A DNA stretch of 64,000 nt from IMG/VR virus record IMGVR_UViG_3300023060_000001, positions 65,543-129,542 of that record, one strand, 5' to 3'. Each line of letters begins with the position of its first letter. Position 1 is the stretch's first letter. The translations under genes were made by a program, and so were the position numbers. Below, in pieces: positions 1-64,000 of the stretch. The notes beneath the pieces were generated by a model. That model made no database searches and was not told the DNA's origin. It was given only the letters and a program-made list of their open reading frames with translations. The stretch comes from a virus. Taxonomy: Duplodnaviria > Caudoviricetes.

Positions 1-1
1 T

Positions 2-1111
2 TATGATGAAAGTTTAACATTAATTGAAACTAAAGTTTTCTCAGGTGGTAACTATGAAAATCTTAAAGTTGAGATTGATAACGAAGATGCTAAATACATA
101 AGAGCATGCTCATCTACAGGCAGCCCTGAACCGTTTGCACTAAGAACGCTTAGCTATAATATATCAAGTGAATCAAAACCAGATATAAAGCTATTACCAA
201 TAAGCGCTACAGAGTTTGATGTTTACCAACTAACAGAAATTGGTGAGTATATAGTACACAAATTCAAAAGAAGGGTTTTACCTGATTACTCAGAGGATGG
301 TTGGTATTCTCAGTGGGTTTCCCATAATGGCGAGAATATAGCTCAAGGTAATTTTAACTTTATACACAATATAGATAATGCTAATGAAAGCTCGTTTGTT
401 GGTGTTGGTCATGGTTGTGAAACGTTTAGCTGGATTAGATTCTTTGTAGATGGGAAGTTATTTGATCCAGAAAATGACACAGCGCAATTAACTGGCGATA
501 GGTTTCACTTTCAATTTTTAAGTGATATTTACACCGTTGACGATAGCGCAAGTCCTGCGGGTTTTGCGGTCGCAGCTTTGCCGCTTGAAGTTTCAACAAA
601 ACATTACATGGATTGCGAAATAACAAAGTACGGAATCAAAAGGTATAACAAGCTAATATTACAAAGAGATAACATTATATTTAACCAGCTTATAGGTGCT
701 ATGCAGCAAACCGAGCAACCGCTAATAAACGATAGCTTGCTATACAATGCCGACGTGCCTTTTAGGATTTACTTTCCAGTTAGTAATGGTACGCCAGAGC
801 CACTAGCGCCAGACACAACAACCATCGGTGGCAATTCCCTTGTAAATGGCGTTGATAAAGTTACGGCTTATGGCACCGGAAATGGTTATTCTTACGTTGT
901 TGAGACTAAAGCTTGGAACGCTGATAACTCAAAGGCTAAAGATGCGTCAATTAGGTCGTGGACTGAAAGAACATCATCTAATAAGATGTATTTCTTCCCA
1001 GAGGTAACAAGCTACAACGCATCTACAGTAGGCAAGCTTGCAACACAGTTTAACTCGGGCGATGTTATAGAGTGTTATAGTTATACAAAATACGGAGTAT
1101 CTAAACTTTAA
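2..1111 (+). CDS. 3' part of a probable tail fiber/spike or other structural protein (5'-truncated by window)
   Basis: Frame of track ORF 578..1111 stays open back to position 2 (YDESLTLIETKVFSGG...); beta-rich Ser/Thr/Asn/Gly composition; followed by a terminator. Function is inferred. Confidence 0.55.
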   Translation, partial: YDESLTLIETKVFSGGNYENLKVEIDNEDAKYIRACSSTGSPEPFALRTLSYNISSESKPDIKLLPISATEFDVYQLTEIGEYIVHKFKRRVLPDYSEDGWYSQWVSHNGENIAQGNFNFIHNIDNANESSFVGVGHGCETFSWIRFFVDGKLFDPENDTAQLTGDRFHFQFLSDIYTVDDSASPAGFAVAALPLEVSTKHYMDCEITKYGIKRYNKLILQRDNIIFNQLIGAMQQTEQPLINDSLLYNADVPFRIYFPVSNGTPEPLAPDTTTIGGNSLVNGVDKVTAYGTGNGYSYVVETKAWNADNSKAKDASIRSWTERTSSNKMYFFPEVTSYNASTVGKLATQFNSGDVIECYSYTKYGVSKL

Positions 1112-1114
1112 AAC

Positions 1115-1144
1115 AAAAACCCTCTTAACTGAGGGGTTTCTTTT
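1115..1144 (+). terminator. Intrinsic terminator
   Basis: AAACCCTC-ttaact-GAGGGGTTT hairpin followed by CTTTT. Confidence 0.8.
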
Positions 1145-1190
1145 GATTACACTATTATTTAATTGTGTTAGAAAAAGATAAAAACAACCA

Positions 1191-1250
1191 TTGACAAAAA
1201 GTAAATCAACCTTTAAGCTCTTACCTAATCAAAAGGGTAAGAGCTTTTTT
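1191..1250 (+). promoter_or_regulatory. Sigma70 promoter overlapped by a terminator-like hairpin
   Basis: TTGACA 1191-1196, 17 bp, TAAGCT 1214-1219; AAGCTCTTACC/GGTAAGAGCTT hairpin plus T-run. Confidence 0.7.
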
Positions 1251-1292
1251 CTTGCCTAAAATTTAATTCACCTTACCAAAAGGATAAAAATT

Positions 1293-1721
1293 ATGCCAAA
1301 AGTACACACTTTAAACAAAGCTTACTGGTTTTCAGATGAATCACTTCAACCAGAGGAACAAATTGAGATCAAATGTTTCCTTTCGGATAATCCTGATTCT
1401 TGTGTGGAAGATTATATCCCTTTGCTAAAAGAGATTGCAGCTATAAAAGCAATGTTGGTTCAATTCAAAGCAATGAAAGATTATCCAAATGAGAATCCAC
1501 TTCGATTATCTGATGGAGAAATTCACACAAGTATCTCTGCACACAAGGAAATGTTTATCCGAATGTCAATTAACTCTTTACAAATTGAATTAGACCTTTT
1601 ACAATCCACCCTAGACTGTAAGATGAAGGATATTGACTACGAAAAGGAGATCGAATCAATGGAAGGTTTAGATGGATTAGAAAATTTAACAGAAGAGGAT
1701 TTAATAGATGATTTATTTTAG
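1293..1721 (+). CDS. Hypothetical protein
   Basis: 142-aa ORF with RBS downstream of promoter. Confidence 0.75.
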   Translation: MPKVHTLNKAYWFSDESLQPEEQIEIKCFLSDNPDSCVEDYIPLLKEIAAIKAMLVQFKAMKDYPNENPLRLSDGEIHTSISAHKEMFIRMSINSLQIELDLLQSTLDCKMKDIDYEKEIESMEGLDGLENLTEEDLIDDLF

Positions 1722-2193
1722 TATTTTTGCAATAGTATTATACATTTTAACTAAGTCAGTAGGATTTATTTGGTCGGGAGTCGATGCTGTCAGACAAAGC
1801 AAACTTTCAGGTAAGAATCACTTACTCTTATCAAAAGGTTGGAGTACACTTTACCGAGAGGTGATACCTTTACCTGATAATTTAGATTATTTGTCAATAA
1901 ATAAACTTTCGAAACAATCTTCCAATTTCGAAGGTACGTTACAAGTTTGGACAGAATACCATTTTGCATTAGAGTTTTTGACAAGTTTAGAAATATTGCA
2001 GAATAATTTTCATCAAGAAGGTTATAAAAGTGTTGACATTGTTGTTCAAGAAGGTGATACTTTGAAAACAATAGGTTTCGATGACTACGTTAATATGATT
2101 TCGGATAATAGAGATGACCTCTATGAAGAAGCAATATTGATGGAAGATTATTTTCAACATTTACAATATGAGGAATTTGAAAATGAAGACTAA
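1708..2193 (+). CDS. Hypothetical protein with N-terminal TM/signal segment
   Basis: Hydrophobic N-terminus; overlaps neighbouring operon genes. Confidence 0.7.
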   Translation: MIYFSIFAIVLYILTKSVGFIWSGVDAVRQSKLSGKNHLLLSKGWSTLYREVIPLPDNLDYLSINKLSKQSSNFEGTLQVWTEYHFALEFLTSLEILQNNFHQEGYKSVDIVVQEGDTLKTIGFDDYVNMISDNRDDLYEEAILMEDYFQHLQYEEFENED

Positions 2194-2389
2194 GTATTAC
2201 ACGAGGATAACACTTGCAGCAGAAGATGGTAGCTCATTGACATTAAGGGTGAACTTTGTTAGTGAGTATCCTGTCACTTTAGGGAAGGTTAAAGAACAAG
2301 CGTTCAATATTGCATCCACTTATGACATCAGTAGTGAGTATGTTAAAGTGGTTGATTATACATTAGTTAAACAGGAGAAAATTTTATGA
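2168..2389 (+). CDS. Hypothetical protein
   Basis: Operon-coupled ORF. Confidence 0.6.
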   Translation: MRNLKMKTKYYTRITLAAEDGSSLTLRVNFVSEYPVTLGKVKEQAFNIASTYDISSEYVKVVDYTLVKQEKIL

Positions 2390-2844
2390 TTGAACAATTA
2401 CCAGAAATTGAAATAGTGTTACCAGAGTACCCAAACAATTTTACGAAGCATAACACTCGCCAGCGTAAGAAGATGAATATTCTCCAATACAGTGAAGCTA
2501 TTGTGCAATTAATACTTCCTGTAAAGCACACAGAGGATGTTATTACATGGTGGGAAGGTGAATACCAAGCTAAAGGAGAAGAGTTCCTTGTGGAGGTGTT
2601 TACAGGCGGAGTTGATAAGCAGGGAAATCCTTGTCCCGTAGAGATAAACTTCTTATCAGAAACCCCTTTTTATAAAGTGAAAGATGGTAAAATCCCAAGT
2701 GTACAAGATGAGCCAGATATGTTTGCAATAAAAGCTATCTCAATGATCCCATCACACCTGCAGGATAAAGTGGTAAAGGTTAATATTTCAGATTGGGATT
2801 ATGTCCCAGTTGAGGAAAATGAATATGATATTGAGGAAGTATGA
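2386..2844 (+). CDS. Hypothetical protein
   Basis: RBS AGGAG; ATGA overlap. Confidence 0.75.
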   Translation: MIEQLPEIEIVLPEYPNNFTKHNTRQRKKMNILQYSEAIVQLILPVKHTEDVITWWEGEYQAKGEEFLVEVFTGGVDKQGNPCPVEINFLSETPFYKVKDGKIPSVQDEPDMFAIKAISMIPSHLQDKVVKVNISDWDYVPVEENEYDIEEV

Positions 2845-3187
2845 AGATTTCAGGGAAAATGGATGGAAATCTTATTTCAATGATGTCTCTTTCCCTGATG
2901 GTGATCCTCCTTACGCTAAAGTGATCTCCTACTTCCAAAAAAGAGTAAGAGAAGATGATAACGGAGGGAGTTATCCTGAAAAGGAAGTGGTGTATGATTT
3001 GATGGTGAATGCTGATTGGTTGGTTTACAGGTTTAACCATACTATGAAATATAAACGTAATTGGAAAGAGAGTGACATTTATAAATTTTCAGCCTTACAG
3101 ATGTATGTAAATGAAGTGGTGAATGGTGGTTATAAAAAGGCATTGATCACTCGTACAGAATTTGCTATGATTGCTGAAAAGAAATAA
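2801..3187 (+). CDS. Hypothetical protein (true start probably 2825)
   Basis: Operon-coupled ORF; GAGGA RBS. Confidence 0.65.
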   Translation: MSQLRKMNMILRKYEDFRENGWKSYFNDVSFPDGDPPYAKVISYFQKRVREDDNGGSYPEKEVVYDLMVNADWLVYRFNHTMKYKRNWKESDIYKFSALQMYVNEVVNGGYKKALITRTEFAMIAEKK

Positions 3188-3383
3188 TTCAAAAATAATA
3201 ATTGAGGAGAGAAGATTGGAACATATTACAAATGAAGGGGTTACATATCAACCAGAGGAATACTTTAAGCAGATGTTTGAGGATGAAGGGGATTTATCAG
3301 AATTTGTGCTACCAGAGGATGCATATTTAGATAATGATGGTGGGTATGTTTTCGAGGGAGACTTACAATGTATGCTGTTTTAA
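3171..3383 (+). CDS. Small acidic hypothetical protein
   Basis: Operon-coupled ORF. Confidence 0.55.
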   Translation: MLKRNNSKIIIEERRLEHITNEGVTYQPEEYFKQMFEDEGDLSEFVLPEDAYLDNDGGYVFEGDLQCMLF

Positions 3384-3640
3384 AAATAGGGGTGTTTTTG
3401 CAAAAGGTGTATTTTGCAAAAACATTGATCAGAGGAAAAGATCTACTTGTTGACATGGTGAATGATGACAGGGATGATTATCATGAATGGTGTTTGGTGA
3501 AAGTGGAAGATGAGTGCGAAATGGGTGATTGTCCTGTGTTGTACTCTTTGAAAAAGCCTGTCAATCATGAAAAGGTAGGGGATTTCACACATTATCACAG
3601 GGTGAAGATTGGGGATTTGGTTTTGGAGGAACAGGTATGA
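3368..3640 (+). CDS. Hypothetical protein
   Basis: RBS GGGAG; operon-coupled. Confidence 0.65.
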   Translation: MYAVLKIGVFLQKVYFAKTLIRGKDLLVDMVNDDRDDYHEWCLVKVEDECEMGDCPVLYSLKKPVNHEKVGDFTHYHRVKIGDLVLEEQV

Positions 3641-4260
3641 AAATTGAACATAAGCTAGTTAAAAGTATCAAAGTTTCAGAATTGGATTCACTTGACCCAA
3701 TTGAAATACTTATTTCCGAATACGGAGAAGGTTCTGCTGATGTAACAATTAAATGTTATGGTGAAAGCTGGACTTCTTATTGGGGAAGTATGGGTGGTAA
3801 TGTTAAAGAGTTTTTCACTCGAACAAATGTAGGTTATTTGGTAAATTGTTTTGAAAGAGGTATTCGTGCTGATTCTGATGTGAAAGATACTTCTGCAATG
3901 CAGGAAACCTTTAGAAAGAAGATGAGAGAATATATACTGTATAGACGAAGAGAAGAATATATTTTACCAGAAGATGCTCGTAAAGCTTGGGATGAGGTTG
4001 ATAATATTGATATGGAAGTTATTTCCCCTGAACATGATCATGAATGTTTTAATTGGAATGTTGACCATTGGACAGTAGAATCTTCTGCGTGGAAGGTTTT
4101 ATTTGGCGGTTATGGTATAGGTGATGAGTATTATGAAGAAGAGTTTTCACAATGGTTATGGGAAAATGTACCTTTTGAATATGAACCAAATCACAATTAT
4201 AATTATCTTTGCCGAATAGTGGAAGTTGTTAGAAAGGTTATTATGGAGGAAATTGAATGA
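3637..4260 (+). CDS. Hypothetical phage protein
   Basis: 207 aa; RBS GGAGG; ATGA overlap. Confidence 0.75.
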   Translation: MKIEHKLVKSIKVSELDSLDPIEILISEYGEGSADVTIKCYGESWTSYWGSMGGNVKEFFTRTNVGYLVNCFERGIRADSDVKDTSAMQETFRKKMREYILYRRREEYILPEDARKAWDEVDNIDMEVISPEHDHECFNWNVDHWTVESSAWKVLFGGYGIGDEYYEEEFSQWLWENVPFEYEPNHNYNYLCRIVEVVRKVIMEEIE

Positions 4261-4637
4261 GCGAGATTGAAAGAAGAAAGGCTACAATAGTCTTAGTCAA
4301 AAATGCAGAAGGTAATCCTGTTAATATTTTTAATTATATTTATATGGAATATAATATTAATATTGTGGAAGATGTATCAGAAGAAGCAGCTTATTATGTA
4401 CTGTGTGATTATTTAGAAGATGAGAACATTAATGAAAAGTATTATTGGTTCTATGGGAAACTTTTCAAAGAGTTGTATTCGGAGAGTATTGATCCATCTT
4501 ACCACAAGGAAGCACATTTTGTAAATAATAACTGTATCACACTAGATTGTACTTGGTATAATGGCGGTGGTAGTTTTCAAGAAGTTGCCTTGGAAGCATT
4601 GAAAGAATTAGAGGAGAGGGTGAAAAGTTATGGATAA
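4257..4637 (+). CDS. Hypothetical protein
   Basis: RBS GGAGG; ATGA overlap. Confidence 0.7.
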   Translation: MSEIERRKATIVLVKNAEGNPVNIFNYIYMEYNINIVEDVSEEAAYYVLCDYLEDENINEKYYWFYGKLFKELYSESIDPSYHKEAHFVNNNCITLDCTWYNGGGSFQEVALEALKELEERVKSYG

Positions 4638-5973
4638 GATTTTAGACATTTTGAATGAATTGGAAAATACCGCAGGAAGTAGTGATAAACTTGCAATATT
4701 AAAACGCGAAGAAGATAATGAAGTTTTGAAAGAAGTTTTCCGTTTGGCATATAGTACTACAATCCAATTCGGTGTTAAGAAGATTCCTGATTACACCAAG
4801 GGTAGTACATACAACGTACAAATGAATAACTTTGAGTACATGTGTAACCTTTTAAGACAACTATCTTCAAGAGAATTAACTGGAGATAAGGCAAAGTTTT
4901 CAATAAGCTACTTCCTTTCAAGTGTAAGTGAAGCTACTGCAGAAGTGTTTATTCGCATCCTTAAAAAGGATCTACGTTGTAATACAGGTAAATCTTTAGC
5001 TAATAAAGTATGGAAAGGGTTGATTCATGTAACACCTAGAATGGGTGCATGTTCTATGAATGACAAATCCTTAAAGAAGATGAAAACAATTAAACGTTTA
5101 GCTGTAGAGTTAAAAAGTGATGGTTCATATGCTGCAAGTGTTTGTAACGACAACTCTACAATGTTATCAAGGAATGGTAATCCTTTAGAGATCGAGTGTC
5201 TTTCTGAACATTTATCTTGCGGCGCATTTAACGGATTTTCTTTGGAAGGGGAGATTATATACTCTTTAGATAAGGCAGAACGAGAATTAGGTAATGGTAT
5301 TGTTACTAAGATTGTTAAGGGTACAGCTTCCGAGGAAGAAAAGGGAGCTGCCATGTATCAAGTGTGGGATTGTATTGATACAAAATACTACTCTCCTAAA
5401 GGTGAATATGCTATTCCTAATCAGGAACGAAGATCACTACTTGAGAAGATGATGGAAAGTTATTCTGACTGGTGTAAAGATAATAATACCACCCCCAAAA
5501 TTCATATTATCGAGCGGAAAGAAAATGTAACAGTGGAAGAAGCTTTTGAAATATTTGAAGGTTATGTTGAAGCAGGTTACGAAGGTGCAATAGTTAAAGA
5601 TATGTTGGCTTCTTGGAAAGATAATGGTAAACCTTCTTGGAATATTAAACTTAAGAGAAGGGAACCTGCGGACTTAAAAGTTGTTGGTTGGTACAAAGGT
5701 GAAGCTGGCACTAAGTATGAAAACTTCTTGGGAGGTATTCATTGTGAATCAAGTTGCGGTACTATTAAGGTTAATGTAGGTAGTGGTTTCTCTGATGAAG
5801 AGAGATTCACTTTACCAGATAATATGCCAGAAGTCATTGAAGTGGAATATGATTCTGTTACAGAGGACAAGAAAACTAAACAGAAAAGTTTATTCTTACC
5901 TATTTACAAACGTCCACGTTATGATAAGATGGAATCAGATTCGTATCAAGAAATACTTGATAAACAAATGTAA
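4630..5973 (+). CDS. lig: ATP-dependent DNA ligase
   Basis: Motif I ELKSDG, III LEGEI, IV GYEGAIVK, V WNIKLK; OB-fold VGSGFSDEER and SLFLP. Confidence 0.95.
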   Translation: MDKILDILNELENTAGSSDKLAILKREEDNEVLKEVFRLAYSTTIQFGVKKIPDYTKGSTYNVQMNNFEYMCNLLRQLSSRELTGDKAKFSISYFLSSVSEATAEVFIRILKKDLRCNTGKSLANKVWKGLIHVTPRMGACSMNDKSLKKMKTIKRLAVELKSDGSYAASVCNDNSTMLSRNGNPLEIECLSEHLSCGAFNGFSLEGEIIYSLDKAERELGNGIVTKIVKGTASEEEKGAAMYQVWDCIDTKYYSPKGEYAIPNQERRSLLEKMMESYSDWCKDNNTTPKIHIIERKENVTVEEAFEIFEGYVEAGYEGAIVKDMLASWKDNGKPSWNIKLKRREPADLKVVGWYKGEAGTKYENFLGGIHCESSCGTIKVNVGSGFSDEERFTLPDNMPEVIEVEYDSVTEDKKTKQKSLFLPIYKRPRYDKMESDSYQEILDKQM

Positions 5974-5990
5974 ATTAGAATAAAACCTAT

Positions 5991-6034
5991 TTGACTTATG
6001 TAAATTTTAAAGTAGAATACCTTGCATAAGTCAA
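5991..6034 (+). promoter_or_regulatory. Sigma70 promoter embedded in an inverted repeat
   Basis: TTGACT 5991-5996, TAGAAT 6013-6018; TTGACTTATGTAA/TTGCATAAGTCAA inverted repeat. Confidence 0.6.
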
Positions 6035-6075
6035 TTAAACTTTACTTAAATTGATATTTAAATTAGGAGAATATT

Positions 6076-7308
6076 ATGAGTGAACAAGTGTTAAATGAAA
6101 TCCAAGAGGTAATAACCCGATCAAACAAAGGTAAATATTCACGACAGAAGAAACAACTTTTAAGCTTAGTTAATGAGACAGAAGGTTTGGAAGAATTGTT
6201 CAAAGAGTTAGGATGCTTTGTGGCAGGCGGTGCTGTGACAAGTGTTTTCACTAATAAAGAAGTTAACGATTTGGACATTTATTTCCGTGATCAAGAAAGT
6301 TTGATTAAATTTATAAAAGTGGCTTTTGGTGAAACACCTTGTGTACCCTGTACACCAGTAAGTGTTGCACCCCTTTCACCCCCGAGTCCTGTAAACTTTA
6401 ATCAAGATGTGACACCTTCTTCTGTAGAATTAGATATCTTTGCCTTACGATACGTAGGTCACACTGATAAGAGTGTTATGTTTCTTGATGGAAGTGGTAT
6501 GCAGGTACAAGCTATTCATTGTGGATTCTATCGAACAGTAGAAGACATTTTCAAAAGTTTTGATTTCACTATTAACATGGGTGTGTACGATTTTGCACAA
6601 GAGTGTTTCGTTTTGGATGAAGACTTCCTAACAGATAATGCTTCACGAAAGTTACGTGTTAACGAAGGAACATCCTTCCCAATAATTAGTCAACTTCGCT
6701 TAGCTAAATACCAGCAACGAGGTTATTCAATTAATCGCAAGGAATTTATTAAACTATGCTTATCTGTTGCAAGTTTGAATCTTTCTTCTTGGGAAGATGT
6801 TAAAAATGCTATAGGTGGAATGTACGGTTACAACATGGATGACCTTTTCGATGAAGATAAAGATTTTACAATGGAAGAAGTGTTTGAACAATTGGAAGAA
6901 TTGGAATGTAATTTAGAGGGAACCACTGCTAAAATTCCAGCTACTGATTTAGAAGATTTATTGGAATTTATCGAAGAACAACATGAACCAAACGACCCTG
7001 ATAAAGAGTATTTCTATTATAAGAAAGTGTTAAAAACTTCGGAAGAGGGTGTTTACACAAGTATTTATAAACGAGATTTCAAGTATATTGTTGACGAGAG
7101 TCCTGATAATTCTGGAAATGGTATTTACCTTTATAAAAGTGTTGATAAAGCGAAGAATCATTACGGGTTAGGTAGTAACGATGGTGCAGTGGTTATCAAG
7201 TTGACATCGGGTAAAACCCGCGCTAAACTACAATCTGATGGTGGAGGAAAGTATTCCACTTGTACAAAATTAACAGTTGTTGGTGAAATGGATTTGGAGG
7301 ATATTTAA
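6076..7308 (+). CDS. Pol-beta-superfamily nucleotidyltransferase (CCA-adding/poly(A) polymerase head-like) with extra C-terminal domain
   Basis: FVAGGAV...NDLDIYF (GG + DxD) and FDFTIN motifs; R..KY..RGY. Confidence 0.8.
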   Translation: MSEQVLNEIQEVITRSNKGKYSRQKKQLLSLVNETEGLEELFKELGCFVAGGAVTSVFTNKEVNDLDIYFRDQESLIKFIKVAFGETPCVPCTPVSVAPLSPPSPVNFNQDVTPSSVELDIFALRYVGHTDKSVMFLDGSGMQVQAIHCGFYRTVEDIFKSFDFTINMGVYDFAQECFVLDEDFLTDNASRKLRVNEGTSFPIISQLRLAKYQQRGYSINRKEFIKLCLSVASLNLSSWEDVKNAIGGMYGYNMDDLFDEDKDFTMEEVFEQLEELECNLEGTTAKIPATDLEDLLEFIEEQHEPNDPDKEYFYYKKVLKTSEEGVYTSIYKRDFKYIVDESPDNSGNGIYLYKSVDKAKNHYGLGSNDGAVVIKLTSGKTRAKLQSDGGGKYSTCTKLTVVGEMDLEDI

Positions 7309-8285
7309 TGGTTTATACAAAAGAGAATGGTGATAAAGTGGATGAAATCATGAAAAAGTTTAGTGAATATTGTGGAGAGGATTTCACTGATACTTTTTGC
7401 AATTGTTACACTTACACAAGACATGATATGGGTTCTTATGCAATAGACTTCCGAGAATTTGTAGAATTGGAAACAGGGTGTTACATTACCGACAGTGATT
7501 GGGTTAACACAGGAATATTTACATGGGAGAAGTTGGTGGAACATTTGAATAAAGGTATGAAAAAGGAGGAAGGAATTTTGTCAAGTTTTAAAATTGATAC
7601 TAATAGTAAAGGATTTCAGGAAATCATAGATGGTTTATATGATAAATTCACTGCTCGCTTAGGAACAAAGCCATACAACCCTGTTAAAAATATCTCTATT
7701 GAAAAGTATTACCGTTGTGCAAAAGGTGCTCCCTCGCAATGTGATCAATTTTATAGTGGAAATGGTATTTTATTCATGGCGGAATCTGATTGCGGTAAGT
7801 ACTACTATTGGGAAGATTACAACAGTAAAAATGATCTAATCTTTTTCCGAGGGGAGAAGTCTTGGGTGGAAGATAATTACCAGAAGGTGGTATCCTCCAG
7901 TAAATTTAAAACTCACGATAATGGGAGTTTAGTTATCCCTGATAATTTGTCTGCTAACGGAGCAATGGATTATATTTTTGAGTATGCTGAATCCTTAGAT
8001 AAGGAAGACGAATATACAGGAGGTAGTGTAAACTACTATAAACTTCTTGTAGAGAACCCCACAACATTACCTAAAGAGTACGAAGTGGAGTGTAATGATA
8101 TCATAGAAGCTTTAGATATGAACTATGCTGAAGGTAATGCTTTTAAGGCTATCTGGAGAAAATGTGCTGCCAGAAAGTTTGGTATCAAGAAGAAAGGTTA
8201 TGACAATGGATTGTACGATTCCGAAAAGGTAGTATTTTTTGGAGATCGTATGGTTGTACAGAGTAAAACTTGCAAAAGTGAGTAG
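7308..8285 (+). CDS. Protein with C-terminal DUF3310 (T7 gp1.7-like) domain
   Basis: ECNDIIEALDMNYAEGNAFKAIWR motif. Confidence 0.65.
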   Translation: MVYTKENGDKVDEIMKKFSEYCGEDFTDTFCNCYTYTRHDMGSYAIDFREFVELETGCYITDSDWVNTGIFTWEKLVEHLNKGMKKEEGILSSFKIDTNSKGFQEIIDGLYDKFTARLGTKPYNPVKNISIEKYYRCAKGAPSQCDQFYSGNGILFMAESDCGKYYYWEDYNSKNDLIFFRGEKSWVEDNYQKVVSSSKFKTHDNGSLVIPDNLSANGAMDYIFEYAESLDKEDEYTGGSVNYYKLLVENPTTLPKEYEVECNDIIEALDMNYAEGNAFKAIWRKCAARKFGIKKKGYDNGLYDSEKVVFFGDRMVVQSKTCKSE

Positions 8286-8565
8286 TCCTGTGATAACATT
8301 ATTCTTTATCCAAATGTTGGCATCTGCAGGTTATGTGAGTTTCCGTTCCATGCAGGTGATCAATATAACAAATAGTCAATGGTGGATGATACTACCTACG
8401 AGCCTGTGCATAGCCTTGTGCGAGGTTTATGTTATTCACATGATAGCTACATCAGCTTTGGATAAAGTGTGGCTGGTGTTGAGCACAGGGTCAGGTGGTG
8501 CTATAGGTTGCTTTGTTGCGATGTGGGTTAGTGAGGTTTTTAAGAAGGAGGCTAAAATTGATTAA
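8278..8565 (+). CDS. Small multi-pass membrane protein
   Basis: Three hydrophobic segments; GSGGAIG motif; start estimated at GTG 8278. Confidence 0.65.
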   Translation: MSSPVITLFFIQMLASAGYVSFRSMQVINITNSQWWMILPTSLCIALCEVYVIHMIATSALDKVWLVLSTGSGGAIGCFVAMWVSEVFKKEAKID

Positions 8566-10549
8566 GAAAGATTTAACAGAAATGTGTAACACTCTTTATA
8601 TGGATGAACTTGCTGTGTGGGTGGAAGAGAACCAGTATGATTATGTCCTTGTTAGAAAAGATGAGTTAGAAGAATTAGAAGATTCCTTGGATTGTGCCAT
8701 TGAAGTGATTGAACAAAGTGGTGTTGATTATGAAGAAGCGGTGGGTTATTTAAAAGGAGCTAATTAATGAAAAATGATATACAAGTTTCAAAACAAGTGT
8801 TACTATATGTGGCAGAACAACTTTATGTTAAGGCATATTCCGATGGGAAGAAAGGGGTTTCCACTGAGAACATTGAAGCAGTGATTGCAAAAGTGGCAGA
8901 ACAATTTGTAAATGATGTAGACAGATTAGCACTAGCTATTCCAGTTAAACGATAATACCATTAATAAAAGGAGAAAACTTTAATGAAAGAGATAACAGCG
9001 ACAACAGAAACTTTCCTAAAAACTTTAGAAATGATGTACCTTGCAGGCGCAAATGATAATGAAAATTCTACAGAAGATGAAGTGTTGACAAAGGAAGAAC
9101 TTCGTGAGAGAATTGTTTCTCATTTGAAAGTGATTACAGCTAATTTAAGTGAAGCTTCTTCAAAGGATATTTCCTCGGAACAGGATGATGACTATGGCGA
9201 GGAAGCATAAAAGGGAATTAAAGTTAACCATCGAAGAACAGAATTTATATAATATATTAGTTATTGATTTGGAGGAAGCTTTGGGAGCATTACAAACTGC
9301 GGAACAAGAATTATCACTTTCCGAGCAACAGGTTAAACAGGCAGAAGAGAATCTTCGGTTGGCCGTGGAGAACTGGAAAGAAAAGAAGAAGATTGTAACA
9401 GGAGTGGAAGCTGCTTATGAGTGGTTCATTCGGGATTATATAGAGGAGTAGGCATGGAAGGTAATATTGAGGAAGTGTGTACAGCTTATAACAAAGCGAT
9501 TGAGTTTGCATTAGAGTTGAATACATATCACGTAAAGTTATTCTTGGAACTTTGGCACAATGGTGATTATGAGGAAATTGAATCTTTATTTCCAGAATTT
9601 GATACTACTTGTGCCAAGGATTGTGTTTACGTGGGAAAATTCTTAATGTGACAAATATGGCACTTTAGCTGCGGAAATGGGGGTTAATGTGCCAAATAGG
9701 GCAGATTAGAGGGGGAGGTTTATGGGTATTATAGATTTGTTGAAAGGGGTGGGTGAAGATAATTTAATGTTACAATTTATCAGTGGTTCCTTGGTTAAAT
9801 CTGTTGATAAGAAGGATACACAGGATACCGAAATAACAATAGCAACAAAACAGGCCAGCACCAACCAATTAATTAACGATACAGGTAAAGTTGGTATTGT
9901 TGTGTGGTTAGATCGTGAAGATTATAATAAAGTTTTAGGAGAGTGATTATGAGTAATAAAAAATTTACACCGCAAGATTACATTTACAAAAGTATTATTG
10001 AAGATGTGCTTGGTTGTGGAGATGATATCACTATTAACTGTGAATTAACTCTGAAGAATGCTTCGGAGGTTTACAATAACCCAGAGGAATATTTTGCAGG
10101 AACGGACTACCCCAGCGACTATATTTACGAATCTACTCAAGAATATAGATATTGTGGTGAAGAGTGTAATATCTCACCAAAGAGTTATTCTCGTCATTAT
10201 GAAGTGGATTACGTTGTAAAAGAGATTGATGGTAAGTGGGTAGGATGGAACTATTGGTACGGTGGTGGTAAACATGCTGAACCAGAGGCTATAGATTGGA
10301 TTGGGGATGCTGAGTTTGTAAAGGTGCAATCTGAGGAAGTGGTGACTATTGTGAAAAGAACTTTTATGAGAGAGGAGTAGAGATTTGAGTAAAACTATTT
10401 TTTCAAATGATGAGTTGAAAGGTATCTCGGCAGATATATTAGGAACTATAGACTACGACACCTATAAGGATGATTGGGAGGAAGAGAAACTTCTCGGTGA
10501 AATTGAACGTCTTATTGGTCAGTGGGTAATTAACATAACCAAAGAGTAG
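8513..10549 (+). other. Run of small hypothetical genes (8513-8767, 8767-8955, 8983-9210, 9149-9451, 9421-9651, 9722-9946, 9943-10380, 10385-10549)
   Basis: Abutting + strand ORFs with GGAG-type RBSs; several true starts lie downstream of the track starts. Confidence 0.65.
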
Positions 10550-10563
10550 TAAAAGGAGGTTTA

Positions 10564-10962
10564 ATGGATACTATAGAAGAAAAGTTAGCCGACCTAAAGA
10601 TAATGATAGGACGGCTAAAGAGTTTATCCTTAGACGATTATGATTATATTCATGGGGATGTAGAAGAAATACAATACTTAGTTGGATCATACAGAGATAA
10701 TTCTGAGTGGATTTCTGTTAATGATAAATTACCTGAAGAGGGTTCACGGGTAGTCGCTGCATTTATGTATGATAACCTAGAAGGGGGTGACCCTGATGCT
10801 TACGTATCTTGGTATTATAACGGGAGGTTCACTGTTGACGGAGATGGGTTGGATATTGACAATGGTCATGTAGAAAGTAGTATAAAAGTGACACATTGGC
10901 ATCCTTTACCTAAGTATAAGACCTGTAAACAATTAGAGATAAACAAAGGAGAAGAAGTTTGA
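10564..10962 (+). CDS. DUF551-domain protein
   Basis: WISVNDKLPE...VTHWHPLP signature. Confidence 0.8.
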   Translation: MDTIEEKLADLKIMIGRLKSLSLDDYDYIHGDVEEIQYLVGSYRDNSEWISVNDKLPEEGSRVVAAFMYDNLEGGDPDAYVSWYYNGRFTVDGDGLDIDNGHVESSIKVTHWHPLPKYKTCKQLEINKGEEV

Positions 10963-12218
10963 GCAATATTAAGTTAAAGAATAACCCTGAGTTAATGGAA
11001 GCAATTGAAAAAGCGTTAAATTCTGGTTCAAGTGTTCGTGGTGTGGCAAGGGATGTGTTGGGGTCGGAGAGCCGAGAGAGTTCAATTCGTGCTGCGATTA
11101 AGCGTGGGGATATCAGTTTAGATACAGAAGAAGAAACAGAAGATACCTTATCAGAAGAGCAAATTGAGGTTTTGTGTGAACACCCTGATTATTCAGTAAG
11201 TAATTTGGCAAAACGTTTACGTAGTGCACAAAGAACTAATAATCAACTACGTAAAGTACAACGTGAGTTGTTTGATGGAGAAGAAGGTGAAACAAAAAGT
11301 ATTGAGGGTGTTATTTCAGAAGTATTACAAGGAGTAACATTAGGCCACAGTTCTACAGTAGTGGATTATAATGAACTCACAGTCAAACCTGCAACTTTAG
11401 AAGTGATGTTGAGTGATTTACAACTAGGTAAGTTGACTAGACATTTTAACAAAGATACCGCAATGAAAGGTTTAAAGCTGTATGGAGAAGGAATATTAAA
11501 AGAGATCTACCAAAAACGTGAAAAGTTTAAAGTAGAGCGTGTAGTGTTTGAACTGCTGGGAGACCTGTGCGAAGACAATACCAAACACGGTATTCAAAGT
11601 GCTATTTCAACAGATTGTGGTTTATCCGAACAAATGGTACTAGCTACCCAAGGTATATGGGAATATATACTTAAACCTCTTGCAGGTTTAGGGGTAGAAG
11701 TAGAGGTTGTTTGTATTGTAGGTAATCATGCATCTTCTACGCACAAAGGGATGGGTAGTTTTAAAGAAGGTAAGTATAGTTATGATTACACCATTTTTAA
11801 AATGTTAGAACAGTTTACAGAGTTATCTGGCTACGATAAAGTGAAGTTCAATATACCAGAAGGTACTTTTGGTCACACTACTATTTACGATAAGCATGTT
11901 ATACTGGAACACGGTTATCATAATAATCACACTGAAAAAGGTATGATTGACCAGATGCGTAAACGAGGCGCTCAGTTAAAAGTGCATCCTACTTATTGGA
12001 GACAAGGGGATAGGCACCATCATATCACTTACGGCCAAGGGGAACAAATCCTGAATGGCGCATTTTTTGGTATTGATACAGAAGGCTTAGAGTACAGTGG
12101 TATTCTAGGTTTCACTAGTGTACCTTCTCAAACGTTGGTTTGGCATACAGAGGAAAAGTGTCAGGGGAAGGCTACGGTTAAAGATGTAGTCAATATTCAG
12201 GTATTTGTAGAAGAATAG
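10959..12218 (+). CDS. Calcineurin-like metallophosphoesterase with N-terminal HTH
   Basis: SDLQLG, GDLCE, GNH, EHG and GDRHH motifs; N-terminal SVRGVARDV helix-turn-helix. Confidence 0.8.
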   Translation: MSNIKLKNNPELMEAIEKALNSGSSVRGVARDVLGSESRESSIRAAIKRGDISLDTEEETEDTLSEEQIEVLCEHPDYSVSNLAKRLRSAQRTNNQLRKVQRELFDGEEGETKSIEGVISEVLQGVTLGHSSTVVDYNELTVKPATLEVMLSDLQLGKLTRHFNKDTAMKGLKLYGEGILKEIYQKREKFKVERVVFELLGDLCEDNTKHGIQSAISTDCGLSEQMVLATQGIWEYILKPLAGLGVEVEVVCIVGNHASSTHKGMGSFKEGKYSYDYTIFKMLEQFTELSGYDKVKFNIPEGTFGHTTIYDKHVILEHGYHNNHTEKGMIDQMRKRGAQLKVHPTYWRQGDRHHHITYGQGEQILNGAFFGIDTEGLEYSGILGFTSVPSQTLVWHTEEKCQGKATVKDVVNIQVFVEE

Positions 12219-12219
12219 G

Positions 12220-13125
12220 ATGTACAAAATACTAGAGGAAGAAAAGAGACCTTGTGGAAAAAGAGATGTAAAGTATGTAAAAGTTCTTTGCACTATACAC
12301 AAGGAAACTTTTTGGATTAAACAAAACCACTTTAAGACAGGTAGTGTAGGTTGTTGTGGCTGTAAGGTCATGACTACTTTAGGTAAAGCTAATAATGTAA
12401 GACACATTAACGAACTTATAAAAGTAAACGCTAATTATATTTTCTGTCCCAATACAGGTAAGTGGGATTATAGATGTAGTGTCTGCGGGTACGAAGGAAG
12501 CTCTTACTTGGATAAACTTAAGATGGGGAAGATTGGATGCAGATGTTCTAAAAATTTCAGATACACTAAAGAAGACCGAGAAAAGCAAATACAAGGACTA
12601 GTTGATAAGGAAGATAATATAGTGGGTTTTTCTTTAGATGTTTATAACACTACTCTAGATAGTTCATTATCCGTTATTTGTTCAGCACATGGTAAGTATA
12701 CTTGTACCGTAAATAATTTTGTAAATCACCACAGCCGTTGCCCTGATTGTGCTAAAGATATTAGTAGTTTTGGGTATTACACTGAAAAGAAGGATATACA
12801 AGACTACTTATATTTATTAAAATTAGAATCTGAGTCGGAATCATTTTTAAAGATAGGCAGATCCTTTAAACCTGAATTGAGAGCTAAGAAGATCGCTAAG
12901 GAGTCAGGGTATAATGTAACCGTAGATAGCTTATTTAGTAGTACCCATGAACAAGTGGTTATGTGGGAAAATAAACTATTAAACGATTTTGAGGGAGTAG
13001 CATATATACCTAATAGGTACTTCAAAGGAACGACTGAGTGTTTTTCATTAGAAGGTTATGAGGAAATTAAAGTTTATGCAGAAAAACTTAAATCTTCCCT
13101 TGACAACAACCCACCCTTCCACTAA
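12220..13125 (+). CDS. Free-standing homing-type endonuclease (Zn-finger repeats + GIY-YIG/T5orf172-like domain)
   Basis: CxxH/CxxC repeats (CSAHG...RCPDC); YLYLL...FLKIGRS...TECF. Confidence 0.7.
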   Translation: MYKILEEEKRPCGKRDVKYVKVLCTIHKETFWIKQNHFKTGSVGCCGCKVMTTLGKANNVRHINELIKVNANYIFCPNTGKWDYRCSVCGYEGSSYLDKLKMGKIGCRCSKNFRYTKEDREKQIQGLVDKEDNIVGFSLDVYNTTLDSSLSVICSAHGKYTCTVNNFVNHHSRCPDCAKDISSFGYYTEKKDIQDYLYLLKLESESESFLKIGRSFKPELRAKKIAKESGYNVTVDSLFSSTHEQVVMWENKLLNDFEGVAYIPNRYFKGTTECFSLEGYEEIKVYAEKLKSSLDNNPPFH

Positions 13126-13128
13126 TAT
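13100..13128 (+). promoter_or_regulatory. Sigma70 promoter
   Basis: TTGACA-17 bp-TAATAT; downstream hairpin GGAAGCTCTT/AAGAGCTTCC. Confidence 0.75.
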
Positions 13129-13195
13129 ACACCTATCGCAACAAGGAAGCTCTTGTCCAAAGTGTTAAGAGCTTCCATTTTAAAAGGAGAGAATA

Positions 13196-13528
13196 ATGTA
13201 CGCAACAGTATACCAAATTTATGATATGTTAGCTGAATTACCAGAAGATAGTGTTTTTGAAAATGGTTTCAATAATGCACATAGCTATCGTGGAAGTTAT
13301 GACAATTTAGCAGTGGAACCTTGTGGTGAAGTATCTGTTACCGAAATGATGGATTGTTTATCAAATGCAATTGGTGAAACGTTCACAGGTTACAAAGGAG
13401 GTGATTTCACAATGGATGGTGGTGAAGAATTATTCCTAGCATATGAAGGATGTTGTGGTTCACGTGTAGAAGGTTATAAATGCACCACAAATGGTTTTGA
13501 ATTAGTTTTAAATGAAAATTATTTATAG
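13196..13528 (+). CDS. Hypothetical phage protein
   Basis: HSYRGSY and FTGYKGGDF motifs; RBS AAGGAG. Confidence 0.75.
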   Translation: MYATVYQIYDMLAELPEDSVFENGFNNAHSYRGSYDNLAVEPCGEVSVTEMMDCLSNAIGETFTGYKGGDFTMDGGEELFLAYEGCCGSRVEGYKCTTNGFELVLNENYL

Positions 13529-13533
13529 GAGAA

Positions 13534-13959
13534 ATGTTTATGAAAATTATCGGAATTTTAATCACTTTTGCAATAGTATGTCTAATCGCACCAACAATCA
13601 TCTATTGTTTATGGGATGACGTTATGGTGAAGTTTTTCAATCTACCAGATGTAACCTTTTTAGATAGTATTTGGATTTCAATTTTATCATCGGTGTTATT
13701 TAAAAGTTCTTACACTAGCAACGATTAATTAGAGGAGAATATAATGAGAATTTTAATGATTTTAATGGGTTGGTTAGGTTTGATATCAGGTAACCTATTT
13801 TGGATTGGTCACGCAATTTACGAATTGATTAAAACCGACCAAGGGTTTTTCACCATTGTAGCAACAAACTTTGGATGGTGGTTACTCCATATGGCAGTAT
13901 CGATCGTACTTTTCGGAATTGGCTTTTACGCTTTTGACCCAACCAAGAAGAAATGGTAA
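13534..13959 (+). other. Two small membrane proteins (13534-13728, 13744-13959)
   Basis: Two TM segments each; RBS AGGAG. Confidence 0.7.
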
Positions 13960-14056
13960 TCCAAAATAATTAAAATTTGTTGCAAATAATCCTTTACAAA
14001 TAATCCCCTTCCTGTAAAATGGAAGTATACCATAAGAAAATAGGAGAATAATATTT

Positions 14057-14941
14057 ATGAAAAAATTCGCAGTGTACAATTTCAAAGGTGATATCCAATT
14101 AAACGAAGAGGTAATCCTTGCTAAAACGGTTAACACCCTTACAAAAGAACAAACCACTTTAGTTTCATTTGATCCACTTTTTGATGAAACGTTTGTACAA
14201 GAGGTAAATGGTTACCAAGTTGCCAAGATTCGATTCACTTCTCGAAAAGAACCAGATAAAACTATTTTAGCAGAACAAACTTCTGCCCACATAGAAGAGA
14301 AAGCTTTACCACAAGATGAAGATACCTACAACGCTGTACAAGAGGAGAAACGCCTTGAGTTAATGCAATACACTGGTTATACTTCAAAAGCTGCTATCGT
14401 GGCTGTGGACAACTCTACGGGCAAAGTGGTGGTTGCAGAAGCACGTAATTTTGCTGATATGATCATGAGCGATTTGTTACCTTGTTTCGAAGGTGATTAT
14501 TCTGAATTGGAATTACTTTCAACAGATCCTGTTGCAACGGAAACTATTCTAACAGGTTTTCTATTAGATGAACGTAAGAATCTTCCTGACCCATTTACTC
14601 TTGTGGAAAAGGTGTCACTTGGTAAGAAAAGTGTTCTTGATAAAAAGCCATCTTCTGCTACAATTAAAGTTTCTAAAACTTACCCAGCAGTGGATGAGAT
14701 TTTATCATTGGTGACAGATTTAGGTAATGTAATTAAAAGTGTCCAGCTCGAATTCGACGGCGTGTTCGAATTCGATGTGACAAACACTTTATCAATCGAA
14801 TCGGTTAAGTTTTTAGAAGATTTAAAATTTAAACCAGATGAGGATACTTCGGAAAGTGTTAACTTTATGACACAGTATCAATTGCAGTTACCAGTAGTGT
14901 TCGATGTGATCAACCGTTTAGAAGAAGTTATTGTAAAATAA
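14057..14941 (+). CDS. rdgC: Recombination-associated RdgC-like protein
   Basis: 294 aa; segment order matches RdgC (FAVYNF start, central coiled coil, AVDNSTGKVVV, IKSVQLEFDGVFEFDV..LSIESVKF); divergent. Confidence 0.65.
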   Translation: MKKFAVYNFKGDIQLNEEVILAKTVNTLTKEQTTLVSFDPLFDETFVQEVNGYQVAKIRFTSRKEPDKTILAEQTSAHIEEKALPQDEDTYNAVQEEKRLELMQYTGYTSKAAIVAVDNSTGKVVVAEARNFADMIMSDLLPCFEGDYSELELLSTDPVATETILTGFLLDERKNLPDPFTLVEKVSLGKKSVLDKKPSSATIKVSKTYPAVDEILSLVTDLGNVIKSVQLEFDGVFEFDVTNTLSIESVKFLEDLKFKPDEDTSESVNFMTQYQLQLPVVFDVINRLEEVIVK

Positions 14942-15002
14942 CATTTGCCATGAAGGTGAGACTTCTATAAGATGGAGTCTCTTATTCTAAAAGGAAACTA
15001 TT

Positions 15003-15774
15003 ATGAAAAAGTTATTCACCTTATTCAACAACTACTACCACAGCAGCGATAATTACTTTACCAAAAGTGATCCTTCCGCAAGTGGCGATTGGTGGCAGGG
15101 GTTATAATTATGAAAGATTTTGAAACTTGGTGGGAAGAAGCTTCTTTTATTGAAGATGACGGATGTTACCAAGAGAAATACCTTGCAGCAGAATCAGCTT
15201 GGGCGGAAAAGGATAATCAACTTAAGGAAGTTATTGAACTTTTGGAAAACTACCCCTGCTGTATGAGTTGTTATCTAACAAAAGAGGAAATGTTTGCTGC
15301 AAGAGATATTAAGGAAAAGTTTATTGAAATTTTGAAAGAGGTATTATTGTGATCACACCAAAAGCACATAAATTAGCAGAAGAATACTTTTCAGAGGAAG
15401 TGTCTAAGCAATTTAAACTGGAATACCATTGGACAAACCTTTGGAGTAGAGAGAGATACTTAACCCGAGAGGAACAGGCTGCAGAAGTGGGGAAACACTT
15501 ATCTGCGATTAGTTCTCCTATTTGGGAAGTGGTGGAATCTATTTTGGACTGTCCAGAAGACTTGGAGAAAGTGGATAACTACACTTACAAGTTTAGTTTT
15601 GGTAAAGTAGAGTTAACTTTCCACAACGTTGATTTTGGGGGTATAGGTATTTATCCTGAAATTTACAACACTGCAGAAGAAAGGACTATTATGGTAGAAG
15701 CTTACCGAGTTGCGAGAAAGTGGATCGGTGGGCAGCAACAGAGAGAAATTTTAAAGGGGGTGTTTAGTGAGTGA
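15003..15774 (+). other. Small hypothetical genes (15003-15107, 15089-15352, 15349-15774)
   Basis: Coupled ORFs with RBSs. Confidence 0.6.
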
Positions 15775-17326
15775 ATTTAGTTTTGTGATGGGTGATGTGC
15801 CTAAGGTGGAAGGTGAGGAAAAACCTTTTGTAAGAGATGATTCAGACAATAAGTTGTTCCCTGAAATTCAGGTGAAAGATATAACTTCTATTATAACAAA
15901 GGATTGTATTGGTTATAAAGATTCTGATACTATGATCTATAAAGCTTGTCAGAATGTAGAACGTAAATTCATAAAAGCGGTAAACATTCACACCAAAGAA
16001 GAAAAAGTCTTAGAAAAAGTTACTGACTTCTGGGGAAGAGGGAAAGCTATTAAAGAGGGTACTGTTCTTTTTGAAATGAATGAGGATAGGGTTTTACTGG
16101 GGGAAGAACCTTGGACAAAAGAAGACTTCGAAATCGTGGATTGCCAAGAACTCAAGTACGATAAAAAGAAGGCTATTGAGCAAGCAAAGATTCAGATCCA
16201 TAAAACTTTAAAAAGAGAACGTTTGCAGTATAGAATCCCCAAGATTGTAATGGTGATTGGAGAGGGTGATAATTTTAGGAACTTTTTACCACTAAATCGG
16301 CCTTACAAAGGTGAAAGGAAGAAAGTGTTACGTCCCCTTATATTAAAAGAGATCAGGGAGTGGGCGGTTAAGGAGATGGGTGCTGTTGAAGCTGAACCAC
16401 GTTGGGATGGTCAGATGGTAGAGGCGGACGACAAAACTGAATACTTCGGTAACATAGGTTTTCGACATTACCTAGAAACAGGTTTGTATAATACTCTTGT
16501 ACTAGCGAGTGATAAGGACGCTGGCGGAAACCCTAAACTTTGGGTGAACCCAGATACCCACGTAGGGGAAAATAATCCCTTGCAAGGTAAGTTTAAAATG
16601 CCACAAGCTATGCAAATACCTTCTAGTAATGAATCAGTAGGTGGCATAGAGAAGTCTTTTAATACGAAAGGGGAATTACAAGGTTTAAAAGGTTACGGTT
16701 TCTTATGGATTCTTTACCAAGGCATCTTAGGAAAAGATCAAGCCGATGCTTATGATGCTCTAGGACATTTAAAAGATTCAGGGTACAACTTAAACTTTGG
16801 AGATGAATCAGCTTATAAAGTTTTAAAGCCTTGTAAAAACTCTAAAGAAGCGCTGCAAGCAGCTATTGATACAGTAGCTAAACTTTTACCTTATGGAGTA
16901 GAATATACAGATTTCAAAGGCGATAAGTATGATGTGGATACACTAACTTACTTAAATACATATTTTCTTACAGCATATATGTTACGCCACGATAAAGATA
17001 AAATGGATCTGTTTACCTTGTGTAAATTGTTCAAAGTAGATACCTCTGCAATTGAAAACAATAATCTTCTAACAGCACCTTATGAAGTGTTCAATGAGGA
17101 TAATGCAGAAACTATAATCGCATCTTATGACAATGTTATTGATCATCTTTTGAATAATAACCTGAAAGCATACAAATCTGGTAAGAAGCAAGACCTAGTG
17201 GACGCAATGGATTCCATTAAAGAAATGTTACTTGAGCAAAGAAAACTTTCTTCGGAAGGTAAGACAAAACTTGTACAAAAGAATAAAGACACTGGCGAAA
17301 TTATTGATTACATTGAAGGAGAATAA
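15767..17326 (+). CDS. 5'-3' exonuclease (FEN/T7 gp6-like)
   Basis: NFR...YKGER, EADD, SDKD and GKDQAD acidic motifs. Confidence 0.8.
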   Translation: MSEFSFVMGDVPKVEGEEKPFVRDDSDNKLFPEIQVKDITSIITKDCIGYKDSDTMIYKACQNVERKFIKAVNIHTKEEKVLEKVTDFWGRGKAIKEGTVLFEMNEDRVLLGEEPWTKEDFEIVDCQELKYDKKKAIEQAKIQIHKTLKRERLQYRIPKIVMVIGEGDNFRNFLPLNRPYKGERKKVLRPLILKEIREWAVKEMGAVEAEPRWDGQMVEADDKTEYFGNIGFRHYLETGLYNTLVLASDKDAGGNPKLWVNPDTHVGENNPLQGKFKMPQAMQIPSSNESVGGIEKSFNTKGELQGLKGYGFLWILYQGILGKDQADAYDALGHLKDSGYNLNFGDESAYKVLKPCKNSKEALQAAIDTVAKLLPYGVEYTDFKGDKYDVDTLTYLNTYFLTAYMLRHDKDKMDLFTLCKLFKVDTSAIENNNLLTAPYEVFNEDNAETIIASYDNVIDHLLNNNLKAYKSGKKQDLVDAMDSIKEMLLEQRKLSSEGKTKLVQKNKDTGEIIDYIEGE

Positions 17327-17584
17327 TTGATGAAAAGTTACACTGCAAAAGATGTAATTGCTACGGTAAAGGGTAAGCCTATTTCAGGAACTTGGGGTCA
17401 TACTTTTGATACACGTAAACCAGAGTATAAAATAATCTCCTCATCAAAAGATATTCCTGAAAATGGTATAGTTTATCAGAATGATTGTGGCTTCTGGTAT
17501 GAGTGGGATTTATCAGGAAAGTGTGAAGATGCGTTGGAAATCCTTTTCCAAACAAATTTAATTTATGTAAAAGAGGGAGAATAA
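17327..17584 (+). CDS. Hypothetical protein
   Basis: RBS AAGGAG. Confidence 0.6.
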   Translation: MMKSYTAKDVIATVKGKPISGTWGHTFDTRKPEYKIISSSKDIPENGIVYQNDCGFWYEWDLSGKCEDALEILFQTNLIYVKEGE

Positions 17585-17588
17585 TATT

Positions 17589-18266
17589 ATGACAAAATTA
17601 TCACGTAGCACCAAAGCAGAGAAAGCAGCAGCAATCCAACAAGTGTACATCACTGCACGAAATATTAATGCTTGTGTCGGAAATGAACTCACTTCTGAAT
17701 ATGAAGATAATCAATTTGCACTGACGGAGAGTGAATTTTTAGAAACGGTGAAAGCCATTGATGAAAATGATATCATTGAATTACATGACGGTCTTGGTGA
17801 TATATTAACAACACTTTCAGAACTAGTGTGTATTGTTGATGGGGATGATTACTTAACCAAGAATGCACCACTTTACCTAAATGACTCTGAGCGAAATGTC
17901 GATGATCTTGTGTACGAAGGTTACCGATTCTTCCGTGAACGTAACTATGTTGATGCGTTGGGTGCTATTGAGGATGCTGTTGATTCTGTGGAAGGTGATA
18001 TTGTTGCTTATTTACATGCGGTGAATAAATCAAACCTTTCTAAATTCCCTGCTGTTGGCACAGTTGACCCAGAAGTAGAAGCGGATAAGATTGAGGAAAA
18101 GGGTCGTTACAAAGATGTGTATTTTGAAGAAGGTGAACTATTAGGTAAACAGGTTTACATTTTCAAGAGTAAGTATGATTCTAAAAATAATGAACGTTTT
18201 CCGAAAGGTAAATATCTTAAGCCAAGTAGTTTCCGTGAACCACAGGAATTATTGGAGGAAATGTAA
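17589..18266 (+). CDS. MazG-like/all-alpha NTP pyrophosphohydrolase
   Basis: ESEFLE...ELHDGLGDIL, VNKSNLSK, GKYLKP. Confidence 0.75.
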   Translation: MTKLSRSTKAEKAAAIQQVYITARNINACVGNELTSEYEDNQFALTESEFLETVKAIDENDIIELHDGLGDILTTLSELVCIVDGDDYLTKNAPLYLNDSERNVDDLVYEGYRFFRERNYVDALGAIEDAVDSVEGDIVAYLHAVNKSNLSKFPAVGTVDPEVEADKIEEKGRYKDVYFEEGELLGKQVYIFKSKYDSKNNERFPKGKYLKPSSFREPQELLEEM

Positions 18267-18738
18267 TGTCATTATTTGAAAAGATTAAAAGTATTGAAGA
18301 AGAGTTGGAAAATTATTCTTACTTAGAAACAACTGAGCACTGCTGGTATAAAAACGAAGATGAAGTTAAATGGGTTGATAAGGAAAACGATGTTTACAGT
18401 GGTGAATATTACCAAAGTGTCTTTGAAAAAGATGATTGTGTTTTGGTAAATATGGATACTGGTTGTGGCGAAACTGTGACTCAAGTTTTCAAAAAGGAAT
18501 TACAACTTACCGAAGATGAATTTTACGATAAGTATGAGGACTTCATGTAATGAATAATAAAACTTTAATAAATACTGCCATTGAAACAAGTGACCTTTTG
18601 TTCTTTGGTGGTAACCTTATAAAACCGTACTCTTTAGAAGGTGATACCCTTTGGTACAGGGATTTGACGGAAAACTATGAAGCTTGTGCTAATATCTCTG
18701 ATGCGGAAATTGTTCCTTATGTAGAAGGGGTGGTATGA
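18266..18738 (+). other. Two small hypothetical genes (18266-18550, 18550-18738)
   Basis: TAATG coupling. Confidence 0.65.
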
Positions 18739-19292
18739 AAACGGATAAGAATCCTTGGGAAACACCAGAAGGTAGGCAGGTTTGGAAGACACCTTCAGAA
18801 TACTTTACATGGTTAAGGGGAGCACTAAGGCGTATTTGGTCAGACTACCCATTAAGGAAAGTTTGGAAGAAAGAGCAACTTCGTCCTGTTACAAAAGAAG
18901 AACGTGCCAATAAGAAATTTCACCCCTCTACTAAGAATGTAGGTGAATGTCATTACTGTAAAGAATGGTTTGCTGGAAGTAAACTGGAATGTGATCATGT
19001 GGAAGAATCGACAGGTTGTAGAAGCTACGAAACTGCTAGTGATTTTTTATGGCATTGTGCGGGAGACAACGGGGATAATTGGGTGCTGGCTTGTAAACCT
19101 TGTCATAAGATTAAATCCCACCAAGAATCTCGTGGGTTTTCTACGTTTGAAGAAGCTGATGCGGATAAACAGGCTATCCTAATTTGTAAAGGCGATGAGA
19201 AGAAGTGGCTATCTTCTAAAGGAGTGGTTCCTGCAAGTAATGCTAAAGCAAGACGTAAACAGGTTTTCGAAGAATTAATGAAACAAATATAA
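18735..19292 (+). CDS. HNH endonuclease
   Basis: CHYC...ECDH...N...LACKPCHKIK. Confidence 0.85.
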   Translation: MKTDKNPWETPEGRQVWKTPSEYFTWLRGALRRIWSDYPLRKVWKKEQLRPVTKEERANKKFHPSTKNVGECHYCKEWFAGSKLECDHVEESTGCRSYETASDFLWHCAGDNGDNWVLACKPCHKIKSHQESRGFSTFEEADADKQAILICKGDEKKWLSSKGVVPASNAKARRKQVFEELMKQI

Positions 19293-19300
19293 ATAAACTA

Positions 19301-19328
19301 TTGACAGCGGAAAGGATTCTGCTACAAT
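19301..19328 (+). promoter_or_regulatory. Sigma70 promoter
   Basis: TTGACA-16 bp-TACAAT with extended TGn. Confidence 0.65.
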
Positions 19329-19357
19329 TACCACATTGAACAAACAGGAGAGTAACA

Positions 19358-19997
19358 TTGAATAAATCGTATAAGCTTTGCAAAACAGCCTCACAACTGA
19401 ATGAGTATACTCGTCAAGAACGGGATTCACGTTGCGGATACTTGGATGAACTTTGGAATAAAGGTGGTGGCTTCCAATCAACAAAGGATGGCCTAAGTGG
19501 ATTTATGCTTCACCCTAGACAAAACACTTTCCGTACAGTGGGTGATTTAGAGAAAGAATTATCTGATGGTCAAGTGGCTGTGTTGAAAGAAACCTCTTTA
19601 GAAAGTATGCAGAAAAGTGATTATTTAGAAGAATTAAACTTTGGAGAAAATGATTATGAATAATGAAGAAAAATTAGATAAATGTATTAACTCTTTTTCA
19701 AATACCTATTACAACTTATTAAAGGGTATTTGTAAAGATATGCCTGTGGCTGCAATTGATTTCGTTTCAGATGAAGCGGATAAGGTTATTAAAAAGGAGT
19801 TGGAAATATTTAAAGATGATAAAGATGTGGAAATGTTGTATCAGGTTTTAGTAAAAGAAAATTTTGAAAGTGTTACTAAAGATTTCAGCAAAAAGATTCA
19901 CACCATTTCAGATAATATGGAAAAAGCTTTAGAAGTTGTTCTTGATGATAATGAAGATTATCTAGAAAAGTTACTAAGTGAAGGTGATGTACATTAA
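19358..19997 (+). other. Two hypothetical genes (19358-19663, 19641-19997)
   Basis: ORFs with RBSs downstream of promoter. Confidence 0.65.
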
Positions 19998-20014
19998 TGG
20001 AAAAGGAGAATAAT

Positions 20015-20950
20015 ATGACAGAAGGTTTCCCATCAGCGAAGGTTGTTGCCCACAGTAAAGCTCCAAATGGAGAAGAATTAATTACAATGGAAATTGAACT
20101 ACATCGGTTTGTGCTTCCTGAATTCAATACTCATAGGTGTTTTTCACGTAACTTTCAATCAAGCAGGGCAGTCCCTGTTAGTAAGATGATTGAACAAGTT
20201 AAGATGAAACCTGCTTTTCCTGTTCACATGGGGGTTAACCAACGAGGAATGGTTGCGGATAAAGAATTGATTGGTGTGGATAAACACAATGCAGAACATG
20301 AGTGGTTAATGGCAGCAAAGAATGCAGCAAAGACCGCAGAGACTATGGATAAGATGGGTATTCATAAACAGGTTGTTAATCGTATACTAGAACCTTTCAT
20401 GAAAACTAAGGGGGTTGTGACTTCTACTAAAGAAGGGTTTGAAAGCTTTTTTAAACTACGTTCTCATAAAGATGCTCAACCAGAGATAAAAGAATTGAGT
20501 GATAAAATGTTAGCTGCTGTTACCAATAGTGATCCTATGGAGTTGAAGTACGGAGAGTACCACTTACCTTATGTTGATTGGACTAGTGATGATGAAAGTA
20601 TTTACTTTATCGGGAATAGTTTTAACATTAAGACAGTAGAAGATGCTATAAAAGTCTCATCTAGTTGCTGTGCTCAGGTAAGCTATCGTGTACTAGATGA
20701 CAGTTTAGAAAAAGCTATAAAGATTTATGATATGTTAAACTTACCTGAAAATGGAGTTTATTCGGAAGATCCTCCACACTTTAGTCCAACAGAACATGTT
20801 GCTAAAGTGGTTGACAACTCTTTCACGGAGGTGTATTCTTCGTCTACAAGGTCAGATGCCGTAGACCAAAGCGGTAACTTTAATAGTGTAGAGTTTATCC
20901 AGTATAGAAAATGTTTGGAATTGGGTAATGAGGATTATTTTATTGGTTAA
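20015..20950 (+). CDS. thyX: FAD-dependent thymidylate synthase
   Basis: EFNTHRCFSRNFQSSRAVP, HKQVVNRILEPF, LRSHKDAQPEI, HFSPTEH; start placed at ATG after AGGAG. Confidence 0.92.
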   Translation: MTEGFPSAKVVAHSKAPNGEELITMEIELHRFVLPEFNTHRCFSRNFQSSRAVPVSKMIEQVKMKPAFPVHMGVNQRGMVADKELIGVDKHNAEHEWLMAAKNAAKTAETMDKMGIHKQVVNRILEPFMKTKGVVTSTKEGFESFFKLRSHKDAQPEIKELSDKMLAAVTNSDPMELKYGEYHLPYVDWTSDDESIYFIGNSFNIKTVEDAIKVSSSCCAQVSYRVLDDSLEKAIKIYDMLNLPENGVYSEDPPHFSPTEHVAKVVDNSFTEVYSSSTRSDAVDQSGNFNSVEFIQYRKCLELGNEDYFIG

Positions 20951-20990
20951 TAACGTTTAAAGGTTAGTAACAATTAACCAAAAAAACCTA

Positions 20991-21019
20991 TTGACAATAA
21001 GAAACCATTATGAGATAAT
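20991..21019 (+). promoter_or_regulatory. Sigma70 promoter of the nrd operon
   Basis: TTGACA-17 bp-GATAAT. Confidence 0.65.
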
Positions 21020-21056
21020 AAGCGCCCAGTTTGAGAATAAAGGAGATTCATTTTGA

Positions 21057-21512
21057 ATGAAGAAGCATTCATTGCGTAAGAATAATAACAATTCAGATAA
21101 AGGGGGTGATGGTAAAAAGTCTCCTCCTACTTGGAAAATAATGGGTTTCCCAAGTGAATATGAGTACACACATCGCAGAATGTATGACCGTCCTGCCAAT
21201 GATGTTTTTGTAGAAGATGAATACGATTTTGATTAAAAAGAAGGAAATATAATTATGACAACAGCGAATATTGAGATGGAAAGTTTGGTAGATTTTAAAT
21301 TGGATAGTAAAGATTTCCCAGAAACGGTGATGCTTCTGCAAAACCATTTAGAAGTTTACAAAGATACACACGGTAGAAAAGCTCCTTATGCGGAAGATTT
21401 CAATAAACTTGTAGGTGATATTCAGGCTGCTTGGGACAAGAAAGAGAGTTACATTTTAGTGAATGCTAAAGAAGCGGAAGATGTTCGTCATATTTTAGTT
21501 AATGGTTTATAA
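21057..21512 (+). other. Two small hypothetical genes (21057-21236, not in track; 21255-21512)
   Basis: RBSs AAGGAG and AAGGA. Confidence 0.6.
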
Positions 21513-21522
21513 GGGGTAGATT

Positions 21523-22789
21523 TTGAGTATAAACTATGTTACTAAAAGTAATGGTGATGTTGTAGAGTTTTCTCCTGACAAATTGAACCGTATGGCAGAA
21601 TGGGGTTCGACCATAGGGATTTGTTGGTCAGGGTTGGTTTTTGATGCATTACGTAAAGTAGAAGATAAATGTTCAACACAAGAATTACAACAAGCATTAA
21701 TTGATGCGTGTTCCGATAAGAAAACCCCTGAACATTTAGATATGGCAGCAAGACTATACTTAGGTTCTTTGTATAAAACTGTACACGGAGGTTTCGAAGA
21801 GAGACCCTCTTTACCAGACTTCTATTATAAAATGACTTCTGCTGGTGTATGGGAATACATGGATTATGATGACTCTGACTTAGATTATCTTGATAGTGTT
21901 TTGGATAATGATAAAGATTTGAACTATAAATTATCTACAGTAAAACAAATAAGTACAAAATATGCAAAGAAGCTAAATGGTGTAGTTTGTGAAACACCTC
22001 AATATGCTTTCATGGGTATTGCAATGAAGGTGATGGAAACTCAACCTGATGAGCGTAGACTAGAAGATGTTGAGAAGTTGTATACATACTTAAGCGACCT
22101 AAAGATTAATATGCCGACACCTTTCTTAGCGGGTTTGAGAACTTCTTTTAAAGGTTTTGCTAGCTGTTGTGTAATCAAGTCAGAAGATACTGCAGACTCT
22201 ATTGAGAATTTAGTACATGCTGCTTATAAGTTTACTAATGCGTCATCTGGTATTGGTTGTACGCTAACCACTCGTTCTGTTAAAGATCCTATAAGATCAC
22301 AACCTGATAAACATACAGGAAAGATACCTTATTATCGATATTTACAAGGAGCGGTTAAATCTACTAAGCAGGAAGTTAGAGGTGGTGGTGCGACAGTCCA
22401 TTACACTGTACTTGACCCAGAAGTAGAAACCTTGTTAAGACTGAAGCATCCCACCACAATAGAAGATAAGCGTATACGTGGGCTTGATTATTCAATGGGG
22501 GCAACAAAACTATTAGCTGAAAAAGCTTCTCGGAAAGAACCTTGGATGTTAGTGTCTTACTATGATTCTCCTGAGTTATATGAAGCACATTTTAAAGGTT
22601 ATGACGAGTTTAAGAAAGCTTATCAAGATTATGAAAAGAGTGAAGGTAAGAAGAAGTTTGTTAACTCTTTTGAAGTATTAAAACTATTCTTGACTCAACG
22701 TGGTGATACAGGTCGTAAATACCACACTTGGTTAGACGAAATGAATACACATACACCGTTTAAAGATACAATCTATAGTAGTAATCTGT
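21523..22789 (+). CDS. nrdA: Class Ia ribonucleotide reductase alpha subunit, exon 1
   Basis: ATP-cone start (VTKSNG), PTP, ASCC, RGG; ends SSNL plus first base (T) of the catalytic Cys codon. Confidence 0.95.
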
Positions 22790-23011
22790 GAAATGACGCA
22801 GCCTTACGTGGGGACACGTATTGAAGAATTGGGTGAATTGACTGGAAAGCTAAGAGGTTTTACCTTATGCCAATCAGCAGCGAAGCTCTAAGGATAGAGA
22901 ACGTTCAGAGACTAGTGGAGTTTGAGAACTTAATTACCACATTAGCGCCCAACACCTAGAACAGGTGATGATATAGTCCGATACTTGTAGAAATATAAGA
23001 TTAACATTGAG
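22790..23011 (+). ncRNA. Group I self-splicing intron (IA-like), 222 nt, no endonuclease ORF
   Basis: Exon U at 22789 and terminal G at 23011; P1 CUGU/GCAG with U.G; P10 UGAC/GUCA; P 22836-48, Q 22872-81, R GTTCAGAGACTA 22903-14, S ATGATATAGTCC 22968-79; P3 TTGGGTG/CGCCCAA; splicing restores SSNLCQEIFLP. Confidence 0.95.
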
Positions 23012-24021
23012 GTCAGGAGATATTTCTCCCTACTAAAGGTTACTTAAACGTTGTGGATATGTATGATAAGAATAAAGGAGTCGAAGCAGGGGAGATTGCT
23101 TTATGTTTCCTAAGTTGTTTGGTTGCAGGAAGAATTTCAGAAGAGGAATATGAAGATGTAGCTTATTACTCTCTTCTAGCAGTAGATAATGTTATAGATT
23201 TGATGGAGTACCCTTTTCCTCAAGTAGAGAACACTGCTAAAGGTAGACGTAGTGTGGGTATAGGTATTACCAATCTAGCACATGATATGGCGGTAAGAGG
23301 TTTGGGTTACAGTAGCTTAGAGGGTAAGAATTACATGCACTCTTTAGCTGAAATGCACAGCTTCTACCTACACAGTGCAAGCTTACGTTTAGCAAAAGAG
23401 AAAGGTAACTGTTCTTTAATAAATAGGACTAAGTATCCTGAAGGTTGGCTACCTGTTGACACGTACAATAAAAACGTGGATGATGTACATAGCCAAGGTT
23501 TGAAATTTGATTGGGAAAGTTTACGTAAGGGAATCATAAAGCAAGGTGGTATACGTAACTCGGTACTAGAGGCAACTCCTCCTGCTGAAAGTAGCTCTCA
23601 AGCAAGTGAGACTACTAACAGTCTATACCCTATACGTGAATTTTACACTGTTAAGCGTTCTGGTAGTACAGTGAATACTTTTGCAGCACCTGATATTGAG
23701 AAGGAAGAAGTTAAAAATAGTTATGAACTTGCTTATAATGTACCTACTAAGGACATTATAGATTGTTACGCTATCTTCCAAAAGTTTCATGGGCAAGGTA
23801 TTAGTTGTGACCTTTACACAAACTATAGTAAGTATGAAGGTGAAAAAGTACCTCTTACTGTAATGATGAAAGATTACTTCTACGCTACTAAAATGGGGCT
23901 TAAAAGTTTATACTATCAGAATAGTAAAGGTGGTATCAAAGAAGACGAGACTAAAGTCACGGTTGCAGCAACTTCTATTTTAGAAGATGAAGAAGACGAT
24001 TGTGAAAGTTGCCGTATGTAA
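23012..24021 (+). CDS. nrdA: Class Ia ribonucleotide reductase alpha subunit, exon 2 (spliced product 758 aa)
   Basis: (C)QEIFLP, IALCFL, RSVGIG, GIRNS, PPAESSS, KSLYY, C-terminal CESC. Confidence 0.95.
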
Positions 24022-24073
24022 TTTTAAAGGCTGTAGTAAAATACAGCCTATTATTTAAAGAGGAATTATATTA

Positions 24074-25411
24074 GTGATAGATAATGTATTAAATCGTTCT
24101 AACACAGGATGGAAAACAGGAAAGTATCCTTTATTCATGGGGGAAGAGTTAGGCTTACATGATACTATGAATAGACCTTACCCAGAGTTATTCAAACTAT
24201 TCAAAAAGCTTAAAAGTTTAGACTGGGCAGAAGATGAGATAGACTTGGAAAAGTCAAGATTAGATTTTGCAAGTTGTGATAAAAATAGTTACGATGTTAT
24301 GATAAAAACTTTATCCTTTCAATATGAAGCGGATAGCCTTGCATCTAGATCTATAATTGCATTGTTTGCACCATTTATTTCTAACAGCGATTTAAGTCAA
24401 ATGATGTTGAAGTGGAGTGAGAACGAATCCCTTCATGCATTAACTTACTCTGAAATAATTAGGCAATGCATATCCAATCCTGACGATGTATTTAATGAGA
24501 TACTATCTGATAAGAATATAACTGATCGTTCAGATGTTATCGCTAAGAGTTTTTCTAAGTTGAAAGTGCTTGGTGCTAAATATTCTTTAGATAAAAACTC
24601 AGTATCATCAGAAGAAGTGCGAGAGACTTTGCTTTTAAGTTTGGTAGCTTTATATTGCCTAGAGGCAATGGAGTTTATGGCATCTTTTGCATGTACATTT
24701 AGTCTTGCTGAGAGAGACCTATTCGAGGGTGTGGCAAGTTTAGTACAGAAAATAATGGTAGATGAAACAATCCATACTCAAATGGACGAAGCTATTATTG
24801 ATATTCTGTTTAAAGAACCAGAATGGAAAGCAACTTTTGAGAAGATTAAACCTCAAGTTCAAGAGTTAGTGGATAGCGTCTACCATCAAGAAGTTTCTTG
24901 GTCGGAGTATATATTCAGTGAAGGACGTAGTGTCCTTGGTTTGACAGCAGGGCTACTTAAAGATTGGGTTACATACAGAACCGACGCTGTGTACAATAAA
25001 CTGGGACTTGTTAAGCCTTACAATGTTGTAGAGGAGAACCCTTTACCTTGGATGGATAAGTGGTTAGATATAGACTCTAATCAACAGTCAGCACAAGAGG
25101 TTAGTTTGAACAATTACCGATTAAACTCTGTTATAGATGATACTAGTGAAGATATCATTTACGACTTTGGTAACAGAGAGAACACATTACCTTCTGATGT
25201 TGTGGTTTATACAAAAGAGTTCTGTCCTTTTTGCGATAAGGTTAAACAATTCCTTAAAGATAAAGGTATCAATATAACAGAAGTTGATGTGGAAAGAGTT
25301 TATGCAAAACAAAGTTTGATAAACAAAGGGTTAACCACAGTACCTCAAGTATTTACTCAAGAGGGAAATTACTTAGGTGATTGTACTTCTATCATCAACA
25401 AATATTCATAA
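24074..25411 (+). CDS. nrdB: Ribonucleotide reductase beta subunit fused to a C-terminal glutaredoxin
   Basis: W..DEI, ENESLHALTY, LEAMEF, DETIH; then YTKEFCPFC...TVPQVF Grx domain in frame with no stop. Confidence 0.93.
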   Translation: MIDNVLNRSNTGWKTGKYPLFMGEELGLHDTMNRPYPELFKLFKKLKSLDWAEDEIDLEKSRLDFASCDKNSYDVMIKTLSFQYEADSLASRSIIALFAPFISNSDLSQMMLKWSENESLHALTYSEIIRQCISNPDDVFNEILSDKNITDRSDVIAKSFSKLKVLGAKYSLDKNSVSSEEVRETLLLSLVALYCLEAMEFMASFACTFSLAERDLFEGVASLVQKIMVDETIHTQMDEAIIDILFKEPEWKATFEKIKPQVQELVDSVYHQEVSWSEYIFSEGRSVLGLTAGLLKDWVTYRTDAVYNKLGLVKPYNVVEENPLPWMDKWLDIDSNQQSAQEVSLNNYRLNSVIDDTSEDIIYDFGNRENTLPSDVVVYTKEFCPFCDKVKQFLKDKGINITEVDVERVYAKQSLINKGLTTVPQVFTQEGNYLGDCTSIINKYS

Positions 25412-25421
25412 AGGAGAAACC

Positions 25422-25721
25422 ATGACAAAAGAATCAAATGGCTCAGATTACAAAGAAGATTACGCCAAACTGGAAGCAATCATTATCAAGATGTTAGAAC
25501 ACGTTTCAGAATTAGATAACGTTGACCAAGAATTACAGAACACTTTAAACGATTTCGTTTATGAGGTTGTTGGTCAAGTTAAATTCCTTCTGACAATGTA
25601 TGACCAGAATATCCAAAAGTACAATCACACTTTGGAAAATATGGATAATGTTATCGATGGTTTGGATTGTTCACGAGGGGTGAAAGCTTCTCTAAAAGCA
25701 GCCTTACCACAAAAAGGTTAA
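25422..25721 (+). CDS. Hypothetical coiled-coil protein
   Basis: RBS AAGGAG. Confidence 0.7.
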   Translation: MTKESNGSDYKEDYAKLEAIIIKMLEHVSELDNVDQELQNTLNDFVYEVVGQVKFLLTMYDQNIQKYNHTLENMDNVIDGLDCSRGVKASLKAALPQKG

Positions 25722-25741
25722 CATTAGGAAGATTGGACACT

Positions 25742-26455
25742 ATGACAAAAAAGAAAAGAAATATTGTTAAAAGGAAAACAGCTTCTGACGATATAGTTAA
25801 TTTCTCAGAAGGTAATATCCAGTTTAAATATTATCCTTACACTGGGGAAGTCTTTTGTCCATCTTCTCACTCCCTTGTGTTAACAGCACACCACTTTGGA
25901 ATAAGAGGGTTTGAGATTTCAGAAAGTAGGAGTGAAATCCATAAGAACATGTTATTCGTTCACCCTCCTACTGATATGGAAAAAGTGGAAGCCTTTAGGT
26001 TAATTAAGAAAACCTTGCGTGAGTTGAAGGATGACCGTAAGCAGAAGAGAGCAGAACTTATTGCTAAGAATATTAACAATAGGACAGGTAATCCTATAAC
26101 ATGGGCTACTATCAACGCTTATATTCACAAGCTTAAAACGGGTGATTTATCAAGGGAGAAAGTTGCTAAATGGTTTAATACTTTTAACGTAGAAGATGAC
26201 AAACATTTAAAAGCTAAGCACACCACTGTTATAGAAGTCTCTACTCGTAGTAAGGCAACTATTATTAAGATGGGATTGGACATTTTGAAAAGGTTGTTCA
26301 AAGAAGGTAAGCTTAGGCGTTTGACAGAAGAACAATATCAAGCTAAGATGGAAGTATATGCTAAAGAAAAAGCCGATAAGCAAAAAGAAAGTGAACAAGA
26401 GGGAGAAAAGGAAACGATTGTTAAAACTGGCGAAAGAAAGGAGGAAAGAGGGTGA
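25742..26455 (+). CDS. Basic hypothetical protein, possibly DNA-binding
   Basis: Lys/Arg-rich ORF. Confidence 0.7.
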   Translation: MTKKKRNIVKRKTASDDIVNFSEGNIQFKYYPYTGEVFCPSSHSLVLTAHHFGIRGFEISESRSEIHKNMLFVHPPTDMEKVEAFRLIKKTLRELKDDRKQKRAELIAKNINNRTGNPITWATINAYIHKLKTGDLSREKVAKWFNTFNVEDDKHLKAKHTTVIEVSTRSKATIIKMGLDILKRLFKEGKLRRLTEEQYQAKMEVYAKEKADKQKESEQEGEKETIVKTGERKEERG

Positions 26456-26745
26456 TCAATGATAAAGGTTATTACTATTTAGATTACGAGTTTAATAAAG
26501 ATGATACAGAAAGGTTATTACAACTAGAAGACGTGGATAACTTCTTAACAGAGAGTGAAGATAACCCACAGTATATTTCTGGGATAGAAGATAGTAAACA
26601 CTATAAGAAGGTTTTATTTAATCTTAACCGTAAAAATATTAAATGGGACACCCTTTCTTTCTTTATATTAAAGAATAAAGGTAATCATACTGCAAGAAAT
26701 TACAGGGTATGTTGTGATATAGGAGGTTACCATTGTGAAGAATAG
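26452..26745 (+). CDS. Hypothetical protein
   Basis: Coupled ORF. Confidence 0.6.
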   Translation: MINDKGYYYLDYEFNKDDTERLLQLEDVDNFLTESEDNPQYISGIEDSKHYKKVLFNLNRKNIKWDTLSFFILKNKGNHTARNYRVCCDIGGYHCEE

Positions 26746-27316
26746 TTGTAAAAATGCACCTCCTTTTGTGCAAGAGATAGTTGACCATATTATTGATGTA
26801 GAAGGGGGTTATGTCGATAACAAGGATGACTCAGGTGGTGAAACTAAGTATGGTGTGACGGAAAAAGTTGCAAGAGCTAATGGTTACGAAGGACATATGT
26901 CAGAATTACCAATAACCTTTGCACAAGATTTATATGTCACCGAATATTACCTTACACCTAAGTTTAACCTTGTTGCAGAAGTGTCGGAAACTTTAGCAAA
27001 AGAAATGATGGACTCTGGGGTGAATGTAGGATATCGTACTCCCATAAAGTGGTTCCAACGTTTGCTGAATGTATCTAATTGTAAGCAGAAGTATTACAAA
27101 GATATAGAAGTGGACGGATACTTAGGTAGTAAATCTATTGGTGCATACACAGCTTTGTGCAAAAGAAGAGGAGAACTTGAGGCAGAGAAGTACATTTTCA
27201 ATGGGTTGAATAGTTTTCAGCAAGTTTACTATGTTGAATTGGCAGAACGTAGAGAGAAGGATGAAACTTTTGTTTATGGTCAAATTGTAAACAGGGTAGA
27301 GTATCTTCCATTTTAG
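26735..27316 (+). CDS. Endolysin, glycoside hydrolase family 108 with PG-binding domain
   Basis: EGGYVDNKDDSGGETKYGVT; DSGVNVG; VDGYLG; FVYGQIVNRV. Confidence 0.92.
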   Translation: MKNSCKNAPPFVQEIVDHIIDVEGGYVDNKDDSGGETKYGVTEKVARANGYEGHMSELPITFAQDLYVTEYYLTPKFNLVAEVSETLAKEMMDSGVNVGYRTPIKWFQRLLNVSNCKQKYYKDIEVDGYLGSKSIGAYTALCKRRGELEAEKYIFNGLNSFQQVYYVELAERREKDETFVYGQIVNRVEYLPF

Positions 27317-27324
27317 GAGGTGTT

Positions 27325-27715
27325 ATGCGAGCAGGTGTTTTGTTTACTATATTAGGTATTATTTATATGTGGGGAGGTACTTACGAATGGTATGGGTTAG
27401 AAAATGACGTATTCACTTTTAAAGAAATAAATTTTATAGGTATAATCACAATGTTATTCGGGTGTCTGATGCTGACAATTGAAAAGGCTGGTGACGATAT
27501 TATTAAAGCTTTGAAGAAGGAAGATTGATATGAATTGGGAAGAAAAGATTAAACTTTTGTGGATTTTGTTTGCTATCAATACATTTTTTGGAATAGTATC
27601 CGCATTTGATGGCAAAGATGCAGGAGCCTATGTTGTGGGGAACTTTGTAATATGTGCTATTGCTATGGCGGTAGATATTATTTGTAAAGAGATTGACAGT
27701 TTAAAGGTTAAGTAG
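27325..27715 (+). other. Two small 2-TM membrane proteins (27325-27528, 27530-27715), holin candidates
   Basis: Two TM segments with charged C-termini, directly after endolysin. Confidence 0.5.
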
Positions 27716-27750
27716 TTTTCATAATAATTATTAATTAAGAGGTGATAGAT

Positions 27751-28575
27751 ATGGCTCGTAAAGGGAAAAATTCAAGAAAGTCTCGTGGTAATACTGGAAC
27801 TCCGTCAGCGCAGGTACGACACCCTAATAGAAATCCTAACAAAGGGGAATGTCGTGCGGATAGAGGGAATCGACAATTGATCGAAGAGCAACAAACAAGC
27901 AGAGAAGACTACGATTTATCTTGGTTCCAACCTACCGAGAAACAGAAGGAGATTGTCTACTCTATGTGCGTAAATGACCTTACGATGGTACAAAGTGGTT
28001 CAGGTTGTGGTAAAAGTACTACTGCAGTTTGGCAAGCCCTTAAAATGTTGAAAAATGGAGATTTTAAAAAGATATTGCTTGTTAAGACAGCTTCGGAAGA
28101 TAGTCCTGATATGGTTGGTTATTTAAGTGGGGACTTAAACTCTAAGTTAGAAGCTCATATGGTAGCTATGAGAAGTATCTTCACCACTTTCATGTCTAAG
28201 GCAAAACTAGAGATGGAAGAAAAAAGAGGACGTATCGAATTTGGCGTGCCTAATTTTATAGCTGGGCGTACCTTCTATGATACTATCTTAATCATCGACG
28301 AATGCCAAAAGATGGATCAAGGTACTCTTAAACTGATAACGGAACGCCTCTCAGACACGTCTATCTGTATTTTACTGGGAGACAAGGGTCAAAGGTATTC
28401 CGCCAAAAAACGTGAAGATGGTTTCACTAAGTTTGTAGAGTTAATCACTGATGTGGATGAGGAAGGCCGTTACTCTAAAGAAGATTTAATGGGATATGTT
28501 GAGATGACTTCTGCGGACAACATGCGGGGGCGCTTATCTAGACGTATAGGTGAACTCTTTGAGGAAAATGAATAG
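27751..28575 (+). CDS. phoH: PhoH-family ATPase
   Basis: SGSGCGKST, GYLSGD...K, GRTF, IIDECQ, LGDKGQ. Confidence 0.92.
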   Translation: MARKGKNSRKSRGNTGTPSAQVRHPNRNPNKGECRADRGNRQLIEEQQTSREDYDLSWFQPTEKQKEIVYSMCVNDLTMVQSGSGCGKSTTAVWQALKMLKNGDFKKILLVKTASEDSPDMVGYLSGDLNSKLEAHMVAMRSIFTTFMSKAKLEMEEKRGRIEFGVPNFIAGRTFYDTILIIDECQKMDQGTLKLITERLSDTSICILLGDKGQRYSAKKREDGFTKFVELITDVDEEGRYSKEDLMGYVEMTSADNMRGRLSRRIGELFEENE

Positions 28576-28606
28576 ACCCTTCGGGGTCTTCTTAAAGGAG
28601 TGAGGT

Positions 28607-29272
28607 GTGAGAAAAGACCACAGAAAAAGGCAATTAGCGGTATTAGTTGATGAAGATAATTATAGTAGGAAGTACACAGACGGGGATGGTAAAAAGCAAA
28701 GTTGTCTAGAGTATGCAATACATCATAAAATACTAATGAGGACGGGAAATACTAAAACCCAAGAGCATAGACCCACCTATAAAGGGTGTAGGGTTTCTGG
28801 TAACCTTAAAAACTATAATTATTTTGTTGAGTGGTGCAGATGTCAGAAAGGTTTTAATACGGAAGGTTGGGTTTTAGATAAAGATATTCTTTCAGGTAAA
28901 GATAAAATATACTCAGAAGATACTTGTGTATTTATACCTATGTGTGTTAATAGCTTCTTAACCTTCAGTAAAAGGACTAACTCTACATCAGTATATGCAG
29001 GGGTTTCGTGGCAGAAGAGTTATACTAAGTCAGGTGGAAAATATATAGTATCTTGTGCTCAACTAGACGGTAAAAATAAAACACTAGGGAGAACAACTTG
29101 TCCAAAGGAGGGTTATAAGCTTTACAGAAAAGAGAAAGTGAGATTAGCAAGAGTATTAGCTCAAAGATATTGCGGAATTGTAGATGACAGGGTTTATGAA
29201 TATCTTAATAATTTTGAAAAGCACATAGACGATTTAGCAATAAAAGATCAAAACTACAAAGGAGAGGTATAA
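28607..29272 (+). CDS. Free-standing HNH-type homing endonuclease (paralog of 56139-56813)
   Basis: PTYKGC...F.EW...LDKDIL...IYSEDTCVFIP..VN; AP2-like GVSW C-terminus. Confidence 0.8.
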   Translation: MRKDHRKRQLAVLVDEDNYSRKYTDGDGKKQSCLEYAIHHKILMRTGNTKTQEHRPTYKGCRVSGNLKNYNYFVEWCRCQKGFNTEGWVLDKDILSGKDKIYSEDTCVFIPMCVNSFLTFSKRTNSTSVYAGVSWQKSYTKSGGKYIVSCAQLDGKNKTLGRTTCPKEGYKLYRKEKVRLARVLAQRYCGIVDDRVYEYLNNFEKHIDDLAIKDQNYKGEV

Positions 29273-29273
29273 T

Positions 29274-30356
29274 ATGTATTACAAAGAAGATAACCATTTC
29301 GTAGAAGCGACCAAAGTACGTTCACGAGTTAAAAACTTATCTCATGAGATTTTCCTTGATGAAAGTATTTCAGAACCTGAGTATTACCGAAACGCAATCT
29401 CATTGTTGCGTAACCAAGTGGCAGAAGGGGATGAAGTGGAAGTGTATATATCTAATGGTGGAGGTTTAGCACATACCGCAAGCATCCTTACAGACGCAAT
29501 GACCTCCTGTAAAGGTAAATTAGTAGGTTATCTATCAGGGCAAATATGTTCTGCCGCTACTATGATTGCCCTTAGTTGTGATGAGTGGGTTGTTGGCGAA
29601 GATATTTGTTTTATGGTGCATGGCTGTAGCTATGGGTTAGGCGGAAAGGGTACTGACATATCCAATCAACAGGAATTCATGAAAAAGTGGTGTGAAAACA
29701 CTTTCAGACGTACTTATACTGGTTTTCTTACAGAAGAAGAGATTGTTTTAACATTGGAACATGGTAAAGAACATTGGTTTGATTCAGATGAGACAGCTAA
29801 AAGGTTAACTACTTTCAAAGAACATCAAGCTTCTTTGCAATCACAAGCCATGAATCAAATGTTCGACCAACAAATTGCCGCCGAAGATGAAGCCCTTGAC
29901 GCAGGATTGAATCACCTTCTTACAAGTGGAAAGGTAACCCAAGCAGAAGTGGATGCCATTAAGAAAATCACTCCACTTTTAGATGAAGCTTTTGAATCTG
30001 GTGAAATTGATTTGGACAACCTTCCTGAAAGTGGGAAAACCTCCTCACAACAGGATTCCGATTATTCAAATGCTTTTGCCATCAACGTCAAAGATGAAAT
30101 TGCGGCAATATGTATGTACACTTTAGACGAAGATGGTATTATTTCAGAAGTGGTGTTAGATGTTGCAGAATATGACAGTGAGGTTATTGTTTCCAATATT
30201 TGGCTAGAGGATAACCTTGACCGAAGTGAACTGATCACTTTAGCAAAGGATATTGGTGTCAAAGGTGTCGCTCATAACACTAAAGATTCTGGTAAAATTA
30301 TAAACAAGATTATTGATTATGTGGATTGTCTTATTGAAAAAGAGGAAAACTCTTAG
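29274..30356 (+). CDS. ClpP-like serine protease with long acidic C-terminal extension and HeH/Rho-N-like tail
   Basis: ISNGGG, ICSAAT (Ser), FMVH (His), EHWFD; C-terminal LDRSELITLAKDIGVKG. Confidence 0.8.
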   Translation: MYYKEDNHFVEATKVRSRVKNLSHEIFLDESISEPEYYRNAISLLRNQVAEGDEVEVYISNGGGLAHTASILTDAMTSCKGKLVGYLSGQICSAATMIALSCDEWVVGEDICFMVHGCSYGLGGKGTDISNQQEFMKKWCENTFRRTYTGFLTEEEIVLTLEHGKEHWFDSDETAKRLTTFKEHQASLQSQAMNQMFDQQIAAEDEALDAGLNHLLTSGKVTQAEVDAIKKITPLLDEAFESGEIDLDNLPESGKTSSQQDSDYSNAFAINVKDEIAAICMYTLDEDGIISEVVLDVAEYDSEVIVSNIWLEDNLDRSELITLAKDIGVKGVAHNTKDSGKIINKIIDYVDCLIEKEENS

Positions 30357-30550
30357 TGGAAAAGTTAACTGGGATAAAGTGTGAATCTATTATTGGGGAA
30401 GCTGTTCATGTCAGAGGTAATTTGTTTGAATACCGTAGAAGCGGTTACATAACCACTTTAGACTTGGACGAAAACCTTTCAATAGAAGAAGTATACTATA
30501 TAAAAGAGGTTATCTCTTTTTATGAAGAATTAATTTCATTAAATGATTAA
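30356..30550 (+). CDS. Hypothetical protein
   Basis: Coupled ORF. Confidence 0.55.
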   Translation: MEKLTGIKCESIIGEAVHVRGNLFEYRRSGYITTLDLDENLSIEEVYYIKEVISFYEELISLND

Positions 30551-30557
30551 ATAACAT

Positions 30558-30612
30558 TTGACACCATAACACCCTTTTGCTAATATTTACTTATTGGTAA
30601 GAGGGTGTTTTT
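30558..30612 (+). promoter_or_regulatory. Sigma70 promoter overlapped by a terminator hairpin
   Basis: TTGACA 30558-63, 17 bp, TAATAT 30581-86; stem 30568-85/30592-609 plus T-run. Confidence 0.75.
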
Positions 30613-30684
30613 ATATCTGCGATATAAAGTCTTTGTATGCGGAGCATAAAAGTGTTATTGTTTTAATTAAATAGGAGAAATATT

Positions 30685-31251
30685 ATGAGTACAGAAAATA
30701 AATTACGAAAGTTTAAATTGATAGATGAAGATGGGTATAAAGCTTCTCATCATTTAAATTATGTTTTATTAAGACAACACTTAAAAAACAATTGTCTTGA
30801 AGGGATTATAGATGATGGTCACCTTTTCTATTCAAAAGATTTACATAATGCCTTGATAACCAGAAATGAATTTCAATTCTTTGAAGAAGTGTTTGAAGAA
30901 GAAAGTGGCGAAGGAGTAAACCTCTTAGCTCCTTTTTTCGAAAAACAGCTTAAGGAGGGTGTATATGGAAAAGAGAAGCCCTTCCCGCAAATAGGTGACC
31001 GAGCTACTTACGGTGGTAATAAAAATTGTGAAGTGGTGGGTGTACATAATAATACTTGTATGTTACTTGCGGAAAGAGGAGATTACCATTTAGCTGATAT
31101 AAGCGATATTTCAGAATATAAACCTTTAACAGAAGATGAAATAATTATCCGAAGCAAGGTAAAAAATATTATACAAAGGTACACATTAGAGACAGCATTA
31201 GACTACTTAATGGAAGAGTATACTGTTATTGAAAAGGATTGTTACAAATGA
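30685..31251 (+). CDS. Hypothetical protein sharing an N-terminal module with 54868-55359
   Basis: KLRKFKLIDEDGY...EFQFFEE. Confidence 0.75.
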   Translation: MSTENKLRKFKLIDEDGYKASHHLNYVLLRQHLKNNCLEGIIDDGHLFYSKDLHNALITRNEFQFFEEVFEEESGEGVNLLAPFFEKQLKEGVYGKEKPFPQIGDRATYGGNKNCEVVGVHNNTCMLLAERGDYHLADISDISEYKPLTEDEIIIRSKVKNIIQRYTLETALDYLMEEYTVIEKDCYK

Positions 31252-32200
31252 GAAAACGAGATAAGATTAAAAATATAACACCTTTTATATTTGGAGCACT
31301 TTGGGCAATTGTGTTCTGGTTAATGGGTGTCACCACTGAAGGAGGGGATTCACTATTAATCGTGAGTGGATGGATAGCTTTGGTGTTAATGAGTATCCTT
31401 GTCACAGATGAAGGTATTGACCTTTTCGACAAGAATGATAATGAAGAGGATGATTAATTATGAGTAGTATAGACGAATTTAATGAAAATAACCCTTTACT
31501 AATAGATCCTACTTTCTGGGTTAATAGTGCTTATGGTAAATTAGAAGGTAGTAAGGAAGGAGAATTACTTAAACTAAGTAAGATTGTTAGTGTAGGTACT
31601 ATCTTTATAACAACATTAAACTCCCAGTATAGGTATTCTTTCACAAGTAGTGCTGCTGCTGATTATTTCTTTAAAAGAGTGAGAGAGTTAAAAGAGGATG
31701 GGATTATTTCATGAAACAATATACTCACGTAAATCAAAATCACATCAGGAAAAATATAAAACTTCCGCCAGAAGAAAGATTACCTGTTGTGACAAGTAAA
31801 ACTTATAAAGACAATAACTATTTCAACAGTGCAGAATTAGTTTGTAAAGACACTGGTAAAGTTGTGGCAAGGGTGGTATATTCTCCTGATAAACCGTTAA
31901 GTTGTGGGTCGCGTCTTTATATCCTAACAGACACAGATGATATTGAAATAAGGGAGATGACTGATGGTGATAGTTGATATACATTTAGGAAGATTGGGTA
32001 TTATTGAAGGAGATTCCAAACGTTTATTGGAACCTTATGTCGATAGTAGATTATTTTCACAATGGAAATCTTATGATGAATACACTGTTGACACTGATAG
32101 TGTTAAAATTAGAATGGATATCAAGGATTTATTTATACTTTCAGAAAAGTTTATTGTCACTGTAGGTAATGGTTGGGTAGAATTGGAGGAAATAATTTGA
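31239..32200 (+). other. Four small hypothetical genes (31239-31457 membrane, 31460-31714, 31711-31977, 31964-32200)
   Basis: Coupled ORFs. Confidence 0.65.
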
Positions 32201-32772
32201 ATAAAAGTTTAATGTTTAGCAGCGATAACCAAAAATGGGCGACCCGAGAAACCACTCTTAGAAGCATAGAACAGCAGTTAGGACGTTCCTACAATGTTGA
32301 CCCCTGCTGCGAAGAATCCACCGCAAAATGTAAGTTATTCATCACACAAGAAGATGACTTATTTAAAGTGGGTAGTATTCGTGATAAGTTTAACCTTCCT
32401 AAAGTGGAAATGTTTGTCAATCCGCCTTATGGAACAATGCAGAAGAAGTTTGTAGAAAAGGTAATCACTCTGTGTGAAGAAGATAACGTTGTTGCGGATA
32501 TATTAATCCCCTCTCGCACAGATACTCAACTTTTCCACGATGTTATCCTTCATAAAGCAAATGCTGTATATTTTATAAAAGGTCGTATCACATTTGGTGA
32601 TGATGCTTATTGGCAATGGGTGTGGAAACAAGAGTTCATTGATGGAAAGAAGAATAACCTTTATCAGAAGTTTGGTAAAATGAATCCAGCACCATTTCCT
32701 TCGATGGTAGTATCTGTTGGTGGAAAGGGTATTTTCCAGATGAGTACATTACAATTGGAGAAGGAGAGATAA
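32197..32772 (+). CDS. Phage-type DNA N6-adenine methyltransferase (T1/HP1 Dam-like family)
   Basis: W.T, DPCC, FVNPPYG, LIPSRTDT..FH, FIKGRITF, APFPS; TTG start after GGAGGA. Confidence 0.88.
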   Translation: MNKSLMFSSDNQKWATRETTLRSIEQQLGRSYNVDPCCEESTAKCKLFITQEDDLFKVGSIRDKFNLPKVEMFVNPPYGTMQKKFVEKVITLCEEDNVVADILIPSRTDTQLFHDVILHKANAVYFIKGRITFGDDAYWQWVWKQEFIDGKKNNLYQKFGKMNPAPFPSMVVSVGGKGIFQMSTLQLEKER

Positions 32773-32773
32773 T

Positions 32774-33692
32774 GTGAATGAAGAAATAAATTGGGACGAA
32801 GATTCCTTGCAAGATCAACTTTCTCACATAGCAAACATTCTGCACAATATCTGTTGTTCAATGGAAGATGAAGGGCATCAGGATACCCTTGGAAAAATGG
32901 CAACTGACCTTTGGGAACTATCTAAGTTTTATAAGTTAACACCTGAACAAAAACTTCGTGCAAAGGTATGGGATACTGTTGCGGAAACAGATATTCGTGA
33001 ATCGGATATAGACTCTATCACAACGGACATTTTAGAAAAGTTTAAATTGGAGGAGAAATGAATTACCAAACTTTAGTAAAGAAATTGCGCCCTATAAATT
33101 GGTTTGATAAACTGAGAGCTTGTATTTTTAAAAGTGGTTGTACCTTTTCAGGTGACTACTGCGAAGTGTACTCGGATTGGTTAGATAATAAACTGGCTAA
33201 TATGGATATTAATACTTTAAAGGTGGATACTCATAGTCTAACTTTTAAAACTACATCAAGTGAACATGTTAAGTTATGGGTTGCAAACTATCCCTATAAT
33301 TATGGTAATGATGAAAGTTATAATTCACCTTATGAAAGACGTAACAAATACCCTAGTTGGAAGGTTGTACTTAAACTAAGAGAAATACACCTTTCACAAA
33401 AAGATAAGATTTTGGAAAATTATAAGAAGTCTCTCGCAGGAGAAATAAAATGAATTTCACATTAGACGAATTAAAACGTTTTCAGCAAAATGGCACTTTG
33501 GAAAGCATGATCCTTTCACATGGACTACTTCCTATGCAAGTGTTGGAAATTGTACTAGGAGATGTTAGTTATGATTTGGATGAAATTGAATCTCTTGAAA
33601 CTAAATGCAGCTCTTTAGAAGAAGATATAATGGATTTGGAAGAAGAGTTATCTGCACTAGAAGAAGAATTGGCTGAATGTGATTGTAACTAA
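32774..33692 (+). other. Three hypothetical genes (32774-33061, 33058-33453, 33450-33692)
   Basis: Coupled ORFs with GGAG RBSs. Confidence 0.7.
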
Positions 33693-33761
33693 CGCACCAA
33701 ACAGGACGTTTCAGACGCAATTGATTCACTTATAGTAGGGTAGCTTACCCATTAGTATAAA

Positions 33762-33796
33762 AACCTCTTAGACGTTCTGTTTAAGAGGTTATTTTC
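33762..33796 (+). terminator. Terminator-like hairpin with an alternative upstream pairing
   Basis: AACCTCTTAGAC/GTTTAAGAGGTT followed by ATTTT. Confidence 0.6.
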
Positions 33797-33814
33797 GTTT
33801 CAAAGGGGATATTT

Positions 33815-33973
33815 ATGAATGGGTACAAGGTCGGAGAAGTAGTGGGACGTAAACTAGCAGGGAACAGACTTTTCAAATTGAAATATATCGGTGAAGTGTA
33901 TTGCATTGCGGAAAATGTTTCCACTGGAGAAGAATGTGTTATTAAATTGAAGAATTTGAAGAAACCTATTTAA
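33815..33973 (+). CDS. Small hypothetical protein (52 aa, not in track)
   Basis: RBS AGGGGA; MNGYKVGEVV...; ends at terminator. Confidence 0.6.
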   Translation: MNGYKVGEVVGRKLAGNRLFKLKYIGEVYCIAENVSTGEECVIKLKNLKKPI

Positions 33974-33976
33974 AAT

Positions 33977-34001
33977 AAAGGGGAGCGAAAGCTCCCTTTT
34001 T
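33977..34001. terminator. Bidirectional terminator
   Basis: AAAGGGGAGC-GAAA-GCTCCCTTTTT between convergent genes. Confidence 0.85.
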
Positions 34002-34013
34002 GCTATGTGGAAA

Positions 34014-34567
34014 TTATTTATCCTTAACCTTATTAACCCCTCTACGCTTCTTGTTATTTATCCAAACAACACTTTGCTCTATATCATACCTCTTTATCAA
34101 AGCGTTAAATGTTACAGTTAAATCAACATTTGAAACAACACCCTCTCTTTCCATGAAACGAGATACACTTCCTAAATTAGGGAAAGTTTTAGTTGAAGCT
34201 TTATACCAATTACCCGAATCCTCCACCACCTTGTGATGGTGTAGAAGGTAATACCCATTTTTGTACTCAGTACTCCATGTTTTATTAATAAACATTATTT
34301 ACTCTCCTTCCGATTAAATTCCCACTTCTTCCAAACGTCATTCATCACTTGTGAATAACTTCTCAAATATTTCTCCTTGTATTGCTCGCATTCCCATTCA
34401 TCACCAACTTCTGCCATGAACAAAGTGTACTCCTCTTCGGGTAAAGCATCCCACTTACTTTCAACCAAGAGGATTTCCTTTCTAGAAGGGGCAGCCTTTC
34501 TAGCATCTTCTTTCATCTTATCCGCAAAAGCTTGCAATTCTACTAAAGCTTCTTCTACACTGGACAT
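34014..34567 (-). other. Two leftward hypothetical genes (34295-34567, 34014-34295)
   Basis: RBS AGGAG; own promoter; shared terminator. Confidence 0.7.
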
Positions 34568-34594
34568 ATATTCTCCTTTTGTTAGTATTAACCT

Positions 34595-34680
34595 TTATTG
34601 TAACATGTAAACACTTTATGTCAACAGGGAAATACTTTTAAACAAGGTGTTGACTTGCGGAAATATTAGTGTAGAATTGA
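34595..34680. promoter_or_regulatory. Divergent sigma70 promoters
   Basis: Minus strand TTGACA...TACAAT; plus strand TTGACT...TAGAAT. Confidence 0.65.
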
Positions 34681-34707
34681 GGTTTATTGTTAATGAGAGG
34701 AGATGTT

Positions 34708-36123
34708 ATGTCGGAATTGGAGACAGAAGATTCGTTGAAGTGGTTATTTAATAAAGTAGATTTTGAACTTAACGAAAAGCAGAGAAAATTCATAGTAAAT
34801 TTTATAAATTCAGAAAAAAGCTTTATATTACAAGGACTTGCGGGTAGTGGCAAATCAACCATAATGTCTTTGTTAAAAGATTACTATCAGCACAGTATAT
34901 TATTCACCGCTACAACAGGCGTGGCAAACTTATCTCTGCCTAATAATATAGGTAATGGGACAGCGCACTCATGTTTATCGTTAGCTATGGAACCTTCAAA
35001 TGAGTTACATTATAAAAAGACATCCACCACAACCAATAAGTTACTCGGAAGTAGTGATACAGTACAGATAATAGTTGTGGATGAAGCGTTCGGATTAAAC
35101 AGTGATAACCTAGATTTGATATGGAGACGTATTGAAAGGTATAATAAACGCACCTCTAAACGGAAAGCTCGTAAGATTAGGTTGCTGTTAGTAGGTGATA
35201 GTGCTCAACAAGTAACTATAGCTGATGACAACACACAAGAAGAACTTAAACGTAGATGGGGTCATCACCTGATGTTTAGAAGTTCTGTATGGGACAGGTT
35301 TGATTTTCAAGTAGCAGTGTTGGATAAAGTAGAACGACAGAAGGACAAGGTCTACATGGCTTGTTTAGAAGTCATACGTTATAACCAGAAAAACCGATTT
35401 GAGAAATGTTTACCTTGGTTGAATACACTTTATAATCCTAATTATAACCCTGACCAATTAGTTCTTGCGGCAACTAATAAAACAGTAGATAAGATAAACC
35501 AAAGTGCTCTATCACGTAACCCAAACAAGAAAGTTGTTTTTAAGGGAGAAGTAACAGGAAAATTCAATATGAAGGATGTCCTAATAAAGAAAGACATTAC
35601 TTTATGTGAAGGTGCATTGGTTATGTTAGCGAATAACGACAGAGAAGGTAGATGGGTTAATGGTAGTAGAGGTGTTGTTACGGATATGATCCACGGAGAA
35701 GGTGTGTGGATTGAATTTAAAGACGGACAAACACATTTTGTAGAGTATATAGAATACGAGAATACAGAAACTTACGTGGAAAAGGATGTGAAGCAGAATG
35801 ATGGGACTAACAAGGATGAATTGAGGAAAAAGGTATTGGGTAGACTGGTAGCTTTACCTATACTGATAGGTTACTGTATTTCTATTTCTAAAAGTCAAGG
35901 GCTTACTTTGACAGATAGTTATGTTATTGATATGGAGAAACCGTACCTGTACACGTGGGAGAAATTAGGATCATTCGGTACACAGTTTCTATATGTTGCG
36001 TTAAGTAGAGCTTCGGAAAAAGAGTTAGTTACTCTAGCAACTAAGTTAGAACCTAGTCATGTGAAGGTTTGCCAAGAGAGTATAGACTTTTGGTATGAGT
36101 GTGTCGAGAAGAGTATAATTTAA
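34708..36123 (+). CDS. SF1B helicase (Pif1/RecD/Dda-like)
   Basis: GLAGSGKS, ATTGVA, VVDEA, VGDSAQ, KVERQKD, SISKSQGLT, YVALSR. Confidence 0.92.
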   Translation: MSELETEDSLKWLFNKVDFELNEKQRKFIVNFINSEKSFILQGLAGSGKSTIMSLLKDYYQHSILFTATTGVANLSLPNNIGNGTAHSCLSLAMEPSNELHYKKTSTTTNKLLGSSDTVQIIVVDEAFGLNSDNLDLIWRRIERYNKRTSKRKARKIRLLLVGDSAQQVTIADDNTQEELKRRWGHHLMFRSSVWDRFDFQVAVLDKVERQKDKVYMACLEVIRYNQKNRFEKCLPWLNTLYNPNYNPDQLVLAATNKTVDKINQSALSRNPNKKVVFKGEVTGKFNMKDVLIKKDITLCEGALVMLANNDREGRWVNGSRGVVTDMIHGEGVWIEFKDGQTHFVEYIEYENTETYVEKDVKQNDGTNKDELRKKVLGRLVALPILIGYCISISKSQGLTLTDSYVIDMEKPYLYTWEKLGSFGTQFLYVALSRASEKELVTLATKLEPSHVKVCQESIDFWYECVEKSII

Positions 36124-36132
36124 GGAATATTT

Positions 36133-36543
36133 ATGAAACTAATCATTGCAGGAGGAAGAACCTTTTCAAATTTTGAATATGGTTTCAAATGTATCGACCA
36201 CATGACAAAAGATATTCCTAAATCCGAAATAACCATCATTTGCGGCAAGGCCGCAGGTGGTGACACTTGCGGAGAAGAGTGGTACAAACTTCACAAAGAA
36301 GAAGGTGTACAAATAGAATACCTTATCCCGAAGTGGGATGACATTTCCGCACCTGATGCTGTTATTAAAATTAACAAATTTGGAAAAGAGTACAATGCCA
36401 AAGCAGGGATGGATCGTAATCACGCAATGGGAGACACTGCCACACATTTGATTGCCTTTTGGGATAATAAGTCCCGTGGTACAAAAGATATGATAAATTA
36501 CATGACAAAACTGGATAAACCTGTTAAAGTGTTTGACTATTAG
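36133..36543 (+). CDS. SLOG-superfamily (DUF2493/YspA-like) protein
   Basis: MKLIIAGGR, ICGKAAGGD, AGMDRNHAM, AFWD.KSRGT. Confidence 0.85.
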   Translation: MKLIIAGGRTFSNFEYGFKCIDHMTKDIPKSEITIICGKAAGGDTCGEEWYKLHKEEGVQIEYLIPKWDDISAPDAVIKINKFGKEYNAKAGMDRNHAMGDTATHLIAFWDNKSRGTKDMINYMTKLDKPVKVFDY

Positions 36544-36561
36544 AAAAGGGGTATTGGGTAA

Positions 36562-38030
36562 ATGAGAAATAAAACTTTAATACAGGAACTTTGCCGAATA
36601 TTAAATATAACCTACAAGGATATTCACATTGATTACAATAACAATTGTGGAGAAGATGTTGTTTATATCAAAGGAGAATTTGCAGGTTATGTAGAAGACT
36701 TTTGGAAATGTACCACTTTAGAAGAGTTGAGAGGAAAATTATGAATAAAGAAAAATGTGTTGAAATTATACATAACACCATATCTAAAATACTGCTCACC
36801 ACTGAAGAATTTAATTTAACAGATAGTAGAATATTACTAGAAGTTTTAATAAAAGAAGGTTACATTAAGGAAACAGTTTTCAAAGGAGAAACCAGTGAAT
36901 AAAATTTACAACTTAACCGAAGGTGATTGGACTAATGCATCCGAAGATATCGATGAAATTGTTTACCAATATTTAGAAAATTACCCTAAAGAAGAATTAC
37001 TCGTTGTCGAAAGTGTATTCCTTTATGAGGGTGTACCTGTTCAAAAGTATATGTCCGATTATATTGATGTGGATTATATGCTTGATATGGCAGAGAGTAA
37101 CGCTTGTGATGAAGTGGGTGAATTTGCGGAGGGGTGGCTAGATTATGTCACCACACCCCAACGAGATGAATTGGCAGAAATGATTACCCAGTGGGCAAAT
37201 AAGAACCACCTTCAACCAAAGTTTCAACATATTGACGAAGTGGATGAAATTGAGGTGGAAGTGGATGAAGTTATCCGCAATGAATTATTAAAACTTTTAG
37301 AAGGAGGTGATTGTGGAATTTAATGGTGCTGTGCTGGTTGATAACCACAAAATTGAGAATGCTTTGGAAAATTGTAGTTTATTAAAGTTAGAATATGATT
37401 TGGAAATTTCCCGTTGTAAGGAAAAACTTTCTTCTCAAATAGGTGACTTATCTTGGTGGGACAAATCCTTATGCAATGATGGTGATGCGGATTGGTTCAA
37501 AGTTTACAAAAGAAAGTACAAGGGTCAATACTACCGTTGTTTTAGTAATAACTGGTTAGACAATTTCCAAAGTGTAGGTTTAGTTTCAGAGGAAAGTTAT
37601 AAAAAGTTTGGAGATATGGGAGAGAACTATTATAGCTACACTAAACAATTTTGGCCTTTGAGTTCTCTTATTAAAGCAGGGACTCCTGTCTACCTTAACC
37701 ATAAACAAGCTGATTTTGTGAATACATTTTATAAGGAGAATAACAATGTTCAAAACTAAACGTACCAAAGAATTAGAAGCTTGTGAACGAGAATTATACT
37801 TTCTCAAAATGGAAATTAGTGCAATAGCTACATGGTGTGCGGCAGACTCACCTGAAATAGGTTTTGCTATGAGAAGACTCCTTGGAGAAGATATTCACGA
37901 AGTAGATATTAGTCTCTGGAGGGATAAACTTCGTAAAGGTGAATTTACTTGGCAGGAGTATATACGTCCTTCTCCACCTAAACCTCCTGAGAATCGTATC
38001 ATCCATAACGGAAAACTTTTGAGTAAATAA
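36562..38030 (+). other. Run of hypothetical genes (36562-36744, ~36742-36902, 36895-37323 very acidic, 37307-37759, 37746-38030)
   Basis: Coupled ORFs. Confidence 0.65.
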
Positions 38031-38116
38031 TACTTGACTTAAGGATCACTCTTAGGATAATATCATCCAAAAGAGAAATATACTTTATTTTAGAAACACT
38101 GAACAGGAGAGATATC

Positions 38117-38632
38117 ATGAAAGAATTAGATTTAACAGGTGCAAAATTATTAAAACTTTGGTTACGAATGGGATACTATGATTACCAGATTTCTGGTGAA
38201 AAGGATATTTGTACACTTGTGCGGATGTGTTTGAAAAGTGGACTTTGTGGGGTGGGATATCTAGTGGCAATTGCGTTTATGTTTGCAGTAGGTGCTTCCT
38301 TACTTTACATAGGTTATTGTATGTTCTCATTTTTAACATTGTATTTACCAGAAGCTTACTATGCTCCTGTGGATGATATAATATTTAGTTACATACTTTT
38401 ACCTATACTAAGTGTAATCGCTTTAATAGGTTTCACTGCAGAAGTGTTACAAGGTAAAAGAAACTTTGCCCCAGAATATATGAAACGTCCACTAAGGAAA
38501 CTTTTCAAAAATAGCACATCTTCTACGGAAGAAACCATTGTTAAAGAAAAGACACCATCTAAAACGTGGATTGCTATTAAGGAAATGTACCGTAGTGTGA
38601 AAGATAAAACTTGTATCAAGGTGAAGCTATGA
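38117..38632 (+). CDS. Membrane protein
   Basis: Two TM segments; promoter TTGACT-17-GATAAT and RBS AGGAG upstream. Confidence 0.75.
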   Translation: MKELDLTGAKLLKLWLRMGYYDYQISGEKDICTLVRMCLKSGLCGVGYLVAIAFMFAVGASLLYIGYCMFSFLTLYLPEAYYAPVDDIIFSYILLPILSVIALIGFTAEVLQGKRNFAPEYMKRPLRKLFKNSTSSTEETIVKEKTPSKTWIAIKEMYRSVKDKTCIKVKL

Positions 38633-40698
38633 GTAAAAAGAACCCTCCTAAAAATAGAGACTTTCTTGGATTAGTTAAATCTGGTGAAAATGTTTATTGG
38701 GATATATTTTTCTATGGTAGGAAGGAGGACGGTCTTAGAAAAGCTGAATTTGTTGATAGAGGTTTATTCTCTATGCCACCACTTATACGTTGGGAAGAAA
38801 TGCCTGTTATAGAGGAATCAGATTATGATAAATAACATTAGAATCAGGAATCAGCCTTTGTTCAAAGAGTTTACTTTTACTGAACAGGAGATGAAACGTT
38901 ATGTGTTGAAAACTCCGCATAGAGTTTGGGACAAGTCCGTTGGAGATATAATACCTCTACACTTAGATGTGCTATTAACTCCTTTTGAATATACAATCCT
39001 TGAGGGAGTGTTCAACTATGAACCAAACTCAAACATTTTTACAAAGGAAGAAACTGAAGGTAAGTTACGGGAGATATCACATGTTTTATCGGCAGCAGCA
39101 GAAATTGTAAAAGTGATGTCCTTAGATGAAGTAGAGTTTATTGAAGTGGACAAAGAAACTTTTGATAAGTGGGCGACATTTCGGGAATGGTGTGTTATTG
39201 TAGGAGAAGGTGCGTGAACGATAACAGTGTAGCTAGAAAGATTAGTAAAGAGATGAACAACCAATATGTAGAATCTATTGAGGTAATTAACTTAGATGTT
39301 ATTTTAAAAGATCTGTTCATTTCGGATGAATTAAAAGAGGAAATTTTAGAAGAAGGATTCTTTGATTGTTACGCAGGTGGTGATTTTGAAATACTCATAA
39401 TAACTTATGCTTATGATAAAACATTAGTGGCATTGAATAATTTCTCCTCTGACCCAGCAGAATATCTTTTCCATTGCACAGACGGTTCTGTTTGGGTATC
39501 TTCAATGTTACCTGCAATGGAGTATGAGGAAGGGGGTTGGTACGCTGGTGATGAGATTATCCAAGTTGACCAAACAGAACCTTATGAAAATAAGGATAGT
39601 TGGTGCTATAGGAGTTTGAACAAGGTAAACGCTTATAAAAGTTTAGGTGTTAGTGTGGAAACTATGAGGAAGATTGTGGAGGGTTTATGAATAAGAAAGA
39701 GCGGGAAATTTTATCAAAGATTATTGCTGAGATGAAATATAGTAACAACACAGTACATGAGGCTATAGATTATGCAGATAGGATATTGAGAGAATTCCCT
39801 TTCTTAAAGGATGATATGACTTGTGAAAAAGGGGATGTATTAGAAGATAACATTGTGGAGAATATAGGAATATTCTTAAGAAATAATAATAACCCTCTTG
39901 CTTTAAGAAAACACACCAACAATAAAATGATTCAAAAATGGGAAGATACTAAATATACAATTCTTTGGGATTTGTTAGATGAGGAAGATATCACCTTATC
40001 GGAATTAGAAGATATAACCAAAGATTACGAGGGAGTAAAAAGGATTGTTTTATCTTGGGGTTGGAGAACAGTAGTAAAGTACCACTGTGAAGATGGAGAA
40101 TTTTTAAAATGGTGTACTAAATTACTATAAGTATTATTTTAAATTAAAGGGTTCATTATTATTGAACGAGAGGAGAAATTGAACATGAATGGAAAAATAG
40201 AAGTGGGTTTCATTTGTTATAAATATCGATGGTCAGATGGTGTAGGTACAATGTTTCAATTTTTTCCTGACGGAGAATGGGACGAAGATAAGCTTACCAT
40301 AGAGGAAGCTTTAGAATATTACCCTATTGATAAGTATGAGTGGGTATTTTTAGAGGAGAGATTATGAAAGAATTAAAATTAAGCGAAGAAGATCAATTAG
40401 CTTTAGTGGAAGCATTAGAGAACGAAACACTACCCTCAAAAGAGGTAATTAACCGTTGGAAGAAAGCAGCTAGTGCTTATAAGAAGTGGGAAGAAAAGGG
40501 TTTAAAGATTAAAGAAGTTTTTGAAGTAAGCGATGAGATTCATTAAGGGGAGATTGATTTATGTATGATGTAGTGGATGATGGTTTCTGGGGAATTCCAG
40601 AAGGTACACCTTCCGATGATGGGAATGGAGAATACGACTCTTCTGAAGGGTGTAGTTATTGTGGGTTTTGGCAATGTGCGGGTGATTGTGATGACTAA
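38611..40698 (+). other. Run of hypothetical genes (38611-38835, 38825-39217, 39169-39690, 39687-40130, 40179-40367, 40340-40546, 40561-40698)
   Basis: Coupled ORFs; last one is a 45-aa Asp/Cys-rich ORF not in the track. Confidence 0.65.
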
Positions 40699-40729
40699 GG
40701 TTGTTGCTGTGGTGTGAGGAGAAGATTAA

Positions 40730-41467
40730 GTGGATTATAAATATACAAGCGAGAAAGGTAATAACATTTGGTTAATGCAGGGTGATTGTTTGGAGAGGAT
40801 GAAAGAGATTCCTGATGGGAGTGTTGACTTTATACTAACAGACCCTCCTTACAATATAGCTAAGAAAAATAATTTTCACACTATGGGGCGACAAGGTATA
40901 GATTTCGGAGAGTGGGATAAAGGTTTCGACTTATTCTCTTATATAGATCAACTCCCTAGGTTGTTGACAAAAAATGCTAGTGTCGTAATTTTCAACGATT
41001 GGAAGAATATAGGAGAGATAGCTAAGTATTGTGAAAGTAAAGGTTTTATCATCAAAGATATGATTCGTTGGGAGAAAGCCAACCCTATGCCTAGAAATAA
41101 AGAAAGACGCTATGTTACTGATTATGAAGTGGCAGTTTGGGTTACAATGCCAAAAGCTAAATGGGTTTTTAACAGGCAAAGTGATACCTATGATAGACCG
41201 ATGTACAAAGGAGGTTTAACGCCTTCAAGTGAAAAAGTAGGACACACTACACAAAAACCTGTAAAATTCATGGAACACTTAATTAAAACTCACACTGAGA
41301 AAGGTGCGACCGTGTTAGATTTATTCATGGGAAGTGGTGCCACAATTAAAGCAGCTAATAACCTTAACAGAAATGTAATCGGTATTGAAATGGGACATTG
41401 TGAGAAGAAAGACCACAAGTATGAAGGTGTTGATTGGACTGATGTGGTATATGATTGTGTTAAGTAG
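40730..41467 (+). CDS. DNA N4-cytosine/N6-adenine methyltransferase (beta class)
   Basis: GDCLE, TDPPY, HTTQKP, VLDLFMGSG. Confidence 0.92.
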   Translation: MDYKYTSEKGNNIWLMQGDCLERMKEIPDGSVDFILTDPPYNIAKKNNFHTMGRQGIDFGEWDKGFDLFSYIDQLPRLLTKNASVVIFNDWKNIGEIAKYCESKGFIIKDMIRWEKANPMPRNKERRYVTDYEVAVWVTMPKAKWVFNRQSDTYDRPMYKGGLTPSSEKVGHTTQKPVKFMEHLIKTHTEKGATVLDLFMGSGATIKAANNLNRNVIGIEMGHCEKKDHKYEGVDWTDVVYDCVK

Positions 41468-41476
41468 GGGGATTAA

Positions 41477-41734
41477 GTGAGAGAAGAAATACACTACTTT
41501 ATAAGGGTTAAACTTATACCCGAGAGTATAAAACCTTTGTACTGGGATGAAGTTAATTTCGAAAGGATAACAGACGAAGATTTCATAGGAGTGGAAGTGG
41601 TAACAGATTCTGATCTTGTGTATGTCCCAAAGAGTCACTATGTAGGAGGATGTGGGAGTTTTTGGCTAGAGGATTTACCGATGGAATGGGTATTTACCAG
41701 AGAAGGTAAGAATATTCTTATAGATGCGGTTTGA
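41477..41734 (+). CDS. Hypothetical protein
   Basis: RBS AGGGGG. Confidence 0.6.
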   Translation: MREEIHYFIRVKLIPESIKPLYWDEVNFERITDEDFIGVEVVTDSDLVYVPKSHYVGGCGSFWLEDLPMEWVFTREGKNILIDAV

Positions 41735-41740
41735 TTGGGG

Positions 41741-41769
41741 TTGACAAAACTGGGAAAACATGGGATAAT
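41741..41769 (+). promoter_or_regulatory. Sigma70 promoter
   Basis: TTGACA-17 bp-GATAAT. Confidence 0.7.
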
Positions 41770-41803
41770 AGTGTAACAGTTGATAACAAGAGGTAATATT
41801 ACA

Positions 41804-41968
41804 ATGGAGAAAACCATCTTCAAACCAAATGAGTTTGCAGAAATAATTGGTGTTAGTACAAAAACATTAAAGAATTGGGATAAAAGTGGAAAGCTTGTGG
41901 CAAGGAGAACCCCTTCTAACCATAAGTTTTATACAAAAGAGGATTTGGATGAATATTTAGCCCCGTGA
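41804..41968 (+). CDS. MerR-like HTH DNA-binding protein
   Basis: EFAEIIGVSTKTLKNWDKSGKL...RTPSNHKFY. Confidence 0.85.
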   Translation: MEKTIFKPNEFAEIIGVSTKTLKNWDKSGKLVARRTPSNHKFYTKEDLDEYLAP

Positions 41969-41995
41969 GGGGCTTTTGTCGTTGGAGGAAAGGGT

Positions 41996-43486
41996 TTGAT
42001 AATAAATATAAAAGAGGCTGCTCCTTCTTTAGGGAAAACTTATGGGGCGGCTCTCCATATAAGAGAGTCAGGTGGTAATTTTATAATAGCTTCTATTTCT
42101 AAAGAATTAGGTAAACAAACTTACAAATTATTGAAAGAATTGGGGGTGGATGATGTACTTTTAGTTAATTCCGAAGTGAAATATGTTAATGGGGTGATGG
42201 GTAGATTTTTAGAAGCAATAGAGGAGAAAGAAGCGAGAGTTATTATAATAACACATAAATTATTAGAAATGACCTACAAACAAGGTTATGATTTCTCTGA
42301 ATGGGAATTGATAATAGACGAAGTACCTAACAGTTTTATAGAAGTTACCTCTTTCGAACAATATTCAGAAGATGAAACCACTATTATACAACAATTCCTA
42401 ACTAATACAGGTGTTAAAATTTCTGGCTCTTGGGTTAGGGAGGTGTATAGGCTTAAGCAGGGTGTAAGGAAGAAACTTGAAGATAGGTTAGAGGATATGA
42501 GGAAAAGTCGGGACTCTAGTCTAAGGGAAAATGTACTTGATGCGTACGAATACTTACTTTTAGGTGGTGCTATTCAAAGGTGGCAAGATGAAAAAGACCC
42601 TAACAAGTGTAGGTACATGTTTCTGAAAGTGTTAAGTCCTTTAGAATTATTCAACCCCTTTAAGGTAGTCACACTGATTGCAGCAAACATAGAGAAAACT
42701 ATGGTAGGTCAGATATGGACTAAAATATTCAATGTTTCCTTGGTGGACGATGAAAATATTAGACTCAGGTACGATAAAATACCAAACACTGGTAAGATAA
42801 CTATATACCCTATGCTTGAGAGTGCGGACTTATCCAGAAACTTACTAGATAAAAATGAATCTACTAACTTTGAACTGATGTTGAAAGAAGTTCATAAAAT
42901 TGTAGGGGATGAGGAATACATATATTCTTTTAACAACTACCGAGAAAGAAATTTACCTCTGGGAGAGAGAATACCTGTAATTACACACGGATTAAACAAG
43001 TTTTCCAATGTACATTCTTGTGTATGTTTATTCTCTTACAATCCTAACAAATTTACAAGGGATTTATTAGTTGATTTAGCTGAACACTTTAAACTACCAG
43101 AAGAAACTTTTGTAGAAGCTTACATAACCAGTTACTACTTAGAATATACTTTCCAAGCAGTATCTAGGGTCAGTATACGAAAACACGATAGCACTCACCC
43201 AGTGAAACTTATAGTCGGAGACAAGAAATGTGCAGAATACTTAAAGAGTACGTGGTTTGATGAAGCAGTAATAGACTATTCACATAAAATAAACCTACCA
43301 CCCCCTGAAAAGGTAGGAAGGAAAGGTGGTTTTCCCACAGAGTTTAATTTCAGTGGTGGAGAAAAGACTTGGTTTTACAGACAGCAGAAAGAGAATGGAT
43401 TATTTGGTAGGAAACTGGATTTCCATGATAAGGGAGATTATGATTTAGTGTTCAACGCTATAAAGAAGAAAAGAGGACAAATATAA
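41996..43486 (+). CDS. SF2 helicase-like protein, putative replication origin-binding protein
   Basis: AAPSLGKT, IITH, IIDEVP, HGLNKF, QAVSRVSIR. Confidence 0.7.
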   Translation: MIINIKEAAPSLGKTYGAALHIRESGGNFIIASISKELGKQTYKLLKELGVDDVLLVNSEVKYVNGVMGRFLEAIEEKEARVIIITHKLLEMTYKQGYDFSEWELIIDEVPNSFIEVTSFEQYSEDETTIIQQFLTNTGVKISGSWVREVYRLKQGVRKKLEDRLEDMRKSRDSSLRENVLDAYEYLLLGGAIQRWQDEKDPNKCRYMFLKVLSPLELFNPFKVVTLIAANIEKTMVGQIWTKIFNVSLVDDENIRLRYDKIPNTGKITIYPMLESADLSRNLLDKNESTNFELMLKEVHKIVGDEEYIYSFNNYRERNLPLGERIPVITHGLNKFSNVHSCVCLFSYNPNKFTRDLLVDLAEHFKLPEETFVEAYITSYYLEYTFQAVSRVSIRKHDSTHPVKLIVGDKKCAEYLKSTWFDEAVIDYSHKINLPPPEKVGRKGGFPTEFNFSGGEKTWFYRQQKENGLFGRKLDFHDKGDYDLVFNAIKKKRGQI

Positions 43487-45241
43487 ATGGCTAAACAATT
43501 TTACAATGAAGATTTTATTAAAAATAACACGTACCAAGTACCAACAAGGAAATCTTTTACTGATTTGACAGGAGAAACCTTCGGGAAGGTTAGTGTGGTT
43601 TCTTGGGCTGGCATTAACAAATATGGAGATTGGAAAAAGGTGAGGAACGTTTGGTGGTGTAAATGTTCTTGTGAGGAAACGGATTACTTTTTAGTGGATA
43701 AGGCTAGTCTCCAAAAAGGTTTAACTACCTCTTGCGGGTGTAATTACAAAAATAATAATTCAGGAGGAGGAGATAGATCAAGTATAGAGGAAGCCTCTAA
43801 CGCACTACTACCTAATTATGAGGTTTTAAGTTACAGAGGGAGAAAACGCCCTTGCAAGGTGAAGTGTAATGATTGCAAGGAAGTGAGAAATTTCGATACA
43901 TTCTACAGTGCTCAACAAAGAGGTGTATGGTGTTCCTGTAAGGACAGAGACAATATTGTAAAAGATATAGCTGAAAGTGTTAACTATACCTTTGTAAGAA
44001 GGCTGCCTAATAATAAGATGGAAGCTAGTTGTAATAACTGTGGTAGTTTGCGGTCTGCTTATACTAGCACATCTTGTTGGGTGGATGAGTGCCCTTGTAA
44101 GTACGATGTTGATATGGAAGATAATAAACCTTCTTGTGTTTACTTCAACATAGACGAGTACAATCCATCTTATTATAAAATAGGAAAAGCCGATGAACCT
44201 TATAGTCGTTTAAATAAGGTTATGTCTAGTGTGAAGAAAGAGGGTTATGGAGACAAGCATAAATTTAAAGTAAAACATGTTAAATGGTTTGCTAATAAGT
44301 ATGTAGCACTTCAAGTAGAATCTATGTACCACCAATGGTTAAAAGATAAAGCAGTGTATGGTTTCAAGGGTACTAAGGATACCAATAAAGTGTTTGATGG
44401 ATGTACTGAACTTTTTGATGTATCTAAAGAAGATATAGAAGAGTTTAACAAGATCTACAAAACCACCGTAGATTATTTTGAAAAAGATAAACCTGAATAT
44501 GTGATATCTAAAGATTTCAGTAGTGAACTTAATATTCAAAAACCTAAAGGTAAGCTTGGAGTTGATGTTTGGTTCCCTAGGATAGGTAAGCTATATGAGT
44601 ATATGCACTTAGAAAGAAATGAGTGGAAAGATGACATAATATACAGCAGTGATAATCTAATAAAAGCTTATTGTAATATACGAAAAAGAGAGAATGAGTT
44701 GTTGTTTGAAGTTGACGGAGATTATTATAAAAGCTCTAAAGACTTCTACGAACAGTGGTGTCATTTAGCTGGAACAGGTTATAATAATTTCAGGGATAGG
44801 ATTTTCAATAAAAATAAAGGGGTTTGGTTGGCACTTACGGAAGGTTCTATTAGAGGTAAGAGAAACACCTTTGTTGATATTGATGGTGTACAAAAACCTT
44901 TAATAGAGATTTATAACAGACACAAACCCATAATATCCTATAGTAGCTTCAAGGATTACTTACTAGAAGGAGTTTCTATAGAAGAGCTTGTTTACAAAGT
45001 ACCTGAGATTAATATGACAAAGATATATTTGTACAAAGGTAAATACTACTCCAATGTACAACTAGCTTCAAAACTAGAACTATCTTGCCGCAAACCCACT
45101 TTCTACAACAGATTAAGTAATGGTTGGGATATAGACTTAGCCAGACTAATACCTTCTAATAATAAATTTAGGTATGAAAGAATCACCACTGACCTCCAAA
45201 ATATCTATCCTGAAATATTCTTAAAATTAAAAGAGGAGTAA
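43487..45241 (+). CDS. Large homing-type endonuclease (Zn-finger repeats, GIY-YIG/T5orf172-like domain, C-terminal HTH repeats)
   Basis: DLTGETFGK...WWCKCSC...TTSCGC; several CxxC; VYF...YYKIGKA...DGCTELF; FYNRLSNGW. Confidence 0.7.
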   Translation: MAKQFYNEDFIKNNTYQVPTRKSFTDLTGETFGKVSVVSWAGINKYGDWKKVRNVWWCKCSCEETDYFLVDKASLQKGLTTSCGCNYKNNNSGGGDRSSIEEASNALLPNYEVLSYRGRKRPCKVKCNDCKEVRNFDTFYSAQQRGVWCSCKDRDNIVKDIAESVNYTFVRRLPNNKMEASCNNCGSLRSAYTSTSCWVDECPCKYDVDMEDNKPSCVYFNIDEYNPSYYKIGKADEPYSRLNKVMSSVKKEGYGDKHKFKVKHVKWFANKYVALQVESMYHQWLKDKAVYGFKGTKDTNKVFDGCTELFDVSKEDIEEFNKIYKTTVDYFEKDKPEYVISKDFSSELNIQKPKGKLGVDVWFPRIGKLYEYMHLERNEWKDDIIYSSDNLIKAYCNIRKRENELLFEVDGDYYKSSKDFYEQWCHLAGTGYNNFRDRIFNKNKGVWLALTEGSIRGKRNTFVDIDGVQKPLIEIYNRHKPIISYSSFKDYLLEGVSIEELVYKVPEINMTKIYLYKGKYYSNVQLASKLELSCRKPTFYNRLSNGWDIDLARLIPSNNKFRYERITTDLQNIYPEIFLKLKEE

Positions 45242-46800
45242 CATCCTCTTCCTTCCTGAAATACATACAAAAATATTCTGACACTACGCACATCACTAAG
45301 AAAACCCACTTTGACCAAAAGTATAAAATATTAAATGAAACTAAACCCTCTAACAGCGATTGGATATATTGTGTAAGTGTTAATGATTATTATTAAGATT
45401 ATTATTTATATTAGTGTTATTACTTCCTTTAGGGTATTAAGTTTCACACAAGGTAATTTTAGAAAAAATTTAAAACCGCTTCTCGAAATGGGGGGTGTGC
45501 CTTTGGTAAACGTACATTTTAAAATATTATTACGGGTTGGTGAAGGTAACCTTGTATAAAAGGTAATTTCCTTAAATATCAAACATTTATACGAAAGGTG
45601 TTGAGCGCCATTACCAACCCCCTTCATCAAAATCGACCTCCGTATAAAATATCTATCCCCTTCCCCGCAATAGTCCACTTCCCTCAATAATAACAATCCA
45701 TTAACACATAACTACCCTTTATAATAAAGTGATTCCCTATTCATAAAACAAATTGAACATAACATATGAAATAGGAAGACCTATAAATTGTTACATTATC
45801 ACATTCACCAAAGTATTATCCCCATTTGTTTTATAATACCAATTCCTACAATAAAACAAAGATTACCCCACTTTATGCAATTATTACATTGTGTTAAAAG
45901 TATTAACATTTAATCAATATTTATTCAATTAGTGTGGGAAGTGGGATAATACTTTTTAAAGTGGTTGATATTGTGTTACTTTGTAACAAAAGGATTCGGG
46001 AGTGGGATAGATTGTGGCATTGCGTTTTTAAGGGGTTAAAAACACCAACACCAAAATCCCTCCCCCTTTCCCTCATCCCCAACTATAACCCAATTAGCTA
46101 ACATTTGTTTACACGTAAACAAGAATAATTACCATTTACCACTTTGTGGTGAAGTATCTCCCTTTGTTACGTTGTAACGAATTACAATCATTCTAATACG
46201 TTGTATTAATCTCTATCCCTTATTATACATACAATCACTAATTACTAAGCGCTATTCCTATAAGCTTTACAAGCTAATCTATAACTCCTTCTATCACATA
46301 AAAACACTTTAATCCTATGTGATAAACAGACACCATCACAAAAGGTAATTTTTATTATATCTTTTATTACATATATAATAAGTATCAGTAATACATTGTT
46401 AGAATAGATACCTACTAAGCTTAATATTTACTGTAGTGTAATGTATCCACTTTATTATTAAGTGTTATCAAACGTTGTTAAAAGGGGTTTATATTTCATA
46501 TAACAGTATGATGTTATTAATATTTATAGTTGTTAGAAGTGTGTTTTATAAAGTGGGATTTCCTTGTTGTAAGAGGATACCATTGTTTTGAAAGTGAACA
46601 ATATTAGTTCAAATTGTAGGTTATTGTGCAACAAGGTGTAATTATTGTTTTATACTGGGTTTATAAAACAAAGTGTTATGATTTTAACAGGATGTGTTTA
46701 TATTTGGGCTAGGTTATTTTGAAGAAGGTTATTATATTTTACAAAGTAAAAAGCCCACCGGTTAAAGTGGGCTTTTTTGTTACACAAGGCTTTTTATTAC
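45242..46800. other. 1.5-kb non-coding palindrome-rich region; candidate genome terminus and/or origin
   Basis: No credible ORF; AT-rich tract 45380-45425; A/T tracts then G6 at 45490-45495; many inverted repeats. Confidence 0.6.
46748..46778. terminator. Bidirectional terminator
   Basis: AAAAAGCCCAC-cggttaaa-GTGGGCTTTTTT. Confidence 0.85.
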
Positions 46801-46803
46801 AAA

Positions 46804-47013
46804 TTATCTTTTAAAAGTGGTGCAGCTACGAGTGTTTAACTCACCTTTAAGTTTTACCCACTTCGAGCCACTTTCACACATAACTTTGGCCATTGCCATT
46901 CTATCAGATTCTATCTTTTTATTAGCTTCAGATAATCCACTACCAATAAAAACTAATACGATAATAGAAAGAGTAATAATTGATAAAGTTGTGGCTATAG
47001 TTAAAGTTTTCAT
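46804..47013 (-). CDS. Small membrane-anchored/secreted protein
   Basis: Hydrophobic N-terminus; own promoter TTGCAC-17-TAATAT at 47061-47089. Confidence 0.7.
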   Translation of the reverse strand: MKTLTIATTLSIITLSIIVLVFIGSGLSEANKKIESDRMAMAKVMCESGSKWVKLKGELNTRSCTTFKR

Positions 47014-47119
47014 AATGTAACGCCTTTTGTAATAAATGATTGTTTTGCTTCAGTAGGTTTATATTATCAAATCGGGTTATAATGTGCAACTATTAATTAC
47101 ACATTATTTCAAATTAATT

Positions 47120-47269
47120 TTATTTGTTATATTGTTCTTGTTTTTCTGCTACGTACTTTTTAAAGGCTTCATCATTCATAAAACCCGTTATTGTTAACAT
47201 ATCTACGTTTGTGTTAGAGTTTTGGATTTCTACTAAAATTGCCCATTCTTTTGAATCATACCTATTCAT
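47120..47269 (-). CDS. Small hypothetical protein (49 aa, not in track)
   Basis: MNRYDSKEW...; own promoter and RBS AAGGG. Confidence 0.6.
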   Translation of the reverse strand: MNRYDSKEWAILVEIQNSNTNVDMLTITGFMNDEAFKKYVAEKQEQYNK

Positions 47270-47662
47270 AATGTTAACCCTTTAAATTAAAAGCCCTTGC
47301 ACCATTGCTTGAGCCGATACTATCGTAAACGATAAAGGTATATTACACCAGCTAAATTTTAATTACAACACCTTTACACAAATTAAATCAAATTATTTCA
47401 AACAAACCAACTTAATCTAATAACCCGCAGCCAATCCAACACAAGCACCACCACCAACGCACACGGCACCATTAACCACAATAAGCTTTTAACAAAGTTA
47501 ATCCCTTTGTGCTTAAATGTTCTCTTCTTCATATAAGCTTGTGTGCGTTTTGAATAAAATTGATTGTTTGTCATTGTAACACCTATTTATTAAAAATTAT
47601 TTTATTAAGATGCAAACATTGTTACATATTCACACCAATAAAACAACTTTTATTTTGCAAGT

Positions 47663-47848
47663 TTAATCTAAATCTATAATTTGAGGGTGATCCCAGTTGC
47701 CAACATTTTTCATAGCGTAGTCACAAATAACACCCGTTTTAGCTTTGATCAATTCTATCGCATGATCCTCACTATTAGCTTGTACACGGTAACAATCATA
47801 AATGTATTTACAGCTTGCAGAATGTTTAAACGCTTTGAAGTAATCCAT
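47663..47848 (-). CDS. Small hypothetical protein
   Basis: Own promoter and RBS AAGGA. Confidence 0.7.
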   Translation of the reverse strand: MDYFKAFKHSASCKYIYDCYRVQANSEDHAIELIKAKTGVICDYAMKNVGNWDHPQIIDLD

Positions 47849-47948
47849 AATAAAATCCTTAAAAAATGGCTAACCCAACGCCAGCCAACAAATACATATT
47901 AAAACAAATCTGATCACATTGCAACAAATGTTTTAATATTATTTCAAA

Positions 47949-48240
47949 TTAAATACGATTACCCAAACGATCAACAACACTATTGATCAATCCTTTGTAC
48001 TTTTTACTAAATTTAATACCCTTTGCTGCAGCATAGTCCACAACATAAACATTTAAAGATCTGCCACTTTTAAAATTTATTGTTATATTCATTGTTTTGT
48101 ATTCCTGTTTAAAATTATAATAAGCTGATTAAAAATGACAACATTGTAGCAAGTGTAACACATAAACCCGCAATAACTAACCACTGATTACAACGAATTG
48201 ATTTTAATTTAAGTTTTAACCTTTGTTTAAATGTTATCAT
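47949..48240 (-). other. Two small genes not in track (48115-48240, 41-aa TM; 47949-48092, 47 aa)
   Basis: RBS CAGGA before each; promoter at 48303-48331. Confidence 0.55.
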
Positions 48241-48377
48241 TTTTAATTGTCCTGTTGTTAAATTGTATTGCCTAGCTGAGTGTTATCGTAAACGATAGAT
48301 AAATAATATTACATTTTGCCAAACAATACAAACCCTTTTTGCAAATTAATATTATTTATTTTAATAAATACATTATT

Positions 48378-48665
48378 TTAAACTCTCTCATTAATTGACA
48401 CCAACGCACCATTTTTAAACACCACTTTGTAAAAAACATTATTTATATATAAACTATGCTCCCCTTCCGCATTCAATTCTAACAAGCTTTTAAAAGCGTT
48501 CAGGATGCATTTAGACTGTGTTTTACCCATTGCACCAAGTGAGCGTTCTAGACCTTGTAAACGTAGCTTAGCGAAAGTATCCGCCTCATCTCTTTTTAAT
48601 TGTGCTTTAGCTTGTGCAATTTGTTGATCTTGTTGACTAGGGAATAAATTCTTAAATAAACTCAT
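48378..48665 (-). CDS. Hypothetical protein
   Basis: 95-aa ORF in leftward cluster. Confidence 0.65.
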   Translation of the reverse strand: MSLFKNLFPSQQDQQIAQAKAQLKRDEADTFAKLRLQGLERSLGAMGKTQSKCILNAFKSLLELNAEGEHSLYINNVFYKVVFKNGALVSINERV

Positions 48666-48693
48666 AGTAAAGGTTCTCTTTGTTTAAAGGTGG

Positions 48694-48739
48694 TAACAAT
48701 CGTTATAACGATTGTTATAGTGATTGTTATAGTGATTTT
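48694..48739. repeat. Perfect 24-bp palindrome followed by a 12-bp tandem repeat
   Basis: TAACAATCGTTATAACGATTGTTA (48694-48717); GATTGTTATAGT x2 plus partial copy. Confidence 0.9.
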
Positions 48740-48867
48740 AAAAACTGTTTAGCTTTTCGGGCATTCTTGCGTTCACGTTTTAATATGTCTTGATCCTGTT
48801 TGAATTGGTCACTTTTTGTATGTGGTTTGTTTTTGTTGCTGCGTGTTGTTTTGATAAAGTTTGTCAT
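48727..48867 (-). CDS. Small basic protein (46 aa, not in track)
   Basis: MTNFIKTTRSNKNKPHTK...RERKNARKAKQF. Confidence 0.55.
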   Translation of the reverse strand: MTNFIKTTRSNKNKPHTKSDQFKQDQDILKRERKNARKAKQFLKSL

Positions 48868-48928
48868 TTTTGGATGCCTTTTTTTAAAGTTGGGAGGTTG
48901 GCGGGGAGTGTCCCGCCGTTGTTGGTTA

Positions 48929-49282
48929 TTAAAATTTAAAGTTTTTCATTAAATTGAATGCTAAACGATTCCAGTATTGATCTAATTCTCTATCCCTCTT
49001 AGCTTCAGTTTCATGACCTGTTAACACTCCCCATTGTTCTAAACGTAAACCTATATCATAATAAGTATAATCAACGTTTAAAGCTAAACCCATTAACCAC
49101 TCTTTTATATTATCTTGACGACTTAGACGGTTTTCATTCCAAGCGTATTCACTAACGTAACGGTTAAAAGCATATTCAAAGAGTTGCTCATCCGTTGGGT
49201 TTTCTATTTCATGATCTTCATCAGCGATAACAGTTAATAGGTAAGCTTTGATTGCTGGCGCGTAGTTTTTACGTGTAGTCAT
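48929..49282 (-). CDS. Hypothetical phage protein
   Basis: MTTRKNY...; promoter TTGACA-17-TAGAAT. Confidence 0.75.
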   Translation of the reverse strand: MTTRKNYAPAIKAYLLTVIADEDHEIENPTDEQLFEYAFNRYVSEYAWNENRLSRQDNIKEWLMGLALNVDYTYYDIGLRLEQWGVLTGHETEAKRDRELDQYWNRLAFNLMKNFKF

Positions 49283-49385
49283 AATAATACTCTCTTTTAA
49301 AATGTAAATTTTGCCGTAATTGGCGTTTTGTTTCAATAATGTAATTCTAGTTTAATTGGTATTTGTTGTCAATAAAAAGTTTTAA

Positions 49386-49601
49386 TTAATTTAAATGAAT
49401 TTTTCCTTCAGCAACCACCGAGCCATTAACAACGTTATAGCGCTTTTTATTAACTGGCTTAACACTTGGCATAATAGCCGCCCATTTATCGCCTGTGGCC
49501 TTTGTACGCTCGTTTGATTCAATTTTAACAAGTTGGTCGGCCTTCACTAATTTGATGAAATTGCGTAAAGCTGTACGTGTTTGGAATGTGAAAGTTTGCA
49601 T
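49386..49601 (-). CDS. Small basic hypothetical protein
   Basis: Own promoter TTGACA-17-TACAAT. Confidence 0.7.
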   Translation of the reverse strand: MQTFTFQTRTALRNFIKLVKADQLVKIESNERTKATGDKWAAIMPSVKPVNKKRYNVVNGSVVAEGKIHLN

Positions 49602-49710
49602 AATTGTATAACCTTTTTAAAATGTAACTAGCTAATTGAGTGTTAACTTTTTAAGTTGTGTTAATTGTAGTGGTTAACGTTGGAGTTGTCAACCGCTTTT
49701 TAATGTTTAT

Positions 49711-49917
49711 TTATAATTTTTTAACCGATCGGCCTTTACCTGTAAAATGAAAAGCCGCTGTTACATTTTCAGCGATTGACAGATCAACACCTTTTAAAGC
49801 TAGTATACGATCGTGCGATGATCTGGAAAAACAAGGCGGACCCATGTAAAATGTTACAAAGCGTGTTTTATCTTGAGATACAAACACCATACAATCTTGA
49901 TCTATAGTACTATGCAT
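49711..49917 (-). CDS. Small hypothetical protein
   Basis: Own promoter. Confidence 0.65.
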   Translation of the reverse strand: MHSTIDQDCMVFVSQDKTRFVTFYMGPPCFSRSSHDRILALKGVDLSIAENVTAAFHFTGKGRSVKKL

Positions 49918-50020
49918 AATAGAACCCTATTCTTAAAAGTGGCTAGCCCGTTGCCAGCCAATAGCATCGTAAACGATGTAATAATATTAATTCAATTGAT
50001 TATTGATTGCAAGTGTTTAT

Positions 50021-50404
50021 TTACTCAAATTCAAAAGTTTTTAATTTATTTAGAAGTTGATCTAATTCTTCAAAATCAAAGTCTTGTAAATCGTTATCAA
50101 AGCCGCCAAAAACAACGCGCCAAGGGTGATCACTACCTTGTAAATAAACTACTTGTATATAATCCCCTGTTTCATCTTGTGCCATCTTACAATGATCAAC
50201 AATACTTTTAATATTAGATAACACTTGATCATATTCTGTTATATTAGAATAAATCACATGCCCAACGTTAACACTATAAAAATCGTCCACTAGATAAATG
50301 TGATTAGTTGGAACAGTTACAAAACTTTGATCCCCGTCGTCTAATGTAAAATTGTAATTTTCGCCTAGTGCTTTTTGAATTTTAGCTTTTAATTGTAAGT
50401 ACAT
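50021..50404 (-). CDS. Hypothetical protein
   Basis: Promoter TTGACA-16-TATAAT. Confidence 0.7.
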   Translation of the reverse strand: MYLQLKAKIQKALGENYNFTLDDGDQSFVTVPTNHIYLVDDFYSVNVGHVIYSNITEYDQVLSNIKSIVDHCKMAQDETGDYIQVVYLQGSDHPWRVVFGGFDNDLQDFDFEELDQLLNKLKTFEFE

Positions 50405-50519
50405 AATATATTACCTTGTTAATTAGCGGCAGCGTTTAACTACCTTGTGTTAATTGTTCGTTGTTTCAATACCTACGTATTATAAGGGTATTTAAGCCAC
50501 TGTCAACAAGTAAAAACGA

Positions 50520-51026
50520 TTATTTTAAATATTTTTTAAACCTTGTGCTATAAACCTGCCAGTCGTGATCATCAGCTACAACATTTTTAAAAACGCTATT
50601 ATCAATGTTAGTATATTTGATCACCGTTGTTAATGTGTAATCTTTTTTACGTAGATTAAACCGCTCTTGCAAACGTTCAATTAATAAAGCGTGATCCGTT
50701 GGTGTCGGTGTCCAATCATTACAGCAAAGATCTTTTATGCTTTTATCTAATTTGTATAATTCAACTTTAACATTTTTATCATGCTTGATCCCTCTTGCTT
50801 TTAATTCACGTTTTAAAAGTCTGTGGCGCTTGGCTAAGTATAACAACTTATTTCTAAAAAATTTAACATGCCCAGCGTTTAATGTGTAATTTGCTGGTAT
50901 ATCCTTTTGTTTAAAGCGGTGCGGATGTTTTACCAATTCATTAACTATTCTAGGCAATTCGCGCCATTCAGCTAATAACCATTGATCAGTTAGATCGGTT
51001 GGTTCAATAGTATTAATTCTAGTCAT
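50520..51026 (-). CDS. denV: Pyrimidine dimer DNA glycosylase / endonuclease V
   Basis: MTRIN...LTDQWLLAEWRELPRI and YTLNAGHVKFF match T4 EndoV, including catalytic Thr2 and Glu23. Confidence 0.92.
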   Translation of the reverse strand: MTRINTIEPTDLTDQWLLAEWRELPRIVNELVKHPHRFKQKDIPANYTLNAGHVKFFRNKLLYLAKRHRLLKRELKARGIKHDKNVKVELYKLDKSIKDLCCNDWTPTPTDHALLIERLQERFNLRKKDYTLTTVIKYTNIDNSVFKNVVADDHDWQVYSTRFKKYLK

Positions 51027-51139
51027 AATATAAAGCCTTTTCTTAAGTTGTTTCAGCAAGTACAAAGGTATATTATTTTTAAGATAGTGTAAACACTTTT
51101 TATTAAAAGAATTAATTTTAATTTAATTGTTATTTTGTG

Positions 51140-51169
51140 TTGACAAGGTAAAACCTTTACTTATATAAT
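51140..51169 (+). promoter_or_regulatory. Consensus sigma70 promoter
   Basis: TTGACA-18 bp-TATAAT. Confidence 0.7.
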
Positions 51170-51212
51170 AGCGGGACACAAACAAAGATATTATTTAAAA
51201 AGGGCGTATATT

Positions 51213-51353
51213 ATGAATTTCACATATAAACTAGTGGCTAAAGATCAAGACGGAAAGATCCATACTAAAGAAGGTTTTAGTCCTATGCGATTAGATGTGT
51301 TTGCAAGGACCAATATTAAAAGCAAAGATTACACTATAATAAAGTTAAATTAA
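51213..51353 (+). CDS. Small hypothetical protein (46 aa, not in track)
   Basis: MNFTYKLVAKD...; promoter upstream, hairpin downstream. Confidence 0.6.
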   Translation: MNFTYKLVAKDQDGKIHTKEGFSPMRLDVFARTNIKSKDYTIIKLN

Positions 51354-51611
51354 CCAACAAAAAGCCCTTGCAATTAAAAGTGTAAGGGCTTATACTTTCT
51401 AACATAGTAAAACGGATTGTTTGAAGATATACATGCTCCGATCGTGTAATTCCTGCGAGCGCCTGTATGCGATTTTAAGAGGTTGTTTTAATAAAGGTAG
51501 TTTTGCACAAGTAACCTGTTAATAACGTCACACGGTTTAAACTAGTACCCTAATTTTCAAAGTTAACAATTCATACATAATTCATACCGTCAATTTTTTG
51601 GCGTATTCCAC

Positions 51612-51663
51612 TTATCCACCGATCTTATACATTATCCACAAGTTACCCACAGACTTATACAAA
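51612..51663 (+). promoter_or_regulatory. Cluster of DnaA boxes
   Basis: TTATCCACC 51612, TTATCCACA 51632 (perfect), TTACCCACA 51643, TTATACAAA 51655; all same orientation. Confidence 0.75.
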
Positions 51664-52040
51664 CGTGATACGTTATAACATAACAATTATTTTGATATAA
51701 TATAACATTGCTGAAGTGATTACGTTTTTGGTAGATGAGAGTAGCCGTCTGTACAAATTTTATCCTATTTTGATGAGATGAAAAACGTGGACGGATTCTA
51801 ACCTTTTGATTTTAAACGGGTTTATCCTAGATAAAACGAATGGCGAGTTCCGAAATTTCAATAATCATTTTAACATCAGGGACTAACTTTACAAAAGCAG
51901 TCTATCTTAAATCAGATTTACACCCTTTTCTAAAATCCAATCCACTTCACCATAAATGAAATTAACCGCAAGGATGTTATTTGTCAATAAGACCGTCTCC
52001 ACAACAGCCACCCTCCCATAAGGTGATTATCCATTAGGCA

Positions 52041-52088
52041 AAAGAAAACCCCTTGTACGCTGTGTGAAGGCGCAGAAGGGGTTATTTT
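52041..52088 (-). terminator. Terminator ending the leftward early operon
   Basis: AACCCCTT/AAGGGGTT stem flanked by A and T tracts. Confidence 0.65.
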
Positions 52089-52114
52089 GTGTTAAGGTTT
52101 ATCCTTTGGTGAAG

Positions 52115-52492
52115 TTACTTTACACTTCGGTACATTGTAACTGTTTGTTCAAAAGGTTCTACTTCTTCAATGGTGTCCTCGATGTAACTATATTCACAAC
52201 CATTGTAAGAGTAGTATGACCAGCTTGCACGGTAGTAGTTACCTTTAAGTTTTATAATACCAAAGCAGTGTTCACCTTCACCTTCGCCTCCATACTCTCC
52301 TTCTATCTTGCGCTCACAGTCAAAGGTTTTTAAGATAGACTCAACTTCTTCTGGAGTTTCTTTCCCCGAAGATAATTCATCAGACCAACGGGCATCTTTT
52401 GCATCAAAAAGCTCATAGTAAACTCTGGCACTTGACTCTACACCTAAAGCAGCAAACAACTCTTCAAAAACACTCATATCAACTTTACTCAT
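52115..52492 (-). CDS. Acidic hypothetical phage protein
   Basis: GGEGEGE...YYSYNG...EVEP motif; RBS AGGAG. Confidence 0.75.
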   Translation of the reverse strand: MSKVDMSVFEELFAALGVESSARVYYELFDAKDARWSDELSSGKETPEEVESILKTFDCERKIEGEYGGEGEGEHCFGIIKLKGNYYRASWSYYSYNGCEYSYIEDTIEEVEPFEQTVTMYRSVK

Positions 52493-52493
52493 A

Positions 52494-53255
52494 TTATTTC
52501 TCCTGTTCATTTATAAAAGAATTCAATTTTCTTACAATATCAATATTTGGGCGGGAATACTTATCAATATTCCTAATGATAAATTCACTTGCCCAACCTT
52601 TAGTTAATGATGTAATGGTTTTCCTAACCGCCCAAGGATAAGCTTTCATCCAAGGGGTTCCATTAGGTATAACCCACCTCTCATACGCAATAACGTGGAT
52701 CTCTTCCCAAAACATCAATATCTGCTCTGATTCTTCCATTTGGAAAAACTTATCCTTGTCAATCAGAACACTCTCTCCTTCACGTAAACACTTTTCATAC
52801 ATCGGCCTGTTAGGTGAAGATGCAACTTCGTGTAACAGGTCATGATCATAAACATAATTAACATGATCGGTGAAGAAATCCTCTTTTCCTTGTTTCAAGG
52901 ATAGAAAACTCTTATCACCTAATTCATCCTTCCAATAATGAATCAATTTTTCAAACAGTTCTTCCTCAATAGTGCAACCCTTTTGTTTCATAAACAATAC
53001 ATCAAGGTAGTGCTTTTTCCACATAATGTTATCCCAGCATAAATGAGAACACTTTATTGTGAATAAACTATTTGGTGTAGCACACCCATCGTAATCAACT
53101 TCCACTAAATCAAGTATGTGTCGAGGTATAATTTTTACATCAAGTCCTTTTCTCAAAGTAATTTCCTCATCACACCATATATCCAAGTCAGAAGGGTTTC
53201 TTCTGGAAAGGGAATACTTTTGTGCTGCTGTACTTCCGATGATTATTTGTTTCAT
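52494..53255 (-). CDS. Putative nucleotidyltransferase-fold protein
   Basis: IIIGSTA...SDLD (GS + DxD), TIKCSH, YDHDLLH, EEIHV.A.ER. Confidence 0.65.
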   Translation of the reverse strand: MKQIIIGSTAAQKYSLSRRNPSDLDIWCDEEITLRKGLDVKIIPRHILDLVEVDYDGCATPNSLFTIKCSHLCWDNIMWKKHYLDVLFMKQKGCTIEEELFEKLIHYWKDELGDKSFLSLKQGKEDFFTDHVNYVYDHDLLHEVASSPNRPMYEKCLREGESVLIDKDKFFQMEESEQILMFWEEIHVIAYERWVIPNGTPWMKAYPWAVRKTITSLTKGWASEFIIRNIDKYSRPNIDIVRKLNSFINEQEK

Positions 53256-53266
53256 GAGGTATCTCG

Positions 53267-53743
53267 CTAAAGTTCGTAAATTGTCACACTAGCATAACAC
53301 CCATCTAAACAATGTTCAATCAATTCTTTGATAATTTCTTGTTCACATCCACCAAGGCCAGCTCCGATCCAAGGGACACCAATTTTTAAACCACGAGGAT
53401 TCCTTGTGTCAATGTCCTGTAAATATGTGTACAAGTTACAAAACCCTTGTGCAATAGCGCCATAATTTGCATAACGTTTACCACTTCTACCATAGAATTC
53501 TTGACTGCAAAGGTTGATAACATTTCCACCACTGGATAAGTCTCCAAGAGGGATGTTCTTTTTACCAAAGTCAATCCATTGTTTGTATTGTTTCATGTAA
53601 GATTGGTAAGCTTCTGGTATACGTTTTCTGATTTCACCTGCGATTCCACTGGCAAATTTCCCTTGGCTATTCGTACCGTGTATCAAGTAATCAATTTCAT
53701 CATTTAATAAAGCATCTACCGCATTACCTTTAACTATTTTCAT
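53267..53743 (-). CDS. Macrodomain (ADP-ribose processing) protein
   Basis: IVKGNAV, IHGTNSQGKFASGIA, PWIGAGLGG. Confidence 0.88.
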   Translation of the reverse strand: MKIVKGNAVDALLNDEIDYLIHGTNSQGKFASGIAGEIRKRIPEAYQSYMKQYKQWIDFGKKNIPLGDLSSGGNVINLCSQEFYGRSGKRYANYGAIAQGFCNLYTYLQDIDTRNPRGLKIGVPWIGAGLGGCEQEIIKELIEHCLDGCYASVTIYEL

Positions 53744-54843
53744 AAAAACTCTCCTTCCTCAAACATCCACTCATGCACAACACAGCCCTTATCATAAATA
53801 AAAGTTCCCGCCCCAACCCTTTCAGCGTTATTAACCTTCGGACAAGAACAATCTTTGAAACCAAACCTGTATGTTTGATAATTCTTATCATAAGGAAATC
53901 CCCATAATAATTGTAACGTTGTTTCTAAGGATTCCACGCATTCTACAGCATCTTTATACGTTTCACAATAGAAAAGAGGACGTTGTTGGATAATATGAAT
54001 CTTGTCCATAACCGTTTGTATTGCTGAAATTGTACTTTCTGTCAAGTCCCTACTTCGTGCAAAAGAGTCATTCACTTTTGGAAATGAATCTTGTGGCAGG
54101 GTGTAATCTTCATCTTCAAAAGTTTCCCATCCCGAAAGTATATTATCCAGTGAATGTGGGTCTGTTCCTGTTGTCACAATATCACCTCCACACCTTTTCC
54201 AACATTATCCATAATTTTCTCATGTACGTCTGTACTCCAAATGGATTTCTCATTTACAATGTAAACACTTCCATTAAAAGGAAAACTTACCTCACAACAA
54301 TGGTATTCTGCAAGTGTGACAGCGTTTGTCCAAATGTCATAGTGACTTCCCATCTGCCAATCCATTTCAATCCGTTTAATGTTCATCTGATTCTCCTTGT
54401 GGAGGTATGGTTATATAAACAAAGCTTCCTTGATAACCAGAATAAGTTGTAACAGAAAAACCTCTTGCTTTCAAAAGTTCTTCCGTTTCAGAAAGACTTA
54501 CACCCTCTGGGATGGAAAACCCTTGTCTGTTATTGGTAAACTTTGGAAAAACTTCCTTCTCTAACCAAGTATCAATAATAGCGTTTTTATCGCTTTGTTT
54601 TAACTTTAATAAATTGTGTAAATCTTTTGCTGTTTTCATACTATTCCTCTATAATTCCGCTTTCATAACAACCACTTTACCAGATAACCATTCTGATAAA
54701 CGTTCCTCTGCATTAGCAAATATTTCATCTTTATCGGAAGTTTCTCCTGCTGCTAACACAAGGGTATTCGATTCATCGATAATGTAATATATAATATGCC
54801 CATCTTCTTCCCAGCTTTTAATTTTCACAAATCCTCTCCTCAA
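53740..54843 (-). other. Four hypothetical genes (53740-54177, 54174-54386, 54376-54639, 54649-54843)
   Basis: Coupled ORFs. Confidence 0.65.
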
Positions 54844-54867
54844 AAATTAAATCCTACCTACTATAAA

Positions 54868-55359
54868 TCACTTTTTCATTGAGCTCAACACTTTTATAGA
54901 ATTAATTACCTTATGATAATCATCAACACCCTCTATAAAGTATTCATCTTCGTTCCACAGGAACACAACACCCTCTTTATAGAAGCAGAGAGAGCCGTTC
55001 ACAGCGTGGCAATCTTCTTTGATACAATGGAGCATCTCATCTGAGAAAGTGCCTGATACTTCGTTTGAAGGGGCCTCATTATCGTTGTTGAGGGGTTCCT
55101 CTTGGCTAATGGTTGCTTGTGTAATGTTGTCCTCTTCTTCAAAAGGGATTTCTTCGAAGAATTGGAATTCTTGAGGGTTTATAAGATACTCCCTCTCACC
55201 GTAGATATCTGAGCTTAGAAGGTTACCGTCTTCCATAATGCCTTCAAAGTAACCTTTACTGTCATAAAATGCTATGAGATACCAGCGATTAAAGAGAGAA
55301 AGGGAAGTATACCCCTCTTTATCAATCAAACGAAATTTTCTCAATTTTTGATTATTCAT
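54868..55359 (-). CDS. Hypothetical protein sharing an N-terminal module with 30685-31251
   Basis: KLRKFRLIDKEGY...EFQFFEE. Confidence 0.75.
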   Translation of the reverse strand: MNNQKLRKFRLIDKEGYTSLSLFNRWYLIAFYDSKGYFEGIMEDGNLLSSDIYGEREYLINPQEFQFFEEIPFEEEDNITQATISQEEPLNNDNEAPSNEVSGTFSDEMLHCIKEDCHAVNGSLCFYKEGVVFLWNEDEYFIEGVDDYHKVINSIKVLSSMKK

Positions 55360-55362
55360 AAT

Positions 55363-56005
55363 TTATTCTCCTTTGTAAATTGATTTTAAATAATTCATTG
55401 TACTTTTAAAAGGGTCTTCCACAATAACAGTTGATGTCAAAATGTGATTAATCTTCTTCAATTGACTACCCTTTGTAACAACATTACCATCTTCATCCAA
55501 CCAAACTAAATTATCATAAGAGTGTAATTGTTGTTTAAGGTTATCCTTGTTCAAATAATCACATGTGAAACGGAATTTTCTTTTCAATTTGAATAGTTTG
55601 GAGAAAAGGTTATCCTCTAAAGTGTAATTCAATTCGAAAACACCATCTTCATTTGCTGTACAGTACCCTGTTGATTTCATATTATTCTCCTTTTAATTTT
55701 ATAGTAAGTAACCAACACATACCTTCACCTTCCTTGATACCTACATCAAAGCCTTCTGTTTGCAGATAATCGTCTATATCCCTAAGAGGAACTACTCCAT
55801 TAGAATCTGTAAAAGGGAGTGCAGGAGTAGTCTCTCTAGTCCCATACCTATTACATTGACTTTGTAAATACACTTCTTGTCGATTTTTAAATAAGCTTGA
55901 AAACTCATAAGAATTGAACCAAGAATACACTTCTGGATATCTAGATTTAAACTCTTTAATAAAGTGTGCTTTCTTTTCCTGTTGGATCTTTTCTGATAAA
56001 TTCAT
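55363..56005 (-). other. Two hypothetical genes (55363-55680, 55682-56005)
   Basis: RBSs AGGAG and GAGGA. Confidence 0.7.
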
Positions 56006-56040
56006 AATATTCCTCTCAAAGTTTTAATATTTAGAAACGA

Positions 56041-56109
56041 AAAAAGCTTGCATCGACGTCACCTCCGTTTCGATAAGGTAATATTAACGCAAGCTTTATA
56101 TTTTGTCAA
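56041..56109 (-). promoter_or_regulatory. Sigma70 promoter overlapped by a terminator-like stem
   Basis: TTGACA-17-TAATAT; AAAGCTTGC/GCAAGCTTT plus U-tract. Confidence 0.7.
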
Positions 56110-56138
56110 GAGGTATTTTGAAAAATGTTGGATTATTT

Positions 56139-56813
56139 TTACAACAGGGTCTCATTTTCCTCATTTAAACTTTCTAAAAGTATATTTGCATGAAGAATTA
56201 ACCCTTTCTTAACACGTTCATCCTCTTGCTCATTGGAAACTTTTAGGATGAGTGCGTGTTTGTAGGTGACGTAGGCTTCATATGCGAGTTGTTCTGTTGG
56301 GAATGAGCCTAGTTTCTTCTGTTTACCTGCCCCATTTTTGCATTGTGCTTGAAATTTTCCGGTGGCTTTACGAAAAGACACGCCTTGTTTATACTTACCT
56401 CTAGATTTACCATTGTCCGATAACAAGGTGTTAACCTGCCTACTAACAAAAACACAGGTTTGAGGAGAGTAAACCTTATTGTTAGGCAGGATTATATCCT
56501 TATCCAGTTGCTTCCCCTCCCAATCTTGTTTCTCCATCCACGATCTGAAGTTAGAAAAGGTATGCCACTCTTCACAAATGGTTACATCCTTATAAGTTGT
56601 GCGTGTTTCTTTGTATTTTTCAGAATACCCTCTCTCCACCATACTCTTCCATCTTTCGTAGTAAGGGCACTTATAAGTTTTACCCTTATTATCACGATAA
56701 GATATCTTGTATTCCGCATCGTTGATACCAACCCCACGTACCAACTTCCTCCTAGAAAGGCTCTTCTTGCTAGCAGTCACCATCGGAAACTCAAATTCTT
56801 CTTCTTCTTTCAT
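56139..56813 (-). CDS. Free-standing HNH-type homing endonuclease
   Basis: TYKDVTICEEW..FSNF..W, QLDKDII...YSPQTCVFV...N; AP2-like GVSF. Confidence 0.82.
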   Translation of the reverse strand: MKEEEEFEFPMVTASKKSLSRRKLVRGVGINDAEYKISYRDNKGKTYKCPYYERWKSMVERGYSEKYKETRTTYKDVTICEEWHTFSNFRSWMEKQDWEGKQLDKDIILPNNKVYSPQTCVFVSRQVNTLLSDNGKSRGKYKQGVSFRKATGKFQAQCKNGAGKQKKLGSFPTEQLAYEAYVTYKHALILKVSNEQEDERVKKGLILHANILLESLNEENETLL

Positions 56814-56814
56814 G

Positions 56815-58116
56815 TTAACTTTCCTTTACAATATAACAGTTATCACTAAAGCCTAACACGTATTCATAAGCCTTGTGCATAGTTTCCTTCAATTCTTTTT
56901 CCTTTTCAACGGTGCATCTAAAATCATCATGGACTTGAATCACTAATGTTTTATGGTTTTGAATCATACTATCAAGAACAAAATCATTTATTTCAGCTCC
57001 GACATTTTGTACACAATAACCCCTGTGACTACTAAAGAAAACTTCAGCTATCATATGGTGGTGATCTAGCATTATTTCTATCACTTCTGCTGTAGGTATC
57101 ATTTTAGAAGGGATTTTACCCTTTTTGTAAAGGTTCTCCAGATCCATGTTCTCACTTATCCACATGCTTAAAGCTCTCTTGGCCTGTGTTATGTTATCAC
57201 AATTTAAGCAGATTATGAATACAGCTTTGGCTAATTTACGGGCAGTTTTAACTTCATAACCTTTTTCGTGTAAAACCTCTAGTGTATACGGATCACCTTC
57301 CATAATCTCTTGTTTAATAGAATACGCGATAGATGGTTCAAAACCTTTGTAGTCGTAACAGCAGGTCTCCTCTCCGCCAATCACCACTTCATCTCTCTTC
57401 TCTCCATTTAACCTTTGATATTCACTAACCATTATAGACCTCCCACCGTGATCAAAATCTCTATTAAATACTTTATAAATTTGTGCATCTAATCTTGTAT
57501 CTCTGAAAGTAACTTCTACTTCCCTACTAAATTTATTGTATCGGTTTACATAATCAACTTTTTGTCTTGTTACTTCGTTAGTTCTGTAAGTTTTATCTTT
57601 TTTATTACCATGTGTATCTTCTTCTCTTAATATTAACACGTTATCTAAAGCATCAAAAGTGTCAGGTTTGGAGACATACTTATCGTATAAAGTTTTTAAT
57701 TTATCATTTACCTTGAAGTAACTTCTAGAAAATACAGTAGCTACCCATTGCTTATCCACAAAACCATAATCTTCAACTTCACCTCCCACAGTTAAATCTC
57801 CGTAATCTTTCTGATTTAAAAATTGGAATAGAGCTTTGGTGTAGGTATAACTAACTTTTCGTTTAGTATCTCGCCCATTAACTATAATCTTTTTGGAATA
57901 GTTTGTCTGGTCTAAAGTTATACCAAAAGTATCTCTTTTTGAAATGATACTTTTATTAAGGTTCAGAACGAAACATCCGACAGAAGCTTTTATAAGTTTT
58001 CTTTTATTTTCTGTTAACTTTACAAAATTATCCTCTAAATATTCTTCAAAATCCCTTACCAAAACCTCCCTTAATTTGAATAAATATTTAGGTATTTTGT
58101 GGTCTATCTTATACAC
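56815..58116 (-). CDS. Minimal family-A/T7-RNAP-superfamily polymerase-like protein
   Basis: HGGR, motif A CYDYKGFEP, motif B RKLAKAVFIICLN, QNVGAEI, motif C QVHDDF; no exonuclease motifs seen. Confidence 0.7.
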   Translation of the reverse strand: MYKIDHKIPKYLFKLREVLVRDFEEYLEDNFVKLTENKRKLIKASVGCFVLNLNKSIISKRDTFGITLDQTNYSKKIIVNGRDTKRKVSYTYTKALFQFLNQKDYGDLTVGGEVEDYGFVDKQWVATVFSRSYFKVNDKLKTLYDKYVSKPDTFDALDNVLILREEDTHGNKKDKTYRTNEVTRQKVDYVNRYNKFSREVEVTFRDTRLDAQIYKVFNRDFDHGGRSIMVSEYQRLNGEKRDEVVIGGEETCCYDYKGFEPSIAYSIKQEIMEGDPYTLEVLHEKGYEVKTARKLAKAVFIICLNCDNITQAKRALSMWISENMDLENLYKKGKIPSKMIPTAEVIEIMLDHHHMIAEVFFSSHRGYCVQNVGAEINDFVLDSMIQNHKTLVIQVHDDFRCTVEKEKELKETMHKAYEYVLGFSDNCYIVKES

Positions 58117-58246
58117 TTAAATCACCTCCGTTACACCCGCTTGTTTTTGTTATTTTTTATGAGTATTCAAACACTTAAATATCAATCTCCTTGTTTTTTC
58201 TCTTATAGGAGGGACTCCTACCGCAGAGAAGCGGAATACAACATCA

Positions 58247-60288
58247 CTACTCCTTCTCAATAAATGTAATAACATCTTCTAATAATTCTACCTTATCTTC
58301 TCCAGCATTCTCTGTAATATAGACATCCCCGTTATGATACGCCACCCATTCTAGATCGTTATCTAAATCTAAATAAAGAGTATCCCCTCTCATATCTATT
58401 TTATGTGTATAATCTATCAACTTCAAAACCATCTCCTTTTCCTAACAATATAATACAATTATACCAGTCATTTATTCTAATAGGAAGCCGTCTAGACGTC
58501 TAAACCAAACACCACCCACAAAAACACCCCGCCCCAACCCTGAATCATTCCCACAAGGATAGTCTTTGAGAAACTTGAATACCACTTCTCACAATACCCT
58601 CTCATCCCAAGGAAATCCACTTTCAATAAAATGAATAATGTCACAAGGTTTACCACTGGACACCAGAATAAGAAGGTTTGGGTGAATTGTTTTATAAATT
58701 TATTCATCTACACTTCTCCACATAGTATTCTCTACCATTTTTACAAATGTTATCCTCTTTGAAGTAAACCCAACTGTAATCTATTTCCATAAACCCATTC
58801 AAATCATAATCACTATCTTCTAAATCGGTTAGAATATTCACTAGTTTACCCTCGCCCATCGCAGCAAAAGATATAACTTCATCACCCACAGATAATAACT
58901 CCTTCCAATTATCCAAAGTAATCCTTGTTAAACGTGATTCCGCTCTCTCACAGCCATTCTCAGAAGATTTCTCACTCTCCGAAGGTGATTGCATAGGTGA
59001 AGTGTTATCGTTGCTCACAGGGGCTATTTCAGAGCTATCCTTACGTAGCTCAAATGTGATCCCGTTTCGGATACAAGTGTCGATAAAATCCGCCATAGTG
59101 TATTCCTCTGCGGAAAGAAGAATACTTTTAGCGTTGCCACCCACTTGTGTTAAAAGGGATTCCAATTTAGAAATTTCTAATTCTTCTAAAGTGGGAGTAC
59201 TTTTGTACATGTTATTGATTGTTTGCATAATGTTATTCTTCATCTCGTAACCACCCTACAGTTAAATTTACCAACCCAATACCGATATTACACAAGCTCA
59301 GTGTGTCAACTTCATATACACAGCCCATCATACCAATACCTAAACACCACCCACCAAAAGAAATCTGCCATTTTGACCAATCACTCATATTATTCCCCCC
59401 ACCAATTTATTTAAAATTTCATTACGATAAGCATAATCTTTCAACTTAGAGAAGTCAACCTTTAAATCAGATAATTCTTCCAATAAATCACCACTTAACC
59501 CAAGAAGGGTTTGTTCTAACATTCGTTTACTTTCAAAAGTTTCCTCTTTCTTAATGTAACCTTTCCAAAATGAAATGATTTTATCCTCAGGGAATTCCTC
59601 TGTGAATAAGTCTTTTGGAAAGATAAACCTCTTTGTGTCAGCGTAAGATTCATAAGGTTCAGTGTAGATTAAATTAACAATAATGTTCTCTCCTGTTTTC
59701 TGAGTACCCTCAATCACATAATGTGAATAAGATTCAAAATCATCTATGTCATCCAGTGTGTTAATTATTCCGTATATCCTATTATGTAATTTATTTTCTG
59801 AATTGAAATAATCTTCAAGCATATTCATAAGTTTAACTCCTCTTCTAAAACTTTTATCATGTAGTCTTTTAATTCTGAAACAGATATTGTACCAAAAGGA
59901 GAACAGTATAAAGAATCACCACTTTCCTGTAAGGCTCGGTTACTTTTGTCATGTTCCTCTTTAAAATGGATTAGCATCTTCTTGAGAGCTTTATACTCTG
60001 TCATGTTGGCCTCTTTCTTAGGAGGTTTACATCTAGGCATAGGTAATGTTTGCATAATTATTCTCCTTCCCAACGGCTGGTAAACAATTCATCAATATAA
60101 TCTTCCCATTCTTGATGGTAATTTGTAGGCTGTTGTTTATTACTTTGCATAAAGTTATCAATGCAGCAAACACCTTCTTCTTTCAACTCTTGTTTACATT
60201 CATCGCAAAGGTATTCATTGCGTTCATGTGACACATTATCACACATAATATTCTCACAGCCATTTCTATCGCAAGCTAGTACGCCCAT
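58247..60288 (-). other. Run of hypothetical genes (58247-58432, 58492-58707 membrane, 58704-59243, 59385-59828, 59825-60073, 60058-60288 Cys-rich)
   Basis: Coupled leftward ORFs. Confidence 0.65.
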
Positions 60289-60324
60289 AATTATTCTCCT
60301 ATTTATAAAAGTTTATTTCAGATA

Positions 60325-60383
60325 AAAGAAAACCCCGTTTCCTCAATGTGTCTAAGGATAACGGGGTTTTATGTTTGTGTCAA
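60325..60383 (-). promoter_or_regulatory. Sigma70 promoter overlapped by a terminator hairpin
   Basis: TTGACA-17-TATCCT; AAAACCCCGTT/AACGGGGTTTT plus U-tract. Confidence 0.7.
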
Positions 60384-60402
60384 GGGGTTATTTATTAAAA
60401 GT

Positions 60403-61317
60403 TTAAAATTCTAACCAAGGATTACCTACATTCACAACATTCAAACCTAAATCATACTTGAACATTCGTGAAACTGTAGGACGGTCATCTAATACAAGTT
60501 TCACATTGTAATTATGGTTTACATACTTGTTAAACAATTCTTTCTTGATAATAGTGTCTTTTCTACAATCACCCTGTGGGCGCATGTATAAATGGAAGTG
60601 ACCTTCCAATTCAGGGAAATACTTTTCAATCCAAAGTTGAGTATCTTCCATGCAAATAGAATCTCTCCCTGACATAAAGATAGGAACATAACCTTCTGCA
60701 ATAAGACCTTTTGCCATATGAATAATTTCGTAACGAGGAAAATCTTCTCCAACTTTATCCCATTCAAAAGGAGAGCGGTTGTGCATAGAAGCCAACGTGC
60801 CATCAATATCTAGTATTACCGCAGAAGGAACATCTTCTTTATTAGGATCATGCCAATTCTTCTTAAGGAAGCCGTCTGCGTAGTTTTTATATTGAGAAGT
60901 GATAACCTTATACCCAACACCAGAAAACCTCTTAGCGTCCCTCTCAAGGGATTCTAATAGGTCAACATGAAACACCTTCCCCTCAAAGGTATAATTCTTT
61001 AAACAACCCCACGTTTTAAAGTAATCTATATACTTTGGGTTAAGGTTGGTATCACTTATGATAATATTCTTACCCTTTTCAGTGGCATCTTTGATTAAAT
61101 GATGTTGCAACTCTGTGACTAATGCTTCATTACCTTTTGTGAATTTGTACTTACTCCAATCAATAGTTCCTCCTGTGAACAAGAAACCTCGGATGTCATC
61201 ACGATTGATATTAACCCAAGAATTCTTATTGTTCCCTTGAGAAAGGAAGTCATTAACCCAAGTGGTCTTTCCTGAACAACTAATACCTACTGTATAAATA
61301 AGTTTCTTACTTCTCAT
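60403..61317 (-). CDS. pseT: Polynucleotide 5'-kinase / 3'-phosphatase
   Basis: GISCSGKTT, NRDDIR, ISDTNL; HAD DIDGT, SGR, DDR. Confidence 0.93.
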   Translation of the reverse strand: MRSKKLIYTVGISCSGKTTWVNDFLSQGNNKNSWVNINRDDIRGFLFTGGTIDWSKYKFTKGNEALVTELQHHLIKDATEKGKNIIISDTNLNPKYIDYFKTWGCLKNYTFEGKVFHVDLLESLERDAKRFSGVGYKVITSQYKNYADGFLKKNWHDPNKEDVPSAVILDIDGTLASMHNRSPFEWDKVGEDFPRYEIIHMAKGLIAEGYVPIFMSGRDSICMEDTQLWIEKYFPELEGHFHLYMRPQGDCRKDTIIKKELFNKYVNHNYNVKLVLDDRPTVSRMFKYDLGLNVVNVGNPWLEF

Positions 61318-62383
61318 CTAAATTCTCCAATGTTGCCTCTAATAACTTAATCTTATAAGAATCTTTTAGATTATGCAACACTTTTAAAGGACAAACTCCA
61401 CTATTTCTTGCTTGGAACATGACACCTGAATAAAACACTTTATTATTAAGTGCAAATTCCTTTTTGTCTGTGATGCCTTTAGTTTTATTAAACTGAGTAA
61501 TACATAATGATTCTAAAGTATTCCATGCTGATACGAAAGGTGTGAAGTATTCCTTATCCTCAGGAAACACTGCTAAGTACTCATCTAGTTCCCTTATTAC
61601 AACTAATTCCTTAGCACGTTTAGGTGATAACCCTTCTCCTTTTAATCTATGACCTATGAGGTACTGAGGAGATTTGACCTTCACAACAGGGATTCCCTCC
61701 TTATAACCAACATAACCTTCTTCTAAATTTGGTAGGTGTTTTAAACTTTCCATACATTCTTGTGTTGTATTAAAAGAGTATTTTCGTGGAAGGTGGTATT
61801 TAGTTGTAACAATTTCCGAATAATCCCCACTAAGGTTATGTCTAATTGCTAAAAGGTAAGCTCTGTCCTCAAGGTAATTAACCACAACACGATTCTCTCT
61901 TCCAACTATTTCAAAGATGTACGTACAAGACTTATCCAAACCTTTCATGTTGTCCCAATCTAAAGCAGATTCTATTAAGTCTTTCCAAGTGCGATCCCAT
62001 CCTTGAACAGATAGTAATGGCATTAACATACTCTTGGTACGATACATCCAACCATATGGTTCACAATAGAATACACTTATCAAACTCCCATCCACCTTTT
62101 CGTAAATGGTTAAATCTTCGAGTTCAAAAGTTATATCGTTTTCTCCTTGGTTGAAGAATCTATCAAAAGCACGACTTACCACAGAGTATGTTACACCATC
62201 TAATTCTTCTTTTATTACAAGAGATCGACACTCTCGTACAATAGGATGATTTTTAGGTGAATCTATTTGGTTATAATTTAACACTCTTAGGTTAGGAAAC
62301 CTTTCATCAACAGAAACTTTGATTGAAAATTCCTCTACTAATTTTTCTAAACCATATTTGTTCAAATATTCTAATACTTTCAT
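61307..62383 (-). CDS. rnlA: RNA ligase 1 (T4 Rnl1-like)
   Basis: ECRSL, AFDRFFN, EKVDGS, FEIV, EEGYV, KVKS. Confidence 0.9.
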   Translation of the reverse strand: MKVLEYLNKYGLEKLVEEFSIKVSVDERFPNLRVLNYNQIDSPKNHPIVRECRSLVIKEELDGVTYSVVSRAFDRFFNQGENDITFELEDLTIYEKVDGSLISVFYCEPYGWMYRTKSMLMPLLSVQGWDRTWKDLIESALDWDNMKGLDKSCTYIFEIVGRENRVVVNYLEDRAYLLAIRHNLSGDYSEIVTTKYHLPRKYSFNTTQECMESLKHLPNLEEGYVGYKEGIPVVKVKSPQYLIGHRLKGEGLSPKRAKELVVIRELDEYLAVFPEDKEYFTPFVSAWNTLESLCITQFNKTKGITDKKEFALNNKVFYSGVMFQARNSGVCPLKVLHNLKDSYKIKLLEATLENLDEK

Positions 62384-62395
62384 AATAATTTTCCT

Positions 62396-62644
62396 CTATT
62401 TTATAAATTTAACAGGGCGAAGGTAAAAACTGGTTTCTTCATACCAAACTCCATCCCAATATTGAATTATTAACTCCACATCACTAGAATCAGGAATTAC
62501 TACTAAGCGAAAACCAGTGATACATTCATCGAATAGCATCCCATAACTGGAAAGGAAATCTTCATCAAGCAGCAAATTAGAAACAGAATCTAAACTTCCC
62601 ATGATAAAGTCAGTGTAGTCAGACCCGTTGTGTAATACGTACAT
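62396..62644 (-). CDS. Small acidic hypothetical protein
   Basis: RBS AAGGA; promoter upstream. Confidence 0.65.
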   Translation of the reverse strand: MYVLHNGSDYTDFIMGSLDSVSNLLLDEDFLSSYGMLFDECITGFRLVVIPDSSDVELIIQYWDGVWYEETSFYLRPVKFIK

Positions 62645-62663
62645 AATAAATTCCTTTAGGTAA

Positions 62664-62709
62664 ATAAAAAGCCTGCAAGAATAATAATCCATGCAGGCTT
62701 TGGTGTCAA
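62664..62709 (-). promoter_or_regulatory. Sigma70 promoter overlapped by a terminator hairpin
   Basis: TTGACA-17-TATTAT with -10 in the loop of AAAGCCTGCA/TGCAGGCTTT. Confidence 0.75.
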
Positions 62710-62725
62710 CACTTTATTTTAAATA

Positions 62726-63031
62726 TTATGCTGTTGCGATAATACGCCACTCAAGTTGAGAATCTGATAACAATTTGATAGGTTTCAATTTAACCTCGCG
62801 ACCTGTATTCTCAAGAATATCCTCTCGTACAACTTTAGCTCGTACTTCCTCATTGTGCTTCTTCAATGCAGTCATAACTTCACCTGTAGCAATGATATCC
62901 TCTTTAGCTTGCTGGTCAGTGAATGATGTACGTACACCTTTCTTCTGAAAAACAACACGTTGCGTGTCTTCAAGGTTAGCATTGTTATCCACCAAAGTGA
63001 TCGTAAGTTCGCGTAAAGTATTCGTAGTCAT
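62726..63031 (-). CDS. Hypothetical protein
   Basis: MTTNTLR... after AGGAG. Confidence 0.7.
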   Translation of the reverse strand: MTTNTLRELTITLVDNNANLEDTQRVVFQKKGVRTSFTDQQAKEDIIATGEVMTALKKHNEEVRAKVVREDILENTGREVKLKPIKLLSDSQLEWRIIATA

Positions 63032-63128
63032 AGTATTCTCCTGTTGTATGTAAGTTTTAAATTGTTGTAAATCTCTTGGGGTAATAGAGGTATCTACCCG
63101 TTGGCTCAATTTTGCCATTCATTTCTCC

Positions 63129-64000
63129 TTATAGTTCATAAATAATTTCATCTAGTGTATCAATATGTTCTTGCATTGTAAACCCTTCATATACAATTTC
63201 TTCATGGTCGTGGTCATTAACCAATTGTTGGAAAGCTTGTGCAATACGTTCAACCCTTGTACGAGTTGATTCTACTTCAATAATTTCCATTGAAGAAATC
63301 ATATCCTTGTAGGCAACACTCTCCTTAATAGCCTTAACTTGATTGCTGTTATCCAAGTATTTAACCTTGTTACCACATTTAGTTAATTCTTCATATTCAG
63401 TGAAATCACTTGTTACAATGTGATTATCATATTTCTCAATAAACTCTTCACCGAATTCTTCTGATACTGAGATAGGTTCATAATCAGTAACCCAACCGTC
63501 CATGACAAGACTACAATCTTCCTTCTTGGATTTAATAGCCTCCATAAGTAAATCTTTATCAGGACAAACTTTCCATGTCTTCGCAGTTATCCGCTTAAGT
63601 TCCCAATTATCCACAGCCCTACGTTCCGTGTTTAAAGGAAGGTGTTCTGGTTTGAAATTGTAACTGTAAGCAAAACCCGTTGTTTGGCAAACGAAAATAC
63701 CACCGACAAAGACTTCCCCTGTTGAAGGTTGATCTTCAGGATTAGATAACACATCCCCGTATTTGGTAGAAAACAAAACCTCCCTGTCGTCTTGCAACTC
63801 CAAACAACGTTCCTTAAGTTCGAACAAATCTTCTTCGCTAAGGTTGTCTACCGATACCTCGTAGTTTGTGTTACCGTGTGGTAAAGGTTCTTCTTTGAAC
63901 ACTAAAACTTCATGATCAAAATCCTCACAGTGTTGGTATTCAGGTGTCCACATCACATCATTATTATAAATTACAACGTCAATACCTCGGTAGGTTAATA
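63129..64000 (-). CDS. Hypothetical protein, 5'-truncated by window; possibly GHKL-type ATPase family
   Basis: Frame open to window edge (LTYRGIDVVIYNNDVMWTP...GEVFVGGIFV); family assignment is weak inference. Confidence 0.55.
   Translation of the reverse strand, partial: LTYRGIDVVIYNNDVMWTPEYQHCEDFDHEVLVFKEEPLPHGNTNYEVSVDNLSEEDLFELKERCLELQDDREVLFSTKYGDVLSNPEDQPSTGEVFVGGIFVCQTTGFAYSYNFKPEHLPLNTERRAVDNWELKRITAKTWKVCPDKDLLMEAIKSKKEDCSLVMDGWVTDYEPISVSEEFGEEFIEKYDNHIVTSDFTEYEELTKCGNKVKYLDNSNQVKAIKESVAYKDMISSMEIIEVESTRTRVERIAQAFQQLVNDHDHEEIVYEGFTMQEHIDTLDEIIYEL

Follow-up and report, generated by a model that had tools for sequence, protein, structure and literature searches.

A GATC-dense small-gene array bordered by candidate DnaA boxes in a phage genome otherwise purged of GATC

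Gene content and setting of the array

The locus lies within a 64,000-nucleotide stretch of DNA from a marine Pseudoalteromonas phage (the window, bases 65543-129542 of the 129,542-bp record IMGVR_UViG_3300023060_000001) and consists of a leftward array of small genes, with a long non-coding region on its left and a divergent unit, candidate DnaA boxes and a promoter-like block on its right (Table 1). Each array gene has its own spacer, several of these with near-consensus sigma70 promoters; those at 50506, 49692, 49372, and 48141 score 11-12 of 12, and the density of such promoters in the array is five times that of the genome. Pfam and PHROG profile searches returned only two family matches in the array, to Endonuclease V (endoV) and to phrog_11100, and we infer from the promoters only that the array is expressed early. 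On the opposite strand, the divergent unit combines a perfect sigma70 promoter (51140-51169), a 46-aa ORF (51213-51353), and a terminator (51362-51391).

Table 1. Positions in the window of the array, its flanking elements, and the phage methyltransferase gene
Feature	Coordinates	Strand	Remarks
Phage Dam-family N6-adenine DNA methyltransferase (predicted), 191 aa	32197..32772	+	PF05869 'Dam', E 2.8e-15
Non-coding region between convergent gene blocks, 1.56 kb	45242..46803		No convincing ORF
Palindrome GTTACTTTGTAAC	45975..45987		Operator-like reading; same site in J2-1 at 56914
Palindrome GTTACGTTGTAAC, second copy	46166..46178		191 bp from the first
Bidirectional terminator-like hairpin, agcccac...gtgggct then T run	46752..46778		Closes the leftward array; read from sequence
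Leftward array, 13 small genes of 41-168 aa	46804..51026	-	ORF list
GATC-dense tract	47689..51624		32 sites, 27 within array coding sequence, most of these in-frame GAT-Cnn
Endonuclease V (DenV, pyrimidine-dimer glycosylase), first array gene	50520..51026	-	PF03013, E 4e-16; phrog_1183, E 2e-47
Divergent unit	51140..51391	+	Promoter, ORF, terminator; kept in J2-1
Conserved non-coding element ttcctgcgagcgcctgtatgcgattttaag	51450..51482		Near-identical in J2-1 and H101
Three co-oriented candidate DnaA boxes TTATCCACC, TTATCCACA, TTACCCACA	51612..51651	+	Motif scan
ATAACAT repeats around an extended -10 promoter-like site	51666..51708	+	Read from sequence
Bidirectional terminator-like hairpin, right boundary	52046..52090		Read from sequence

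The locus was compared with its counterparts in Pseudoalteromonas phages J2-1 and H101 and in four metagenomic relatives, all of which share the layout of endoV plus small genes. The array is mosaic, with endoV and two other genes ~90% identical across two genera (endoV itself reaches 92-94% identity in J2-1 and in H101). The three motif classes discussed below, namely GTTAC-N3-GTAAC palindromes, GATC sites, and DnaA boxes, are each non-random and have counterparts at corresponding positions in J2-1 and H101. The first-pass annotation had described these classes as spatially segregated along a terminal island, and their order along the stretch is as it stated. The terminal position, in turn, finds no support: the record closes into an assembly circle through an exact 127-bp overlap of its ends, 12 kb separate the stretch from the record end, and each of the records for this phage, J2-1, and H101 places the island internally. 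There is likewise no sign of entry order, and the premise that this DNA enters the host first lacks sequence support.

Opposite selection on GATC inside and outside the array

GATC is positively selected in the array and purged from the remaining genome. It reaches ~7.4 sites per kb in the island (32 in 4.3 kb), compared to 1.9 per kb genome-wide and 1.7 per kb outside the island, and the maximum across 2000 random placements of a 4.3-kb window was 25. Observed-to-expected ratios for this phage, J2-1, and H101 are 2.5, 2.1, and 1.8 in the arrays versus 0.52, 0.51, and 0.43 outside. When codon order was shuffled, array genes contained far more GATC than expected in this phage (27 vs 10.3, z 5.8), J2-1 (28 vs 13.0, z 4.6), and H101 (36 vs 19.1, z 4.3), while the genome remainders contained far fewer (197 vs 342, 172 vs 318, and 175 vs 359, respectively; z -8.5 to -11). 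Codons beginning with C follow GAT in 31.5% of cases in arrays vs 6.0% elsewhere, with no comparable shift after the control codons AAT, CAT, TAT, GAC, and GAA, and every reading frame shares the excess (G|ATC 0.26-0.44 vs 0.10-0.16). At the protein level, Asp-[Pro/His/Gln] dipeptides are 3-5 times commoner in the array. Among 16 palindromic tetramers, GATC alone takes opposite signs in the island and the rest. The H101 array is mostly non-homologous at the nucleotide level, yet GATC-dense, and the distant relatives display the same trend more weakly, with GATC avoided in the flanks and not in the array. The dense GATC previously noted over the gene-bearing middle is thus genuine, under selection, and kept in two related phages. 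The adjoining "GATC-free left part" is not a feature in its own right, as 0 sites in ~2.4 kb is near the depleted baseline of this genome.

Conservation of individual sites is less marked: in aligned blocks, 22 of 27 GATC sites are conserved against a baseline of ~65%, a marginal excess. Short spacings between sites cluster at half-turn offsets (5-7, 15-17, and 26-28 bp) rather than in the same-face register preferred by SeqA, and a low-power test on 63 such spacings gave weak periodicity (Rayleigh p 0.015-0.04, phase -4 to -5 bp). The commonest hexamer form is TGATCA (9 of the 32 island sites).

That phages of Dam+ hosts avoid GATC has long been known, and genome-wide depletion is a classic signature among them, as would be expected if a GATC-directed nuclease drove the purge and array sites were protected, or irrelevant, at the time the nuclease acts. 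Site avoidance in T5 does depend on position and has been linked to injection order (10.1101/866236). We nevertheless consider this explanation unlikely here. The array stands two-fold above a codon-preserving null instead of being merely undepleted, a single cut would be lethal at any position, and entry order has left no indication. Moreover, the strongest avoidance signal, that of CCGG (observed-to-expected 0.06), is found inside the island too, so that the island has no general exemption from such avoidance.

A neutral origin, through mosaic import of cassettes from GATC-rich sources or through protein-level preference for GAT-CAx pairs, appears slightly less probable still. The mosaicism of the array, including the genes ~90% identical across two genera, would fit such an origin, as would the many island sites that read GAT-CAA or GAT-CAT. 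On the other hand, the excess is common to three arrays with largely different genes, is present in every frame, is specific to GAT|C among the control codon junctions, and lies four-fold above host GATC density (1.9 per kb in the host sample, with a maximum of 19 per 4.3 kb vs 32 in the phage island).

Flanking palindromes, DnaA boxes, and host factors

The left non-coding region is GC-poor (30%), has zero GATC between 45242 and 46803, and contains many short inverted motifs (AAAGTGGG / CCCACTTT, GTAACAA half-sites). It is conserved in part, with 45668-46181 matching J2-1 at 82.8%, while its 1.9-kb counterpart in H101 is non-homologous. The motif GTTACNNNGTAAC occurs at 45975 and 46166 (window expectation 0.04; 0 of 100 shuffles reach 2), and the AAAAGGA flank of the first copy is inverted relative to the second. 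In J2-1 the second palindrome, GTTACTATGTAAC at 57107, retains the arms with a changed central triplet and is spaced 193 bp from the first. One more copy overlaps the -10 of a promoter.

The two copies are thus real and above chance, but their earlier label as matS-like sites that may recruit MatP was an over-reading. Judged against the 13-bp matS consensus GTGACRNYGTCAC, the arms differ at the symmetric third base (GTTAC/GTAAC vs GTGAC/GTCAC), and GTGACNNNGTCAC is absent from both this genome and J2-1. In four Pseudoalteromonas genomes, with E. coli as a control, the MatP domains PF06303 and PF17414 were found in 0 of 4 (and detected in the control), as was MukB in 0 of 4, so that the host is without the MatP/MukBEF system. 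The motif GTKACNNNGTMAC occurs 20-22 times per Pseudoalteromonas genome, against a control count of 18, spread over both chromosomes, i.e. neither enriched nor clustered. We therefore rejected a matS identity, also given the copy on the promoter -10; the palindromes may instead be operator-type sites for a phage regulator.

Of other host proteins, Dam (PF02086), SeqA (PF03925), and MutH were each detected in 4 of 4 host genomes. The Dam-like methyltransferase previously noted in the phage is borne out as a family member, with putative GATC specificity, by its PF05869 match (56.8 bits vs a curated cut-off of 28.1). This protein is 96% identical in J2-1; a PF05869 Dam homologue was not found in H101, which still carries the island, so the phage enzyme is not required for the GATC pattern.

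At the right edge, we searched for DnaA boxes as 9-mers matching TTATCCACA / TTWTNCACA. The three boxes start at 51612, 51632, and 51643 (one exact, two with one mismatch; the strict TTWTNCACA form excludes TTATCCACC and TTACCCACA), and a GATC at 51621 abuts the first. A triplet of this kind would arise somewhere in this genome with a probability of ~0.04, and clustering is stronger in J2-1 (p ~0.002) and H101 (p < 5e-6). The genome-wide scans against null models thus place both the GATC island and the box triplet above chance. Each of the three phages places its boxes on the same strand, 600-770 bp upstream of endoV, with two perfect boxes in J2-1 and four in H101 at the equivalent place and orientation; 8 of the 9 perfect boxes of H101 form two inverted modules bracketing the array. 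For comparison, perfect boxes number only 31 across 4.2 Mb of the Pseudoalteromonas host. Box clusters were missing within 10 kb of endoV in 3 of 4 distant relatives. Around the boxes, sequence conservation is otherwise poor. The block of ATAACAT repeats is 88% identical in J2-1; its extended -10 site (TGaTATAAT, 51693-51701) is directed rightward into ~340 bp of non-coding DNA. In J2-1 and H101, AT-rich tracts come after the boxes, and H101 adds AATGTTAAC repeats, whereas this phage has just the ATAACAT repeats near its boxes. The ttcctgcgagcgcctgtatgcgattttaag element had no match in the other viral or metagenome contigs searched. Candidate DnaA-box pairs of the high-affinity type are thus fixed in place and orientation at the array edge, beside predicted promoters and AT-rich DNA, and the co-oriented boxes of the first-pass annotation are real, clustered beyond chance, and conserved in J2-1 and H101.

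DnaA boxes combined with GATC and promoters form the grammar of oriC and of P1 oriR, and these modules could accordingly be one or more replication origins opened by host DnaA and transcription, with dense GATC aiding melting, SeqA action, or attachment to the membrane, as in those two origins. Several features of the relatives point this way, including, for J2-1 and H101, a 90%-AT tract and conserved promoter after the boxes and, for H101, the iteron-like nature of the repeats adjoining the boxes and the paired inverted modules; the annotation also includes a phage primase-helicase and polymerase and no recognisable initiator. We consider an origin improbable nonetheless, as GATC enrichment covers 4-8 kb of coding DNA rather than a compact origin, the modules sit within a co-directional transcription block, GC skew has no inflection at 51.6 kb, no 13-mer-type DUE repeats were seen in this phage, and conservation is poor outside the boxes.

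A proposed use of host replication-control proteins, and comparison with known systems

We favor, at a probability of roughly 0.4, the reading that this stretch is a cassette array of early genes driven by host RNA polymerase and sigma70, whose DNA has been selected for reading by Dam/SeqA and DnaA and which would form a silencing or origin-linked domain. The motif content suggests that the phage uses host replication-control proteins, neither at a genome end nor via MatP. The array and its two flanking control regions would be transcribed by host RNA polymerase, and the array DNA would be shaped to engage two readers of the host replication cycle. Once phage DNA is replicated, the GATC-dense array would become hemimethylated and offer SeqA its best substrate in the phage genome. 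The bound SeqA may then silence or sequester early genes, which would be needed before replication only, while GATC avoidance could allow middle and late genes to escape this effect, as well as MutH. The DnaA boxes may tune the adjacent rightward promoter to the DnaA state of the host, or mark a DnaA-assisted origin. Weighing against this reading are the half-turn offsets of the short GATC spacings, an island density well below that of oriC, the lack of box clusters near endoV in three of the four distant relatives, and the marginal conservation of single sites.

More doubtful is the stronger proposal that the host hemimethylation clock serves as a timer, the first replication round handing the array to SeqA and the box modules to DnaA, for early shut-off or tethering without a phage repressor. 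Within this proposal, selection would have loaded the array with GATC strongly enough to reshape protein dipeptide content. If true, the timer would represent replication-coupled epigenetic temporal control, which has not been described for lytic phages. A literature search found no precedent for a conserved GATC-selecting block bounded by DnaA-box modules. Opposite selection on one tetramer in one genome provides a quantitative handle on the action of Dam, SeqA, MutH, and DnaA on a lytic phage, and both H101, grown on P. marina, and J2-1 are in culture, which makes direct testing feasible.

The nearest analogue is the T5 first-step-transfer (FST) region with its injection stop signal iss (NC_005859; 10.1101/866236), where strongly promoted small early genes also adjoin a long untranslated region rich in palindromes and inverted repeats. 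DnaA boxes in close pairs, 2-3 bp apart, are a shared feature, and the two inverted modules of H101, several kb apart, resemble IRD'spacerIRC' and IRCspacerIRD of T5. A role for DnaA in T5 is itself a hypothesis only, in which DnaA boxes would act at the injection stop (10.1101/866236). The first-pass model, in which a terminal, first-injected island recruits or titrates MatP at one edge and SeqA and DnaA at the opposite one to position the genome, gate injection, or block host initiation, could draw on that proposal and on the motif order seen here. It is nonetheless very improbable: its MatP component is refuted, the island is internal, and titration of host proteins or gating of injection is speculation. 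The differences from T5 add to this. The T5 region is part of a 10-kb terminal repeat that has been mapped, compared to just an assembly overlap here; A1, A2, and dmp homologues were not found by Pfam or PHROG among 20 ORFs in and around the island; the structural module of J2-1 is FelixO1/rV5-like, not T5-like (PMC7289586); and the FST region has no GATC island, T5 showing neither depletion nor enrichment (26 GATC vs 35 expected in the LTR, 127 vs 134 beyond). Because similar paired boxes occur here in an unrelated myovirus-type lineage, the array bears on the meaning of the boxes in the T5 stop signal.

Likeness to the MatP/matS system of the Ter macrodomain is confined to a 13-bp 5+3+5 palindrome in a convergent, "terminus-like" gap; arm sequence, host gene content, and the unclustered host motif all differ. 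The array shares with the sequestration of E. coli oriC and the dnaA promoter the presence of DnaA boxes and locally raised GATC in a Dam+ SeqA+ host, but its excess extends over ~4 kb of coding DNA at ~7 per kb instead of being packed into ~250 bp, its short spacings are off the same-face register, and 13-mer DUE repeats were not seen. GATC density at oriC is far above the 6-7.5 per kb of the island. In phage P1, GATCs in the oriR heptamers accompany DnaA boxes and TGATCA/G hexamers mark pac, under Dam control, and the array resembles these in its clustered GATC next to DnaA boxes and in the prevalence of TGATCA. The P1 clusters have defined roles and comprise 5-7 sites in non-coding stretches of 100-160 bp, whereas the array displays a kilobase-scale bias of coding sequence against a GATC-purged genome.

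Genome position and organization of the array

The window spans positions 65543-129542 of a viral record totalling 129,542 bp, the two ends of which share an exact 127-bp overlap. This overlap reads as the signature of a circular assembly rather than as a mapped terminal repeat; the stretch thus lies 12 kb away from a record end that is itself arbitrary, and the terminal position attributed to it in the first-pass annotation is unsupported. The closest relatives of this phage are the Pseudoalteromonas phages J2-1 (Qingdaovirus) and H101 (Shandongvirus). Beyond these two, no further relatives were detected in IMG/VR and none in JGI metagenomes, and neither a motif scan nor an endonuclease V (endoV) profile scan of metagenome contigs yielded additional ones. 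In a published comparison, the structural module of J2-1 groups with FelixO1/rV5-like myoviruses, not with T5 (PMC7289586).

Genes run rightward until 45241 and leftward from 64000 to 46804, so that a convergent, ORF-poor gap separates the two sets (see table). The leftward set ends in an array of 13 small genes headed by endoV (PF03013 and phrog_1183 matches), with spacers of ~100 bp, several of which carry near-consensus sigma70 promoters (scores of 11-12 of 12); such promoters are ~5x denser in the array than in the genome overall. A perfect promoter diverging from the array lies to its right and is followed by a 46-aa ORF and then a terminator, beyond which ~650 bp of non-coding DNA carrying DnaA boxes extends to a bidirectional terminator. 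The same arrangement, endoV ahead of small genes that each have their own promoter, was found in J2-1 and H101 and also in four metagenomic relatives identified via endoV homologues; one of these arrays includes an AcrF8-like gene. Family searches on the island proteins returned matches only for endoV and one PHROG without assigned function. Based on this organization, the block may represent an array of early accessory-gene cassettes, the "early" timing being deduced from the promoters.

Several additional elements were observed in and around the array. Across phages from two genera, endoV and two neighbours keep ~90% nucleotide identity within an otherwise unrelated array, which suggests either recent exchange or strong constraint. 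A hairpin-forming 12-mer found only in this phage, and in neither J2-1 nor H101, lies directly downstream of the -10 in three array promoters, and two array genes have, between promoter and ribosome-binding site, a GC-rich hairpin with a trailing U run, possibly a 5' leader or attenuator. No Fur boxes or sigma54 promoters were found above background in the stretch. At the gap edge, an ORF with weak GIY-YIG, T5orf172, and MUG113 matches, in place of which J2-1 has a different, opposite-strand ORF, is probably a mobile endonuclease gene. Elsewhere, the nucleotide-metabolism gene block contains a group I intron (full-length match to Rfam RF00028, 91 bits), and genes for a polynucleotide kinase (phrog_505) and an RNA ligase (phrog_562) lie side by side as a T4-like tRNA-repair pair; no tRNAs were detected in the window.

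Coordinates of features in the window
Feature	Position	Strand or direction	Remark
Group I intron	22780-23000
584-aa ORF	43487-45241	rightward	gap edge
Gap	45242-46803		ORF-poor
GTTAC-N3-GTAAC palindromes	45975; 46166		in gap
Array of 13 small genes	51026 down to 46804	leftward	first gene endoV
12-mer, three identical copies	47322-47333; 48285-48296; 49966-49977		ATCGTAAACGAT on + strand, ATCGTTTACGAT on coding strand
GATC-dense island	47689-51624
GC-rich hairpin and U run	47867-47887; 49935-49961
EndoV	50520-51026	leftward
30-nt non-coding element	51450-51482		ttcctgcgagcgcctgtatgcgattttaag
Kinase and ligase pair	60403-62383

GATC selection of opposite sign in the array and the remaining genome

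GATC occurs at about half of its expected frequency genome-wide in all three phages (O/E 0.50-0.58), and each genome contains one dense GATC block, adjoining endoV. These blocks hold 32 sites in 4.3 kb for this phage, 35 in 4.8 kb for J2-1, and 49 in 8 kb for H101, while the maxima in 2000 random placements were 25, 26, and 33, respectively; under a Markov expectation, O/E was 1.8-2.5 in the blocks vs 0.43-0.52 in the remainders. When codon order was shuffled within each gene, which preserves amino-acid content and codon usage, array genes exceeded the shuffled counts (27 vs 10.3, 28 vs 13.0, and 36 vs 19.1; z +5.8, +4.6, and +4.3) and non-array genes fell below them (197 vs 342, 172 vs 318, and 175 vs 359; z -8.5 to -11). 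Dense GATC in the gene-bearing middle of the stretch, as initially annotated, is confirmed and recurs in J2-1 and H101. The H101 array is GATC-dense even though it mostly lacks nucleotide similarity to this phage.

The bias is visible at codon junctions: a C-initial codon follows GAT in 31.5% of cases in the three pooled arrays vs a background of 14.4%, and in 6.0% vs 13.2% outside the arrays, with no comparable shift at the control junctions AAT, CAT, TAT, GAC, and GAA. Asp-Pro, Asp-His, and Asp-Gln dipeptides are 3-5x commoner in the arrays, so the GATC bias extends to protein sequences. That the block is a neutral by-product seems very unlikely to us. Among remoter relatives, the array does no more than escape avoidance, with C following GAT in 14-21% of cases in the array vs 4-11% in the flanks. 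No longer GATC-containing motif was found, the island sites having flanks like those of other GATC sites in the genome, with a mild TGATCA preference only.

GATC is also the sole one of the 16 palindromic tetramers with opposite signs in island and remainder. CCGG is nearly missing from these genomes (5 sites in 125 kb of this genome; O/E 0.06-0.11 in this phage, J2-1, and H101), which points to strong avoidance, presumably of a CCGG-specific restriction system. This strongest avoidance signal (O/E about 0.06) extends to the island, where CCGG is purged as well, so the island cannot just be a region spared from site avoidance. As the source of the GATC pattern, a restriction or entry-order effect is quite unlikely, since the island obeys ordinary avoidance and a nuclease cutting GATC would be lethal at any position; a reader of hemimethylated DNA fits better.

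Palindromes, DnaA boxes, and host proteins

Two copies of GTTAC-N3-GTAAC are present in the window vs 0.04 expected. J2-1 has two at matching spacing, with conserved arms and one altered central triplet, and H101 has one in its non-homologous gap. An additional copy, GTTACAATGTAAC, occurs in every one of the three genomes and overlaps the TACAAT -10 of a TTGACA-N16 promoter upstream of a conserved ~380-aa gene, a placement that is operator-like. When k-mers in the 1.5-kb gap were screened for iterons, only GTAACAA and AAAGTGGG half-site enrichment emerged. The palindromes had been proposed as matS-like sites for MatP, a claim that we abandon: their arms differ from matS at the symmetric third base, MatP (both domains) and MukB are missing from 4/4 Pseudoalteromonas genomes (an E. 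coli control was detected), and the motif is scattered at control frequency in host chromosomes. These same four genomes do encode SeqA, Dam, and MutH. A terminal island recruiting or titrating MatP, SeqA, and DnaA is, in our view, extremely improbable.

A 200-kb sample of one host (G001) contained 1.9 GATC/kb (O/E 0.82, maximum 19 per 4.3 kb), and the island is much denser than this sampled host DNA too. The predicted phage Dam-like methyltransferase is indeed a Dam-family enzyme common to this phage and J2-1, but H101 has its island without it, carrying an N6_N4-type enzyme instead; host Dam therefore suffices for any model.

The co-oriented DnaA boxes reported at the right edge were upheld. 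In this phage, TTATCCACC, TTATCCACA, and TTACCCACA lie on one strand within 40 bp (chance of such a triplet ~0.04), and J2-1 carries a pair of perfect boxes separated by 19 bp at the matching place (p about 0.002). In H101, four perfect boxes occupy this place, and a second group, inverted and made up of four perfect boxes and one with a single mismatch, lies at the opposite end of the array, so that 8/9 of its perfect boxes fall in the two clusters (p < 5e-6); the 4.2 Mb of host G001 contain just 31 perfect boxes. All three proximal clusters share one strand and a location 600-770 bp upstream of endoV; because their flanking sequence hardly aligns, conservation resides in the boxes themselves. 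A very AT-rich tract and a conserved promoter follow the boxes in J2-1 and H101, while in this phage the boxes precede ATAACAT repeats flanking a TGnTATAAT site. One metagenomic relative has a paired cluster at the distal array end. We consider it unlikely that these clusters mark a true oriC-mimic origin.

Directly beside the proximal boxes of H101, at ~51600-51800 of its record (L007, reverse strand), 4 or 5 AATGTTAAC-type direct repeats with spacings of ~20-35 bp have an iteron-like appearance. The 30-nt non-coding element is nearly invariant in the three phages (equivalents in L004 and L007), with no occurrence elsewhere in viral or metagenome contigs, and the relatives reached via endoV homologues lack the conserved non-coding elements. 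The presence of a conserved, structured ncRNA was rejected both downstream of the boxes and in the vicinity of this element, as three-sequence alignments were poor and displayed no convincing covariation, and no known RNA family scored above chance in 45.2-52.2 kb.

Proposed mechanism and comparison with known systems

Selection on GATC that acts in both directions, depending on location, calls for an agent with an effect that varies with where or when a gene is used. We tentatively favour, at a probability of about 0.4, a replication-coupled role for SeqA and Dam, which would silence or sequester the early array once replication has occurred, with DnaA boxes that would tune the neighbouring promoter or mark a DnaA-assisted origin. 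Hemimethylation would arise only after replication, and could thus be harmless or useful on genes needed just before it and harmful on genes needed after. The spacing of island GATC sites did not support same-face SeqA binding, the test, which has low power, being mildly against classical same-face pairs.

The T5 FST/iss region is similar in its paired DnaA boxes, inverted box modules, and palindrome-rich untranslated region next to strongly promoted small genes. T5 differs, however, in having a mapped terminal repeat, pre-early genes A1, A2, and dmp, and virion genes unrelated to those of this phage, and we rejected it as a model for the GATC island because it has no GATC depletion and its terminal repeat no island. 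In the literature, we found no account of a kilobase-scale, positively selected GATC block within a GATC-purged phage genome. The combination of DnaA boxes with GATC is otherwise common to oriC and the dnaA promoter, and likewise to P1 oriR/pac, but operates there at a ~200-bp scale and in non-coding DNA.

Follow-up and report, generated by a model that had tools for sequence, protein, structure and literature searches.

A two-hairpin element appears linked to divPolA2-family polymerase genes across related phages, in either orientation

Does a minimal phage polymerase act at a hairpin that lies beside its own gene? The question is raised by a 64,000-nt stretch of a Caudoviricetes virus record (IMGVR_UViG_3300023060_000001, positions 65,543 to 129,542), hereafter the window, in which two hairpins, A and B, lie 90-118 nt upstream of the start codon of a gene for a 433-aa protein (Table 1). 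A first-pass annotation, made from the sequence alone, had described the protein as a minimal family-A/T7-like polymerase with palm motifs A, B and C and no exonuclease, resembling TV-Pol-type proteins, and had proposed a hairpin-directed primase or mini-RNA polymerase (RNAP) acting at a cognate site. Both hairpins were recovered where the annotation had placed them, about 90 bp ahead of the gene.

Table 1 Coordinates of the features of the polymerase locus in the window.
Feature	Position	Strand	Basis
divPolA2-family gene, 433 aa, GTG start	56815..58116 (incl. stop codon)	(-)	ORF call and homology
Family-A polymerase core (palm and fingers), residues ~151-433, with D255, R293, K297 and D397	56818..57666	(-)	Predicted structure
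N-terminal domain, residues ~1-150, tentatively winged-helix-like	57667..58116	(-)	Predicted structure
Spacer motif AAGTGTTTGAA between element and gene	58166..58176	(-)	By eye, clade-1 upstream regions
Pyrimidine-rich 5' flank of element, CTTGTTTTTTCTCTTA	58190..58205	(+)	Similar flanks in most relatives
Hairpin A, TAGGAG-GGA-CTCCTA	58206..58220	(+)	Sequence, DNA folding, stem covariation
Hairpin B, CCGC-AGAGAA-GCGG, directly abutting hairpin A	58221..58234	(+)	Sequence, DNA folding
Conserved 3' flank AATAC/AATAT	58235..58239	(+)	Nine-sequence alignment

The description of the protein was borne out by a structural model (pLDDT 90) and by an alignment of 21 sequences. Foldseek matched the model to a family-A polymerase with a probability of 1.0 (E 2e-5), and the fold matches to polymerases began at residue ~151-176. 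VIA matched the core to the apicoplast Pol (9qsc_A; Z 14.8, rmsd 3.8 over 235 residues), Aquifex Pol I (Z 14.2), yeast mitochondrial RNAP (Z 13.9), T7 RNAP (Z 12.7) and N4 mini-vRNAP (Z 8.4), with Z 12-14 overall for Klenow, Pol nu, T7 RNAP and T7 DNAP. No exonuclease domain was present in the model, where a small alpha/beta domain (residues 1-150) stands apart from the polymerase core (residues 151-433). In the alignment, motif A reads C-Y-D255-Y-K-G-F-E260-P-S, motif B R293-K-L-A-K297...N305 and motif C V-H-D397-D; D255, D275, R293, K297, D397 and N305 (at R+12 of motif B) were invariant, while E260, at D+5 of motif A, was His in three distant members. As modelled, the protein is a family-A palm and fingers core that lacks an exonuclease and has its catalytic residues intact.

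Modelled alone (pLDDT 85), the N-terminal domain gave VIA matches of Z 5-6.2, nearly all of the best being winged-helix proteins (Nse1/3, eS19, CodY, MarR/SarA, ORC/Cdc6 WH); nothing exceeded Z 6.2 and the Foldseek E values were at least 0.085, so that a winged-helix-like fold of these ~150 residues is weakly suggested by the model. At the sequence level, a Pfam search of the protein returned no match at E <= 1, a family profile run against PDB sequences returned one spurious match only, and hhalign detected no relationship between the family and the phages' own regular PolA; the correspondence of the motifs to those of Klenow and T7 therefore rests on the motifs as generally known. In family-A DNA polymerases motif A has the form D-Y-x-x-x-E, and in T7 RNAP the motif B Tyr (Y639) and a small residue at motif A D+5 permit rNTP use. 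Set against these familiar motifs, the D-Y-x-x-x-E of the 433-aa protein would lean towards dNTPs as substrate.

The gene matched phrog_4756 among the PHROG profiles (E 2.7e-115), and tblastn aligned residues 2-432 to AUR84708 (AUR84708.1, MG592441.1) at 33.9% identity (E 5e-60). AUR84708 is a published representative of divPolA2, a family named in a computational description, 'DNA polymerase swapping in Caudoviricetes bacteriophages' (Virol J 2024, PMC11348598). The divPolA2 section of that paper describes a palm that looks active, the absence of an exonuclease and a globular N-terminal domain where a canonical thumb would be, presents the enzyme as additional to the regular DNA polymerase (DNAP), often with 2-3 paralogs per genome, in variable neighbourhoods, and proposes the role of a "repair DNAP or RNAP". 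The 433-aa protein has the same architecture (a conserved motif A/B/C palm, no exonuclease, an N-terminal globular domain instead of the canonical thumb). It too is additional to a regular PolA in the same phage (PF00476 match, 792-aa frame, G000:C1:14375-15148), which also carries a second, remote divPolA2 paralog (C1:58629-59624). The protein is a divPolA2 member and nothing about it is different in kind.

The family comprises 7150 cluster representatives at E <= 1e-3 and occurs in phages of Vibrio, Aeromonas, Rheinheimera and Pseudoalteromonas. The cholera phage ICP1 has a homolog too, at 57.7-59.0 kb (57744-59048 in MW794152); its theta origin has been mapped 'near the 60 kb position' (PMC7145576), a proximity that is suggestive only. 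Around the gene in the window's phage, a marine one, lie an HNH endonuclease gene, small ORFs and genes for Pnkp and an RNA ligase, with no helicase nearby. The downstream gene had been considered as an SSB-like partner; this was rejected, as its phrog_953 match identifies it as the HNH endonuclease. In a full-text literature search the name divPolA2 returned only PMC11348598 and its preprint, and the divPolA2 section of that paper contains neither the two-hairpin element, nor the weak winged-helix likeness, nor the ICP1 homolog near the origin. The protein family is thus already known, and what the present comparison suggests as new is an element linked to its genes across related phages, in either orientation.

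Within the window itself, the element is unremarkable. The exact 15-mer of hairpin A was unique in the window and a composite-pattern search of the phage's own genome found a single copy of the element. Perfect hairpins with a 6-bp stem and a 3-nt loop numbered 52 in the 129.5-kb genome, compared to 54 +/- 6 in Markov simulations, and GGA/TCC loops were not enriched among them; the idea of a promoter family was dropped because of this chance-level frequency and lack of enrichment. Folded as single-stranded DNA, the two-hairpin structure was the minimum free energy (MFE) fold on both strands (-7.5 and -7.2 kcal/mol; z -2.8 and -2.9). A sigma-70 scan found no strong site between element and gene, where the spacer motif is possibly a promoter -35 region, and an extended -10 (TGGTATAAT, 58466-58458) was present ahead of the upstream 61-aa ORF. 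GC skew tracked gene orientation and so gave no origin signal. The significance of the hairpin feature comes from the comparative data and not from the window.

We compared the element across 11 distinct clade-1 loci (66-97% protein identity). It spans ~50-75 nt: a pyrimidine-rich flank is followed by hairpin A (6-7 bp, loop usually GGA or GAA) and then by the abutting, GC-clamped hairpin B. Hairpin A was kept in 11/11 loci with stem sequences that had changed yet stayed complementary; TAGTAG, TTATAG, TTGTAG, TAATGAG and TAATGGT stems occur in relatives. Its loop was GGA or GAA in 8/11 variants, GGTT and AAC also being seen. The CCGC/GCGG stem of hairpin B was kept in all clade-1 loci except L030 and reads CCGT/ACGG in one relative; the loop of hairpin B is expanded to ~25 nt, with an inner hairpin, in both copies of phage PH357 and in L007. 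The AATA of the 3' flank was invariant in the nine-sequence alignment and recurs in L059, and most relatives, the sense-oriented PH357 copy 2 among them, have pyrimidine flanks like GTTTTGTCTT... ahead of the hairpins. Overall, pairing was complete (90/90 cells in 9 sequences; 122/122 cells in 13 sequences, all Watson-Crick), with four pairs in which both partners had changed and none with a change in one partner alone. The covariation score was reached by 0/500 shuffles, and in slid registers pairing dropped to 15-56%. The alignment indicates that the stems are maintained by selection for pairing.

This conservation is tied to the polymerase gene. A covariance model (R1) gave exactly 5 matches in four complete 130-142-kb genomes (~540 kb), each of them 45-150 nt upstream of a divPolA2 gene, with one copy per clade-1/2 gene; within these four genomes the element adjoins only divPolA2 genes, in either orientation. 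The co-conservation with homologs on which the cognate-site proposal depends is therefore present, compensatory changes included. The two paralogous divPolA2 genes of PH357 each have their own copy, with hairpin A stems that differ (TAATGAG vs TAGTAG), as might be expected of paralog-specific recognition. The model found no match in phage J2-1, where the homolog comes with a terminator-like hairpin in its place, and a comparable hairpin was absent from ICP1, phage 1.063.O (the published representative), L033, L013, L014, L037 and the remote paralogs. Approached from the element, a 19-mer scan of IMG/VR returned 5 matches. Two adjoin divPolA2 genes, L059 being the new one of the pair; the remaining three, which include one sequence found twice, seem to be unrelated hairpins or products of chance.

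The linkage could be explained without any role in polymerase activity, if the element were an intergenic structure kept by synteny, such as a factor-dependent terminator or insulator, the operator of another protein or a recombination or homing hotspot. The element lies 13-25 nt past the stop codon of whichever gene is upstream, several phages have homing endonuclease genes next to the polymerase gene, hairpins of this size are at chance frequency genome-wide, and the same 15-nt hairpin occurs in unrelated GC-rich contigs that have no divPolA2 gene. We nevertheless consider this explanation unlikely. The upstream gene varies (a 61-, 124- or 152-aa ORF) and the element stays with the polymerase gene, the covariance model matches nothing else in the ~540 kb, and each of the PH357 paralogs has a copy of its own. 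For a terminator in particular, a scan of 55.5-60.5 kb found none and a T-run after the hairpins is absent on either strand.

The orientation of the element is not constant. A GGA-type loop on the template strand is confined to the clade of the window's protein and to L059, which has a clade-2 protein and the antisense form of the element. In PH357 copy 2, in L007 and in at least 6 other lineages it is the sense strand that carries this loop, the hairpin being 42-82 nt upstream of the start codon. Upstream of the PH357 copy 2/L007 paralog type lies a homologous element in opposite orientation: reverse-complement Smith-Waterman scores were 43-46, compared to 18 +/- 2.5 (maximum 29) for the null and 15-25 in the same orientation. 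A pyrimidine-flanked hairpin with a GG-containing loop was found <=120 nt upstream of the gene in 6/16 further lineages, against 0.011 expected per lineage, for a motif that was defined post hoc and among related lineages, so that the association statistics overstate independence.

An alternative explanation for the covarying stems, which are typical of RNA elements, is that the element is a cis-regulator at the RNA level, located in the mRNA leader or in intercistronic RNA, which would act on the translation or stability of the polymerase message, possibly autogenously. Autogenous control of this kind is exerted by T4 gp43 and gp32, which bind their own mRNAs. The sense-strand hairpins of PH357 copy 2, L007 and the further lineages stand in a suitable place before the start codon, and the extended -10 would put the window's element inside a transcript. 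However, the element is conserved in either orientation, which speaks against a role that depends on its presence in sense mRNA: the antisense form covaries in the 11 clade-1 loci and in L059, where sense RNA would have complementary loops and flanks. None of the 122 paired cells is a G-U pair, the hairpins do not overlap the ribosome-binding site, and an Rfam search of 57900-58700 found no match. With RNA parameters, moreover, the MFE structure of the window was a different pairing, TTCTCT/AGAGAA, that was rejected because it is not kept in relatives. Overall, an RNA regulator seems somewhat unlikely.

The orientation also bears on the form in which the first-pass annotation had cast its proposal, an N4-vRNAP-like promoter in which a mini-RNAP or primase starts at C58202, directed by the template-strand GGA hairpin, towards its own gene. 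With the loop centre G58213 set at -11, +1 does fall on C58202, with a product beginning GAGAAAAAAC, as had been annotated. The geometry of the window fits (6-bp stem, 3-nt loop, template-strand G-G-A, C at +1), the polymerase core is as close to T7 and mitochondrial RNAPs as to DNAPs, and ICP1-like phages have no annotated RNAP (PMC9040626). N4 vRNAP promoters, however, require a loop-closing 5'C:G3' pair, -8G and +1C (PMC4496689), and the window has G/C at -9/-13, A at -8 and C at +1; the annotation had itself observed that the closing pair differs, and it is indeed G:C and not C:G. The +1C was present in only 3/9 clade-1 variants checked, and the GGTT and AAC loops depart from the 5'-G-R-A form. 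In many lineages a promoter in the flipped element would direct transcription away from the gene and antisense to upstream genes that share the gene's orientation, and a single copy per gene provides no promoter set. The Glu at motif A D+5 and the Asn that motif B has in place of T7 RNAP Tyr639, again judged by familiar motifs, may also point away from an RNAP. The idea of a cognate site keeps its attraction, but its N4-type promoter version is very unlikely.

We favour, with a probability of roughly 0.4, the reading that the element is a strand-specific DNA stem-loop site for divPolA2 binding or initiation. It would be the cognate nucleic-acid site of the enzyme and work as DNA: one of the strands, once single-stranded in a replication intermediate or after supercoil-driven extrusion, would form the two stem-loops, and divPolA2 would bind the folded strand and then start or prime synthesis. 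Gene and element would together form a 'rep-ori'-like module rather than an N4-style promoter for the gene itself. Extrusion from the duplex is doubtful for stems of only 6 + 4 bp, with about -7.5 kcal/mol as DNA. It counts against a DNA site that most lineages carry the element on the sense strand, 42-79 nt upstream of the start codon, where an RNA leader element would sit, and that the pyrimidine-rich flank is not universal, the 5' flank being not T-rich in L018 or L059. Polymerases that use hairpins have precedents, as POLRMT primes at the OriL stem-loop. Likewise, N4 vRNAP recognises template-strand hairpins (PMC4496689).

A more specific version of the DNA-site reading, which we regard as doubtful, is that divPolA2 enzymes are hairpin-directed initiators, in which the N-terminal domain would read the paralog's own two-stem-loop on single-stranded DNA and the first primer would then be laid, so that gene and element would mark where replication originates or is primed in ICP1-like marine phages. 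No initiator is known for the origin of ICP1, a phage that is said to lack an RNAP gene; if this version were true, it would provide an initiator for the ICP1-like group, whose origins likewise have none that is known. More generally, a short, covarying, gene-linked element is a concrete candidate substrate for divPolA2 and lets the question of DNA polymerase, primase or RNA polymerase be addressed directly. If the link is real, divPolA2 would be a further family-A polymerase that reads nucleic-acid structure, minimal at 433 aa.

Among known systems, N4 vRNAP shares with this locus the family-A fold and a 5-7-bp hairpin with a 3-nt loop that is often 5'-G-R-A and, in the window, a C at the N4 '+1' position. 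It differs in that the fold match is at Z 8.4, the closing pair is reversed, -8G is missing and +1C is not conserved; N4 promoters occur in several copies oriented towards the units they serve, whereas here each gene has a single element, whose orientation varies, and N4 mini-vRNAP has ~1100 aa compared to 433 aa and a DNAP-like motif A here. TV-Pol has been proposed, and CcPol-MP shown, to prime DNA synthesis (PMC2579912, PMC10061031, PMC7581432). With these the protein shares a minimal family-A core that has no nuclease domain, two catalytic Asp, a fingers Asp and RxxxK, and the TV-Pol core residues of Iyer et al. (2008) are present as D255, D397, D275 and R293-x3-K297. The N-terminal domain is a different one, however, and the linkage of TV-Pol to a D5-like helicase, or to an all-helical N-domain with resolvase, integrase or transposase, is absent among the gene neighbours, as are helicase and recombinase genes. 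Of the CcPol-MP/PolA-SSB traits, the locus has neither an adjacent OB-fold partner from the downstream gene nor a nearby helicase. TV-Pol and CcPol-MP belong to integrative elements, and the present gene to a lytic-type phage of Gammaproteobacteria. The annotated likeness to TV-Pol is a loose resemblance only, and the family of the protein already bears the name divPolA2. Mitochondrial RNAP at OriL and T7 RNAP at the T7 primary origin start at a stem-loop beside a T-rich single-stranded stretch, and T7-like single-subunit RNAPs have a promoter-binding N-domain and a specificity loop. Unlike the 433-aa protein, the mitochondrial and T7 enzymes are full-size with promoter-binding N-terminal domains, and the yeast mitochondrial enzyme is among the best fold matches to its core (Z 13.9).

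The 433-aa minus-strand ORF and the two abutting hairpins that the first-pass annotation had placed together were confirmed, with both hairpins lying 90–118 nt upstream of the GTG start of the polymerase gene. They come from a phage genome that is complete at 129.5 kb and carries direct terminal repeats; the window is its right half (65543–129542). The closest cultured relatives are the Pseudoalteromonas phages PH357 and J2-1, and the genome also encodes a regular PolA, to which hhalign found no relationship of the 433-aa protein. An HNH gene also followed the polymerase gene in loci L017, L018 and L026, with a 69-aa ORF instead in L020, while Vibrio phages carried GIY-YIG and wHTH genes in this slot. 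The kinase/phosphatase and RNA ligase genes, side by side, form the classic phage tRNA-repair pair. A transcript begun at the extended -10 would run across both hairpins and on through the polymerase gene.

Features of the polymerase locus, its genome and the ICP1 homolog
Feature	Position	Strand	Remark
Hairpin A, TAGGAG-GGA-CTCCTA	58206-58220	+	
Hairpin B, CCGC-AGAGAA-GCGG	58221-58234	+	abuts hairpin A
Polymerase gene	56815-58116	-	433 aa, GTG start
HNH homing endonuclease, AP2-like DNA-binding region	56139-56813	-	phrog_953, E 7e-89; begins right at polymerase stop codon
Extended -10, TGGTATAAT	58458-58466	-	ahead of 61-aa ORF 58247-58432
Polynucleotide kinase/phosphatase (PF25109 + AAA_33) beside T4 Rnl1-type RNA ligase	60403-62383	-	
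Second, remote divPolA2 paralog (locus L005)	G000:C1:58629-59624	-	27% identity; outside window
ICP1 homolog (L002)	MW794152 57744-59048		Prodigal annotation, no earlier gp name in record

Pfam gave no match for the protein and PHROGs returned phrog_4756, of unknown function. A confident AlphaFold2 model built on 21 homologs (pLDDT 90.3, pTM 0.81) was superposed by family-A polymerases over residues ~151–433, and Foldseek also gave a family-A match (E 2e-5). Structure comparison (VIA) scored apicoplast DNA polymerase at Z 14.8 (rmsd 3.8, 235 residues), Aquifex Pol I at 14.2, yeast mitochondrial RNAP at 13.9, Klenow at 13.4, T7 RNAP at 12.7, T7 DNAP at 12.2, N4 mini-vRNAP at 8.4 and N4 RNAPII at 7.8, so that DNA and RNA polymerases of this fold were matched about equally well. 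The palm motifs reported earlier were borne out by a 21-sequence alignment, in which D255 (motif A, C-Y-D-Y-K-G-F-E-P-S), D275, R293 and K297 (RxxxK), N305 and D397 (V-H-D-D) were invariant, and no exonuclease domain was found in the protein. At D+5 of motif A, His is found in three distant members. In Klenow, motif A is DYSQIE, with its Glu as the steric gate, and T7 RNAP has Tyr639 at the presumed counterpart of the invariant motif B Asn. Because motif A of our protein is Klenow-like (D-Y-x-x-x-E) and motif B has Asn in place of this Tyr, the motifs would tentatively lean towards dNTP use. Residues 1–150 form a separate domain (pLDDT 85 when modelled alone) that matched almost only winged-helix proteins, weakly (Z 5–6.2; Foldseek E at least 0.085), and may tentatively be called winged-helix-like.

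The proposed resemblance to TV-Pol (PMC2579912) held for the minimal core and went no further; the protein belongs to divPolA2. This divergent PolA was described in 2024 from ~110 Rheinheimera barbaviruses at first, and later from further Caudoviricetes; up to three paralogs per genome come on top of the regular DNAP, and the protein has a palm that looks active and an N-terminal domain left unassigned, but lacks an exonuclease (PMC11348598). The published representative AUR84708 was matched over the full length (33.9% identity, E 5e-60), and of 206 phage records with a match, 115 were from Rheinheimera phages. With 7150 cluster representatives at E <= 1e-3, divPolA2 is a very large family, already described but uncharacterised, to which the protein adds a member; we found no functional work on divPolA2, since a full-text search by name gave solely PMC11348598 and its preprint. 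In the L005 paralog, motif A reads D-F-R-Q-M-H and motif C reads W-H-D-S; this gene lies ~2 kb from the genome's main divergent-transcription point (~61.5 kb), and the hairpin element was absent upstream of it.

Considered by itself, hairpin A is unremarkable; perfect hairpins of 6 bp and 3 nt number 52 in the genome, where 54 ± 6 would be expected, and GGA/TCC loops are not in excess among them. Upstream regions of close homologs were taken from metagenome contigs and phage records. Hairpin A was kept in 11 of 11 distinct sequences read from the close homologs (clade 1; 66–97% protein identity), and the CCGC/GCGG stem of hairpin B in all of these except L030. Changes in the hairpin A stem were complementary (TAGGAG, TAGTAG, TTATAG, TTGTAG, TAATGAG, TAATGGT), and the single change in hairpin B was from CCGC/GCGG to CCGT/ACGG. 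Across nine equal-length sequences, pairing held in 90 of 90 cells, with two-sided changes at four pairs and one-sided changes at none; the covariation score was reached by 0 of 500 shuffles, and a slid partner gave 18–53% pairing. Pairing was also complete, at 122 of 122 cells, when 13 sequences were aligned to the covariance model, although this alignment was fitted to the structure and is flattering. Judged by these substitutions, selection acts on the base pairing of the element.

A covariance model of both hairpins gave exactly five matches in four complete genomes (~540 kb; one each in G000, the window's own genome, G001 and G002, two in PH357), and every match lay 45–150 nt ahead of a divPolA2 gene. 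The two PH357 genes, which share 68% and 50% identity with ours, have an element each, and hairpin A sequences differ between these co-resident paralogs. The element was linked exclusively to divPolA2 genes, one copy per gene, and stayed with the polymerase gene while the upstream neighbour varied between contigs (61-, 124- and 152-aa ORFs); that it is an unrelated intergenic structure held near the gene by synteny is unlikely. The first-pass idea that the hairpin belongs with the polymerase thus gained real comparative support from both the complementary stem changes and the confinement of model matches to divPolA2 genes. No comparable upstream hairpin was found in ICP1, 1.063.O and several other lineages. 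In two GC-rich viral contigs (L058 5018–5036, L062 6873–6891) with no divPolA2 gene in the 11 kb fetched, the TAGTAG-GAA-CTACTA hairpin recurs with its stem lengthened to 10 bp and GC-clamped; it is probably unrelated or due to chance.

The plus strand of the window, here called the E-strand, reads pyrimidine-rich flank, hairpin A (G-rich loop), hairpin B, AATA. It is antisense to the gene in clade 1, and PH357 copy 2 and L007 (clade 2, ~50% identity) are preceded by a homologous element in the sense orientation. Reverse-complement local alignments, such as GTTTTGTCTTTTATAGTA-GGAACTACTACCGCTAT with GTTTTGTCTTCCATAGTAGGGGACTACTA-CGCTAT, scored 43–46, compared to 15–25 in the same orientation; shuffling gave a null of 18 ± 2.5 (max 29). 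An element-first scan of IMG/VR yielded L059, where a clade-2 protein (65% identity to P0012) is preceded by an antisense-form element, so a single protein clade contains both orientations. In more distant lineages (Vibrio phages P018-4/R16F, 1.187.O, 1.101.O, 5P1c and S4-7; contigs L008 and L011), a hairpin whose loop is GGA, GGGA, TAGG or CAGG lay on the sense strand, 42–79 nt ahead of the start codon; under a definition that was strict but set post hoc, the motif was present in 6 of 16 lineages against 0.011 expected per lineage. The element is tolerated in either orientation.

The first-pass annotation had compared the hairpin with the template-strand hairpin promoters of N4, and its register is arithmetically correct (loop centre G58213 at -11, +1 at C58202, product GAGAAAAAAC). 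N4 promoters require a loop-closing 5'C:G3', loop 5'G and 3'A, a -11 purine, -10G, -8G and +1C (PMC4496689); the window satisfies the loop and +1C but fails at the closing pair (G:C) and at -8 (A). The +1C occurred in just 3 of 9 clade-1 variants, and GGTT and AAC loops were also found. Such promoters would be expected in several copies pointing at genes, whereas here there is one per gene, and in sense-oriented lineages an N4-register start would head away from the polymerase gene, antisense to co-oriented upstream genes. The N4-type promoter mechanism is not supported, and we consider it improbable. On the gene-sense strand of L028 (843–873, -) and other clade-1 loci, the 3' arm of hairpin A with its flank reads CTACTATAGAAGAC or CTACTAGGGAATAAA, which we take to resemble the SP6/T7 promoter core (CACTATAGAAGA, TATAGGGAGA); a promoter of this type would conflict with the orientation flip.

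A double-stranded operator would keep sequence, not complementarity, which implies that one strand folds on its own or that a cruciform forms. An RNA operator is doubtful: a leader function fits the sense-oriented majority, but lasting conservation in the antisense clade would be unexplained unless an antisense transcript exists, and as RNA the window favours an alternative, non-conserved pairing. For either strand as ssDNA, the MFE structure is the two-hairpin fold. No G-U pairs were seen, transitions being too few for this to inform. Tentatively, with a probability of about 0.4, we favour a strand-specific site, acting at the DNA level, which the divPolA2 enzyme would recognise or at which it would initiate, because pairing is under selection, the element is divPolA2-linked and found in both orientations, hairpin A differs between co-resident paralogs and the ssDNA fold is the MFE. 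The hairpin–polymerase link, with its real comparative support, yields a directly testable substrate.

The ICP1 homolog (27.5% identity) belongs to a phage stated to encode no RNAP (PMC9040626, PMC13595925). It lies no more than ~1–2 kb from the coverage peak published for theta replication, the origin of which was mapped, with a resolution of 1 kb, 'near the 60 kb position' (PMC7145576). As ICP1 lacks the hairpin, this coincidence, though suggestive, serves as a lead only. A HigA/Cro-type HTH gene precedes the homolog, likewise in Vibrio phages 249E41-1 and 1.187.O. In PLE-like satellites of other Vibrio species, a RepA_N or 'DNA Pol I domain' protein occupies the replication-initiator position (PMC9410903), an independent hint that minimal PolA proteins can act as initiators.

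Among known systems, a CcPol-MP-type pair was ruled out by the HNH endonuclease gene directly downstream and the lack of a nearby helicase. On the favoured reading, gene and element would form a rep-ori-like module, in which the enzyme would recognise or initiate at the folded strand; N4 vRNAP promoters offer a functional analogy for such a module, as does POLRMT at OriL for initiation at a stem-loop.
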